A stretch of 64,000 nucleotides of DNA from Lytechinus pictus. Its lineage: Eukaryota. Shown here one piece after another: positions 1-64,000 of the stretch; within the stretch, counting starts at the first letter, position 1; each line of letters begins with the position of its first letter. The stretch is from positions 2,110,001 to 2,174,000 of the forward strand of contig NC_087251.1 in NCBI RefSeq assembly GCF_037042905.1, written 5' to 3'. Both the position numbers and the translations under genes were made by a program. Below the pieces are notes generated by a model. It was not told the origin of the DNA. It worked only from the letters and a program-made list of their open reading frames with translations, and made no database searches.

Positions 1-528
1 TTGACAATAAATGCCATTTGACCTTGATCATGCAAGACTTGTCAGTGATACTTGATTACCCCTATATCCACATTTCATAAACTAAATCTATAAACTTTGA
101 AAGTTATGTCAACAATCTAATAATTACCTCCGAAATGGCCAAAGTTCAATGACCTTAAATGACCTTTGACTTTGGTCATGTGACCTGAAACTCACATGAG
201 ATTTTCAATGATACTTGACTACTCTATGTCCAAGTTTTATGAACTAGATCCATACACTTTCAGAATTATGATGGTTATTCAACAAATACCCCCAATATTG
301 CCAAAGTCCATTGACCTTTGACCTTGGTCATATGACCTGAAACTTGCACAGGATGTTCAGTAATACTTGATCAACCTTATGGCCAAGTTTCATGAACTAG
401 ATCCATATACTTTCTAAGTTATGCTGTCATTTCAAAAACTTAACCTTCGGTTAAGATTTGGTGTTGACGCGCCGCCGTCGGAAAAGCGGCGCCTATAGTC
501 TCACTCTGCTTCGCAGGTGAGACAAAAA
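1..528 (-). mobile_element. Interspersed repeat with tandem TGACCTTTGACC-type subunits (HINE/Helentron-like non-autonomous element), truncated by the window start
   Basis: Reverse complement of 415-528 (ttttgtctcacctgc...gagactataggcgccgcttttcc...aaatcttaacc.aaggttaagtttttgaaatg) aligns by eye to the start of the element at 40638. Confidence 0.6.
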
Positions 529-548
529 TGAAAAAGCAGGGGTATTTT

Positions 549-1760
549 TTAATGGATTTTCATTTCTATAAGACAAAAGAATCATGTTCTTTGTTGACCC
601 TTCAAGACTATTTCTGCTAGTTTTGCAGTTTTTCAATTCAGACCTCATCCAACACTTTTGAATCCTGCTCTTTTCGTGATGGCATGATCATTACAAGCAT
701 GGTATAATTCTAAAAAGAATTAATTGGTCTTTTGAATGATATCAAATATGCATAGTGAAAAATTGGGAGTTGGGAGAAATTACTGGCCAAACTCAGATTT
801 CCAAACCTTTTTGAGGGGTTTATATATAAACTCCTCAAAATAAGTTTGGAAATCTGACTTTGATCGATAATCCCTCCTCGGTTTTAGTAAAGATCAATGT
901 GTAATTACTATCAATAAATAGAGCATTTAATTCTCTTTAAAATGATACCCTACATGATATGATTATGGGTCACATGGAGGTGCAGTGCCTTGAAATATAG
1001 GGCAAGGTCAAATTTCAAAAGCTGAAAAATGACACAATATTGAAAGTCACTGTTCTTTTTTCCGTGGTGATGATTGAGTTTCTTAGCGGTTTCCTTTGAC
1101 TTTGATCGATGATGCCTCATCGGTTCTAGTACATATCAATGTGTAATTAATATTAATGAATAGATTATTTAATTTTCTTTAAAATGATACCCTACATGAT
1201 GTGATTATCGTTCACATGGAGGTGCAGTGCCTTGAAATGTGGGGCAAGGTCAAAATTCAAAAGTTGCAAAATGACACAATATTGAAAGTTCTTTTTTCAG
1301 TGATGATGAGTGAGTTTCTCAGCGGTTTCTTTTAATTATTTCCATGCACCTTTACATCATCATTAACATGGAATCAAACACACCTCTGCACAAGCAAACA
1401 CATAACAAACAAACAAACAAACATGCATGGGTATTTCAAACCACGACTCAAACCATGTTATCTCACAGAACCATCACCGTGACTACAGAAGCAGGGGCTT
1501 GATTTGAATGGATTTTAATCTCTATTGACACAGACAAAATAATCATGTTCTGTATTGACCCTTCATGACTATTTCTGCTCGTTTTGCAGCTTTTCAATTC
1601 AGACCTCATCCAACACTTTTGAATCCTGCTTGTTCTGCTTCGTGATGGCATGATCATGACAAGCATGGTATCATTTTAAAGAGAATCAAATGATCTTTTG
1701 AATATCAAATATGCATTGTGTAAAATTGGAAATTGGGAGAAATTAATGGCCAAACTCAGA
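549..1760. repeat. Locally duplicated repeat blocks (549-800 resembles 1507-1760; 855-1080 resembles 1097-1330)
   Basis: Similar strings recur, e.g. ttttcaattcagacctcatccaacacttttgaatcctgct and aaaatgataccctacatgat...cacatggaggtgcagtgccttgaaat. Confidence 0.7.
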
Positions 1761-1764
1761 TATA

Positions 1765-2250
1765 CTACCCCCTAGTAGTTACCTATGACCCCATCACAGC
1801 TAAAATCACTCGAATCATCCACAAACACAACCCTACATTATCAGAAAACCAGCTACTTCACGCCACCTTCCAGGACCCCCCCCCCCCCCCCCATGGTCGC
1901 CTTTAGGAGGGCCCGCACTTTACGTGACCTCCTCACAAAAGCGGCTGACCCCACAAAACTCAGCAGACACCAAGACAACGACAACAATAACAACATCAAC
2001 GGCTTCCGCAACTGCCAATCAAAAAGATGCATGTTACACAATTATACAACAGATAATCAAACATACACCATCACGATCACCGGCCAGACATACCCTACCA
2101 ACTCACAACTCAATTGCAAATCTCAATGGATCATATACCTCATCACATGCAAGAAATGTCATAAACAATACGTTGGTAAAACAGAAAACACACTCTACAA
2201 CAGATTCAGTAACACCAGATCAGAAATCCGCAATTACAACTCCACCACTA
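1765..2250 (+). mobile_element. Penelope-like retroelement fragment (RT-endonuclease linker and GIY-YIG endonuclease N-terminus)
   Basis: ORF 1785-2309 contains VAFRRARTLRDLL, C..KRC, ITGQTY and NCKSQWIIYLITCKKCHKQYVGKT, the IY...YVG signature of Penelope GIY-YIG domains; truncated at both ends. Confidence 0.85.
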
Positions 2251-4178
2251 AAATTTCGAGATTTAGACCTACTGAACGAGACACTCTATTCATGTTTTGT
2301 AAATCATGAAAAGGATAAGTAATTGGGGATCTTCTTTACATTGATAATGCGAGCGCAAAGCGCGAGCAGAAATTTTTTTATACGTTTTGAACTGATCTAA
2401 AATGACTGCTTGCACTTAGCCATGAAGACGTTACATATTTCAGCAATCAAATAATGCGAGCGCAAAGCGCGGGCTGAAAATTTTTGACATTTCTACATAA
2501 AGAATGGAAAATTTTAATCAATTTTTGTAATCGTGAACAAGATAGCTTTATAACTAAACAATTAATGCGAGCGCGAGGCGCGAGCGGAAAACATCGAGAT
2601 TTAGACCTAAAAACGGGACATTCTATTCATGTTTTGTAAATCATGAAAAGGCTGAGTAATTGGGGGTCTTCCTTCCATTAATAATGCGAGCAGAAATTTG
2701 TTATACGTTTTGAACTGATCGAAAAGGACTGCTTGCACTTAGCCATAAAGACGTTACATATTTCAACAATCAAATAATGTGATCGCAAAGCGCGAGCTGA
2801 AATTTTTTGACATTTCTACATAAAGAATGGAAATTTTTAATCAATTTTTGTAATCGTGAACAAGATAGCTATATAACTAAACAATTAATGCGAGCGCGAA
2901 GCGCGAGCGGAAAAAATCTAGATTTAGACCTAAAAACGGGACACTCAATGCATGTTTTTTTGTAAATCATGAAAAGAATGAGTAATAGGGGATCTTCCTA
3001 CATTAAAAATGCGACCACAAAGCGCGAGCAGAAAATTTTTGATATTGTGATCTGAAACTGGAAAACGATTTACATGGAGAACAAGTCGAGTATCTGAATT
3101 CATATTTAGACCTAGAATCTTGGCATTCTGAATACATCTTTAATCATGAAAATCAAAGCGAGTGCGAAGCGCGTGCTTAAACTATTTGATATTCCGATCT
3201 GAAAAAAGTCAATTTCAGCTCTATATTTCAAGCACTTTGTAGGAAAATAGTGAGGTAAAGAGTTAGTATTTTTCATTATAATTACTTTGAGTTTTGACAT
3301 AGGACCGGGACATCCTTAGGACATGTCATCATATGAAAATGATGCTGTCTTCTTATTCCTCTTAATTGCTAGGCGCGAGATGAAACAAAACGGAGAATTC
3401 AATATCTTATTCATTAATGCCTAATGAGGGCGCGAAATCTGATGACATTATGGGCTGAAAACTGGAAATTTCAAGCACTTTTGTAATTATAAATAGGATG
3501 CATCAGTTAATATATTTTTAACCATTAATGCGAGCGCAAATTGCGAGCCTAAATTTTTTATACACTGTCATGAAAAGGGGATTTTAAGTAGTTTGTTGTA
3601 TAATCAATATTGAGACATACATAACTCGCCAATCAAAATGCGAGCGTGCAGCGCTAGCTGATACGTTTTGACAATCAGACCTGAAAAGGGATATTTTGAA
3701 AACTTTATGGAATACACGAAAATAATAGGTACGTGATAAATTAAAATTTGCGAGCGCGCAGCGCGAGCAGAAAATGTTAATATTCAGATCATAAAACTGA
3801 CATTTTTACAGAGCACTTTTTAAAAATCAATTTGTAAATCACACAAAATCATGAAAGTTCGATTTCCGATATGAAATATGTTTTGTATATTGACTTCGAA
3901 ACTTGATATTTAAACTCCATATTGAACAAGATATGAAAATCACCCAACAGGCAATGCGAAGCGCGAGCGAAAATTTTATATAGTGACATGAAAGATTCTT
4001 TATATTTTCCAGGTCTTCCCCTCATCTTATTTTATTCACTCGTCTTCCCCCTTTTCCTTTTCTCCTCTCTTTTCCCTCCCTTTTTCTTTCTTTTTTCTTC
4101 CTTTTTTTCTTTCTTTCCTTTTTTCCCTTTTTATTGCTCTGCCAATAGCGAGGGGGGGGGGGCTGGATCCGCCTATGC
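2251..4178. repeat. Degenerate tandem array built on a GCGAGCGCGAAGCGCGAGC hairpin motif (about 330-bp higher-order unit at 2255-2950), ending in a G-run/GGATCCGCC terminus
   Basis: More than 15 recurrences of the gcgagcgc.a.gcgcgagc motif; repeated gatttagacct and ttttgtaaatcatgaaaag anchors. Confidence 0.7.
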
Positions 4179-6316
4179 AAATGTGCAATTTGCAACATAA
4201 TAACACGTTTAAAACCGCGAGTTGGAAAGGAAATGCAAGAAACACAATATGAAGGTAACTTTAATGTAGAGACTTGTTTCAAGGACGTAGATATTTGTTT
4301 GGAAATGTCACATTCCATTATTTTGTTTTAGTGTCCCCATGGGAGATAAAATAGACGTTGAATTGATAACCCTAAATCTATTAAGCAATTAAAAATAAAC
4401 TGATGAAAATGATAAATTGTATGTTGTGGACATATTTCCTCTAGGTTCGATCTGTGAAGTAGGGACAGATTTATGATGTTTTCATGACAAATATAACATT
4501 TTTAGATAACATTTGTCATTTGCGAATCCAAATTTCCGGGCAGGTTCAGTCCTTGTCGTGGCAGCCTACAAATACCCCCCCCTGCCCCATTTACCTCATT
4601 CTCTCTCGTTCTCCCCCCCCCCCCCTCTCTCTCTCTCTCCCTCTTTCTCCCACCACTGTCTGTATCCCTCTCTGTGTCTCTCTCCTCTTTCTATCCTTCC
4701 CATTTATTCACTATTCAATAACATTTTTCGTTACTCAATCTTCATTTCAGTATATAGAGGCAAAGGGCACTAAACAAGTATGAACTAACATAAGACACCT
4801 ATGCTAAAATTAATTGACCTCGATGACAAAGTGCAAGAGCCACGTAACTATAAATAATGATGTTGATGCTAGATTCGTTGGTGGTAGTGGTTACCATAGT
4901 AACCATGAACTAACTCCGACAGTATCCCAGCGAGCGTTCGAAGGATATTGAAGCGAACTAGACTAGACTAATGGATGACTTCCGCGTTTATACGAGAGAA
5001 GTAGGCCCCACTCATTTTAGATCAGGGTACATTATACCACACGGAAATGATTTATCCAAATTCACCAATTCATTTGCATAAGCAAAATAATGCATTATTT
5101 AATCGATTTTTCTGTTAACAATTGGTTATTATTTATCAAATTATATTGTATATTCTTTAGTTTTTCTTCATGTATTCTCTATCATTTTCCATCCCTTTTT
5201 CTCCCTTCCCTCCCTTCAGTTTAATTTTCGATTGGCGAGGCACGTTGAACAGATTAATCCTATCTATAGCCGGAATGAAAGGACTATTGTTCGACCACCA
5301 GTTGGTCATTTAAATTTACTTCGAACACCGTTCGAAAATACCCCTCGAGTGTTTTGAACATGACCAAAACCTTCGGGACGGCCAAAAGAAATGACAAAAA
5401 TATTTCGAATGCACTCAGAATATCTAAAATGCGCCTAGAATGTCCAAGAATGTAGCATGAAATTATAAATCTGACTCCATTGCGGTTCATTTTGACTAGT
5501 GTATGATGATTCACCTGGTCAATTTACTGAATTTCAACTCCAGTTTGGTGACTTCATAAGTTCCTCTAAAAAAATTCTAGATTTTTTTGAATATTTTTTT
5601 CGTTCCAGCTTCTGCTTGATTCCTGCTGATTCCGAATAAGTGTGATGGGGGCTTAAAGCTTTAGTTAAACGTCCAATACTGTGGGTAATATTTAGATATT
5701 ATTCTCAGATTCAAATCATATAAATGTTTAGTTATTTTCATTGATTCGATATAAAAAGTTGAATTTTATTCTTTTTATCCGATCTAGAGCCATATTTCGT
5801 CGCCCCCCTCCCCCTCTCTCTCTCAGTTCATGTCATTCAAACACATTTCATACTAAATTTTGATTTCAGAAATTTTTGCTCCACTCTGTATAACTGACAA
5901 AGAAAAATAACGTAGGGTTTAGTTGTGTGTTTTTCGGGGATAGTACAAACATCAATTTAGACAGTTTAACCATGGATCCTTTCCATGGTTAAACTAAATC
6001 TGTTTATGCCAATGAATATTATAATTTAGATCTTATATTTCATCACATATATGTTTTATGATATAATATTAGACCCCTTATTTTTCGGACCATGAAATCT
6101 AACTGTGGAAATGAATAAGCAAAACTTAATGTAGTAAGTAAAAACATTTTGCCTTTAATTGTTCATTGTTGTTGTCGTCGGTATTGTAATTCAATATAAT
6201 TGCTCTTTTCAATTTATCAAATTACTTTGCTCGACGTAAATGTTTACGTTTAACCCTGTAAAAATAAAATGGCTACTTTCAGTATTTTGTGTGCTTGTGT
6301 GGGCGGTGTCTTCTGA

Positions 6317-7596
6317 CAGGCGCGTAGCTAAGGGGGCGGTCGCCCCCCCCCCAAAAAAAAAAGTCCCCAAAAAGAAGGGAAAAAAGAGAGGAGAAAAGGA
6401 AAAGCGAAGGGAGGAAAGGGAAGAAAGGTAGCTTTGTGGGTTTTTCTTTTTATTCTTTATTTTTTTCTCAAAAGACTGAAACTCCTTCACCATGTTCACT
6501 CTTGCTCTAAATTAATATATATGAATATGAACTTTGTTTCCCTCATCCTTTCTCTAATCCTGTTTTTCCACCTCAACTAATAATATTGTTTCTTGCCAGT
6601 TAAAGTTCAAATGTATACATCAGGGCATGGAATTAGAGTAAGGTTAGGCCGAAGTGTATAAAGTTATCTTTTTTTCAAATTGATCGCACAACTTCTGGTC
6701 GGGTCGACTCCGGGCGGGTAAAATCTTTATATCAATTTCTGCCGTCACCTCCTTATAGGCAACTTTTCCTGCTTTTCAGCTCATTGCTAAACAACCATAA
6801 TTTGGGGGCAAACAGGTTAAAAAGAGGATCGAGGGTATAAATTCGTGTCGTATTAAATAAAAAAAAAAGACAATATTTTTTTTTTCAATTTCTATTGAAC
6901 TTCATGTCATTTCCCTGCACATTTATTTCCTATCCTGTTTTGCGCCCTCAGTTTGAAATTGTGAGTTTCTTTATCATTCAAAATGAAGTGCTTCAGGATA
7001 AGTCAAAGAAATTGTACATCATCCTTTAATATAATTTCAATAAATCACAGAAGTTTCCACTTTTTGCGCACTATTTTCTTTGTAATGAAGTTCAATAATC
7101 TTAGAAAATCAATTGAATTAGAGCCGATGGGGTATTAGAGATGTCTGCATTATATGAAACGTCCGCCCTTTGAAATTTCAGAGTTTCATTGCTCTGCGCG
7201 GGGAGGAATATCTTCTTCCCGGCAAATACCCTGGAAAAAATGATAAAACGCTTTAGCTTCTGTGCTTCGCGCGGTGTAATTATCATTCTAATTTCCACCA
7301 TTTTATCCTTTTTGTGCGTTCACAATCACTTTTGAAAACAAGGTTCAAAATCACAATATAGTCAACTGAATTGGAGCTGATATAGGTACTAGAGACAAGA
7401 GAGACGGCACCTTTTCATTCTAATTTATGAAACACCGAAAGCTTCGCGCGAGAGGGGGAAACTTCCCCTCCCTGCACCCGCCCCCTAGGGAGCGCGCTTC
7501 GCGCGATCTGTAAGTGGTGGCACCAAAGGGTGGCGGGTGGCACGCTTCGCGGGCATTTACCGCCCCCTCCAAAATGAAATCCTGGCTACGCGGTTG
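6317..7596. mobile_element. Non-autonomous TIR element, paralogue of 17491-18931
   Basis: Termini caggcgcgtagc and gctacgcggttg; internal sequence colinear with 17491-18931; no TSD visible here. Confidence 0.8.
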
Positions 7597-7659
7597 ATAG
7601 TATATCGAATTATCCTATAGATGGCGCCATTGTGTTTGAAAACGTTGACCGGTCACTAC

Positions 7660-8721
7660 CACTGAACTAGAAATACGTATATATGAATGTGTGATTGAAC
7701 AGTATGTGAGGGAGGGAAGGGAATATTTACTCAAAATGTATATAGAGAAAGTTGAAATGACAAAGGCAAAATGGTAAAGATGGAGAGAGAAACAAAAAAC
7801 AGACGACCAACGAGAAGGAAAGAAGAGGAAGATCAAAGAGAAAGAGAGGGAGAGGGAGAGAAAAGGGGGAAATGACGAGAAATGAGAAAGAGGTGAGGAG
7901 AGAAAGGCTAGACGAGAGGGAGATAAAAGAGGGCGCGATATAAGGGAGATGGGGAAATAAAAGAGAGATATAAGGGGGATAGAAAGAAAGGGAAGGTAAG
8001 AGAGAGAGAGAGATGAGAAAGAAGAGGAAAATCAGAGAGAAAGAAGCCAAAGAGAAAGGAAAAATAATAAAGAGGGAGATCGAGATGATATACTGGAGAA
8101 ATAAGAGAGAGGGGCGTGAAAGTAGAAATGGAAGAAATAGAAGGGGATGGAGAAAAGGGAGGATAAGAGAGATGGACAGAAGAGAAAAATCAGAGAAAAT
8201 GAGATGAGATGAATAGTTGAATGAGAAGGGAGGTATAAAAAAACCTAGAGAAAAGGGACATGATTTCTAATCGTTTAAAGAATTTTTTAATGCAACCAGC
8301 TAGTAGGCCTTTATTGTTCAGACAAATTGTAGGCCTACTCAGAAAGCATATTTGTTGTGGGGCCTTTCTTGGTCACAGTGTGCGCGTGAAAAAGGTCGAT
8401 TTTTTATGATTTCATGTCTGTATGTTTACTCCCCTTAATACAAAAATGTGACTAAATCAACATTTTCAGTTATAAAAGTATTCAATAACATATAGTTCAT
8501 GATGTAACAAAGCAAACTAAAACTTTAAACAGCACAAGGAACACTTTCTTTGCGTTCCTTTCTCCCATCTGCCTACACGCAGCATTTGTCGACCAGCCAG
8601 TCTTGACCTAGCAAAATGGCGGCGCGCTCAGTCGAGCGTGAAGCCCGATGCTCTTCGTTGCCGCACGGCTTTGTGTACGTTGGGAATAGGGACACGTATT
8701 CCACGTATTTCTAGTTCAGTG
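7660..8721. mobile_element. hAT-like MITE with a purine-rich interior
   Basis: 19-bp TIR cactgaactagaaatacgt / acgtatttctagttcagtg; 8-bp TSD gtcactac at 7652-7659 and 8722-8729. Confidence 0.8.
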
Positions 8722-9574
8722 GTCACTACGCACCTCGCAAATGATTTGGAAAAAACGCACAATTCCTTTGTCAACTTTTTAAATTTGTGGTAATTCACAA
8801 TTTATTGATGAATAAACAGTATTTCGTGAGGTATGTTTAATATTATTTTTCGTTCGTTTAGATATCATTACCCGCATGGTCATTTGATTCCAGCTAACTG
8901 AATAATCATGAAGAGTGTAAACCGTCTCAATTCCTTATAGGGAGCATTCTAGTAATGATCAGTCAAGTCACTTATTTTTAAAGACGACTACCCGTACCAT
9001 CATTCCTGTCACCATGGTCACGACATCTACCACAACCAAACCTGTCACCATAACTAAAATGGTCAAACCCTACAACACAATCTCATCTATCACCACCACA
9101 ACTCCCATCAAACCAACACGACTACCACCATGACCAAAGTCACCAGTTACCCTACCCCCCTCCCTTTCTTTCTCTCTCTCTTTCTCTTCCCCCCCCCCCC
9201 TTCTCTCTTTTTCTCTCTCTCTCTCTCCCTCATACTTTAATCTTATTTCTCATTCGCCCGTAATACATTTCATATATCTGAATTTAGAAGCGCTTTGATA
9301 CCGTGTTATATTTCAAGCAGCATTTATTGATTATCAAATAAATTTAATCTTTATAAAACAAAATTAATCTTTAATTGAACATTTATGTAAGCAGTCAAAT
9401 AGTCATAATGTAATGAGGATGATTGGTAGTCACTGGTTCATATTCGCTGACGATAAATCATGACCGAGAACACAATAAGTTTGCAAATTTTCACATTTTT
9501 GGTCTGTTTTATCTAAAATAAAAAATCGTATCACAGTAACGTAAAGGAATACAAAAGCTTGAAGAGGAAAGTTG

Positions 9575-9750
9575 TATCTTGTGTAATGGTTCTGGCTCTC
9601 GCCTTGTAATCAGAGGGTCATAGGTTCGAATCCTACTTCAGGTGTTATTTTGCACTCGACCCAGGTGAGATGACTGGGTACCGGTAGGATTTGTTCCTTG
9701 AACGCTTTAGCGCTTATTGTGTTCTGCTACAGTCGAGTATAATAATAGAA
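9575..9750 (+). mobile_element. Degenerate tRNA-derived SINE
   Basis: A-box-like gtgtaatggtt, B-box ggttcgaatcc, and central gcactcgacccaggtgag shared with the SINE at 28161. Confidence 0.65.
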
Positions 9751-9906
9751 ATCATCATACCATAGTCAAGAGGATCATGAAATAAAATCGTCGTTTGTAC
9801 TGAAAGACTGATAAATATATATGCACTATAAACATTACGAAAAAGCCGATTTAGTGTTGAACAAAAATGGTTCGATCATTCCACTCCACGGTAAAGGTGA
9901 TCTCTT

Positions 9907-10593
9907 TCAAATATAATCATATATCTTATTAGGTGGAACCGAGTAACTAGCATAAAGAAGCCTTGCATAGATAGAAGGTCCAGTGATTGATGGCCGTCTT
10001 GATGATGCGGTACTCGATGAGAAACCAAGAATACTAGACCTTACAGACCCTTGCAATGAAGATATCCAGTTGGCCTTCGGTAACGTCGCGCGCTTTTCAT
10101 CAGGTTTAGGACTCTCTGTAGTCTTTGCCGAGACACTCAATGGTGATTGATCGAGTTGTTGAGATCTACGAGGTAAGCTCAATGAAGGTGTTTGCTTTGG
10201 AACAGATGATCTTCGACTCGGATGAATGGATTCATACATAGAGACCGTCTGACGGACAATGTAAGGACTTGGACTCTCAGAGGTAGTGGCTGATGGCTCC
10301 TGAAGTGGATTTTCTCCTTGACGAGATTCGGTTACTCCTGGAGTCTCAGTGATTTCATCGAGCCGATATGTTTGGGTTTCTAATGGTCTATGCATTTGCG
10401 AGGGTGAAATAGATGGTGGAATTTGTAATAATTCTTGAGTCTGAAGATTTGTTGGTGACTGAAAGTCCGCCGATGAGGGCGCTTGCCATTGGTCTGAAGA
10501 TTGAGGTTCTGTTGTTTCCGAAGACGAAATCACAGAGAGTGATGTTTCTATTTGTCTGAGTGGATGATCAGGAATAGGAGATGCTTTCGTATT
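9907..10593 (-). CDS. Terminal exon of the membrane protein (S/P/T-rich tail with tyrosine motifs)
   Basis: Acceptor ttgattag, in frame with the 208-aa ORF 9907-10533; ends SIYARLLYASYSVPPNKIYDYI*. Confidence 0.75.
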   Translation of the reverse strand, partial: NTKASPIPDHPLRQIETSLSVISSSETTEPQSSDQWQAPSSADFQSPTNLQTQELLQIPPSISPSQMHRPLETQTYRLDEITETPGVTESRQGENPLQEPSATTSESPSPYIVRQTVSMYESIHPSRRSSVPKQTPSLSLPRRSQQLDQSPLSVSAKTTESPKPDEKRATLPKANWISSLQGSVRSSILGFSSSTASSRRPSITGPSIYARLLYASYSVPPNKIYDYI

Positions 10594-13500
10594 CTAATCA
10601 AATTAAATTCAGAAACATTTATTGTACAAGAAAAAGCATAGAACATTTAGAAACATTTATTGTAAAAGAAAAAGCATAGAGCAGAACGTCATCATATGAT
10701 ATGAAGAAGAAGAAGAAGGAGGAGGAGGGAGAGAAGAAGAAGAAGAAGAAGAATAAGAAGAAGAAGGAGAAGAAGAAGAAAAAGGGAATAATAAGGAGAA
10801 GGGAAAAGGGGGGAGAACAATAAGATGATAATAAAACCAATCCTATATCGGATCTTTGTTCAAAGCATTAGGTGCTTTGGGAGAGTGATCGTTTCAACGT
10901 ATACCTTTATTTTGTAGACTTGTGTCATTTCTGCTTCGTATCCGCCATTGTCGATTCCAACCACGTGACCATCTGTCATTCTATTCTCCTGGTGAACGCT
11001 CTTCTTCATCTTTGCTCTCTTTTGTTTGGCGATCTGTCACAATAAATATTATTAATGAATTCACTCATCAAAATATAGTATATACAACTTTATATTCAGT
11101 GGGTTTTTTCACATTATGTCCGTTCTGCGATTATGTTTCAAAAGAATATTTTTTCGCCGAATGAGTTCTCCTTTTTAAAACAGAAGTTCTGATTCACTTA
11201 CTGTAATCATCATTTCAAGCATCGCATAATCATTGTACATGACTTTCATCTGATTAAATGATTCTTATTTTCAATGCAAGATGAACGAACCTTACAATGC
11301 CTCTCGGGTAACGGTTTTTGGTGGTGGTGGTGGTGGTGGTGGTGATGATGATGATGATGATGATGATAATGACGAAGACGACACGACAACAACGACGACC
11401 ACTGTCACCATCATCATCATCTCCGCTATAGGTTAAGATAACTTACCAAACAATAGACTGTGGCAGAGAACAAAGCAAAGAGGAGCAGTGCTACCAGTAC
11501 AGCATAGAATATATCAGGAGCATATTGATGCCATCCGTCCCAGAATGATGGTGTCAAAGATGCAGAGCTACCATCCACCAGAAAGGCTTCTTGAGTTCCC
11601 GTTGTATTTGTAAACACAAACACATAATTTGACGCCATTAACTGAATATAAAAAATAGACAAATTGTGTAAAATATTCGTCATTCTGAATTCAACATAAG
11701 TTTAAAACTTTTTTCTTATTTCAAAGAGATATATACATTGGTCTTTAATATTTTCAAATTATCGTTTAGTATCATGATTGCATAATGTGTCGTCTTTGTT
11801 CGGTGCTGTACTTTGTTAATATATTTAAAGATAGTGTTTAAAATTAACTGCAACTTATTTACCGAGTACATACTGTCTTCTGTATTGATTATAATCAAGA
11901 AAAAATACAAAATCAGAGTTTGAATTTCATTGCTTACCCTGAAATTATCATTACAAACCCACAACCATTGTACCATAGAGCTATTTCAATTAGTTTCATA
12001 GTTCCAGCCACCGTCAATTTATCAGAACCGATGTTAAAATGTATTGGTCATTTTGATTCCATCATTAAAAGATGAGGGCGAAATGACCTGAGGCGCCGTC
12101 AATTGAACAAAGGTATAAATATAGAGATATATAACATCTTGCTTAAAACTATTCTTTCATCTTTCCTCCAATTTATTCATCTTTCTCTCTTTCACTACTT
12201 GAAAAAATTCTAGAGGGCGCCATCATCCTTTCTTCAGAGTGACAATATTGTTTTCATACTTACATCTCTATCCAACCTGTCTCTCGATGCTATTAGGGTG
12301 TTGTTTCTTGTGTTTATATCAATATCAAATGTTACTAGGATGCGACCACTGGGTGAAGAGACAATCTATTAACAAAGAGAGGTAGAAACTAAGAAAATTA
12401 TATGTTACAGTATGATATCCGTATCTTAATACAATTCAAATGTTATCAGTTCACACAAACATGTCACATTATACTTTATATTGCAACGCAAATCCCTATC
12501 TTAACATATTTCAAATGATATATCAGTTTCCACTGGACATAAAAGCAATGTATGCAGAACAAACACGCATATAATTCATATTTTACCATGCTTAAACATT
12601 TTTTTAATGATCTAAGTGATCAATTTCCTTTTCTAATGGAAAGTCAATTTAAGTTGTCAAACAATAGTTTTATCAAACCTTAATACCAACGCTCGCCCGA
12701 TCTGAATTATAAGGAATAAACATGTACTTTGGTGTTTTTTTTTTTTCAAAATTGAATAATATATATTGATTGTGCGACATAAGGGATGAAGAGAGATAAA
12801 CTGAACAAACAATGGAAAGAAAGGGTATAGGGATATAGATGTGACTATATATGAAACAACATATATTAATCATACTCACTTGAATATTCTTGATATGTTG
12901 ACTCGTTAAACTATACTTTGTTTGTAAATCGACGAGGAGTTGCCTGAAAGAAAGATTATCAATATAAACAGGGCTTGGGAAGGAGCAATAAGTATGTTTA
13001 TATGACTTTGAATTACCCATATAACACTCAACAAATCAAACTGTGTTGAATAAAAATTATAACCTTTCACATTACACGCCTACTTTCTCTTCATGTCAAG
13101 CACATAGAAAGTAGATGCTGAGCGACATAAAGATAATTTTTAATTCATATCAACTATTCATACTCTTGCCATACTAGGTTGCATGCACCCTCAATCGGAC
13201 CGAAAGCATAATATAATGATTATTGGATGAAACAGAAACGTAATAACAGCATGAAAACAGCAACAAAACTACCCGCGCCGCAAATCGATGCGTATACATT
13301 TCTTACGAGAACGCATAAAGCTTATTTCTATCGCTGCATGTTACTTGAAATTTAAGCATATAGTAAAGCAATTCTAATGATATTCTTTTCCTACATATCA
13401 TCACGATCATGTATTTATATAAAACCATCTCCATCTCTTTAAGAAATCTTTATTATTTTGATGAACACTTAAGTCTGAAACTATGGTAGAAGAGTTCGGA

Positions 13501-16500
13501 AATAAATTAATACAAATCTGATCATATCGAAATAATTTAAATTTCATACGAGAGTGTTCAAGCTTTTAAAGACTGTAAACCAAATGGGTATACGTTCGTT
13601 ATCACGAAGGTTCGTTATTCCGAAGGTTCGTAATTCCGAAACTTCGTCGATCCGAAAACGAAATAAGGTTCGTTATTCCGAAGGTTCGTTAATCCGAAAA
13701 CGAAATAAGGTTCGTTAATCTGAAAATGAAATAAGGTTCGTTAATCCGAAAATTGACATAATCTGTGGCGAAGCCGGGAAAACAGGAAAGGCAAGCGTGA
13801 CGGAGAGGGAGGGGGTAGAAACAGTGTTGCTGTTCAATTGTTATGAGGATGGGAAGGCAGGGGCGGTGGAACGTAGTCTTGTTTGGGGGCAAAGTAAAAA
13901 AGGGCACTTATATGTCAAAATGGGCATTTTGGTGCAAACATATATATTCAACATGAGATTATCATCTGCTTGGAGTCGTGTGTTTTGTAGTAATTAAGTT
14001 GAGCAAAGCTAGTGGATATTTGCCCCGCCCCAGCCGAAAATGGGAGATCGATGTCCCTGTTCCCCATTCTGGTCCAAACAATCGTTCCTCCGTGCCTGCC
14101 TTCCCATACTCATAACAACTGAACAGCAGTTTCTACCCCTACCCCCTTGCTCTTTCTGTTTTCCCGGCTTCGCCACAAATTATTTCATTTATCGGATTAA
14201 CGAACCTTCAGAATAACGAACCCTATTTAGTTTTCGGATGAAAGAACTTTCGGAGTCATGCCACAAATGTTCGGATAAACAAATCCTTTTTTCGTTTTCG
14301 GATTAACGACCATCGAGGTATAGGTAACTTACGTATTTCGGAATTATGCAAAATGTTGTAGGTTTTATACTTACGACGTAAATTCATCTATATTCGATTG
14401 CACCGATGAGTATGATTGAATAAACTGGAAACTAACAATTGCCCTTTAAAAAAAACAAAGCAAACAAGAAGGGTACAACAATTAGAAACTTGCTTCTTCT
14501 TTAACTGTGATAAAAATATAAATATCCCATTCAAAATTCGTTTACACGGATGGCATAAATAATTTGAAAATACTGAAATTAGCAACAACGAAAACTGAAC
14601 GTTAACTCGAACTCTTTTCAAGATCGTTGAAATTGTGGTTATATATTAACGAGTAGGCATAGACAATATATTTTTTATCGATCGGGATCAGTAATAGGCC
14701 TATAGAGTTTTACCTTGATTGCAATTTTTTCCACAATCGGAATATAATCTTCCGATTGATGATAATTCTGGGGGGTCCTGAAGTACTTATGGCCCCAAAA
14801 TTAAGTTGATCTCCCAAATAGGTATAGCATTCTTACATTTGCTAAAGTAATTGTTTGGATACAAGGACATTCATAATATATTTTTGCATTCAGCACCAAT
14901 ACTGGTATAGATTTATTTCAAGGTTAGCTGTACAAGAAAACAAGTTGCTGTGTACAAAATACAATTCGTTCCATGGTTCATAACCCACGAGAAATGTGTA
15001 ATTTGTAAATAAATAATGTCTACACAAAAGGTATTTAGGGGTAATTCAATATAATTGATGCACAAAAGAAGATAACGAAATAAAATTAATGGTTTGTAAA
15101 TAAAACTGAAACTATACAGACAAGAATTGAGATATATAATCTAGATCTAAAATATATGTTAGCATGTCATCGTGTCAGATTATTGTTATTATTTTCTTTG
15201 ATTAATTATTTGTTTGAATATCCACAATAGATCAAATTTCAGTATCAATTTTTAATTATTACATTTACTCTAACGATATAAACTGACCAAAATCAGGAGT
15301 CATCTGAAATGTTATATGATCCCTGACTTGGGAAATTCAGATCTTATAACTATTCCAAATAGAACAAACAAATATGGTCAATAAAACTGAAGAAATAAAC
15401 TTTACATTACAAGACTTCAATAATAAACAGCAGTAAATGTATTAAAATGTGCATACTCACACAGCCTCTGTGATCAGGAAATAATTTACGATAAGGTTAT
15501 CGGCAACATCCATTCCAAAAGGATAATGAAAACAAAGAAAATGGAGATCAAATCAGAAAAAAAATTATGGTTAAAGAGATGATGAGAAGCATATATATAT
15601 TTAATCAAAGGCAGATAATTTTATTGAAATATATACGTCACTCGCTGACACATTGACCGTACAAAATGATATCAGACACCAAATAATCCTTCCATCTTTC
15701 TTGAAAAAGAATCTATGTAATTATTATTAAAACTAAGTAAGTCATGTTGAGGGTCAATCGGATCATGGTGCATGAATTAATTTCTAGCATAATATTGGCA
15801 AACGTATATTCTCAACCGATAATCGGAAACAATAAAACACTTTTAGATTTCATCAAGAACAAATAAAAGGGGTTTTCTGCTATGTTCTTAATGCACATTC
15901 CAACGTTTCATAGATTGGAATCATTTTCCAAAAAAATAATTTCGTCAATAATGTCCCATTGTGTGGTTCATATTGTTTGCACACGTTGGTGGTACAGACA
16001 TTCAAAGAATGCATTTTACAAGTTTAGAAGCATCAAGATTTATGAAGAGGTGTGTTTGATAGTGTGTAAATAAGTGTATGTTTGTTTGTTTGAGAAGCTG
16101 CTGAATTTTTAAAGAGTAAAATGATGTCGCGCCTTCTTTTCGACAATGCACGAGCATTCTAAATTCCTAATAGTAAGTCTACCTGAAATTAGAAACAATG
16201 CATAACAATATCCGGTAGCCGCAAACCACCATGATTGATAAACAGAAAAAAATAAAAACCCAACAAAATGAAAAAGGGAAAATCCAATTATGTCAATTTC
16301 ATTGCAAATACTTTGCTCTTATTGCTGCAGGCAGCGGCAAGATAATTTACTTTTGTACCGTTTTGTTCTTCTTGTTATTCATCATCTACTTCTTCTTTTT
16401 ATTCATCAATCACCATCTTCTTTTTCATCTTCATCATCATCATCTTCTTCTCCTCCTCCTATTCTTCTTCTCCTTCTTCTTCTTCTTCTTCGGGCTGCCG

Positions 16501-19474
16501 CGGTAGGCCTATATTTTTCACATTAATGATGAGTGCAAACACTCTTTTTACGTTTATATTTGTGTTGCTTCCTATCAACAACTCAGATGAGCAATAAGTA
16601 TTGCTTTGCTTTTTAATGGTGTCAACATGAAGTCATGGATCAGATCTTATTACGTCATAAAAATCTTTGGAGGATAAGATTAATGGCCTAGGTTTACAAG
16701 ACAAGTCGTGGTTATACACCAGTGGCGCCATTATGATGCAATGGTAATAAATGCAGGTTTCCGTTTCGAGCATCAGTATACAATATATACATCCTTGAAC
16801 CCAATGGAGATAATATGCTATACTATTCATACAAACGGAAATCAAAGGGTATACATCCCTTTTAGCAACGTTTACTTTCCTTTTTATTATTTTTTTTAGA
16901 TTTAGAATATTTGTTTATTATCATATCATGCAGAATAGAAATGAAAGAATTGTAATACAAACGTTTCTATGTAACCTCTATCAATAAACGAAACTCCAGT
17001 CTCTCTGGTTTGAATAAGAGAATACAGAAAATATGTAAAATAAAAAAAAATAAAAAAATTCATAATCCCATTCCAGTGAATACCCATAAGGAATTCATAT
17101 TCATCTTTACCAGACCACGCACGTCATCTTCAAACCAACATCAGGATATGATATACAATTGAATGTAATAACGCACGTTTAACCACGAATTCCTGACATT
17201 ATGAAGGAATTGGGTACAATACGTTTCAGTACAATAGAAAATATCCTGCACCTGCTCTCGCAACACAATACGCATTAAAAAATATTTTCTTGGAAAAAAA
17301 ATCTTTGAAATATTTCTTATTGAGTGTCCAAACAATTGTATACAGTCAATTTATAGAGTTTGAGTCACAAGAAAGTTTTAAAATAAAGGTCTGTTTAGTG
17401 GTGAATGATCTACGAGCATTATTCTAAGTAGACCTATATTGTATTCGTTAAGGTAAAAATCATTTTGGAGGACAAATGCTTGACCAGTCTCAGGCGCGTA
17501 GCCAGGGGGGGGCGGTCGCCCCCCCCAAAACGTCCCCTAAAAGAAAAAAAAAGAAGGGAAAAAAGAGAGGAGAAAAGGAAAAGGGAAGGGAGGAAAGGGA
17601 AGAAAGGTAGCTTTGTGTTTTTTTTTTTCTTTTTATTCTTTTTTTTTCTCAAAAGAGAAACTCCTTCACTAGCTCTTGCTCTAGATTTATATATGAATTT
17701 TGCTTCCGCGCTGCGCGCGGTTAAATGACAATATTGAAGATCTCCATTGTTCCCCCCACCCTTTCTCTAACCCTGTTTTTCCACCTCAGCTATATGTGTT
17801 TCTTGCCAGTTAATGTTCAAATGTACTAGGGCATGGAATTAGAGTAAGGTTAGGCCGAAGTATATGTAGTTATCTTTTTTTTTTATTGATCGCGCAACTT
17901 CTGGTCGGGTCGGCTCCGGGCGGGTGAAATCTGTATATAAATTTCTGCCGTCACCTCCATAAAGTCAACTTCTCCCGCTTTTCAGCTCATTACTAAACAG
18001 CCATAATTTTTTTGGGCAAACAGGTTCCTAATTAAAAAAGAGAAAGGTATAAAATTCGTATGGTATTAAATAAAAAAGTACAATATTTTTTATCAAATTC
18101 TATTAAACTTCATGTCATTTCCCTGCACATTCATATCCTGTCCTGTTTTGCGCCCTCAGTTTGAAATTTTGAATGACACTAAACTTTCTTTATAATTCAA
18201 AATGAAGCGCTTCAGGATAAGTCAAAGAAATTAGGTATCCTTTTTATATAATTTCAATAAATCACAGAAGTTTCAACTTTTTGCGCACTATTTTCTTTGT
18301 AATGAAGTTCAATAATCTTAGAAAATTAATTGAATTAGAGCCGATGGGGTATTGGAGATATCTGCATTTGATGAAACGGCCGCCCTTTGAAATTTCAGAG
18401 TTTCGTTGTTCTGCGCGGGGAGAAATATCTTCCTCCCGGCATATACACTTCTTCTCCTTTGTTTTGCGAGTTAAAGATATGCACTGTCGCTATTGTTTGT
18501 AATCAAATCTGATCTTTCCAAGGGAAGTATTCAATATGTGTTTGAGAATACCCTTTTCTCGGGACCCTTTTCATGGCAAAAAATTGATAAAACGCTGTAG
18601 TTTCCGCGCTTCGCGCGGGGTTATCATTTTGATTTCCTCCATTGTATTCCTTTTTTTTTGTGCGTTCACAATCTTTTTTGAAAGCAAGGTTCAAAATCAC
18701 AATATAGTCAACTGAATTGGAGCTGATATATAGGTACAAGAGACAAGAGAGACGGCTCCTTTTCATTTTAATTTATGAAACACCAAAAGCTTCGCGCTTC
18801 GCGCGGGAGGGGGAAACTCCCCCTCCCTGCACCCACCCCCTAGGGAGCGCGCTTCGCGCGCTCTGTAAGTGTTGGCACGCTTCGCGTGCATTTACCGCCC
18901 CCTCCAAAATGAAATCCTGGCTACGCGGTTGACCAGTCTTGATTTATTTGCAAATGGTAGCCTGAAAACATTTGTTCGTATCATATCTAACTGAATATTA
19001 ATAACGATTTTATGATAAATAAATGGAGTTCTAAATGATGAACACTTAGGCCTATACAAGAGCAACCGTTATCATGAATATGGTTGAATTAAATATCAAA
19101 ACACATGCGAAAGGTAGGTCGAAAAGTTCATTTATATCATTTGTGTGCTCGGTGTATATAAATGATACTAATTAAAGCTTTTAAGAGCATGTCGATTAAA
19201 AGTACTATCAAGGTAATAAAAAGAAAAAAGAAACCTTTACGCACTTTGAGAAATGGTGACAAAGTAGTGAGGAAGATACATGTACATGATAACAAAGCCC
19301 AAAAAGGAAAAAAAGAGTGAACTTATTTTTCACACTGATTCTGATTTCGAATTAATAAACCAAAATAGATTACAATGATAAAACGGAAAGGTGTCTCACG
19401 ATCTTACCTATCAATCTCACAGAAGGATGAATAAAAAGCAATAAAGAAATCAGTAGAATATTAAAGGATGCCAT
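9907..19474 (-). CDS. Uncharacterised single-pass type I membrane protein of about 439 aa; proposed exons 19474-19408, 15467-15461 (or 14777-14714), 14443-14375, 12943-12880, 12365-12264, 11641-11447, 11033-10905, 10593-9907
   Basis: All junctions are GT-AG and phase-compatible, giving one open frame: signal peptide, SEA-like region, TM (IFYAVLVALLLFALFSATVYCLI), basic stop-transfer KQKRAKMKK, Ser/Pro/Thr-rich tail. Confidence 0.7.
10703..10780. repeat. (GAA/GAG)n microsatellite
   Basis: Direct reading. Confidence 0.9.
10905..11033 (-). CDS. Juxtamembrane exon of the membrane protein
   Basis: Acceptor tgacag, IAKQKRAKMKK...DNGGYEAEMTQVYKIK, donor gtatac; phase 0-0. Confidence 0.7.
11319..11420. 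repeat. Compound (GGT)n(GAT)n microsatellite
   Basis: Direct reading. Confidence 0.9.
11447..11641 (-). CDS. Transmembrane exon of the membrane protein
   Basis: Acceptor tttatattcag, LMASNY...TVYCL, donor gtaagt; 195 nt, phase 0-0. Confidence 0.8.
12264..12365 (-). CDS. Ectodomain exon (SEA-like G-x-I-x-V-x-F strand)
   Basis: Acceptor ttaatag, IVSSPSGRILVTFDIDINTRNNTLIASRDRLDRD, donor gtaagt. Confidence 0.7.
12880..12943 (-). CDS. Ectodomain exon
   Basis: Acceptor tctttctttcag, QLLVDLQTKYSLTSQHIKNIQ, donor gtgagt; phase 2-0. Confidence 0.7.
13587..14345. mobile_element. Foldback-like element with aaggttcgtta.tccgaa subrepeats, containing an inner long-TIR MITE at about 13761-14182
   Basis: Left subrepeats ggttcgttaatccgaa mirrored on the right as tcggattaacgaacc; inner TIR tgtggcgaagccgggaaaacag / ctgttttcccggcttcgccaca. 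Confidence 0.75.
14375..14443 (-). CDS. Ectodomain exon
   Basis: Acceptor ttttttaaag, AIVSFQFIQSYSSVQSNIDEFTS, donor gtaagt; phase 2-2. Confidence 0.65.
15461..15467 (-). CDS. Candidate 7-nt microexon (aggctgt)
   Basis: tttcctgatcacag|aggctgt|gtgagt; bridges phase 1 to phase 2. Confidence 0.4.
16420..16491. repeat. (CAT/CTT)n microsatellite
   Basis: Direct reading. Confidence 0.85.
17491..18931. mobile_element. hAT-like non-autonomous transposon (1.44 kb)
   Basis: Imperfect TIR caggcgcgtagccagg / cctggctacgcggttg; perfect 8-bp TSD accagtct at 17483-17490 and 18932-18939. Confidence 0.85.
19408..19474 (-). CDS. First coding exon (signal peptide)
   Basis: atcATGg context; MASFNILLISLLLFIHPSVRLI then g|gtaaga donor, phase 1. 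Confidence 0.55.
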
Positions 19475-21310
19475 GATTATGCAAATGAACCAGAACTTTC
19501 ATGAATAAGTATACGAATCCTTGAATTACGTTGGTATCTTATACCCAGTTTGGTGTTTATTATATATTCCACAATATTTCCAGGTGCGTTGAAGATGTTC
19601 TCGCCGGCATCATGGTATCCTATATCTATCTAGCTTCAATAAAAATGTGGCAATATTCCTTAAAATGACACTCAACTGACATTCCTGTTTGTTTGTAACT
19701 TCGAAGTTCACCGCCCGTGAGCGAAGTCTTTTGTACTCGGCTCAAAATGGTCCGACGTAAGTGCGCCCACACCCATGTGATAAAAATACCCAGTAGCTAG
19801 AATTCCATTCATATGGGAGGTGAAAAGAAATGGTGGCTAGAAAACCACTGAGCCATATCATCGTCTGAAGGTTTCTGATTGAGAGATACATAGTATACCT
19901 ATATCGTTGGATTATTCTCCAATTAAGGAGCATGCATACATGGGACTATTCCAAACAAATGACCTCCTAATATCAGAACTTGTAACAACAAAAACAACAA
20001 CAAATAACAACGACGAACGAACGACGAAAATATGATATCATATTTTCCTTTGAGATTATTAGTGCAAAACCAATTCATGCAATCACATATCATATAAACT
20101 CTTGTTACCATGGTTATTATCATGATAACAAAAGCTCATCGTATCTACTTGTTGGTTTTATACAGAGTTTGCAATCATCTTGTGAGAGAAACAATTTTGA
20201 TTGATTTGTACATCGTACACATAAGCATTTAGAAAGCAAATAAATCAATGGAGACGCCCCTTATTGTTAGTAGAAAGAAAAGTCATGTTTACTTGGGGGT
20301 TTAGCCTGGCTATTTTTTATTCGCAAACTGCATACCTGCATGTAAATTGCATGTTTGTTTTATTCTCAAGAAATGCAGGTCCTAACCCCATATTCTAACG
20401 AAATGTAAATGTCAGAGGTATCAGGTTTGATATACTTTTTATATAACTATCCTTCGCATCGCTGGTCTTCGTAAATATCTTGCTTCCAATACAAATCAAT
20501 GTTATTTATCAATAATTGATTGTAAGAAACTAGATGTAGGCATCCGAATTGCAGATTTTGAACGGTATAATGTGACCTGGGCGATAAAGGTCATGTTAAG
20601 GTATATAGGAGATAGAAATTAACAGTAATATTTCTGAATAAATTGAGAAAATTGTAAAGAAGAAGGGAAGGAAGATGAAAGAAAGAAAGAAAGAAAAAAG
20701 AAAGAGAATGTGAGAGAAAGAGAGAGAGAGAGAAAAAAAAGTGAAGATATAGAAAGAAAGATGCATGGGTAGAAAGAATTGAAATGAAGGAAGAGATATA
20801 AATATTAAAGAAGGGTACGGTGCAGATCAAGTTGGTGCCGAATTTCATTTCGGATACTCGTCTTCCCGTTTTGAATTTCGTTATCAGTTTTTAACACTGT
20901 GTAATAAATTACGTTTATTTAACGAAAAAATATGAAATAGAGTGTCTAGTAGTGAAAATACGATTCATTTCTATTCTCCTATCGACTATTTGAAATATTC
21001 AGCAATATGAGTAAAAGAGCATTTCGCCTTGATCTGAAATCATACAAAAGCAGATATTTACTTACTGATATAAGGAAACTATTTTTGTGTGTTTTTATCC
21101 AGAATTATCAAAAGGAAAATTCATGCAAAATAGGTCAATGGCTCAACTCGGCTATTATGGGATTCATTACAATGTATTAGATCAAAGATAACTATTGATG
21201 TGAAATCACCCGTATCTGGGGCCGTTCAGTGAAACTCGTCACTCCTCATTCACCAGGCAATGGACGAACTTAAAGTGGCACACAAAAGACAGGGACAGTT
21301 GCCATCGTCT

Positions 21311-23645
21311 TTTTCCCCAAAATGCTATATTTTTTTTATTTGGCAGCCATTTCAAAAGTCTATAGTTTTTTTGGGACGCACTGTATATAAATAAAAAATA
21401 TATCACTTTGGGGGAAAACACTTACATATATGGAAGCCAATAAAGTCAACTTTCAAATGACACTAAAAAGTTCATGCTTGAGCAAGCACTGCCCACTGAA
21501 ACAAAGGGTATGAAAATTAGGGTGGGCAGGAAAATTAGCCTTCCAATTTCTTTCAGTTTTTGAGATGCGAGTCCCTTGGAACTTGCAAAGTTGAGGGTGT
21601 TTTGATAAATCAATGATCAAGCATTATCAATTCAGGTTTTTAGAGCAAATTTCAGGAATTATTAAATTGAAATTTAATGCATGAGTGAACATCAAATACA
21701 ATTTTTCACTTTTTCAAGTGGATCTCAGCAATGTGTTCATGGAAGTCAGAATAGGGATAGGACTTAGGCATGTTAGGTGGGGAAAGTAGGTTGACGAGAT
21801 ATGGGTCAACAGAACACTTAACCCCTCTCTACCCCTTTCACCCCTCCTGAGAGACTAGCCTTGCTAGGGTGAGCAGGAATTAGCCTTCCAGTTTTTTTAG
21901 TGGTGAGTCATTTGGAACTTGCAAAGTTAAGGGTGTTAAAAATACTGATGAATTGAGATCAGTTTTGGTTCTCTAAACAAATTTCATGAGTTACTAATTT
22001 GAAATGTAATGCATGAGTAAACAGGAATTGTAATTTTAGTGTAGCATTTTTAGTTTATTATGTGGATCTTATCAAGTGTGCTTGTGAGAGTCAGAGTAAT
22101 GTGATGGTACCTGTTACATGCAAGGGGGTGAGATAGGGTAAGACCCCGGGGGGGCCACTTCCATTGACGAGTGGATACCATGCGCGACCACGGGGTCTCG
22201 AAAAGCACCCTAAACACGTATTTTCCAAATTCTGAAAATGCACCCCTTAATAAGTATTGGCGTCTGAAACCCTACCCTTAACAAGTATTGGAAACAAAAC
22301 GATACTCTTGGCAAGTATTCCCTGAAATGAACCCCTAAACAAGTACAGTGATGGGTCCGTCGGTCGTCGGTACCTTTTAATACACACCATTTGGTTTAGT
22401 ACGGCCCCATGCACCTTCTACACCTCGCGCAAATCGGACTCTAAACACGTAGTGCTGGGGCAAAAAGGACATCCTTTATAAAACATTTTAATTTTGTTTT
22501 ATCATCCCCGCAAATATGACCCTAAACACGTAGCTTTCCTAGCGAAATAGATACCCTTTTTTCATTATTTTTGTGTTTTTGACACCCTTATCACGTTACG
22601 TACGTAACGTGCCCTATCATGAAAAAGACATCCTTTTTACGTGTTTTTTTGGTCGCGCATGGTATCCACTCGTCAATGTAAGTGGCCCCCCCCCCCGGGG
22701 GTAAGACTGGGTTAAAGGGGCATTCTTCTTTGTGTTCTCTTACAAATTACATGTCATGTACTCAAACCCGCCCTCCACCCCCTTTCTTTCTCCTGGATTG
22801 TATTTAAAACTTAAATGCCAAGTGACTGATGGTTGATGGGTCTTTCTTTTCCATTGAATGATTATTAAGAACTTGACTAATTATGATTTATGAAATTATT
22901 TATTGAAAAAGCTGAATGTTTGATTGATAATTTATTGAAAAATGTGAATATTTGATTGATCACATTGATTGAGTTGATTTATTAACAGATTGTTGATTGA
23001 ATGATTGATAGGTAAAAGTTGATGACCTAATTTTCAGAATTTATTATCAAATTGACAGTTCGCTCTGCACTTAATGCATACATGTAATAGCAATCAGTCT
23101 CAATCTCAACAGGAGGGGGGAGGGACGGACCTGTAGGAGGGGGGGCTAAACGTTCTGTCGACCCTTTTCCCATCAGCTTATTTCACCCACTGAAGTCGTT
23201 TCTTACCCCTATTCTCCTGACTCCAATGAACCCACTGCTGAGACCCACATTGTAAAGTTAAAATGCTGCACTAAAGATTGCAATTCACGCTCACTCATGC
23301 ATGGAATTTCAATTTGATAATTCATGATATTAACTCTAACAATTTAAAGTGATAATGAATGACCATTAATTCATCACAACACCCTCAAGTTTGCAAGTTC
23401 CAAGGGACTCGCCTCTAAAAAACTGAAAGAAACCGAAAGGCTAATTCCTGCCTACCCTAATTTTCATATCCTTTGTTTAAGTGGGTAGTGCTCACTCAAG
23501 CATGAATAGTTTTCCAACATTTTGGTGTCATTTGAAAGATGACTTTATTGGCTTTTAATATATATAAGTCTTTTCCCAAAAAGTGATAGACTTTTTATTT
23601 GGCAGCCATTTCAAAAGTGTATAGTTTTTTTGGGACGCACTGTAT
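21311..23645. mobile_element. Tc1/mariner-like long-TIR MITE with a rearranged left end
   Basis: 21390-21700 is an inverted match of about 23280-23600; right terminus ...gggacgcactg followed by TA. Confidence 0.7.
22144..22700. mobile_element. MITE nested in the long-TIR element
   Basis: About 45-bp TIR ccccgggggggccactt.cattgacgagtggataccatgcgcgacca and its reverse complement; direct repeat gtaaga at 22138-22143 and 22701-22706. Confidence 0.85.
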
Positions 23646-23719
23646 ATAAACATTCAAGCCAACACTTACTATAATATACAATTAAGAAGAAAAACAATGA
23701 TAATTAAAAATGAAAATGA

Positions 23720-23797
23720 TGATGGTGGTGGTGGTGGTGGTGATTGTGATGGTAGTGGTGGTGGTAGTGTTGGTGGTGGTGGTGGTGGTGGTGGTGG
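23720..23797. repeat. (GGT)n microsatellite
   Basis: Direct reading; explains the poly-Val ORF at 23710. Confidence 0.9.
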
Positions 23798-24251
23798 GGA
23801 AGTTACGACCTGATGCAAATATTCGAGGTTCAAGCCCGGCTGGTCATGACTTTCGAATGGTGATGTTAAAGGTCGGTCCCAGACTTAAACAATCATATCT
23901 GATTGATATATGTATAACCTCAATTACACTCACCCCACCCCCAAGAAAAAAAACAATCTTTTGCACGATTGTTGTACCCAATAGTACTATTCAAGTGAAT
24001 GGGTGTCTGCGAGAGAGTGAGCAACAGAAAAAAAAAGAAAATAAGCTTTTCCATAAGTGAAATTCATAACATTTTGAAAAAACAAAATATATGACAATGC
24101 AGTAAGTGTGTATGCGAGGGAATCTAAGACTTAGCGAAAACCTGCTATTCATGTCGTTAATTACACGAAGCACTTCAAAATATTGTTTGATATTATTGCC
24201 TTTCTCTCGATTCTTAAGTTTGTCAAATACTTTGCTCTATCTAATCCAGAG

Positions 24252-24852
24252 TTAAAGGCCAAATCCACCCCAGAAAATGTTGATATGGTTCAACAGAGAA
24301 AAATCAAACAAGCATAACGCTGAAAATTTCATCAAAATTGGATATAAGAAAGTTATGCCATTTCTAAGTTTTGATTAATTTCACAAAACAGTTATATGCA
24401 CATCCCGGTCGGTATGCAAAGGAGGGAACTGGTGACATCACTCACTCACTCACTATTTTCTTTTGTATATTATTATATGAAAAATTCAATATTCTAATTT
24501 TCTCCTCATTGTCCTGTGAAACAAAGTTTTATTTCTCTCTGAACTTGTGGAATTACCATTGTTTAATATTCTATGGTTCAGTCAACCTGGTTCTTATTGT
24601 CAAATCTGTAAACATTGAAATATTGTACAATTCAAACAATAAAAACAAAATAAATAGTGAGGGACATCATCTACTCTGTCATTTTCATGTGACTAAATTA
24701 TGCATATAACTATTTTTTGAAAAATAAGCGAAACTTTAAAATGGACATAACTTTCTTATTTTACATCCGTTTTTATCAAATTGTCAGCATTATGCTTGTC
24801 TGATTTTTCTCTATTGATTCAAATCAACAATTTTCTGTGGTGGACTTGACCT
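24252..24852. mobile_element. TTAA-flanked MITE (Kolobok-like), same family as 31335-31945
   Basis: ttaaagg start; long imperfect TIRs containing gaaaatttcatcaaaat and ataagaaagttatg; colinear with the 31.3-kb copy in opposite orientation; remnants at about 25340-25690 and 60979-61155. Confidence 0.7.
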
Positions 24853-26063
24853 GATTCGCGCCCTCTACGACATATCATCTTTCTTCATCTCCCTAAAAAT
24901 GATTGTTGTCAATACCATGCAGACCCGATTGCAGATAAATGAAACTGATTTATTCACCCCCCCCCCTTCTCGTGCACGAAATAAGAGGACGGCTCCCCTC
25001 AAGACCAAACCAAACAAAAGAGGAAGATAAGAAAAGAATGGAAGACATAAATTGTTTTCAGTATGTTGTTCTTTAAAAAGGAAAACGGTTCATTTTCTCA
25101 AAATATTATGAAATGATTATTTTGCATATTACTTATAAGTAGAAAATGCTCTTCTTTCTAAATGCTTTCCCGCAGCCTTATATCTGTACCAATCTTTGCC
25201 AGCGGCTTTTCTTCAGCAATTTTAATGCACTATTTCTCGGAAGCCAGTATAAAGATTCAGAAGCAAGTATACGACTATACGGTCGTCCACCCTAGCAAAA
25301 ATTTGTCATTTAATTGAGTTGAAAATTAAACAAACAAAAATAACTCGGCTGAAATTTCTTCAATATCTGGTGTAAAATGCGAAAGTTATGACGTTCCGCT
25401 TAATTTCACAAAAAATCTATATGCACATCCTGATCAGTATAAAATGGGAAAGCCGATGAGTCACACACTCACCGTTTTTTCTTTTGTATTTTAAATATCT
25501 TACTCTTTTCTTCATTATACCTTAAAGCAACATTTGACTCCTTGAATAAGTGGAATTGCCATTATTGCAACCAATAATGATGATGCTTCCTTCATTGTCA
25601 AATCTGCAAAAGAAATAGTGAGGGAGTGTCATCACCGATGTCACTATGTTAGAGGAATTAAAAGAGAAATCATTTTCATTTATTTTGTTGTTCATAACTC
25701 TAGAGGATATGAGAAATTACCCAGTTTGACGAAAGAAATAAAAAGTAAAGAATTGTTATGGCCTACAGCTATATACTATTCAGCTAGAAAAGGAGGTTCT
25801 AGATATCTCAGTTATAAGTCTCGTTACACTTACTCCACTCAATAGTGTGTGACAATAGTTTGTTTTGATTGCATATTTAATGAGGAAGTGGTATCCTTAG
25901 TAATGTTGAAATTAATGTACAAAAGGGATTGTTTATCTCACGGTAGACAATAGTGTCAGATAATATCAGAAATGATATAGTCATTGTCACAATAACAGGA
26001 GTCCACAAAGGAATGGGTACACCCCCTTTCTGCGTTTCTTAAAAGGCCTAAAGCTGCGAAAAT

Positions 26064-26240
26064 ACACCGTACAAAATGAAGTGCTAATTTAGCACTTACG
26101 GTGCTTGTATAATAGTGTCTGCACTACGAGTGCTGATTTTCTAGTTCAACAAATTTAAACTAGAAAATCAGCACTCGTAGTGCAGTCACTATACAAGCAC
26201 TGTATTGTGCTAATCAAAATAAGCACTTCATTTTTTAAAT
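26064..26240. repeat. About 170-bp palindromic miniature element
   Basis: Arms ...tgcactacgagtgctgattttctagtt / aactagaaaatcagcactcgtagtgca...; outer aaaatgaagtgct / agcacttcatttt. Confidence 0.8.
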
Positions 26241-26763
26241 ACCATGCAAGGCGGGTACAGATAGGAGAAAAAATATCAAAATCTGTAAGAAAAAAGCTTT
26301 ATCAGCATGCCAAGTAAAAATAGGCCTATTCATTTTATCAACAGACGAGAAAATACAATGGACGGTATTCATATCGACTTAGTTTAAAAATCTGACTTCA
26401 AATCCAATTCATGTTAATAAGGCCACACCCTGAATTGCATTTTGTCAACACAATTCAGTTGTAACAAGTTGTAAGAAATCTTAGGTTTGTTTTCAAAAGA
26501 AAAATATATTTGATGGTGAATGGGTTGTTAACCACGCCCACCATGGCTCCTCCATTTGGTTTGTACACAAAAGTCGTAGTAAAATACGAAGTAAACATGG
26601 GAAAACGTGCAGGCGCTCGCGTGGCCATCCGCAAGGACCGTAATATCAGAGATAGATTGCTTAATAGCTTTTCGTAGTATTGCCACAAAAATCTCAGTTC
26701 TCCCCGATTGTTATTTTTAGGCCTACAGTTTCCAAAAAAACTCTTGATAAGTTGATCTACAGT

Positions 26764-26828
26764 ATAGGCCCATGAGCCGGAACACTAATTCTACAACAGT
26801 ACAGTAGTGTTCCGGCTCATAGGCCTAT
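26764..26828. repeat. Short hairpin (24-bp arms)
   Basis: ataggcccatgagccggaacacta / tagtgttccggctcataggcctat. Confidence 0.75.
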
Positions 26829-27388
26829 TTGGTGTGTTATCATTTTGCCCTAATTGGTCCACCCTTTGGGTCCACCCATCGCTTGAATGCCAAAATGGCC
26901 CAATATCACGCTTCTTTTATTCATTATACCATATTCCATATACTTGTCGTAGTTTATACTTTTTGGTACAATATATTAATGTTTTATACTAACTATAGCA
27001 CCCCATTGGAAATAAGCCTTTCAGCTTTCATGGGCTATCCTGTCAAGGTATTCTTCAATTTCATTGTAATCCCCTGTGATATTCAATCAATCAGTCAATT
27101 ATTCTGTACTTTGTTAAAATTAATGGAAATTTGTTTATTACTAATAATAGTTAAAATGTTACACATTTTGTTGTCTTATCTTATTGTAAGTCAATTATTT
27201 TTCCTTTCCTGATTTATATTTTACATGTATTTCTATGACTAGGGGCCCCTCTGCCACCGTTGATAGATGATCAACGCTGAGTATAGGGCAATCCTTTCGT
27301 CTTTTTTTTACTGATCATTGTAAATATATATCTTTGTTATTGTTTTCAATTGACGGGAAAAAATACAATACGGTACAATATTATATAG

Positions 27389-27700
27389 ACAGCCTCGTAG
27401 CCAGGGGACGGTTGGATGGTCGCCCCCAAAAAGTCCCCCCAAAAAAGAATTAAAGAGGAAGGTAAAAAAGGAGAAAATTAAAAGCGAAAGGGGAAAGGGG
27501 AAATCTCTTAATCTTTTTTTTCTCACCAGAATAAAAACCTATAAGGAAACATTAATTATTTATCTTGTTAAATTCATACATAAATTTTGCTTCCGATCTT
27601 CGCGCGACGGAAAATAATCATTGCATTTCTCCTATAGTTTCCCACACCGTTCCTCTAGCCCTATAGCCTCTGAGTGCTAGTGTATTTCTTGTCAAAAAGT
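27389..27700 (+). mobile_element. Diverged, truncated relative of the 6317/17491 hAT-like family
   Basis: cagcctcgtagccagggg...ggtcgcccccc...aattttgcttccg.t..gcgcg. Confidence 0.5.
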
Positions 27701-28160
27701 TTAAGAGTATACTTTCGAGGGCAATTCAGTTAACTTTTAGGGCAGTTCAGGGGCGAGTCTAGCCTGGCGTATTGGGAAAAAACCTGATAAAATGATGCGA
27801 GCGAAGTGAGCAAGCAACGGTTTCTACATTTTCTTTTCAAAGATCAATTTTTGTGATATAGTTTGACATAATATTCAGAAAATATTCTTATTTCACCCTT
27901 CTCTCTATCATTTTGTTTCCTTGTTTCCTTTTTTACCTTGGTCGTGGAATTTTTCACTAAATTAAAGAAAAGTATAAGTTATGATGCCATATTTTGAGAT
28001 ATCATTTCAAATTCCGAATACAAAATTGAGATTTATTTTGAAAAGGTGAAAACATTTCTTACTCGTTTCGTTCACTCGATATTTAAAGAATTTTTGCCAC
28101 ACAGTCACAAGTCAATTAAGCTAAGCTGTGGCCTTCCCTTAATTGTTTTGATTCATAAGT

Positions 28161-28470
28161 GGAGCGTTGTGGCCCAGTGGATTTAGTCTTCTGACTTTGA
28201 TACAGAGGGTCGTGGGTTCGAATTCCAGCCATGGCGTAATTTCCTTCAGCAAGAAATTTATCCACACTGTGCTGCACTCAACCCAGGTGAGGTGAATTGT
28301 TACCCGGTATAGGAAGAAATTCCTTGAATATGCTTTGAGAGCCTTGGCAGCCCAGCTAAAGCCGGTGTAATAATAATAGCAGGGCCCGCTGGGAGAACAG
28401 TTTTCGGAACTGAAGTGGCTTCCCTGGGTAAATATACCTATATTATTGTTATAATTATTATTATTAATTA
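28161..28470 (+). mobile_element. tRNA-derived SINE with (ATT/TAA)n tail
   Basis: A box tggcccagtgg, B box ggttcgaattcc, central gcactcaacccaggtgagg, AT-rich simple tail. Confidence 0.85.
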
Positions 28471-28759
28471 CATTGACTACTGCATTCAATGATGACACTT
28501 TGTTCATCGTAACCTTGTCTATGTTGGCCATGTATATTTTGACCATTTAATTCAAGTAACCTCCTCTTATTAATTCACCCCCCCCCCCCTCCCCTTCTCA
28601 CACCACCACCAAACCACTTGCACTAGTACTTTTTTCCACATCCAGACACGAGATATCTATCATACCAGTGTATGTGTGTTGAGCGAATCCGATTGATCCA
28701 TCTCTCTCTCGATGACTCTTTATAGGTACCAGCGATGTTATGATGAATGAAGAATTAGA

Positions 28760-28884
28760 ACGGCAAGACAAACGTGGTCGACGTGGTGACATGACAGTCC
28801 CTGAAAGTGACTTTGAACACACCATTTTCTTCTCATTTTCGAGTAACTCTCAGCGGATATTTCGTTTTAAATACCTGAGTAAGT
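28760..28884 (+). promoter_or_regulatory. Candidate promoter and non-coding first exon of pyruvate carboxylase
   Basis: The first coding exon has a splice acceptor 27 nt before the ATG, implying an upstream exon; consensus donor ga|gtaagt at 28879 beside a locally CpG-rich patch (28760-29210). Confidence 0.35.
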
Positions 28885-29620
28885 ATAAATTTTAGTGCTC
28901 TTATACTTTGTCCATTTCTATTGCCTGGTATTGACCGAATTAATGATTTAGATCTAAGTTAGTGTGTGTAGATGCAAGATTATTCCAGAATGAACGTGGG
29001 CATGCCAGGGACTGCCGGGTGCCAGTGGCAGGCCTCGACAGACCCCGGCGGCCCGGCCTGTGCCTTTCCTGGTCGGTTTGCGGCGGGACTAGCCAGGAGG
29101 CTTCTAAGTTCTATCTAATGTTAGAGAGTAAAAATCATTTACTAACGTATGCTTACTCTCCACGGAGCCAGGGATTAGGTCTGATTCATGTGCGTGTACC
29201 GCGAAAAAAACTGAAAATTCTGCCCTAAAATAAAGTTAACTTAACGCTGGTAGGCCTACTTAAGTTAAAGTTAGAGATTTCTTCTTTCCTTCTATTCAAG
29301 ATTAGACAAGAAGACAAAGAAATCAAGATGGTCCATGGTGACGTAAACACTGTACACAGTGGCAAGTTTTCCCAGTCTTTTCATATTTTTCTTGTTTTTT
29401 AAATGAATTCTTGTTTTAAAATGAAATCAATATTGCAGAAATGTCAGAAATGAAGTTGTAGGCCTATACCATTTACATGATTTAGGGCTAGATCTTTTAG
29501 AAGGAAAGTAGAAATCTGGATCTGGATGTATACGATGCAGCGCCCTCCTGGGCATAAACGCTTTGGGTACTTGACCTGGATTTTGCCGGGACCAGCAGGT
29601 GCAATACACTGGGTGAACAC

Positions 29621-29900
29621 CCTACTCTTTGACGAATAGTGTATTGGTTTTAACGTGCATAGGTTGTACCTCTCCTATACACGGGACCAACATTTGCGTC
29701 CTTTCCGATGGACGGAGTGTTTTCCAACTGTATTCACACCTGCACTGAATACAGTGGTGAGGCACGCTAACACTCAACGCTATAGCATCAGATTTTTTTG
29801 TTAGACGCGTTTCGGCATGAGCGGGACTCGAACCCCTCACGTTGAGATCTACGATCTTATCCGAAACATGCGCTCTAACCGACTGAGCTACTCTGCCTCT
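29621..29900 (-). mobile_element. tRNA-derived SINE (second family)
   Basis: Minus strand reads ggcagagtagctcagtcggttagagcg...ggttcgagtcccg (A and B boxes) followed by a non-tRNA body; no acceptor stem. Confidence 0.7.
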
Positions 29901-31334
29901 GCCCCCTATCGGGGGCGAAAGTTAGTGTTTTTTTGCAGTACACGCACTTGAATCGGATGCAATCCCTGGCTGCTCCATGGAGAGTGAGCATATGTTAGTA
30001 AATGATTTTTACTCTCGTGGAGCCTCCTTGCTCCAGGTGGGACAGACACACTGGGTGATTTCAAGTCTGATGTTGGCCTTGGTGTTCTGTTCTGGATCTG
30101 GAAGTATACGATGCACGGCCCTCCATCCAGGCCTTATGATGTGCATAATACCTTGGACACATTTGCTCTACGGCGGCCATATGGCATAAGGTATAATGTA
30201 TAAGGGTTTAAGTAATTTGTTCGAATTATTCTTTACAATTGTTACTTTGTGAACTGTAAATTGTATGAATTTAATTTGAGAGAAAAACAATAAAACATCT
30301 TTTTTTTTTAATAAATAAAGGGGGCCTTTAGGGTGTTTTTTTTTCGTGTGTGTTTGTTTGTTTTAAGGGGGTAATATTGTAGCCGTGTTCAGAGAGGTAC
30401 TTGCCAGGTACTTACAGGCTCTGCCATAGTAAATTTTGATCCTTTTATTTTGCAAAATGAGTATGGAGACTGTACACCTAGATTGGAAGCATTTCATCAA
30501 CATTTGTTGTTGACTTTTTCCTAATAGCTTACATGTATGTGTGGCAATATCCCCATATATATATATTTATTGGGTTAAATTTTTAAACATGATTTTGCCA
30601 ACCCCCTCCTGTTATTTTTTCCATAAAATTAATTTCTTATGGCTCAAAAATCATATAGTGTGATCTATTAATTAATATGATTTTGCTGTTTTTTCACAGA
30701 AGCATGTTTAAAAATACTCATAACTTTAATTATGTTCCTTATTCTTTTGCTTCTGTCAACCTTTCACCTGCAGATCTGAATTCATCACAGTAATTCTATA
30801 AGCACAATTTTGTATTGTCACACTTTGACTTTCATAAGTACAGGTAGACAGAATGTGACAGAAAACAATCTTCCAGAGCTAATGAAGAAAGGAACAGTCT
30901 TCAAAGAACTGAATGAAATCAATTTAAAGAAAATATAGAAGATACATGTAGATTGACATTTCTTGCATGTAAAGGTGTGAAATTTTAGCAAGTTTTGAGC
31001 AAGATTCTTTTTACTGTCAAATGGTTGTCAAAAATAGGAAACCATTTATGCTTTTAACATTCGTTTGAATGGCATTTAAAAATTTTGACTCCGCCATTTC
31101 ACAGGGTAAACTTTCTACATGTAAGGGGTGTTTGCAAACTATTCGAAAAACTAATGCATTTTTGTTATTAATAGATCAATTTTAGCTGTAACAAATCAGT
31201 TCCTTGTCAAAAGAAACAGATCAACAATCAGTTGACAAATTATTGATTTGTGGACTCCATAATTGATTTTCAATTGATTGCATGTTTCTTTCAATGCCCC
31301 ATTTGACTTAGCATTTGAAAATGACATTGCTTAA

Positions 31335-31945
31335 AGGTCCAGTCTACTCCAGAAAAATGTTGATTTGAATCAATAGAGAAGAATCAAATGAGCATAATGG
31401 TGAAAATTTCATCAAAATCGGATGTAAAATAAGAAAGTTATGACATTTTAAAGTTTCGCTTATTTTTCACAAAATAGTTATATGCACAAGTCAGCGATAT
31501 GCAAATGAGAGAGTAGATGATGTCCCTCACTCACTATTTCTTTTGTTTTTTATCGTTTGAATTGTACAATATTTCAATTTTTTACAGATTTGACAATAAG
31601 GACCAATTTTGATTGAACCATAAAATGTTAAAACTATGGTAATTCCACATTTAAGGAAGAAATAAAACTTTGTTTAACAGGGCAATGAGGAGAAATTTTG
31701 AATATTTCACATTTCATATAATGAAATACAAAAGAAATGGTGAGTGGATCAGACTTGTGGATGACGTCATCAGTTCCCTCATTTGCATTCCGTCCAGGAT
31801 GTGCATATTTTGTGAAATTAAATGAAACTTAAAAATGTCATAACTTTCTTATTTTACATCCGATTTTGATGAAATTTTCAGTGTTATGCTTGTTGGATTT
31901 TCTCTTGTTATTCAAATTAAGTTTTTGTTGGGTTGGACTTGTCCT
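31335..31945. mobile_element. TTAA-flanked MITE (Kolobok-like)
   Basis: TTAA at 31331-31334 and 31946-31949; termini agg and cct; long imperfect TIRs. Confidence 0.8.
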
Positions 31946-33074
31946 TTAATGGTAGAATGAAGGCCTGATATTGATAAGTGATAATCAAAATTAGAAGTAG
32001 AAACATCACCATATTCAGGGTGTAGAATAATTTCATATCCCAGTTCATTATGTATAAAATTTATGTGAATTATATGAATAAGGCTGTTTTCTTTCCCACA
32101 TGAATATACTGGTAGTCTGATTCCTATTCTCCAGTATGTGTCTAAGGTTGTGAATTGCCTTGATAATTGATGAGTGTACTTTCCACTATTCTACATGTAC
32201 CAGCAGTTTTATACCAAAACCAGCTGGAGTAAACTACAGGAAGTGGAATAGTGTTTATCCTAAGGCTTACAACATATATGATGGTATTGATTGAGGTTTA
32301 ATTGTTTGGATATTGTTCCTTTAAAAAATATCTGAATTATTCAGCACCAAATATGATTTTAACCATTTTCAAACTTTGTTTCACAGGCAGACAGGCTTGT
32401 ACACTGAATAGGGACTATTATGTCTACCTTGCTAGATAGTGTTGACCTTTATGATAAGATTATTACTGTTCAATAATAAATAAAAATTTATATGTACATG
32501 TATTTCTCCGAAACAGAAATCAGAAAACCTCTGAAAAAATTAATTTTGCCCAATCAAAGTGTATTTAGTTGTTATGGGCTGGTGGTTTTATGGACATGTT
32601 CTCATTATACGATATCAATAATTTTCTTGTCCTGTATCAGTGGGTAAAATTATATGAAAGACACAAAACTTGGATGGTCTTTATGAAACAGGTATGTAGT
32701 CCTGCAATCACAGGTTTGATTGTATTCAAAGAACTGAATAGTTGGTATTAATATAGTTGGTTTATAAACAGTTCTAGAGTGCAAGCACAATCAAACTTTG
32801 TTCATTTCACTAGTCACCGATAATCTTTCAGTTACTGTAAGAGTTACAGTATGTAGAAAAATATAAACTTATTCTATCACCAAACACTATTTCTGGCCCA
32901 TCCTAAGAATTTTTTTTTTGGCTTTCAAATTCATTGCATGAAATCATTCTTAAATTCTTTTTGTAATTTGAGCAAGACTTTGGGAAATGCTCCAATGGAT
33001 AGTGTTGTATAATAGTACATCTTAAACAGTTTTTGTTATTCTTTCAGGGGGTTTAATTGAACCCAGTATCAACC

Positions 33075-33282
33075 ATGTTTAAAGTGCAGGCATCTCGTGC
33101 TAGCACTCTCCTACCTCGCATACGGGAAGCATGGCAATTCAGACAATTACAAAAGACAGCCACACCTTACTGTGCAGTACTATCAACCAGTGGTCTCCAT
33201 GGCAACAGATACCGATCGACCGTTGTACAGGAGCAGCCAGCTGAAAAGAAAAAGATTGAAAAATTGATGGTTGCCAATAGAG
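33075..33282 (+). CDS. PC: PC coding exon 1
   Basis: Acceptor at 33047, acc[11 protein letters not shown]...LMVANR, donor g|gtaag. Confidence 0.9.
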
Positions 33283-36200
33283 GTAAGAATTTTTTTTTAA
33301 TTACAGACATGGAAAAAAAAACACTACCTATATTTTATATTCTGGATTATATGAACAGTTTCTTGTTTAGTTTCTGTTATTTAGGTTCTTGTTTAGGTTC
33401 TGTTATTTTAATTGATGGAAAATAAATACAATACAATACAATACAATTTGATACTTATGAATATGTTAGAAATGAATTACCTGTATATTTGGTTTGATCA
33501 AGGTCTTTTCAGTTGTGTATGTTTAAAGTCAGTTTAACTATTCGTTGTGATGTTCAACTGAAATTACACCAATGTGATGGGAATAGAGTTGCTTGTAAAA
33601 TGGAATAACGTTGTAGATTGAACGTGAATACAGTTTGATTGCTAGAATTTATACAATAGGAGTGAAGTAAAAATTATTTGTAATGAACTAACTTGAAATT
33701 CGATTGGACGATAATATTGAAATTGCATCATTTAGTACTTTGATAAGTTTGAATCAAATTAGCTAGAAGTGATTAATATTTTGGGGGGTTATTTTGATAT
33801 AATGGATTGAGGTACCATAACTTTCTCCTCAATATGATTTCAGGTGAGATAGCAATTCGAGTATTTCGAGCATGTACAGAGTTAGGGATCCGTACGGTTG
33901 CTATCTATTCAGAGCAAGATAAAGGTAATATGCACAGAGGCAAGGCAGATGAAGCATACCTGATAGGAAAGGGATTACCACCTGTGGCTGCTTACTTGTC
34001 TGTTCCTGAAATCATACGAATTGCAAAGGTAAGATTTCATATATGAACTCCAATCAATTGGGTTTTTTTATTAGCAGTCTTGCAGGAGGAACAGTATGCC
34101 ACAGTCAAAGGAGAAATGTAATCACCACAGATATAATAATCTCATCTCCTAAACCAGAAATCTCTATTACACTGAAGAATTGGTGGTGTGTTGTTTTTTT
34201 TCATTGAAATGTATTCAGTATATTGAATAGCATTGTATATTTAATGATATGACCTGAGATAGTGACAAATAGTAGAAAATAGATTTTTGTTTATTTAAAG
34301 CTATCTTTATGGTGCCACAGTTGACTACCATGGAAGTTGTTATGATTTCCATGGGGCTCTTCTCTGCATGTTTGAGATTATACTATTATTATTCATTCAA
34401 AGATTTGAAAACACTGTTTATAATGCTTAGAACATGTTGCCATGGACACATTGCCGCTTGACCCTAAAAAGACTGGGGGGGCTGATTCAGCCCCCCCTCG
34501 ACATTTTTCGCAATAAATCTGTAACGCGAAAAGCTGGCGCCGCGCCGTTCCATGACTTTTTTCTTATAAGTCTTGCGCAACTTTTGAGACCAAATTTGCG
34601 ACGCCCTGGTATGTGGTTCCAAAATTACGCAACATTTTGTAAGTGCATGTCGACCCGAAATTGCTCAAAAACATGAATTTGTGTACAAATCCAATGCAAA
34701 TTGTGTTTTTAGCCAAAATTCATGTATCATTATTTTCAATTCAACTAATCAAACTCAATTAATTTCGTCTTGTTAATGGTCAGAAGAAAGTAGCGGACGA
34801 TTTCCATTGAAAAAACAATAAAAAACCAAAAGTTGAAAAAACAAGGAAATACATAAGAAATTTTAAAAACAATAAAATACATAAGAAAAGAATTGTGATA
34901 TTGAATTTTTTTTAAAGTACATTTGATCAGAATCCTTCAAAGAGTCTGTGAATAAAAATTAGCAGTTTAGAGGCCTTATTTAGTTAATTAGAGCAAGTAT
35001 TTAATTTTACTTATTTATTAGCATAATTAATGAATTATGAGATTTTTCGGAAAATTTCATCCTACAGTGTTGGAGATTATGCCATGGGTAATGCACGTGC
35101 CAATTTTCATCGTGATCGTGCGGTCGACGGCCAAAATCATAGGGGGGGGGGGCTGAATCAGCCCCCCCCCCCCCCCCCCCCCCCCGGTCTTCTTAGGCAT
35201 CAAAATAGCCCAGTCTATTTAGGGTTAAAGGACACAGATTTTTTTCTCTCAGTGATTCAGATTTCTACTGCCAATATACATGTACATGTATTCAACAGTG
35301 CTGTGTGTGCATAAAATATTCATGGCGCTGAGTGAAAATTTATTGAGCAGAGCCACTCACTATGGAATGATTGTCTATGAATAATTCAGGAAGTGATATA
35401 ATTTACTGTTCTTTTTATTGTACTTCTGTTATGGTTGAGCTATCCCTTTAAATGTTATTCAAGTACCTCAATGTGCACTTTTGAAGTTCATGATACCTTG
35501 AGACGAGACATGGTCAAAGATTGTAAAATATCCCTGTTCATTGGAACCCTGCCAGTTTCTCTGTGATGTTTTCTAATCATTTTAAAGCTCCAATAAAAGG
35601 CATAATTTCTAGCAAAGTATAGTAAGTTTTCTCTTTAGATATTTTTTTCATAAAACAATACAGCGTATACATGTATAAAAGTCTCCATGCTACAATGAAG
35701 AGATCCCCCTTTCCAATTTCCTTTTGAGCAGTCATGATAAAGGATACATATACCAGTTTGGTACAAAAGGAGCGATGATGACATTTTATTTCTAATGAGG
35801 TTGTGCATGGAAAATGCTGAATTATATTAATAACCAGCTGAGACAACAGTTCTTGGGTTTCACTACAAACACTGGAGCATGCATGCATTATTCAAATTGA
35901 TTTGCAGTCTCCTTCAGTTTGATGATTAAAGTATATTTTATCTACCAATATCAAATGCAAGGGAAGTGTTGTATTGTTTTCCAAATTACAGTTTCTACAC
36001 TGGAAAAGGAATTTGAAAAAAAATGCTTTACATCTATTCTTGCTACATTTTTCTTACACAACATGTTACTCAAAATTATCCCCCAAAAATCCTAGGCTGG
36101 CAGTTTTATTATTTTTCAATTTGGCTTGATCATGGGCAAAAAATTACTTAGTTGGCATACATCATCTATTTGTTAGCATGTTTCAGTATTTCAGTGAATG

Positions 36201-39200
36201 TCAAAGCAGTTAACAAATTGATTTTCCTGTTTGTCAGTAAACTGCTCAAAGTCCTGCCAAGCAGTTTAAATTCATAATACATTATATTTATTTACCAGGT
36301 CCATGGGACCAGGTCAGTGGTAAACTACAGTCTTTGCCCAGTGTCATTATCATGACACTCCCCATGTGATACACTGTATTTGAACTTAAATGATTACAAT
36401 GAACATGTATCATAAGGCAAAAAATAATTTTATTTTCGAGGGCGACTTGTCACAACCTACTGCGTAAATGTGCAACATTCCAGGGCTGTTTTGAGCATTT
36501 TCAGGGGAAAATTACCCCAGCCCGAGTTTAATTTTTTCCCAGGGACACCTACATGTAGTACAATATGTTAATCAAACAAGGTGTTAGGTACATGTATCCA
36601 TTACTGTACATGGATGTAATGTAAATTAGCCACTGTTGGTTGGTTTCTAATGGCTTTATGGATTTTCAATTAGCTGACTTCATGTACATGGTTTATTGTA
36701 TGCAAACAATAAGGTGCTAATTGGATCACTGAAAAGGACTAATAGCTTGATTGAATAAAGGATTACATTCTTTTGATTAAAGAAAATAGATGTAAAAAGA
36801 CACAAGTACATTTCATTGACATCTTGACAGTTCTGTTGAGAAGAAATTTTTGGTCTCACAAAATTCTCTTTATTCAAATTCAACATTAATTTCAACTTAC
36901 ACCTTAAATGATAGTGTAAAGTATTGGAATTGAATGAAAGTTGTACATGTTATGATAATTTGAACAAAGTACAGTGCACTCTATCATGAATATTATTCAT
37001 ACTTTCATATCCTGTAGCCTACAATATTAGTACTGAAGGGGGTTAAAGATAAATTCCTTTCCTGCTTGAGCACCTGTATGGGTAGTGCAGCTAAAGCTGG
37101 GGTGATATTAGCAGCACTTTGTATCCTCAGGCAAAAAGTGCTTTCCCCCAAATAAATAGGCCTACAGCTATTATTATTCTCAATTTGAGTACTTACACAC
37201 CAAAATGTATACAAAATTAATAATGAATTAAAAATTATCAATGGGTTGGGGCCTTGCTCACTATGCTGGCTCACAAATGTAAATTTTCTTCTTCTTTTTT
37301 TTTTTGTTATTTAGCAACACAAAGTTGATGCTATTCATCCTGGATATGGATTCTTATCAGAAAGAGCAGACTTTGCCAAGGCTTGTACCGAAGCTGGTAT
37401 CAAGTTCATTGGTCCATCACCTACAGTCGTACATCAGATGGGTGACAAGGTAGAAGCTAGACAAATTGCTATAGCAGCAGGTAAACAAATGATGGGTACC
37501 CTATGATGTTTGGGGCAATGGATCAGTGATAAATTATATGAACCTGGGGCGATTTACATTTAGCCTTTAAACTGTAAAAATTAGCCCCCATTATGAATGA
37601 TAATTTGAAATGAAAGTAGGTAGAGAAATAATCACCAGTAGATTTTTTCCACTCTGTAAGGCACCCCTTGACATTTATACATGATTATGTGATAGTTCTA
37701 TAACACCAGTTTGGTATGATGTATGGAATTATCCAATTTTTGTCTCGCCCACCAGAGGTGAAGGCGAGACTTAGGGATCCAAATGTCGTCCGTCACAAAC
37801 CTAATGACACCTAAATCCGCAACCGTTAGTCACTTTTCAACCAAACTTGGATGGTAGATGGACTGAGGAGACCTGCATGTTATGCTGCAGTCGGAGGTCA
37901 CATGGTAAGGTCAAAGGTCATTTTCAGGTCAGCGTTAAAGTTTACATGCAAGACTCTCTTATGACACCTAACTCCGCAACCGTAAGTCACTTTTCAACCA
38001 AACTTGGATGGTAGATGGACTTGGGGGACGTGCATGTTAGGCTGCAGTCGGAGGTCACATGGTAAGGTCGAAGGTCATGTTCAGGTCAACGTTAAAGTTT
38101 AAATGCAAGACTCTTATGACACCTAACTCCGCAACCATAAGTCACTTTTCAACAAAACTTGGATTGTAGATGTACTTAGGCGACCTGCATGTTATGCTGC
38201 AGTCAGAGGTCACATGGTAAGGTCAAAGGTCATTTTCAGGTCAACATTAAAGTTTACGTGCAAGGCTCTTATGACAAGTGTTATTCCATCCCAGTCATTT
38301 CTTTATGAAGTTTTGATACAATTCTGTTACGTGCCCTCGCAAATCACGGTATTTCTGGTTATTTTCGTAAGTGGGCGAGACACAAAATCGCTTTTGCCTT
38401 GTATTTACAACCTGTTTTTGTGCTGTTTGGCCTATGTAATCTTATCTAATTTTCAAGTTATTTGGCTGCAGTCTAACTTTTCTTAGACCATCTTATAGTG
38501 GGGAAAATCAATTAAACCATTAAAACCATTTTGATTATTGAATATGAATGAGACATAAGCCAAGTTATATTAGACCTGATGTTGATGGACCTAAAGACTG
38601 CATCTAATTTTACTGGTTTTATATGATCTGTGAATTTTCCCAACTGGTATTAAACCAAAATGGCTCTAAACCAAATGAGGTACAACCCATATATGAACGG
38701 GAAATATGTAGCCAAAAAAAATGGCATATATGTAGAATATCTCAATAGCTATCATATTTTAATAAATCTTTGACAATCTATTACATGATAATCATAATAT
38801 CATATATATGTTTTAACTGTTTTCTTTGTAGTACTTGAATATTTATCAGAAATGCCCATTGTAGGACTATGATAATTTTGTCTCCTGATGATTTGTTATG
38901 TGGTGCAGGTGTACCGGTAGTACCTGGAACCAATGGTCCAGTCACTACATCACAAGAAGTTGAAGAATTCTGTGAACAGTATGGTTTCCCAGTTATCCTC
39001 AAAGCAGCATATGGAGGAGGAGGAAGAGGAATGAGAGTCGTCCGATCTATGGATGTAAGTTAATGTAATGGTTACTTGATAGTGGACAATACTTGTGAAG
39101 GAGATTTACCAAATCTTATGGGCTTTAAAATGTTACTGCACCTGTGTTCTGAATCTGTCTATATATCTATCCAATCCAAGGTTGATTGCAACATCCCTCC

Positions 39201-42200
39201 ATTCCATTCAATATTTTACCATTTGGTACACTCTTCCAGCTTAAGCAACTCTGAATCTAGACTTGTAATTTTGAACAAATTTTGCTAAGTATCATGAATA
39301 CTTGATATGTTTATTTATCTCATGTTTGAACAGGAAGTGAAAGAGAACTTTGAAAGAGCATCGTCTGAAGCTTTGTCAGCATTTGGTGATGGATCAATGT
39401 TCATTGAAAGATATATAGAAGAGCCAAGACATATTGAAGTACAAGTACTAGGTAATAATGTAGAATATTAATTGGAAATGATATGGCAAATATATTGGAA
39501 ACTTATCTTCAATGCAGTTATGAAAATATTTTGTAATGAAAAAATTTTTTGTGATATATTATACTTACTCACCTGTAGCATGTTATTTGTAAACTGATTT
39601 TATGAGTCTATTTGACCAATTCATGTTTGTTTTCTAGTATAATGCAAAATATCTCAATTATGTAGCAATAACAGATACAAGAAGATGAAAATTAATTTGG
39701 GAAAAGATCACATGTCATGAAAGTTTTTTTGTGTGTGAAATCATCGTAGATGATATGAAACAGTTGAAGTAGGTATAACACAATGTTACTGTAAGGTTGT
39801 TATTAGATAGATGACAAGGGGGGAAGGGGAGGGTTAGGAAAGGCGAAAAGATTAGACTATAGCTCTGTCAAAATGGGTGGTAGTGGGGTCAAGGGACAGA
39901 GCTGATTCACCCCCTAAGTTGTATTAAAAATGATCATTTGTCTTCATCAAGATCCAAGTAATTAACCCATATTAATGTTGAATCACAGGTGACAAATTTG
40001 GAAATGTCATCCATCTTTATGAGCGTGACTGCTCCGTGCAACGTAGACATCAAAAGCTGATTGAACTAGCCCCTGCCCCTATGCTTGACCCCGCCCTGAG
40101 GAACAAGATGACGTCTGATGCTGTTAAACTTTGTCAGTCAGTCAACTATGAGAATGCTGGGACTGTTGAGTTCCTCCTTGATAAACAAGGCAATCATTAC
40201 TTTATAGAGGTCAATGCAAGATTACAGGTGGAACACACTGTCACTGAAGAAATTACAGGGTATGTATGTATGGATGAATCTGCTTAATAAGTTGAATCTA
40301 TTGGGACATCGGAACTTGAAGAAGTAGAAAAAACATGTTCGGCATAATCTGGTCTGCAAATTGCTTTGACTTCGGTGGTTAAGTTACTTTAGTCACTTGA
40401 CATATAGAATGGTACTTAGGCATTTTGGATACTCAATGTTTATGCCACTCCTATATATATCTCATATTTAACTCCAAGTCAATGGATTTCCCAATGGTTA
40501 ATTTTGAGAATGAAAACCAATTAGAAAGACCAGTTTAAGTTCAGTCTTTTTTTATGGGTCAACTGACTTATGTATCTGATTTATAGGTAGTCATTCCTAA
40601 TTTCTCTTAGAAATAAACATCTGCAAAACAGTGACGATTTTTGTCTCGCCTGCATAGCAGAAAGAGACTATAGGCGCTGCTTTTCTGACAAAATCTTAAC
40701 CAAGGTTAAGTTTTTGAAATGTCATCATAACTTAGAAAGTATATGGACCTACATGTAGTTCATGAAACATAGACAAATGGTAATAGTGTATCACTGAAGA
40801 TCCTGCCCAAGTTTCAGGTCACATGATTAAGGTCAATGAACTTTGACCATGTTGGGAGTATTTGTGGAATTGTCATCATAACTTTGAAATTTCATGATCT
40901 AGGTCATGAAAACTTAGACTTAAGAGCAATTAAGTATCCCTGAACATCATCTGTGCATTTCAGGTCACATGACCAAGATCAAAGGTCATTTAAGGTCAAT
41001 GAACTTTGGCCATATTGGGGGTATTTGTTGAATTGGCATCATAACTTTGAAAGTTTATGGATCAAAACATGCATTTTATGAAACATAGACATAAGGGTTA
41101 TCAAGTATGTCTTGCACATGTCTAAGGTCACATGATTATGGTCAAAAGTCATGTTGGGTTAATGGACATATTAATTTATTATCATATGAGTGTTTTCTTT
41201 TGGTGAATAATTATTCAATAGCTGTTTCAAAGTCAGCACTGTTGCTATATTGAATTGCGTAATGCAGTCGAGACAGCCAGAGGCGTTCCACTTGTTATCA
41301 TGATTATCATTATCATTATTAATATTTTATATCCTTGTATTTGTAGTGTTGACCTTGTTCAGTCTCAGATAAAGGTTGCTGAGGGATACAGTCTTCCAGA
41401 GCTTAGTCTATCACAAGATGATGTACAGATACAAGGGAGTGCAATGCAATGTAGGATTACAACAGAGGACCCGGCTAAGAACTTTCAACCTGATACCGGC
41501 AGAATTGAGGTATAATCTTGGTAATCTTTGTTAATGCTCTCATCATCTATCAATCTACTGTATGACTAAAGTTTATTTCTGGTTGTGTGATTGAACTAAC
41601 AGAAATCTACTCTCACTATGATAGTGCTTCAAAATCAATGACTCAATTCTGCTGTAAACCATGTGCACTGAAGTATGATTGTTACTACACACAAAGGCTC
41701 AGCCGCATGAACCCTTTGAAGAAAAAGATTATTAACACTGAGAAGTCAATGGGGAAGAAACAGGATGTTATTCCAAAAGAAAGACTGTTCAAACATCCAG
41801 GAGTTGGAGTTTAATTGTCTTAGGCACAATAGAGGATTACTTTAAGATCCTAGACCAGCAAGAGGAGATTATCATAACAGGAAGATCTTTGAATATGCAG
41901 TATATCATGTTTTGCGGAGGTGTAAAAGCCATTAAAATCCTTATATCTGACTAATGTTTAGCACCAGTTTCTTGCCTTTGCTAGCGATGACAGGTTGTGT
42001 TAAACAAACTTGAGAACGCAGCCTCATTCATTACCAGGGGGAGTTATCAGTTCTTCTTCCACCAGTCACTGGGAGTTTCGGCCTGTTATAAACAATACTC
42101 CCTCTTGGTGATGAGTCAGCAGTGCAAAGCACCACCTTCCCCTCTGGTAACAGATAAAAAAAGTTGCTTAAATTGCTGGTTACTCTCTTCCTTTGGACAT

Positions 42201-45200
42201 ACTTGGTCCAAATCCAAGCAGAACCCTTCTCTGCTGCCTCAGAAGCAGCCCTACAAGCATGCTTATTCTCTCTATTTGAGATACCCAACTCCCGAAACCA
42301 CCTAGGCAATGATTTTGCTATGAACCCACGACAGCCAACCTCAAAGGGGAAGCAAAATACCTTCCAGCCTGTACACTCTGCCACATTTTTAGAATATCCT
42401 CCCAAGGGACGGTCAACTCTCCTAGGACTACTTCCTTAGCAGAGTCAGTTCACAAAACAATATTGGGGCAAGAGATTTGTAAGCATCACATGCTGTGGGA
42501 AACTCCCTTTTCCATCCAGGTTGATTCTAACTTTTCTTTCATGAGCTGGAGACAAAATACTGGGCCTCATAGACTTTGCCTTTGATCTATGCTTGGCCCC
42601 CTTCTTCACAAAATCAATATGGAGCATGCCCCCATTAGCAACACCCTTCCCAGAATTATGAGACGTCACCCTCTTTGCAACCTTCAAAACTTGATCAAGT
42701 ATACACCCCACAACACAGGCTAACCTAGCATGCACTAAGTATATGCTGGAGCTGGAGGGTACTTGTCCCTCCACAAGCACTACACTTGTCAGGCTTGTTA
42801 TACTACTTGCTGAGGTTAAGGCGTAGGCAAGAGATTGTAGGTCGAGCGAACAACGAAGGAGATTCGAAGTGGCTCCATCTGTCATAGCACAGACCATGTC
42901 AACCTTCTGGCTTTCGCCCCCTTTCACTTCGTCCAAGAACCCTGCTGGGCCTGGCCAACTGCTGTGCCCCATCTCTTCTCATCTTCTCTTATCTCCTGCA
43001 TGACAAGGAGAATGATTTGTCATGATGTGAGTTACATATTTTCTGAATCATGACAACTCTTCTGAATATAGAATATAGAGTTGAATTATTTTTATAATTT
43101 ATTTGTTGGCTGTTTGTTTCAGGTATTCCGAAGTGGTGAAGGAATGGGTATTCGTATTGACAGTGCCCTAGCTTTTGCTGGTGCTATAGTATCCCCTCAC
43201 TACGATTCGTTACTGGTGAAACTCATCTCTCGATCCAGAGACCATCAGAGTTCAATCAGAAAGATGCTCAGAGCCTTGGCTGAGTTCAGGATAAGAGGTG
43301 TTAAGGTATGAAACAATTCAACATTCAGTAAACCTGTCTATAGAGGCCATTCTAGGAAGACAAAACGATGTTGTAGATTTTTTACCAGGTAGTTTTGGAC
43401 AGGTTTTTCAAGTACATATTCCAGTGAAAAAACGTATTTCATAGAGATAATATGACCTTTATTGAAAGGTTTTCGTAAAAGAGAGGTTCATGTGTTTTAA
43501 CTTTAGCAGAGCTGACTGACAATTATTTGAGGGTTTGATATTGAAAATATGTATCTAGCTACTTTGGAAATGTTCAGTAATTCACATTCCGAAGATAGAA
43601 ATTGCTCAGCATAACGCAAAGGCATGCTAAGTGACTCCTACTTAAAATTAAAAATTCAAATTGCGAAAGTGATTTTTTTTTCCCATGTGTTTACATAATT
43701 TTTTTTTCTTGTCCTCATGTTTTTTTTTCTTGTGAAGAAGTAGTTTATTAAAGGAAATTAATTGAACATGCATAATTATTGTATCTGAATTATATTACCT
43801 TGTATTAATTTTGTATGGAAATGAACAAAGAATTGAATTGGGTGTTATAAGTGACACTGTGTTATACAATTAATATATTAATACATTCTTTCTTTACAGA
43901 CAAACATACCATTCTTAGAGAACGTGTTACGCCATGAGCAGTTTGTATCAGGTCAGGTGAATACATCATTTATTGATGAGAATCCTCATCTCACAAGAGA
44001 ATTCAAACCAAGTCAAAATAGAGCACAGAAACTTCTCTACTACTTCAGCAACCTGTTGGTTAATGGTCCTGCCACGCCCCTTGCTACCGCTCTTAGACCA
44101 CCTAATGTTACCCCACCCATTCCAGAGGTACCATTTGGTGAGTATCTTTATAAATCTTATCAATTCAATCTTGTAAATATAAGGGAATAGCAAATGTCAT
44201 TGAAATCAATGCAGTAAGGAATAAGGATTAGAAAACGTTTACCGTTAACAGGATTCTAATAACTGCCTCTAGATTAGAGCAGTCATTGATATCTCATTAC
44301 ATCAATAACAAATGTAATCTTTTCTCCCCTCCCCCTTGCCCCCTTTTTAACTACAAGAGCAAAATTTACAACATGTATATGTTTTACAAAAGCATCTAGG
44401 AAAAAAATACCCTGCATAGTTTTTACATCATTTCATAAAAATATCAATATATGTGCCAGTGCTTCTTATTATTGAATGAAAGGGAATGAGTATTATCATT
44501 TTATAGTCCATCTTGTACATTGATCCCAAGTAATCATATTTTAATGTTTCCCACAAGTAAATGTCAAAGGAAAATTATTTTACTTGTTGGTTCAAAATAG
44601 TTCAAAAATTGATATATTACTAAACACTGCTGCGTCCATTCTCACTTCACCAAAATGTAGATTTGAGATTGACATTTCCTTCAATCATAAATGCCTTCAT
44701 ACTATGATTCACCCAGCAATTGACATACATGTATGTGTAATGTCTTCTCAACTCCTTGCCTGATGGAGTGGCACTCTACCTAGCTCAGTAAAGTAGAGCA
44801 TAAATAATCCTAACATGAAATACATTCTTCATTTATATACTTCTAAAATATTCATTCTGTCTTTAAAAAAAATAAAGGATAAGTACAACCTTAATCGTAG
44901 GATTCAAGAATATAAGTGATTTTAAGCTATATTCAAATTAATGTTAAAATTGCTTGCTCTGGGCTTATTATAGGAGAAGTGAGTGGAAGCTATCATGTAA
45001 ATGGTGAGTTAAACCTGTGAAAACTCAAGCATTTGCATCCCAATAAATGCTGGTTGGGATGACATTCTTGTACCAATTCTTTGGGTAGTCTGCAGAAATA
45101 GACCTTAGTGATGCAAGCATGATCTTTCTTCTTTTCCTAAATTCTAATCAGGTCAAGTTTCAAACTAATCTTAGTATTAATCTATGACTTGTAGTTAACT

Positions 45201-48200
45201 GTAATATTCTTTATGTCATCAATATATTAATTAATCAATACACGTATTTAAAGATTCTATATAATATTCTGGATGGTGTAGCTTTAAATTGTGCCAATTA
45301 ATGTTTTCAAGGCTGTTGGTAAAGATATATTCTGAATTTGTTTAGTTATGATTAATGAATATCTGTTGCCGTTAGATGATTCTTCTCAGCTTCTCTATGT
45401 ATTGACAAATGAAGTATTCAGATTTTGTAAAGAGAGGAGAGAAAATATTTATATCATGTATGTGCTGTGACTTGTAAAAACCCAACATGGTGAGATGCGG
45501 TGATTGCTCTGGTGCTTGGTTTAATTATCATCTAAATTCTTCTGCCTTTTGAATGATGAATGATCAATGATGGGACGCAAGACTATGTTCACATTTGGTG
45601 AAAGGTTTCTTTTATATTGCTTCTTCTGCCTTGTGAAAGATTAGCCATCAGTTGTGGGATTAAAGCCTGTGTTCAGATTGGTGATGTTGCTCTTTCTGTC
45701 TACTCATATTTCTTCTCTTCTTTCCTTTCTCTTCCTTTCTTTTTTATTGTTACAGAGTGAATGGGATGCTGAATTTGGATGCATTCTACAAGTGCAAAGT
45801 TTCAATATTAATAATAATCTTAAGTAAATCCTTATCATTCTTACAGTCTTCTTATCAGCATGAATTATAGGTTGTCAGGCTGAGATTACACCTTTTTATC
45901 TGCCCTACCACCCTCAGTATCACAGTTTGGTACACATACTCTTGGGTTGAACTGAGAAATAGTTTCCTTTGCTTGGTCTTCTTTACTAATGATTGGTTGT
46001 TTCAAACCACATTGCTGAATGATTCTTTGCGTTCCTTTGGTTTTATCTATTGCATTTCCTTCATGTTTGAAAATTCTGCCGATAGGGACATGACCCATCA
46101 GGTAGTATCAAGATCAGTGTTGGTGTTAACAGGATCTTTTACATCAGCACAGCATAAATATGATTAGTATGATTTAAACTATTATTTTAAAACTCAGATT
46201 AGGTGTTAAAGTGTTAGAGAAGGCAGTGTACAGAGTGCTTCCAACACCAAAAACATCACCAACCATGAAACCCCCATTGTATTGTTGAGGTTGTTTTCAA
46301 TATGCAAGAAAATGTCTTGTTTTAGATTATCTTCAATGTCCTTCCGTCAATCTTCTAACTTGTAAAGATCATCAGAAATGGCTTACCCTGCTTGTTGATT
46401 TTTGGCTCATCTCTTTCTGAATAATTCATCTATAGCAGAAGAAAGTTTTTGCAGTTGTGAACGAAAATCATTTATCAATCAGCCATTGGTGTGTGATATT
46501 AATTATAGTTCCTTTTTCACAAATGCTAACTTTTCAACAATTCTATGTCACTGTTTCAAATTTGAATGTATTTTATCATCATTATATCTACATGTACTTA
46601 ATGATTACTTTTAAAATCAGAGATACTGTTTTTCCAGAATTACTCCTTATTTTCCATTTCATATATTGCAAAATCTATTAAGGGACTGTGCATGACAATT
46701 CCTGAAAGATTATGTTTTCAACTTTTCTTGGATCCTTTTTCGATCACAAAAATTGTTGCTATACATGTAAAATGGTAGCCATACACATTTATTTTTATTA
46801 CCTACATGTACCTATTGTATATAGATATACAGCTCAATATCATAGAGTACCATATTATGTAAGGTATGATATGTTATCAGAAGGGAGTTATTCACATTAA
46901 TTATTTGTATTTTTGTTCTTTAAAACTTCCTTTTATACATATATATGGGACACTTTTAGATCCACAATTGATGTAATTGAAATGATAGTAATTATCATTA
47001 GACATAATTATTATGACTGGTACAATATTTATCCTGTAAATCTAATGTGTGTTACTAAATACATATATATTTGGAACTAATCCCTTTCCTTTTCCATTGG
47101 AGATACCAATTCTTCTGATTTCATTAATCATGGTTCAGACATCAAGTTAATAATATTAAATTCAATACTGTTTGTAAATATAAAGAATTTATATGTGGGA
47201 ACATGTACATCCATGATTTTTATCATTTTGTTCTAATATGTTCATGTTCACCTATTTATCAGAATACTAGGTTTTGACCAGTTAGACACCATCAGAAAGC
47301 AGGAAGAGAAATTTCTGACATGACTTTCATAGTCCTTCCTTGCCAGTCTCATATTGCACAAGGTCCTCGAGTTGTAAGGAATTACCTAGAAAATTGTTTT
47401 AAGAAGTATTGTACTTGGCATCTGCCTGTCAACATATGAAGAGCTCACTTGCAAAGTCCATTTTTCATCAAATTTGATTTTTATGTCTTAATGTATAGAT
47501 TTTTAGTATAAATAATTTATTGGTTGGATTGCTTAACTAAGCTAGTCGTACAGACTGTTTCACCCTAAGGCTCATCAGCGACTGATGAGCCTTAGGGTGA
47601 AACAGTCTGTACGTCTAGCTTAGTTAAGCAATCCAACCAATAAATTATTTATACTCAGCCCCTACACAGTCGAGCACTATTAGATATTGCAGTATATCAC
47701 TATATACTTACCTACCTAGATTTTTAGTAGCTCTATAAGATGATACCAAAGAAAAGTTGAAATTCCTATTAAAAAGTGAAATAAAATGGCAAAGAAAAAT
47801 CACTTTTTTTTCAAAAGGGGTTAGGTCCATTTCAGTTTAGTTGCAAAAGGGGTTAGGTCCACACAGAATTTTTTTGGAAAAGAATATCTTTAAAGATATT
47901 AAGACAGGTAGATTTCTCTTTTACCCAATTTTATGATCTCATGGTAGGGTATCATAAAAATTAAGTTTCGCATAAGAATATCGCAATATGGGAGAATTAA
48001 AAAAATTGTTTTCTTGGAGTGGACCTAGCCCCTTTTGCAACTAAACTCTTCTGAAGAACTCATTTGTCAAAAGGGGTTAGGTCCATTTTTTAATACATTT
48101 TATTGTTTTCTGTCTCTAAACCTCAAAATTTTTAGTCACTCTGATGATACCAAAGACAATTTGAAATTCAAATAAAAATGTGAATGAAAGTGGCAAAGAA

Positions 48201-51200
48201 AAATCACTTTTTTAATCAAAAGAGATTGGATTCATTTCAGTTTACTTGCAAAAGGGGTTAGGTCCACAATAATAATTTTTTTAAATATATAGAAAAAAAT
48301 TGAAGACAGGTAGATTTCTTTTATACCCAATTTTATGTTCACATGATAGGGTAGTACGTCATGACAATTCAGTTTCTCATAAGAATATTGCAATAAGTGA
48401 GAATTAAAAAACATGTTTTTTCTCGGAAAGGTCCAAAGTGGACCTAACCCCTTTTGCAACTAAACTCTTCATATAATAAAAAGTTAAAATTCTATCTGAT
48501 TGCATTCAGATGGAGTGTGTCATTTCTTTGTTAAATATCATGATGAATTAAAGAAAATAGCATACTCTAAAAGAGCAATGTTATGTTTCTAAATCATGTT
48601 TGGGGTCTTGTTTGTTTTTGGTGCTATTATTGGTATTTTTGCAGTTTGAATACCTTGTCAGGGTCGTGTCAACATTTCTGTGAAAGTTACCATTCACTGA
48701 ACCGCCATATTTTCTTTATTTTTGTTGTTTATTCATTGGATATATTTTTGTAACCACTTAATTCTTTAACTCATATTATTCAATGAATTTAAAGTTGTTG
48801 TAGTACATCACCTAATTTCAACAATAATCAGAGAAGGGTATTAAGGTACTGGGAGTGTTAAACTAATCTTGCTTTTATTATTTGATCCCAACAGACAAGG
48901 CAGTACCTGTGGGAAAGAGAGATATCTTACTTCGGGAAGGACCTGAAGCATTTGCTAAGGCTGTGAGGAACAATCCTGGTCTAATGTTAACAGATACCAC
49001 CTTTAGAGATGCACATCAATCCTTACTAGCAACACGTGTGAGAACCTATGATCTTAAGAACATCTCACCCTTCGTAGCACACAACTTTCACAACTTGTTC
49101 AGTGTAGAAAACTGGGGAGGTAATTTTGTTTCCGTTTATTTTTTCATTTATCAAGCACATTTTATTTCGTCCTGGAACTTCTTATTGTCTTCAGAGATTT
49201 AGTGAAATATGTGCTATTTAACTTAGAAAAGGGTTTTGGTTTTTGTACTCTAGTTAGTATTTGTCAGATTGTAGTCCGATGTTCAATTGTTGGCGATATC
49301 ATACATAAGCATTTTAGATTCATTTTCAAAATTAGCACAGGAGCACAATTCTTTAATTACCACATGCATCTAATATGCATTGCCTTTTCCACATTTTTAA
49401 CTCTAAATTTCAACATATTTTCAGTGAAGGATCTTTATACATGGTGCTAACTTTATGCAGCTAACCTAGTTTCAAGTAAATAAGACATCTTAATATGTCC
49501 ATGCTTCATTGATAGGTGCTACATTTGATGTTGCTATGCGCTTTCTTCATGAGTGTCCTTGGGAGAGGTTAGAGACGTTACGAGAACTGATCCCAAACAT
49601 CCCATTCCAGATGCTTCTCAGGGGAGCCAATGCTGTAGGATATACTTCATATCCTGATAATGTTGTGTACAAGTAAGTTTACCTTTATATTATACCCCTT
49701 GACCTTGAAGCATATTCATATGATATTGACTGGCCTTGAGGGAAACATGTATTGCCCACAAAAGAATCATATTGGCCCAAGTCTTTAGATGAGGGCAATA
49801 TGGTTCTTCTTTGAAGGGCAATATTTTGATGTTCCCCGAAAGAAGAGCCAGTCAATAATTTTATTATCATCCAAATCAAACATCTAGAGCAAAAATCATG
49901 AAAATTGAGATATTTTTTTCAAGAAGATGGTTCTACTGTGTCATGTTTATATCAGGGACCAGGCTCTGCACTTTACCATTATGATGTACTTGTGGACGCA
50001 TCCAGCCCCCGGATCTAGTGTTGTCTTTATTGTGACATATATTGTTGCTGCGCGAATCATAATGTGGCGTATCTCTTTCTACGCATCCTCAGATGCCCGA
50101 ATGTGAGACCAGGGAAAATAGAAAGGTATATTTTGCGTCGTCTCTGTATGCAAAGTCAATACGCGCATTGAGACCGAGGAAAATACAAACAATATACCTA
50201 TACCTTCCCAACAATCAGAAAATCTAGGGCAATACGGTTTTGTAAATCACCAGCTCAGTTGTCTGATAATGGTAGTAACATATAATATGATCATATGATG
50301 CCTAAGATGAAAATAAAATCCATTGATTAATGAGAGATCATTTTCTGTCTAGAAATGCTCAAAATAATTCAATTTTGTCATGAAAACTTTATGATTTGCT
50401 CCATGTCAATACTGTACATCCTTTCATTTTCCATGTTGTGTTGTCAGGGGATCTTTAATAGTTCACTTACATTTCAACTCAATCAAAGAATAAGGACACA
50501 TGGAAAAATTGTGAACTGCATTTTAAAGTATGTACATTTATTGAAGATTAAATAACTTTATAACAAAATACAGAACAAGTCATATGGCTAAATTAACTTA
50601 TGCAGTCTGATGGTCTATTGACATTATTAAACACTGCAGATAGTCTTAAACCATCTTGATCTCTGCTCTCAAATTTCTATTCTCAAATCTCCAATCTGGT
50701 ATATGCTACAATTTTACTAGATTTGTGGAGTGAACCCTTTTATATTCTTTTAAGAGAAAACAGATTGTGCTGCTGTAAAGTGCAGTTTCAGAATAGAAAA
50801 TAAAGGTCAATTGTAGCATGCATTTTACTAGGTTCGCCAAATCTATAACTGGGAGTGATAACATCATAATGAGCACTTCTTTTCAAATCACTTTGGCTCA
50901 ATTCACATTTAAATACTTAATTTCATGTGATTATTTCACATACCACCAGCTTTCATAACGCTTTTAAAAAAACTTGTCCAACTTATCCAAATCTTGCTAA
51001 GAATTCGCTAAAAATTCTATTTACATACTTTTTTTCCTCGAAAATGCCTGTCAATTTTCCAAGTTTTTATGGAATTATTTTCATTTGGTAATAATTAACA
51101 ATCCCTTCTTTCTTGACTGAAAGATCAATTTCTTGAAATTTCAGTTGCATCAATATACACATATTGGACAGGGTGATAGTCTGGCAAAGTTAATTGAAAA

Positions 51201-54200
51201 TAATAATCACCTGTTGGCTTTGTCTTTTTTTAAGCATGTGACTTATGTACATCTTGATCTACTGCAATTTCAATAAACCTATTTCAAAGACTCAAGAAAG
51301 AAGAGAGTATTCCTCATTTTCCTGGTTGATAAAAATACTATCAACGAAATATGGCCAATAGATGTGCGTTTTTTATGGAAAGATGTGAAATGTTAATTTT
51401 CAGCAAATATTGTGGAACTACTTTTTTTTTTTATTAGACCCTAAAAAAATACTTCAATTTTCTGGCAATTCTAAATTCACAATTCCCTTTTGTAAGAATA
51501 ATTTTTTTTTTAATCTTAAGAATTATTTGCTTTGTGAATTCATATGTAAGTGCTGATCCACTATATCAAGCTTGGAGTATATACATTGGATGTGCTTGTC
51601 CTAGTGTGTACAAAATACAATATGAAAAACATAAAATTGTTTAAACTTGACTACAAGATAATGGTTTCTCTTTCCATTGCCACTCTCAAATTTGTAAAGA
51701 AAGTTTGCATTCTGCCTCGTGCAACCAGGTACCTTTGAGACACAAAGAATTAAGAATTCAACATGTTAATTGAGATCATATATGATATTACTATCATTCA
51801 GAGAGGGATAGCATTGTTGATTGCCTTATTTGCCCTCATGCTCTTCTCAAACTGAGCCCAGAATAGTTCCTGACCATCCTCATCATCAGTCCACAACATG
51901 TAAGGTTTATTCTTACTCAAGAATAACCTGACAAGGTATGGCATGTTCTCATCCTCGATGTCCTCTACAAAGATCAGGATGATCTTGTCAAGTCCTGTAT
52001 CATTGATATGCTCTAGGGCCATGTGGAGCTTTGTCATAGTCCAGGCATCGTTGATTGACTCATTGCTTAGCAACAAGACTGTCTTGAAGCTATTGTCAAG
52101 AGCATCAAAGATTGCATTAATGTAGTACATACCTAGGTGGAGACCCTCATCTCCATATATGATGTTCTGTAGGTGTGGCATCCTCTCTTCTAGCCCAGGT
52201 TTCATAACCTGATCAACCCATTCCTGCTCAGATTCCTGGAACATGATGTTCAGATGGTGATAATAGTTGACGTCATTAAATTCTTCTGCCATTTCATTGT
52301 ACCCCACAATGGCGAGTTTGAGGAGGAAGAATTTATGATTTAACCACCATCGTTTAGTGTAGGCAAGAACAACAATCATACCAACCAGAACACCTGAGAA
52401 AGAGAGGACCACAATGGGAACAATATTGATACCACAGTGGTCATCTGGATGAAATGACAAGATTGGCTGATCAGAAAGACCCTTTAATGATGTCCCAGAG
52501 CACTTTGTTTGATTTGCGTGTTTCAACTCGATATTGTTGGATTCCAGCCACCTCCTAAACCATTGCAAAGAGCAAGAACATGTAATGGGATTCCTAGAAA
52601 GATCCAGATTGAAAGAAGTATTCATTGGAAATACAGTTCCTGGTTTGATGTTGGTGATTTGATTTCCAGCTAGATGGAGATCATGTAGTCTGGGTTTCTG
52701 GGCAAAAGTATTTGTATCCAGGTCATGGAGGGTGTTATCAGGGATACTAATCACAGTTAGATGATAAAGACCATTGAACATGTCTTCAGGAATCTTCTGT
52801 AGTTGGTTACCCCCAAGGAATAATAATTGGAGGGAGGAGAGAGGTTCGAATATTCCAGAGCTCAACACAATTATTTTGGAGTTGGACATATCAAGATAGT
52901 GAAGTTTAGATAGGTTCTGGAAAACTCTGCTTTCTATGTTCCAAAGATGATTGTTCTGAAGCCTCAGTAATCGTAAAGAGCAAAGCCCAGCAAATAACGA
53001 CTGATTTTTTTTTTTATCATATAAGTCAATGTCTCTTACTTGTGCCACCTCCATCCGCAGTTCCTGCAGTATTGTCAAGTTTCTGTATTGCTCAATTGAA
53101 TTTTCTGATACTTTGATAGGAGTATTTGACAAATCTAACACAAGCAATGAATTCAGGTTTGTGAAAGTTCCTTCTAAAAACGTTGACTTTTCATATTTGA
53201 GATATAGTCTTTCTAACTTAACAAGATCTTTAAATGCAGTAGTGGTATACACTGTGATCTGATTGTGAGATAAGTTTATTTCCTTCAGATTTATAAGGCC
53301 AATGAATATTTATTTGCCAATGATAGTGATAACATTAGAGGATATATCAAGTGAATGGAGAGTTCCAAGATTCCATGGTTGTCTTTTACTATTAAGATCT
53401 TTAATTGAGTTATGCATCAGATATACCTCCTGGATTGATGGCATGTCATTGAAGGAGTCTGGAAAGATGGCCTGTAAATGATTATTTGAAATGTTTAATT
53501 TTTTCAAACTGGGCATGCAAGCAAAGGTTTTTTGTGGCAAAGATGCTATTCTATTAACTGATATGTCAAGTTCCAGTAGTGATTGCAGCTGACAGAAAGA
53601 CTCTCTTGTTATGCGTGAGATTCTGTTTCTACCCAAGTGAAGAACTTTAAGCTTGGAAAATCCCCAAAATGAAGATGGAGGAACATTGGTTATAAAGTTT
53701 AATGACATGTCAAGATTTAAGATTGATGGATAATGTTCATATTTTTTATCATCAGGTGGTAGAAGCTGCCTGATCTTACCAGCTCTTACTGAAAGTTTGT
53801 CAATAAAGTCCATACCTGAAAATGGTTGAATATCAAAGGAGTTGAAGAAATTTGATTCAATTCTCATAGTTAGCACCGAGTTCAAATGACAAAAGACTCT
53901 CGCTGGTAACCTCTTTATCTTATTGTTACTCAGGAACAAGTATGATAAAGTCTTGTTTTGTAAGGGTAGAAAGTCCTTCTGCTGAAGTTCAACCACCTCA
54001 TTATTGGAAACATCAATTATAGACAGGGTAGACCATTCGGAGCAGGTATTAAAGTTGAGCCTTTGTATTCTGTTATGTTGTATTTGTATCTCTCTAAGTT
54101 TCGGTAGAACTGCAAGTGCATCACATGGAACATTGATGAGTTTATTATTATTCAGACGCACTTCTGTCAGATGAGTATTTTTTACAAAGAGAAGGGGAGA

Positions 54201-57200
54201 CAAGGTCACTAAGTTTCCATAGGACAATATGAGATTCCGTAGCTCTGTCAGTGGCCATAGTGCCTTACTCTCAATCAAGTACAGTGGATTCTTTTTCACA
54301 TTGAGAGTAACAAGATGAGGCACATGCTGGAAGGAATCATTCCAGAAAACTGTCAGATTATTAAAGGACAAGTCAAGAGCAGACACTTCTGTTGTCAAAT
54401 CCTTAGGAACATCACTTAGTCCTAGATGAGCACAGTTGGCAACAAGACCTTGACTTGAGTTCCTGAAACGGCATCCTGCAGAGTTGCTGTAAGATGTCAA
54501 ATCTGATGCTGCAGACTCTGATTGAGATAAATGTAAATGCATCAGATCTTGTCCACTGGTCATCAGTATAAGATGGAGGCAAATTACAATGTTTAGCATG
54601 CTGATCGCCATAGTCCAAGGCTCAGATATCACATCAATGATTGCTAAAATCCTATGATGAATTCAAAAAGATAGAAAGGGTTTGGAACCAGTCGGTATCT
54701 TCAGAATGTTTTCAGTTATGTAGAACCTCTGTACTAATCTTAGTCTGAGTATGACTCTGTTACAATCGATAGGATACACCTAGACAGTAGAATTAAGACT
54801 GAGCAGAGATTCAGAGCCATCTGCTCAGCAGTTTGCAAGAATATGACAGTTGTATTCCATCAGCATGTTATCCTGATCACTGATTTAAATATAAATTTAG
54901 ATTTCCATTTATAATTTTGTCATCTTGTAACTCTGCAGACTGAATGAATAATAATGCTCAGGTCTTTGTCAGGATCTTAAAGTAGACTTTATTTCTTCAT
55001 TCGCAAAGAAGGAAACTGATAACGCCTCAAAACTCATTAGCATGTGATGTGGAGTGCCTCTTATATGAATAACCCACTGATTAATGAAATCATTTATTGC
55101 AATTAAAGGCTCAGTATGGGGTATCACCCAGCTCCAGGTTTCAAGTTTTAATACCTCATCATTTATCTTTTATTCACTCTATGTGTTGAGTGCTAAGTTT
55201 CAATATTTAATTCCTTTATTGGTGCTTGTGATTCTGGAGGATGGGGAGAGGGAAGCTACATGTAGAATGTTTGCCTCCACCGTTCATAGGCGATTGCCGG
55301 GGGGGGGGCATTATATTATTGGCTCTTCTCTATCCATCATCCCCATTTTATTTCATCAGGATAATTTCAAAACCATTAAAAAAATGACAACTTTCAAAAT
55401 CAGTCATACTTGCTTAGGAATGAACAGGATATGGTTGTCAGAGTTCATTATACAGTACCTGAAAACTAACTGTTATATCAATTCTAGTATTTGCTCATAA
55501 TTGTATATGAGAGTGACCTTGTATTGGTCAGATATGGGGGTCACAGGATCAAAGATCAGAGGTCTATCAACAAGACAAATTGCTTTTTCTCTAGGTAAAC
55601 AAAGCAATGGTTTGCCAGACCGACTTCAAACTTGGTGCGTACTTTACACAAGCATTTTCTTTCAAAACAAGTTTGATGAATACCAAATGGCAGGAGATTA
55701 TTTACACTGATTAGGTAACTTTCTATGAAAAATGTGAATGCCCTTCTTTCAAAGTTTGAAGAGTGATTTTTTATGCCAAATAATAGTGATACAATCAATT
55801 TTCTACATTCTTCCCATTATATGTACTTCATCAATCATGTTATGGTTACAACCCCTTATGCTTATAGAACCTGTAAGTGACATATTTAAGCTGAAAAAGA
55901 ATTGATTCTGTACTGTTATAAAACAAAATTAAGGAGAATAATATTGTTTATATTGACCCAGCTCAGAAAAGAGAATGGATATTTCTGTGTATTTGACCAT
56001 TTTAACTACCTAATAGATGAAATGATTAATACTGATTTGGTTTTATTCTGTTATGTTTTCCTATCAGATTCTGCATTCTTGCTGAAAAGCGTGGAATGGA
56101 TACCTTTCTTTCATTTTTTTAACTACCTGATCAGTGAAAGACTTGATACTCACAGGGTTTTTGGTGTTAACTTCTAAAGATTGGTGTTTATAATGAACTG
56201 ATATCTACAGTGTCTTTTACTCATTAAAAACCTGATCCCTGAAAACTCGATACTCAATGGATTTTAATGTCTTTTATCAGGTTCTGTGACCTTACTCATA
56301 AGTGTGGAATGGCTATCTTCTGTGTCTTTGAGTGTCTTAACCCTAATTCTCCCGGGGGGGGGGGGGGGCCATTATGGCCCCCCCCCCTCGACAATTTTTG
56401 CGATATATCTGCTGTGCAAAATTTTTTGACCTCGCCGCTCACTGACTTTTTACTTTCAAGTCTCGCGCAAATTTTGAGACCAAATTTGTGACGCCCGGGT
56501 ACGCGGTTACGACATTACGCAACATTATGTAAGTGCATGTCAGACCCAAAATTGCTCATAAACGTGATTTCATGTACAAATCCAATGCAAATTGTGTATT
56601 TGGCCAAAATTCATAAATGTATCATTATTTCTACTTTTAATAATCAAACTTAATTAATTTTGCCTTGTTTATGATTACAATTGAGTCTGGAACGATTTCC
56701 ATTGAAAAAACAATAAAAAACAAAAAGTGAAAAAACAAAGAAATACATAAGAAATTTAAAAAACAATAAAATACATAAGAAATCGGTCTTGGGACCAGAA
56801 TTTTTTTCATTCACAATTGTTAGGAATGCTATAAAGAATATTTTCACCAAAAAATAGCATTCTATGAGCTTTATTTAGTGAATCAGAGCAAAAAGTATGA
56901 TTTCATGAATAAATTAGCATAATTAATTCATATAAAATAAAAATATATGAATTCAGTGAAATTTACCAATGCAACTGCGTAGATTACGTCATTCTCTACC
57001 ATCATGCAAATTTTCGTTGTGATCGCGCAATCCACGGCTGAGATCTTAAGGGGGGGCCATAATGCCCCCCCCCCCCCCCCCGGGAATGACAAGAATCAGA
57101 ATACCCCGGGAGATTGAGGGTTAACCACCTGATCCATGAGATCAAGATTTTTGTCAGACAAGTTGTCAAATGTTTCCTTGATGTTGATTGAAGCAGTGTT

Positions 57201-60200
57201 ACTATGCTTACTGTTGGATAAAATGGGACTTGAAAGATAAAACGTCAAACAACTCCTTTCATGAAATGCTCCCCAGATCCATGAGACTTGATACTTTCCT
57301 ATTAGATTCTGTGACCTTGCTCGTATGAGTGGTGGAATAGATTTTTCATTTGAAAGACCGTCTCTACTACCTAATCAAAGAAAGACTTAACACTCACTGT
57401 GTTTCTTATGTTTTTTATCAGGTTCTGTGACCTTGCCCATAAGAGTGGAATGGATATCTTCCGTGTCTTTGACTGTCTTAACTACCTACCAAACCTGATC
57501 CTTGGTATGGAAGCTGCAGGAGCTTCGGGTGGTGTAGTGGAAGCTGCTATCTCATACAGCGGAGATGTATCTGATCCATCTAGGACCAAATACACCTTGG
57601 ACTATTATACTGACCTAGCAACAGAGCTTGTTAAAGCTGGTACTCATATCCTCTGTATAAAGGTGAATGTTATATTAATACAATCATCTTTAACATAAGA
57701 GAAGTGGTTCTCAAAATTTATTTTCTATCTTTGACTTGTGGGTCTCAAGGTGTTGGACAATTATTTTTTTGATAGGGCCTATAATTTTAATAGAAAAAAT
57801 ATGTTTGTTGATAAGACCAAATATCCCACCATTTTTTAAAAGAATTCTTAGGTACCTTAGTTATCTAATTCAAGGTTCAAGTAGAGTGTCAAAGACATCA
57901 CTGACAGCATTGATGATTTATGTTCAAAATCCTCATTTATTTGTAATTTGATATTGCTTTGAATTGAAAACACATCTGTAAGTGCCTTCCATATCGTAGG
58001 CAGAATTTGACAGAGTTCTATCTAGAAATGTTCAATTACAATTTTTATTTGTTAGGATATGGCTGGTCTTCTGAAGCCCAAGGCTGCAACCATCCTAGTC
58101 TCTGAGCTACGAGATAGATTCCCTGACATGCCACTACACATCCATACACATGATACCTCTGGTGCAGGCGTGGCTGCTATGTTAGCCGCTGCTGAAGCAG
58201 GAGCTGATGTTGTAGATGTAGCAGTAGACTCGCTATCAGGGATGACATCACAACCTAGTATGGGAGCTGTTGTCGCAGCTCTTGAAAACACTGGCATGGA
58301 TACAGGTCAGTTAACATTATCCATCTTGCAAAATCTATCTGCACAATGGTTCTTCCCAGTCAGTGTCATTGAATTATCATCTTTAGCCATTTCTAGCTAC
58401 AAGAGGCTAATGATGTTTGATATAGAGAGACATTTTAAGAATGGTAGAGATGCCAAATACCCTGTTTGTTTGGACTGTTATCAACAAATTTGATGTTAAC
58501 TGTAGGGGTTTTTTTTGGGGGGGGAATATGTTGAAGATATCGATATTCAATATCTATTTGATGCTTACTTGAGTTACCATTCTACTGCATGTAATAGCAA
58601 AAGATTTCCCTCATTTCTCAGTGAATTTACCTTGAAATTGTTATCCTTGGTATTTGCAGTGATGGCACACAATTTATATCTAAGGCCAAACCACTCTCTT
58701 CTAATTAATAACCAAATCCATTCAATAGGGGCAAGAGTTCGGGAGGGGTTTAAATTTCAAAATTTATAACCTTATGGAATATTAATGTTTGATAGTAAAT
58801 TGTTATCTAGATCACAAATAAATATCTGCATCTGTGCATTTTATTTCTTGTTTACTTGATATTACATATTAGGTGTTGCACTGGAGGAAGTCTTCAAATA
58901 CAGTTCATATTGGGAAGTGGCACGTCAGCTGTATGCTCCATTTGAATGCACAGTCACTATGAAGAGTGGAAACGCTGATATCTATCGTAATGAGATCCCA
59001 GGAGGACAGTATACAAATCTTCAGTTCCAAGCATTCAGTCTTGGTCTAGGTAGCCAGTTTGATGAAGTCAAGAAGGCCTATGTTCAAGCCAATCAACTAC
59101 TTGGAGATCTTATCAAGGTCAGTTGGTCTACATTAGCATGTGTTTGTAAGAGCTTAGTTTGTAAGAAACCTTTGCCTAGGTTGTTCAATGACATTTGCTT
59201 CGGCGACAATTGCTCTGCTCTAAATTTCACATACTAATCGAACGATCATCTTAACACTTTACCGTACCCTAAACCTAACATAAAACCCTATTGAAACCCT
59301 GAACCTAGCCCTACATCTTAGAAGTAATTAAGTCCAGAGCAAACGTTTCAAGAGCAAATGTCGTGTCAGCGGTCTAGGTAGCCAGATTGATGAAGTGAAT
59401 AAGGCCTGTGTTCAAGCCAATCAACTACTTGGAGATCTTATCAAGGTCAGTAGGTCTATCTTAGATTGTGTTCATAAGAGGTTTGATTGTTAGAAACAGT
59501 GGTTTAGGTAGTCAGTTTGATGAAGTCAAGAAGGACTATGTAGTAGCAAAAAATCTACTAAGAAATCTCAATGACATTAGGTCACGAGGAAAACATGATT
59601 AGATTGACTTTGTGACAGATCATCTTTGTTTGGGTACAATTCTCCACTTTCATTCATACTTAACTTCCTACTTTGAGTTTGTTGAGAAAGTAAATTCATT
59701 AATAGAAATTTACTTCAATACTATAAGCCTTAAGTTCATATTTTAGATGAGAACTTTATTTCTATTATACATGATATACTGCAGTTTTATTCCTATGTTC
59801 AAACTTGAGATTTTTTGTTCATGTAGAATTTTATCACAAATGTTTTCCCCATGTATTTTTATTCAGGTAACACCATCATCTAAGGTAGTAGGAGACCTTG
59901 CTCAGTTCATGGTACAGAATAAACTCACTCCAGAGCAGGTAGAAGAGAAGGCTGATGAACTCTCCTTTCCTAAGTCTGTTGTGGAGTTCTTGCAGGGTCA
60001 TATTGGACAACCATATGGGGGTTTTCCTGAACCTCTCAGGTCTAAGGTAGATATCATTCCAATAGATATTAGGATTGGCACTGTTTTGTGTTGTTGTTGT
60101 TTTTTTTCAATCCAAAGATAATGTAAATATGTCAATTGTTCATCACAATAAGTGGTTGTTACAAAATTTCCTAGTTTCATTGTTTACACTCAGCGACGTT

Positions 60201-61918
60201 GAGAGAATTCAAGAAAAGTATGAAGTTAAATGCCCATCGAATGACAATGATAACCAAAATAGTTGTTTTGTCAGAGATTAATGGCAAAAAGCATATATTT
60301 GCTATTTGGCATTTTTTTATAACCTAGGAATTTTAGTATAAATATTTTGTACCTTTAAATGCACTGAAATAGCCAATAGATGGTGGAATTTAATTTTTCT
60401 TTCTTTAATTTGTTTCCAAGGTAACAAAGGGACTTGCTACTGTAGATGGGAGACCAGGAGAATCTCTTCCATCTCTTGACTTTGATGCTCTGAAGGCTGA
60501 ACTCATTGCTCAGCATGGGAAATGGATACGAGATAGTGATGTCGTTAGTTCTGCCCTCTATCCTAAAGTCTTTGAAGATTTTGCCAACTTCAAGAAAGAC
60601 TTTGGACCAGTGAACACTCTTGATACCAAGATATTCTTGGTTGGTCCTAACATTGCAGAGGAATTCAATGTAAGTTTTAGTGAATTACATGAAATTGAAT
60701 TACATAGTACAGGCGAGATCAAATAAATAGGTTTTTTTTTCTCTCTTGCAGGCGAGACTGTCAGACTGTTCCACTTGTTCTAGATATCTGATATTGCTGT
60801 TTGCTTTTTTTAACTGTATAGGTAGAGATCGAGAAAGGCAAGACACTTCACATTACCCTCCTAGCCATGGGTGATCTCAACAAGAAGACTGGAGAGAGGG
60901 AAGTCTTCTTTGAACTCAACGGTCAACTCAGATCAGTTCTCATAAAAGATAATGCTGCTATGAAGGTAATTACAATGCTTAAAGGCCAATTAAAACCCAA
61001 TGAAATGATTTGAACAGAAAGAGAAAAATCAAACAAAATTTCATCAAAATTGGAAGTAAAATATAAAATTTGTGGCATTTTAAAGTTACAACTCTTTTCA
61101 TAAATATTTATATGAGCATCCTGGTCAGTTTGCAAATAATGCAGCTGATGATGTCAAACTTTGTGCCCTAAGTAGAAATATTATAGTTTAGTATTACATG
61201 CTATTAATATGGGTACAAAAATAATGCCATTCAAAATACACTTTAAAAACATTATCAAGTATTTTAAAGAAGGGATGTAGCAAGAAATAACATTGAGGAT
61301 GTAAGATATATGTGCTAAATCATGTTAAAGTTAGTTCATTTTACATATAGAGATAAAATTATCTGATAAGAATTCTCCTGCCATATTGGACTAATGCTCT
61401 GTAGTAGACAAAGGCAGATATTTTCTTGCATAGATTATCTTCTGTGGTGTTAAAATTTATTGAATAATCAATAGTGAAGCTTAAGAGCATAATAATTCAC
61501 ACTACTGAGTGGCTTCCTTTTCTTTGACATTCCAAAATGCACTTTTTCTGTTTTGAATCCATTTCTTGTTTATTTATTTAGTTATAAACATTTGAGTGTA
61601 GAGCATATGTACAGGTATTTGTGCATTGATATGATTTGTGAACTTACATAATTGTACACTTGTACACAGGAATTACACGTCCATCCTAAGGCTGTGAAGT
61701 CAGTGAAGGGATCGGTAGGTGCCCCCATGCCAGGAGAGGTGATTGATGTCCGGGTTCAAACCGGTGATAAGGTAGAGAAGGGTGCACCATTGATTGTACT
61801 AAGTGCAATGAAGATGGAGATGGTTGTCAGTGCACCTATGTCAGGAGTGGTCAAATCTATATCGGTCAAGAAAGGAACACCTGTAGATGGAGATGACCTT
61901 CTGGTGGACATTGAGTAA
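33075..61918 (+). CDS. PC: Pyruvate carboxylase, mitochondrial (18 coding exons, 3618 nt, about 1205 aa)
   Basis: Ordered motifs [85 protein letters not shown] and biotinyl AMKM; all introns GT-AG and phase-consistent; Arg-rich N-terminal presequence. Confidence 0.97.
33844..34028 (+). CDS. PC: PC exon 2
   Basis: [11 protein letters not shown]...IRIAK. Confidence 0.95.
34462..35224. mobile_element. piggyBac-like MITE in PC intron 2
   Basis: TIR ccctaaa.agactggg / cccagtctatttaggg; flanks ttga and ttaa; interior similar to 56341-57120. Confidence 0.8.
37315..37480 (+). CDS. PC: PC exon 3
   Basis: [16 protein letters not shown]...MGDKVEAR (absent from the ORF track). Confidence 0.95.
37737..38402 (+). 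mobile_element. HINE/Helentron-like non-autonomous element with three ~156-bp tandem repeats
   Basis: T-run, 5' subterminal gtctcgcccac, nearby inverted ggcgagac, tandem units from about 37804, 37961 and 38116, 3' subterminal gtgggcgagac followed by a small hairpin. Confidence 0.7.
38909..39054 (+). CDS. PC: PC exon 4
   Basis: GVPVVPGT...[10 protein letters not shown]. Confidence 0.95.
39334..39451 (+). CDS. PC: PC exon 5
   Basis: [18 protein letters not shown]...PRHIEVQVL. Confidence 0.95.
39989..40259 (+). CDS. PC: PC exon 6
   Basis: [23 protein letters not shown]...TEEITG. Confidence 0.95.
40638..41296 (+). mobile_element. HINE/Helentron-like element, same family as 1-528
   Basis: ttttgtctcgcctgc at the 5' end, internal ggtcacatga..aaggtcaa repeats, 3' gcagtcgagac...ttccacttgtt; lone 3' end at 60748-60779. 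Confidence 0.65.
41347..41509 (+). CDS. PC: PC exon 7
   Basis: VDLVQSQI...FQPDTGRIE. Confidence 0.95.
41960..42960 (-). mobile_element. 5'-truncated non-LTR retrotransposon with restriction-like endonuclease (HERO/NeSL/R2-type group)
   Basis: [16 protein letters not shown]...[14 protein letters not shown] and upstream IDFVKKG...L...FPQH; frame is broken. Confidence 0.75.
43123..43305 (+). CDS. PC: PC exon 8
   Basis: [11 protein letters not shown]...RIRGVK. Confidence 0.95.
43900..44137 (+). CDS. PC: PC exon 9
   Basis: [10 protein letters not shown]...QNRAQKLL...EVPF. Confidence 0.95.
45870..46560 (-). mobile_element. Highly decayed LINE (CR1/L2-like) reverse-transcriptase remnant
   Basis: Minus-strand fragments resembling D.RILLKKL and WL.DN.L....KT RT motifs, with multiple frameshifts. 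Confidence 0.4.
47505..47716. mobile_element. Penelope-like pseudo-LTR insertion: 151-bp palindrome plus ~60-bp tail, 13-bp TSD
   Basis: Arms 47505-47578 and 47582-47655 with one mismatch; tagatttttagta at 47496-47508 and 47717-47729. Confidence 0.75.
47544..47583 (-). ncRNA. Minimal type I hammerhead ribozyme
   Basis: Minus strand AGUCG-CUGAUGA-GCC(UUAG)GGU-GAAA-CAGUCU-GUA/CGACU: full catalytic core, 5-bp stem I, 3-bp stem II, near-palindromic stem III. Confidence 0.75.
48895..49119 (+). CDS. PC: PC exon 10
   Basis: [12 protein letters not shown]...[11 protein letters not shown]...ENWG. Confidence 0.95.
49516..49672 (+). CDS. PC: PC exon 11
   Basis: [19 protein letters not shown]...YPDNVVY. 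Confidence 0.95.
51798..54611 (-). pseudogene. Intronless Toll-like receptor (signal, LRRNT, LRRs, LRRCT, TM, TIR) with one in-frame premature TAA at 53312-53310
   Basis: ORFs 53310-54632 and 51798-53252 share a frame, linked by [19 protein letters not shown]; about 20 or more LxxLxLxxN repeats, [39 protein letters not shown] ending LFWAQF. Confidence 0.9.
55950..57421 (+). repeat. About five decayed tandem copies (~110-120 bp) of the PC intron 11/exon 12 boundary
   Basis: Recurring tatcag|.ttctgtgacctt...gtggaatgg...ttaactacct..tc...gacttgatactca. Confidence 0.8.
56341..57120. mobile_element. piggyBac-like MITE inserted in a pseudo-exon copy
   Basis: TTAA TSD at 56337-56340 and 57121-57124; TIR ccctaattctcccgggg / ccccgggagattgaggg. 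Confidence 0.85.
57422..57662 (+). CDS. PC: PC exon 12
   Basis: [17 protein letters not shown]...THILCIK. Confidence 0.95.
58056..58305 (+). CDS. PC: PC exon 13
   Basis: DMAGLLKP...HIHTHDTSG...SQPSMGA. Confidence 0.95.
58873..59117 (+). CDS. PC: PC exon 14
   Basis: [12 protein letters not shown]...[10 protein letters not shown]...GDLIK. Confidence 0.95.
59180..59370. mobile_element. Small MITE-like repeat with acccta-type internal motifs
   Basis: gacatttgct near the start and agcaaatgtc near the end (inverted); internal accctaaacctaac. Confidence 0.5.
59371..59585 (+). repeat. Two decayed copies of the PC exon 14 3' end and donor site
   Basis: ggtctaggtagccag.ttgatgaagt...gttcaagccaatcaactacttggagatcttatcaag|gtcagt matches 59043-59123; a weaker copy starts at 59501. 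Confidence 0.85.
59867..60046 (+). CDS. PC: PC exon 15
   Basis: [18 protein letters not shown]...GFPEPLRSK. Confidence 0.95.
60421..60669 (+). CDS. PC: PC exon 16
   Basis: GRPGESLP...SALYPKVF...FGPV...LVGP. Confidence 0.93.
60822..60965 (+). CDS. PC: PC exon 17
   Basis: [11 protein letters not shown]...[14 protein letters not shown]. Confidence 0.95.
61670..61918 (+). CDS. PC: PC exon 18 (biotin carrier domain, stop)
   Basis: GAPMPG...SAMKMEM...DIE*. Confidence 0.95.
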   Translation, partial: ELHVHPKAVKSVKGSVGAPMPGEVIDVRVQTGDKVEKGAPLIVLSAMKMEMVVSAPMSGVVKSISVKKGTPVDGDDLLVDIE

Positions 61919-62410
61919 TGATGAGGTTTCTTCAGAACTCCCTGGTGAGTAGGATGGTGATGGTAAATTCAATACGAACATTGAGATAAGAACTGGAATT
62001 TATCGGATATTACAAGAAGTACTTGACCCAGATGTTAAGGCTGTATTCTGCACTCTGTTACGCAATGATTTGCAATCAATTGATATCAAACAACAACCAA
62101 TTAAAATCATTGTTACATGTGCATTTTTTCAAATTCTGATCAGGAACCAATAAGGAGTGTTCTATATAATTAAAATCAATAGCAAAATTTTGTTATGCGA
62201 AACAGGTTTCCTAACATCACATTGATTATGACGGACATTGAAATGGTATTATTTACTGGTGTTATACTACAATGAGTAGAATCATGTTACTATGAAAGTC
62301 TAGAAGACATTATCAAAGCCAAATTGTGCTAAGTGCCATCATTAACTCATGTCAAATTAATTGCAGTTGAGCGTCTGTTCAAAAATGTATTATTGCTTCT
62401 CAGTCATATA

Positions 62411-63494
62411 CAGTCAGTCCGCAAGCCCTGAAAAAGTAGCTTCTTTTATCCAAGTGATATTCATGACTAGAGGGTTTTTGCATAGTTAATGAGCTTGGTG
62501 CGAACCAAAACACCTCTTTTTATTTGGCCATTGCTGCTCTAAATATTGACCAAATTTCATGTTTTTGGTATCTTTGTAAGGAAGAAGAATCATTCTTTTA
62601 GGTCATGTGTTTGGATTTTTAAAAGAATGTTGTAATATAGGTAAAACTTTTGATCTAAAACATGAAACAAAATATTTTTTTTCATGCAACAAAAGTTGTT
62701 GTTTTCACACTTAATTTCTGTTTGGGCACAAATGATTTTTAAATCATGATAAAGCTGAAGATCTAAGCTTTAATATGGTATAATTTTTATAAGAAGATGT
62801 ATTTTAGATGGGTCAGCAGCCAGCTTTTCATAGGCCAAGTACATTTTGCAGCTCAAAAACAAGAATACTGCGCTCTGATTGGTTATAGACTCCACACACC
62901 CACGCAAATTCCAATGTTCCCCACACTGGGCCTCTGCAAGGTCACACTCACCATGTGGTAATCTCTTCAAATTACCCGCGCCTGTTTGTTTTGAAAACAG
63001 TATTCAGCCAATCAGAACTCTGGATTTTATGTTACTCAGAAATTTCAGAAATCTCGTCTTGCATCTTGATGGAAATAACTGGCTGCTGACCCATCTAAAA
63101 GATGCCACATATCAAGAGTGACATTTTAAGAAAGTATAGAGTTTGAGCTTTCTGATGATATAAATAATGTTGGTGCCTGAAACACAAAATGTTGCACAAT
63201 TTACAAGTGAAAACAGAGGAAGAAAATTCTGTTTGATGCATCTTTTCAGGTAAAAAATTCACTTATTTATCAAAATATTTCATTCAAAAGAAATGACCAA
63301 TATAAAAGGGTAACATTTACTCTTGCCCATGGTACAAAAATAATCAATATTACTCAAGAAGAAAGTGGTTAAATTCTTTGAGAAAGAAAGTCTCACAATT
63401 CACGAGATTTTGCAGGGACATGAATTCAGCCACGAGAGGACTTGGATAAATCTTGCTCATTTGCTCATTAACACAGGGGCTTGCGGACTGACTG
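62411..63494. mobile_element. Tc1/mariner-like MITE downstream of the PC stop codon
   Basis: Perfect 18-bp TIR cagtcagtccgcaagccc / gggcttgcggactgactg flanked by TA on both sides. Confidence 0.85.
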
Positions 63495-64000
63495 TATATA
63501 GTGCAAATTGATTGCAGTGTCTAGGATCAAATTATAGCTGTCAATTTGAACAAGAAAGGACAATTTTCACCTTGTATGCTAATGCAAAATGTCTCTGGGA
63601 AATTCCCTCTTCATGATGTAGAAGAGTAACCAGATATAAGCTGTCATTTCCATGGAATTTGATTGTATGTCCAATATTTATGGTTTAATACAATTCAATG
63701 TGAGTGATCCAGGGTTAAATTAAGAAGTGTTTCACAAGTGATAAAATACATTCACATGAAATGTTATATTACATATACACATTGTCACTTACATTTGACC
63801 TAGACAATAAATCTTACACTTCATCAAAAGAGTCAAAGATCAACTCAGTCATAGTCATTCAGTAAAGTGAAATAGATGTTGTTGTTTTTTTTTTTTCATT
63901 TCTATTGTTGTTGTCATTAATAAAAACTGGTTGAAGCGTAATGATCATTTGCAATCGGTGCTAATCGACAACTCATGAGATTTTATGCTGATTATTGTAT

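Follow-up and report, generated by a model that had tools for sequence, protein, structure and literature searches.

The minimal hammerhead motif in the window (the whole 64 000-nucleotide stretch of Lytechinus pictus DNA that was analysed) is one arm of a head-to-head Penelope-like mini-insertion with a 13-bp target-site duplication, and not a lone remnant. We assign the insertion to the Hydra clade of Penelope-like elements (PLEs) with near certainty. In two sister families the 5′ ends of genomic copies pile up a few nucleotides before the hammerhead core, and this pile-up likely marks the place where the element RNA starts. The complete mechanism that we favor, and regard as probable, is a two-priming head-to-head insertion in which cDNAs run off the 5′ end of the RNA just before the hammerhead and are joined there. 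Neither the hammerhead nor the clade nor the inverted tailed architecture is new.

The motif lies at 47544..47583 on the minus strand. Read directly from 47583 to 47544, the sequence is AGTCG CTGATGA GCCTTAGGGT GAAA CAGTCT GTA CGACT, with core and stems exactly as described in a first-pass annotation of this DNA. It is a type I minimal hammerhead in which the CUGANGA, GAAA and NUH core elements are all present, stem I is intact with five Watson–Crick pairs, stem II consists of G-U, C-G and C-G pairs and stem III is ACAG-U-CUGU. The predicted cut falls between 47549 and 47548, and the annotated cleavage position agrees with this structure. A second cut at AUC/AGUCG was considered and rejected, as stem I is unable to pair there. 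A descriptor combining the core, a 3-bp stem II and a 5-bp Watson–Crick stem I, composed once the motif was known, matched the 64-kb window at this site only and matched none of 60 shuffled 64-kb windows. Rfam did not recognize the motif: no hammerhead model reached the gathering score, and the 13 matches at E ≤ 10 contained no hammerhead and were mostly sub-threshold hairpin or miRNA models.

The palindrome that had been described around the motif spans 151 bp (47505–47655) within an intron of a host gene, with 74-bp arms, one mismatch and the centre CGA. In element coordinates, where 0 is the C of CTGATGA, the short arm (47505..47583, minus strand) covers −5 to +71/+73 and has no tail, and the tailed arm (47582..47718, plus strand) covers 0 to +136, including a 65-nt tail (47654..47718, plus strand) that copy mapping places between two fixed 3′ ends. 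The arm junction at the centre (47579..47581, CGA on the plus strand) differs in each palindromic copy. It is overlapped by a putative initiator motif, TCAGTC (47580..47585, minus strand), whose A (47583) opens stem I in the window copy and whose TC may derive from the opposite arm. A second hammerhead core (47582..47616) lies on the plus strand, which is that of the host pre-mRNA; it lacks the 5′ strand of stem I, so that this stem cannot form, and carries an A→T change at 47614. The two copies of the target-site duplication TAGATTTTTAGTA (47496..47508 and 47717..47729, plus strand) are defined by the direct repeat and by an empty-site joint from 47495 to 47717. Duplications of 9–14 bp flank the copies L039, L067 and L074, and are ill-defined in TA runs. 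The window insertion is recent, as judged from its arms, which differ from another copy at no position (minus arm) and at two positions (plus arm).

The insertion is held by a high-copy host repeat (47456..48474, delimited by sequence and by read and contig joints), which is unclassified and contains 29-bp inverted motifs and a 405-bp internal duplication. The empty-site joint, with 13 shared letters, was found in four and three reads of two RNA runs and in four contigs; these probably derive from the host repeat at other sites, and thus show the empty-site form and not a polymorphism at the window locus. The intron has approximate bounds of 44138..48893 (plus strand), based on exon frames, Pfam biotin carboxylase matches and the strand of exon reads, and belongs to a gene that from its motifs we take to encode pyruvate carboxylase; the splice joint of this intron is absent among the RNA-read joints listed. 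The first mate of the host exon reads is always on the minus strand, so that in the usual stranded library the host mRNA is the plus strand and the intact hammerhead is antisense to it. Three RNA runs sampled at about 6 in 100 had no coverage of the unique intron sequence and showed no pile-ups of read starts or ends. No cut ends of the hammerhead were seen in RNA reads at this low depth, and 22–37 reads per run contained no site where many molecules start, so that a 5′ end of the element RNA was not observed. Elsewhere in the window, an intronless LRR + TIR (Toll-like receptor) frame (51801–54662, minus strand), broken in two near 53310, lies antisense in another intron of the host gene.

On copies and covariation the first-pass annotation held. 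A DNA search of the genome gave 80 matches, spread over about 40 places. A pattern of 24 letters lying downstream of the motif had 73 exact matches (family A, all of which were mapped), and its reversed control had none. The longest family A copy carries a 601-amino-acid frame with reverse transcriptase (RT) and endonuclease (EN) motifs that ends about 200 nt upstream of the motif. A sister family, B (81 matches; 68% nucleotide identity to A), has a 719-amino-acid RT/EN frame ending about 200 nt before the motif, and its tandem copies L054 and L055 have the arrangement pLTR–ORF–pLTR with a unit of 2491 bp. In family A no such partial tandem was found, nor any copy that joins the 5′ end of the frame to a pLTR. 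In longer copies the identical motif is immediately preceded by a frame of RT + GIY-YIG type, which makes it, on sequence grounds, the pLTR hammerhead of a PLE. The earlier suggestion of a Penelope or retrozyme remnant is therefore correct as to Penelope; it is not a retrozyme, with no head-to-tail tandem units at the window locus or in family A copies, and not an old remnant, given the near-identity of its arms to another copy.

Read by eye, the frames of both families contain the RT and GIY-YIG motifs YRDDG and VIY..YIG; Pfam detected neither an RT nor a GIY-YIG domain in the 601- and 719-residue proteins. Protein relatives numbered 3551 at E ≤ 1e-30, and the 120 listed bear no informative names. 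The frames show PADKTNN (DKT), CNCRKTEDC (CxCX5C linker), CNLC (CxxC) and CRH (CxH), units are below 3 kb and copies are flanked by TA runs. Units of this size, (TA)n targets and the same four motifs are given as marks of Hydra-clade EN+ PLEs in the accessible part of Craig et al. (2021; PMC8557442). The N-terminal RWK position reads RWR in family B, and the region is absent or degraded in family A copies. The parent is thus assigned, from motifs read by eye, as a young Hydra-clade PLE. Two further features of family B were noted. At G000:C21 (5.7–6.4 Mb) one inverted insertion repeats about every 95 kb in a large tandem segmental array. RNA reads at L054:1900–2600 show T>C almost only with the first mate on the plus strand and A>G mostly with the first mate on the minus strand, as A-to-I hyper-editing of double-stranded RNA may give.

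The hammerheads were compared in an anchored table. In six families of the L. pictus genome and in a contig from elsewhere the core is conserved, and the two strands of stem I vary together: A has AGTCG/CGACT, B has AGTTG/CAACT, and F, G, H and I have other pairings. Stem III, a palindrome of 4 bp with a single base at its centre, differs in sequence (ACAG/CTGT, ACTC/GAGT, ACCA/TGGT, ACCG/CGGT); four of four pairs form in seven of nine motifs and three of four in the other two. The paired changes in both stems support, at the level of sequence comparison, selection on RNA structure. The G10.1-C11.1 pair, which the accessible part of PMC4209133 describes as highly conserved in minimal hammerheads, is missing here (G-U in A, A/G in B), as it is from most published Hydra-clade hammerheads (PMC8557442 supplementary File S2). 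The base before GAAA is T in 31 of 32 long family A arms and in most of those published hammerheads, so that the stem II G-U pair, which the first-pass annotation had tentatively put down to a deaminated CpG, is a family-wide feature and not decay in the window copy. A metagenome scan gave two loci, one with a hammerhead. Another genome (L202:1560–1620) contains a Hydra-like element with the hammerhead variant GAAG/GCAG-C-CTGT and an 8-bp stem I.

Predicted energies suggest that the ribozyme is weak by itself. The monomer has a hammerhead fold of −4.9 kcal/mol and a best fold of −9.1 kcal/mol; the dimer reaches −21.1 kcal/mol as hammerhead, compared with −27.8 kcal/mol for the best dimer fold. 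Activity would thus probably need both a partner and a chaperone, namely the protein of the element; weak, dimer-dependent activity is also what the accessible part of PMC4209133 leads one to expect of minimal PLE hammerheads. The whole insertion is predicted to form a hairpin of −132 to −140 kcal/mol. With the motif antisense to the host pre-mRNA and both cores expected to be buried in this 74-bp hairpin, the hammerhead is unlikely to act at the window locus and is predicted to be inert there.

The ends of the copies bear on how such insertions arise. In family A, 3′ ends fall most commonly at +71 (33 of 73 arms) and also at +136 (19 of 73). Inverted pairs with both arms matched consist of one short and one tailed arm in 15 of 15 cases in family A and 13 of 15 in family B. 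This matches Poseidon PAc in vitro, where two RT start sites bound the tail and both target strands are extended (PMC11167929). The arms of one pair may be very unequal (in L029 they begin at −6 and −311); the longer arm is tailed in some copies and untailed in others, and some pairs have non-overlapping arms. The genome contains at least 12 palindromes like that of the window, each with its own centre junction, and each was therefore made anew.

The 5′ ends are concentrated at the motif. For family A, BLAST placed 39 of 73 ends in −9..+6, none in −10..−22, 32 further upstream and two downstream, with 1.5–2.0 expected in −9..+6 from the rate elsewhere; the interval was picked post hoc and arms of one insertion are non-independent. 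For family B, 75 of 81 matches were examined and five segmental duplicates dropped, and 28 of the remaining 70 arms begin in −12..+6 (two to three expected). An exact-match walk narrows the peak to −5..−3 (19 of 39 arms in A, 10 of 29 in B), and the peak also appears in both families among single-arm copies without a short partner. Six of the 39 family A arms reach −6..−10, which is explicable by microhomology with the target or partner. Ends at the predicted cut site are rare, with 0 of 73 in family A (within 2 nt of +30) and 2 of 70 in family B (near +31). A 3′ splice site at the AG at −5/−4 in A and B was rejected, there being no shared upstream exon before the stubs.

Position −5 corresponds to the A of TCAGTC in family A and of TTAGTT in family B. 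TCAGTC is a tested initiator in the accessible part of PMC3511282, and PLE start sites lie in the upstream pLTR according to those of PMC6765202 and PMC2377424. All six Hydra families in which a hammerhead was found in this genome have TCAGT or TTAGT, the A lying at −5 to −7; families F, G, H and I have TCAGT with the A at −6 or −7, unpaired in H, and a contig from another genome has TCACT at the equivalent place. Among the 25 published Hydra families (PMC8557442 supplement, by eye), two carry T(C/T)AGT at that position, and CCAGT and TCATT occur once each; TCAGT is thus not clade-wide and may have been inherited within one lineage. It also speaks against an RNA start at this base that ends in other families of this genome are less concentrated. 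Family H (30 of 43 matches examined) is diffuse, with six of 30 BLAST ends in −9..+6, five more at +14..+33 and two at −15 and −20; families G and I, with too few copies, have no starts at the motif (0 of 7 and 0 of 4 respectively); and family E (30 of 55 examined) has 11 ends spread over −31..0. The 5′ ends of family E (L145, L159, L166, L168, L169) also group at −112..−114 (three of 30) and −229 (two of 30), the latter just after a TCAGT; these are perhaps further start sites.

Under the two-priming mechanism, the element RNA would start at the A of TCAGTC (−5). Two cDNAs would be primed at a staggered target cut, one on each strand, reverse transcription beginning at +71 and +136 in the 5′ pLTR of the RNA, and both would run off the RNA 5′ end to give products of 76 and 141 nt. 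A cDNA ending in ...CAGCGACT could fold back by 2–3 nt on its own AG, and the few bases added in this way could anneal to the partner cDNA, so joining the two. The second, tail-primed cDNA is needed because the plus strand of the window reads as an untailed cDNA that folds at CAGCGACT and then enters a tail that it could not have templated. In two single-arm copies of family B, AGTTG is preceded by ATC where TTT would be natural, which is the outcome predicted for a 3-nt fold-back from −5.

A broader form of this proposal, which we advance only tentatively and which may well prove wrong, is that PLEs make retrovirus-style strong-stop cDNAs, RT starting in the 5′ pLTR of a capped sense RNA and running off its first base. 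The initiator would then sit in the first strand of the hammerhead and the stubs would map the start to the base; intron-less products of family C would derive from spliced sense RNA, and long copies would keep their introns through priming in the 3′ pLTR. PLEs are noted for intron retention. An internal control comes from family C (30 of 44 matches examined), another PLE, whose linker is of the CxxC type. Only one of its 30 arms has a 5′ end at the hammerhead. A GT-AG intron ending at −3 is exactly missing in four of the 30, three of which also lack a second intron upstream; the borders are GGAACTATAG/GTAACC...CACAG/TATTAC and ATGCTG/GTAAAT...TATAG/GC. The four arms come from two independent insertions: L179 and L180 (G000:C3, 50.36 Mb) belong to a single event, and L200 and L201 (G000:C11, 7.0 and 7.16 Mb) have the same flanks. 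These two insertions reach about −930 and −936, two events being too few to fix a start site. Such spliced copies would be expected if a spliced sense RNA were copied at its 5′ end; alternatively, it may be the 3′ pLTR copy that was spliced. A GIY-YIG fragment elsewhere in the window (1779–2306, plus strand; Pfam E 1.9e-05), which by eye is close to the family C endonuclease, is 3′-truncated with no adjoining hammerhead.

The 5′ edge might instead be set by the hammerhead fold or by a bound protein, through trimming of the RNA to stem I by a 5′-to-3′ exonuclease or stalling of RT, with the insertion otherwise the same. Family A alone cannot tell a promoter from a structure, because there the start base and the first paired base of stem I are one and the same. 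The scattering of family H ends inside a motif with a longer, GC-rich stem II would suit such an edge, and the Anolis hammerhead needs the protein of its element (PMC11167929), so that a protected complex is plausible. However, stem I of family B could be extended to −8 and the ends stay at −5, 32 of the 73 family A arms read straight through the motif, and family C has a hammerhead and no pile-up. RT would moreover be expected to meet the 3′ strand of stem I first and to melt the stem before it arrives at the 5′ strand. We consider this explanation unlikely.

Still less probable is that the palindrome arose by self-priming of a single strand, either one cDNA or an antisense RNA, and not by two primings. 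The plus strand of the window does read as a cDNA that, having ended at CAGCGACT, served as its own template, and self-priming on an antisense template has been argued for junction palindromes in the accessible part of Arkhipova et al. (2013; PMC3846280). In the window, however, the strand that folds begins at the untailed end and so could not have templated the 65-nt tail that the other arm carries. Nor does self-priming account for pairs in which either class of arm may be the longer or in which the arms do not overlap. The exactly spliced family C copies require a spliced sense RNA as template and thus conflict with the antisense proposal; two primings on sense RNA give a better fit to the copies described here. 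That the palindrome is a non-autonomous unit, retrozyme- or MITE-like, copied whole is very improbable and largely refuted: similar palindromes do recur in the genome, but their centre junctions differ, family A has no head-to-tail tandem monomers and the arms are plain pieces of the 3′ end of the coding element. The least credible reading, that the host uses an intronic ribozyme to cut the pyruvate carboxylase pre-mRNA, has in its favor the location in an intron of an expressed gene, but the intact motif is antisense to the mRNA, the sense copy is without stem I, the predicted hairpin (−132 to −140 kcal/mol) far outweighs the dimeric hammerhead (−21 kcal/mol) and the insertion is near-identical to dispersed copies and hence recent.

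The motif itself is ordinary, hammerheads of such build from the Hydra clade being in print. Like them, it is of type I, lies about 100–200 nt from the 3′ end and has a U before GAAA (PMC8557442); the 25 published families share the build with a 4-bp palindromic stem III, which in five is ACAG/CTGT or a one-base variant (supplementary File S2). Compared with the families in the accessible part of PMC8557442, those described here are new, with a very short stem II and RWR for RWK in family B, and the tail is 65 nt instead of the 30–40 nt usually quoted for Hydra-clade PLEs. The type I fold and palindromic stem III are shared with the minimal metazoan PLE hammerheads of Cervera and de la Pena (2014; PMC4209133), which as far as the accessible part goes are mostly solo motifs from truncated elements, with dual motifs on opposite strands 100–700 bp apart; here the G10.1-C11.1 pair is absent and two opposed motifs overlap at one centre. 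With the inverted-pLTR insertions in the accessible parts of PMC3846280 and of Frangieh et al. (2024; PMC11167929) the copies here share head-to-head arms of which only one is tailed, junctions that are palindromic, target-site duplications near 10 bp, AT-rich targets and a pair of RT start sites that bound the tail. Non-LTR retrozymes (bioRxiv 10.64898/2026.07.22.740005, accessible part) likewise have a type I hammerhead, descend from PLE pLTRs and are non-coding; they are head-to-tail tandem units each with a hammerhead, whereas the window stub is a one-off head-to-head insertion. The accessible part of PMC8557442 does not mention a 5′ pile-up or an initiator overlap, the main text of PMC11167929 does not discuss the 5′ ends of genomic copies, and in the open-access literature we found no account of the pile-up, of strong-stop products, of the initiator overlap or of spliced genomic copies.

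It is the copies that matter. How PLEs build their inverted ends and why they keep introns are standing questions in the accessible parts of PMC8557442 and PMC3846280. The spliced copies of family C argue against an antisense template, and the stubs yield a prediction, to the base, of where the element RNA would start.
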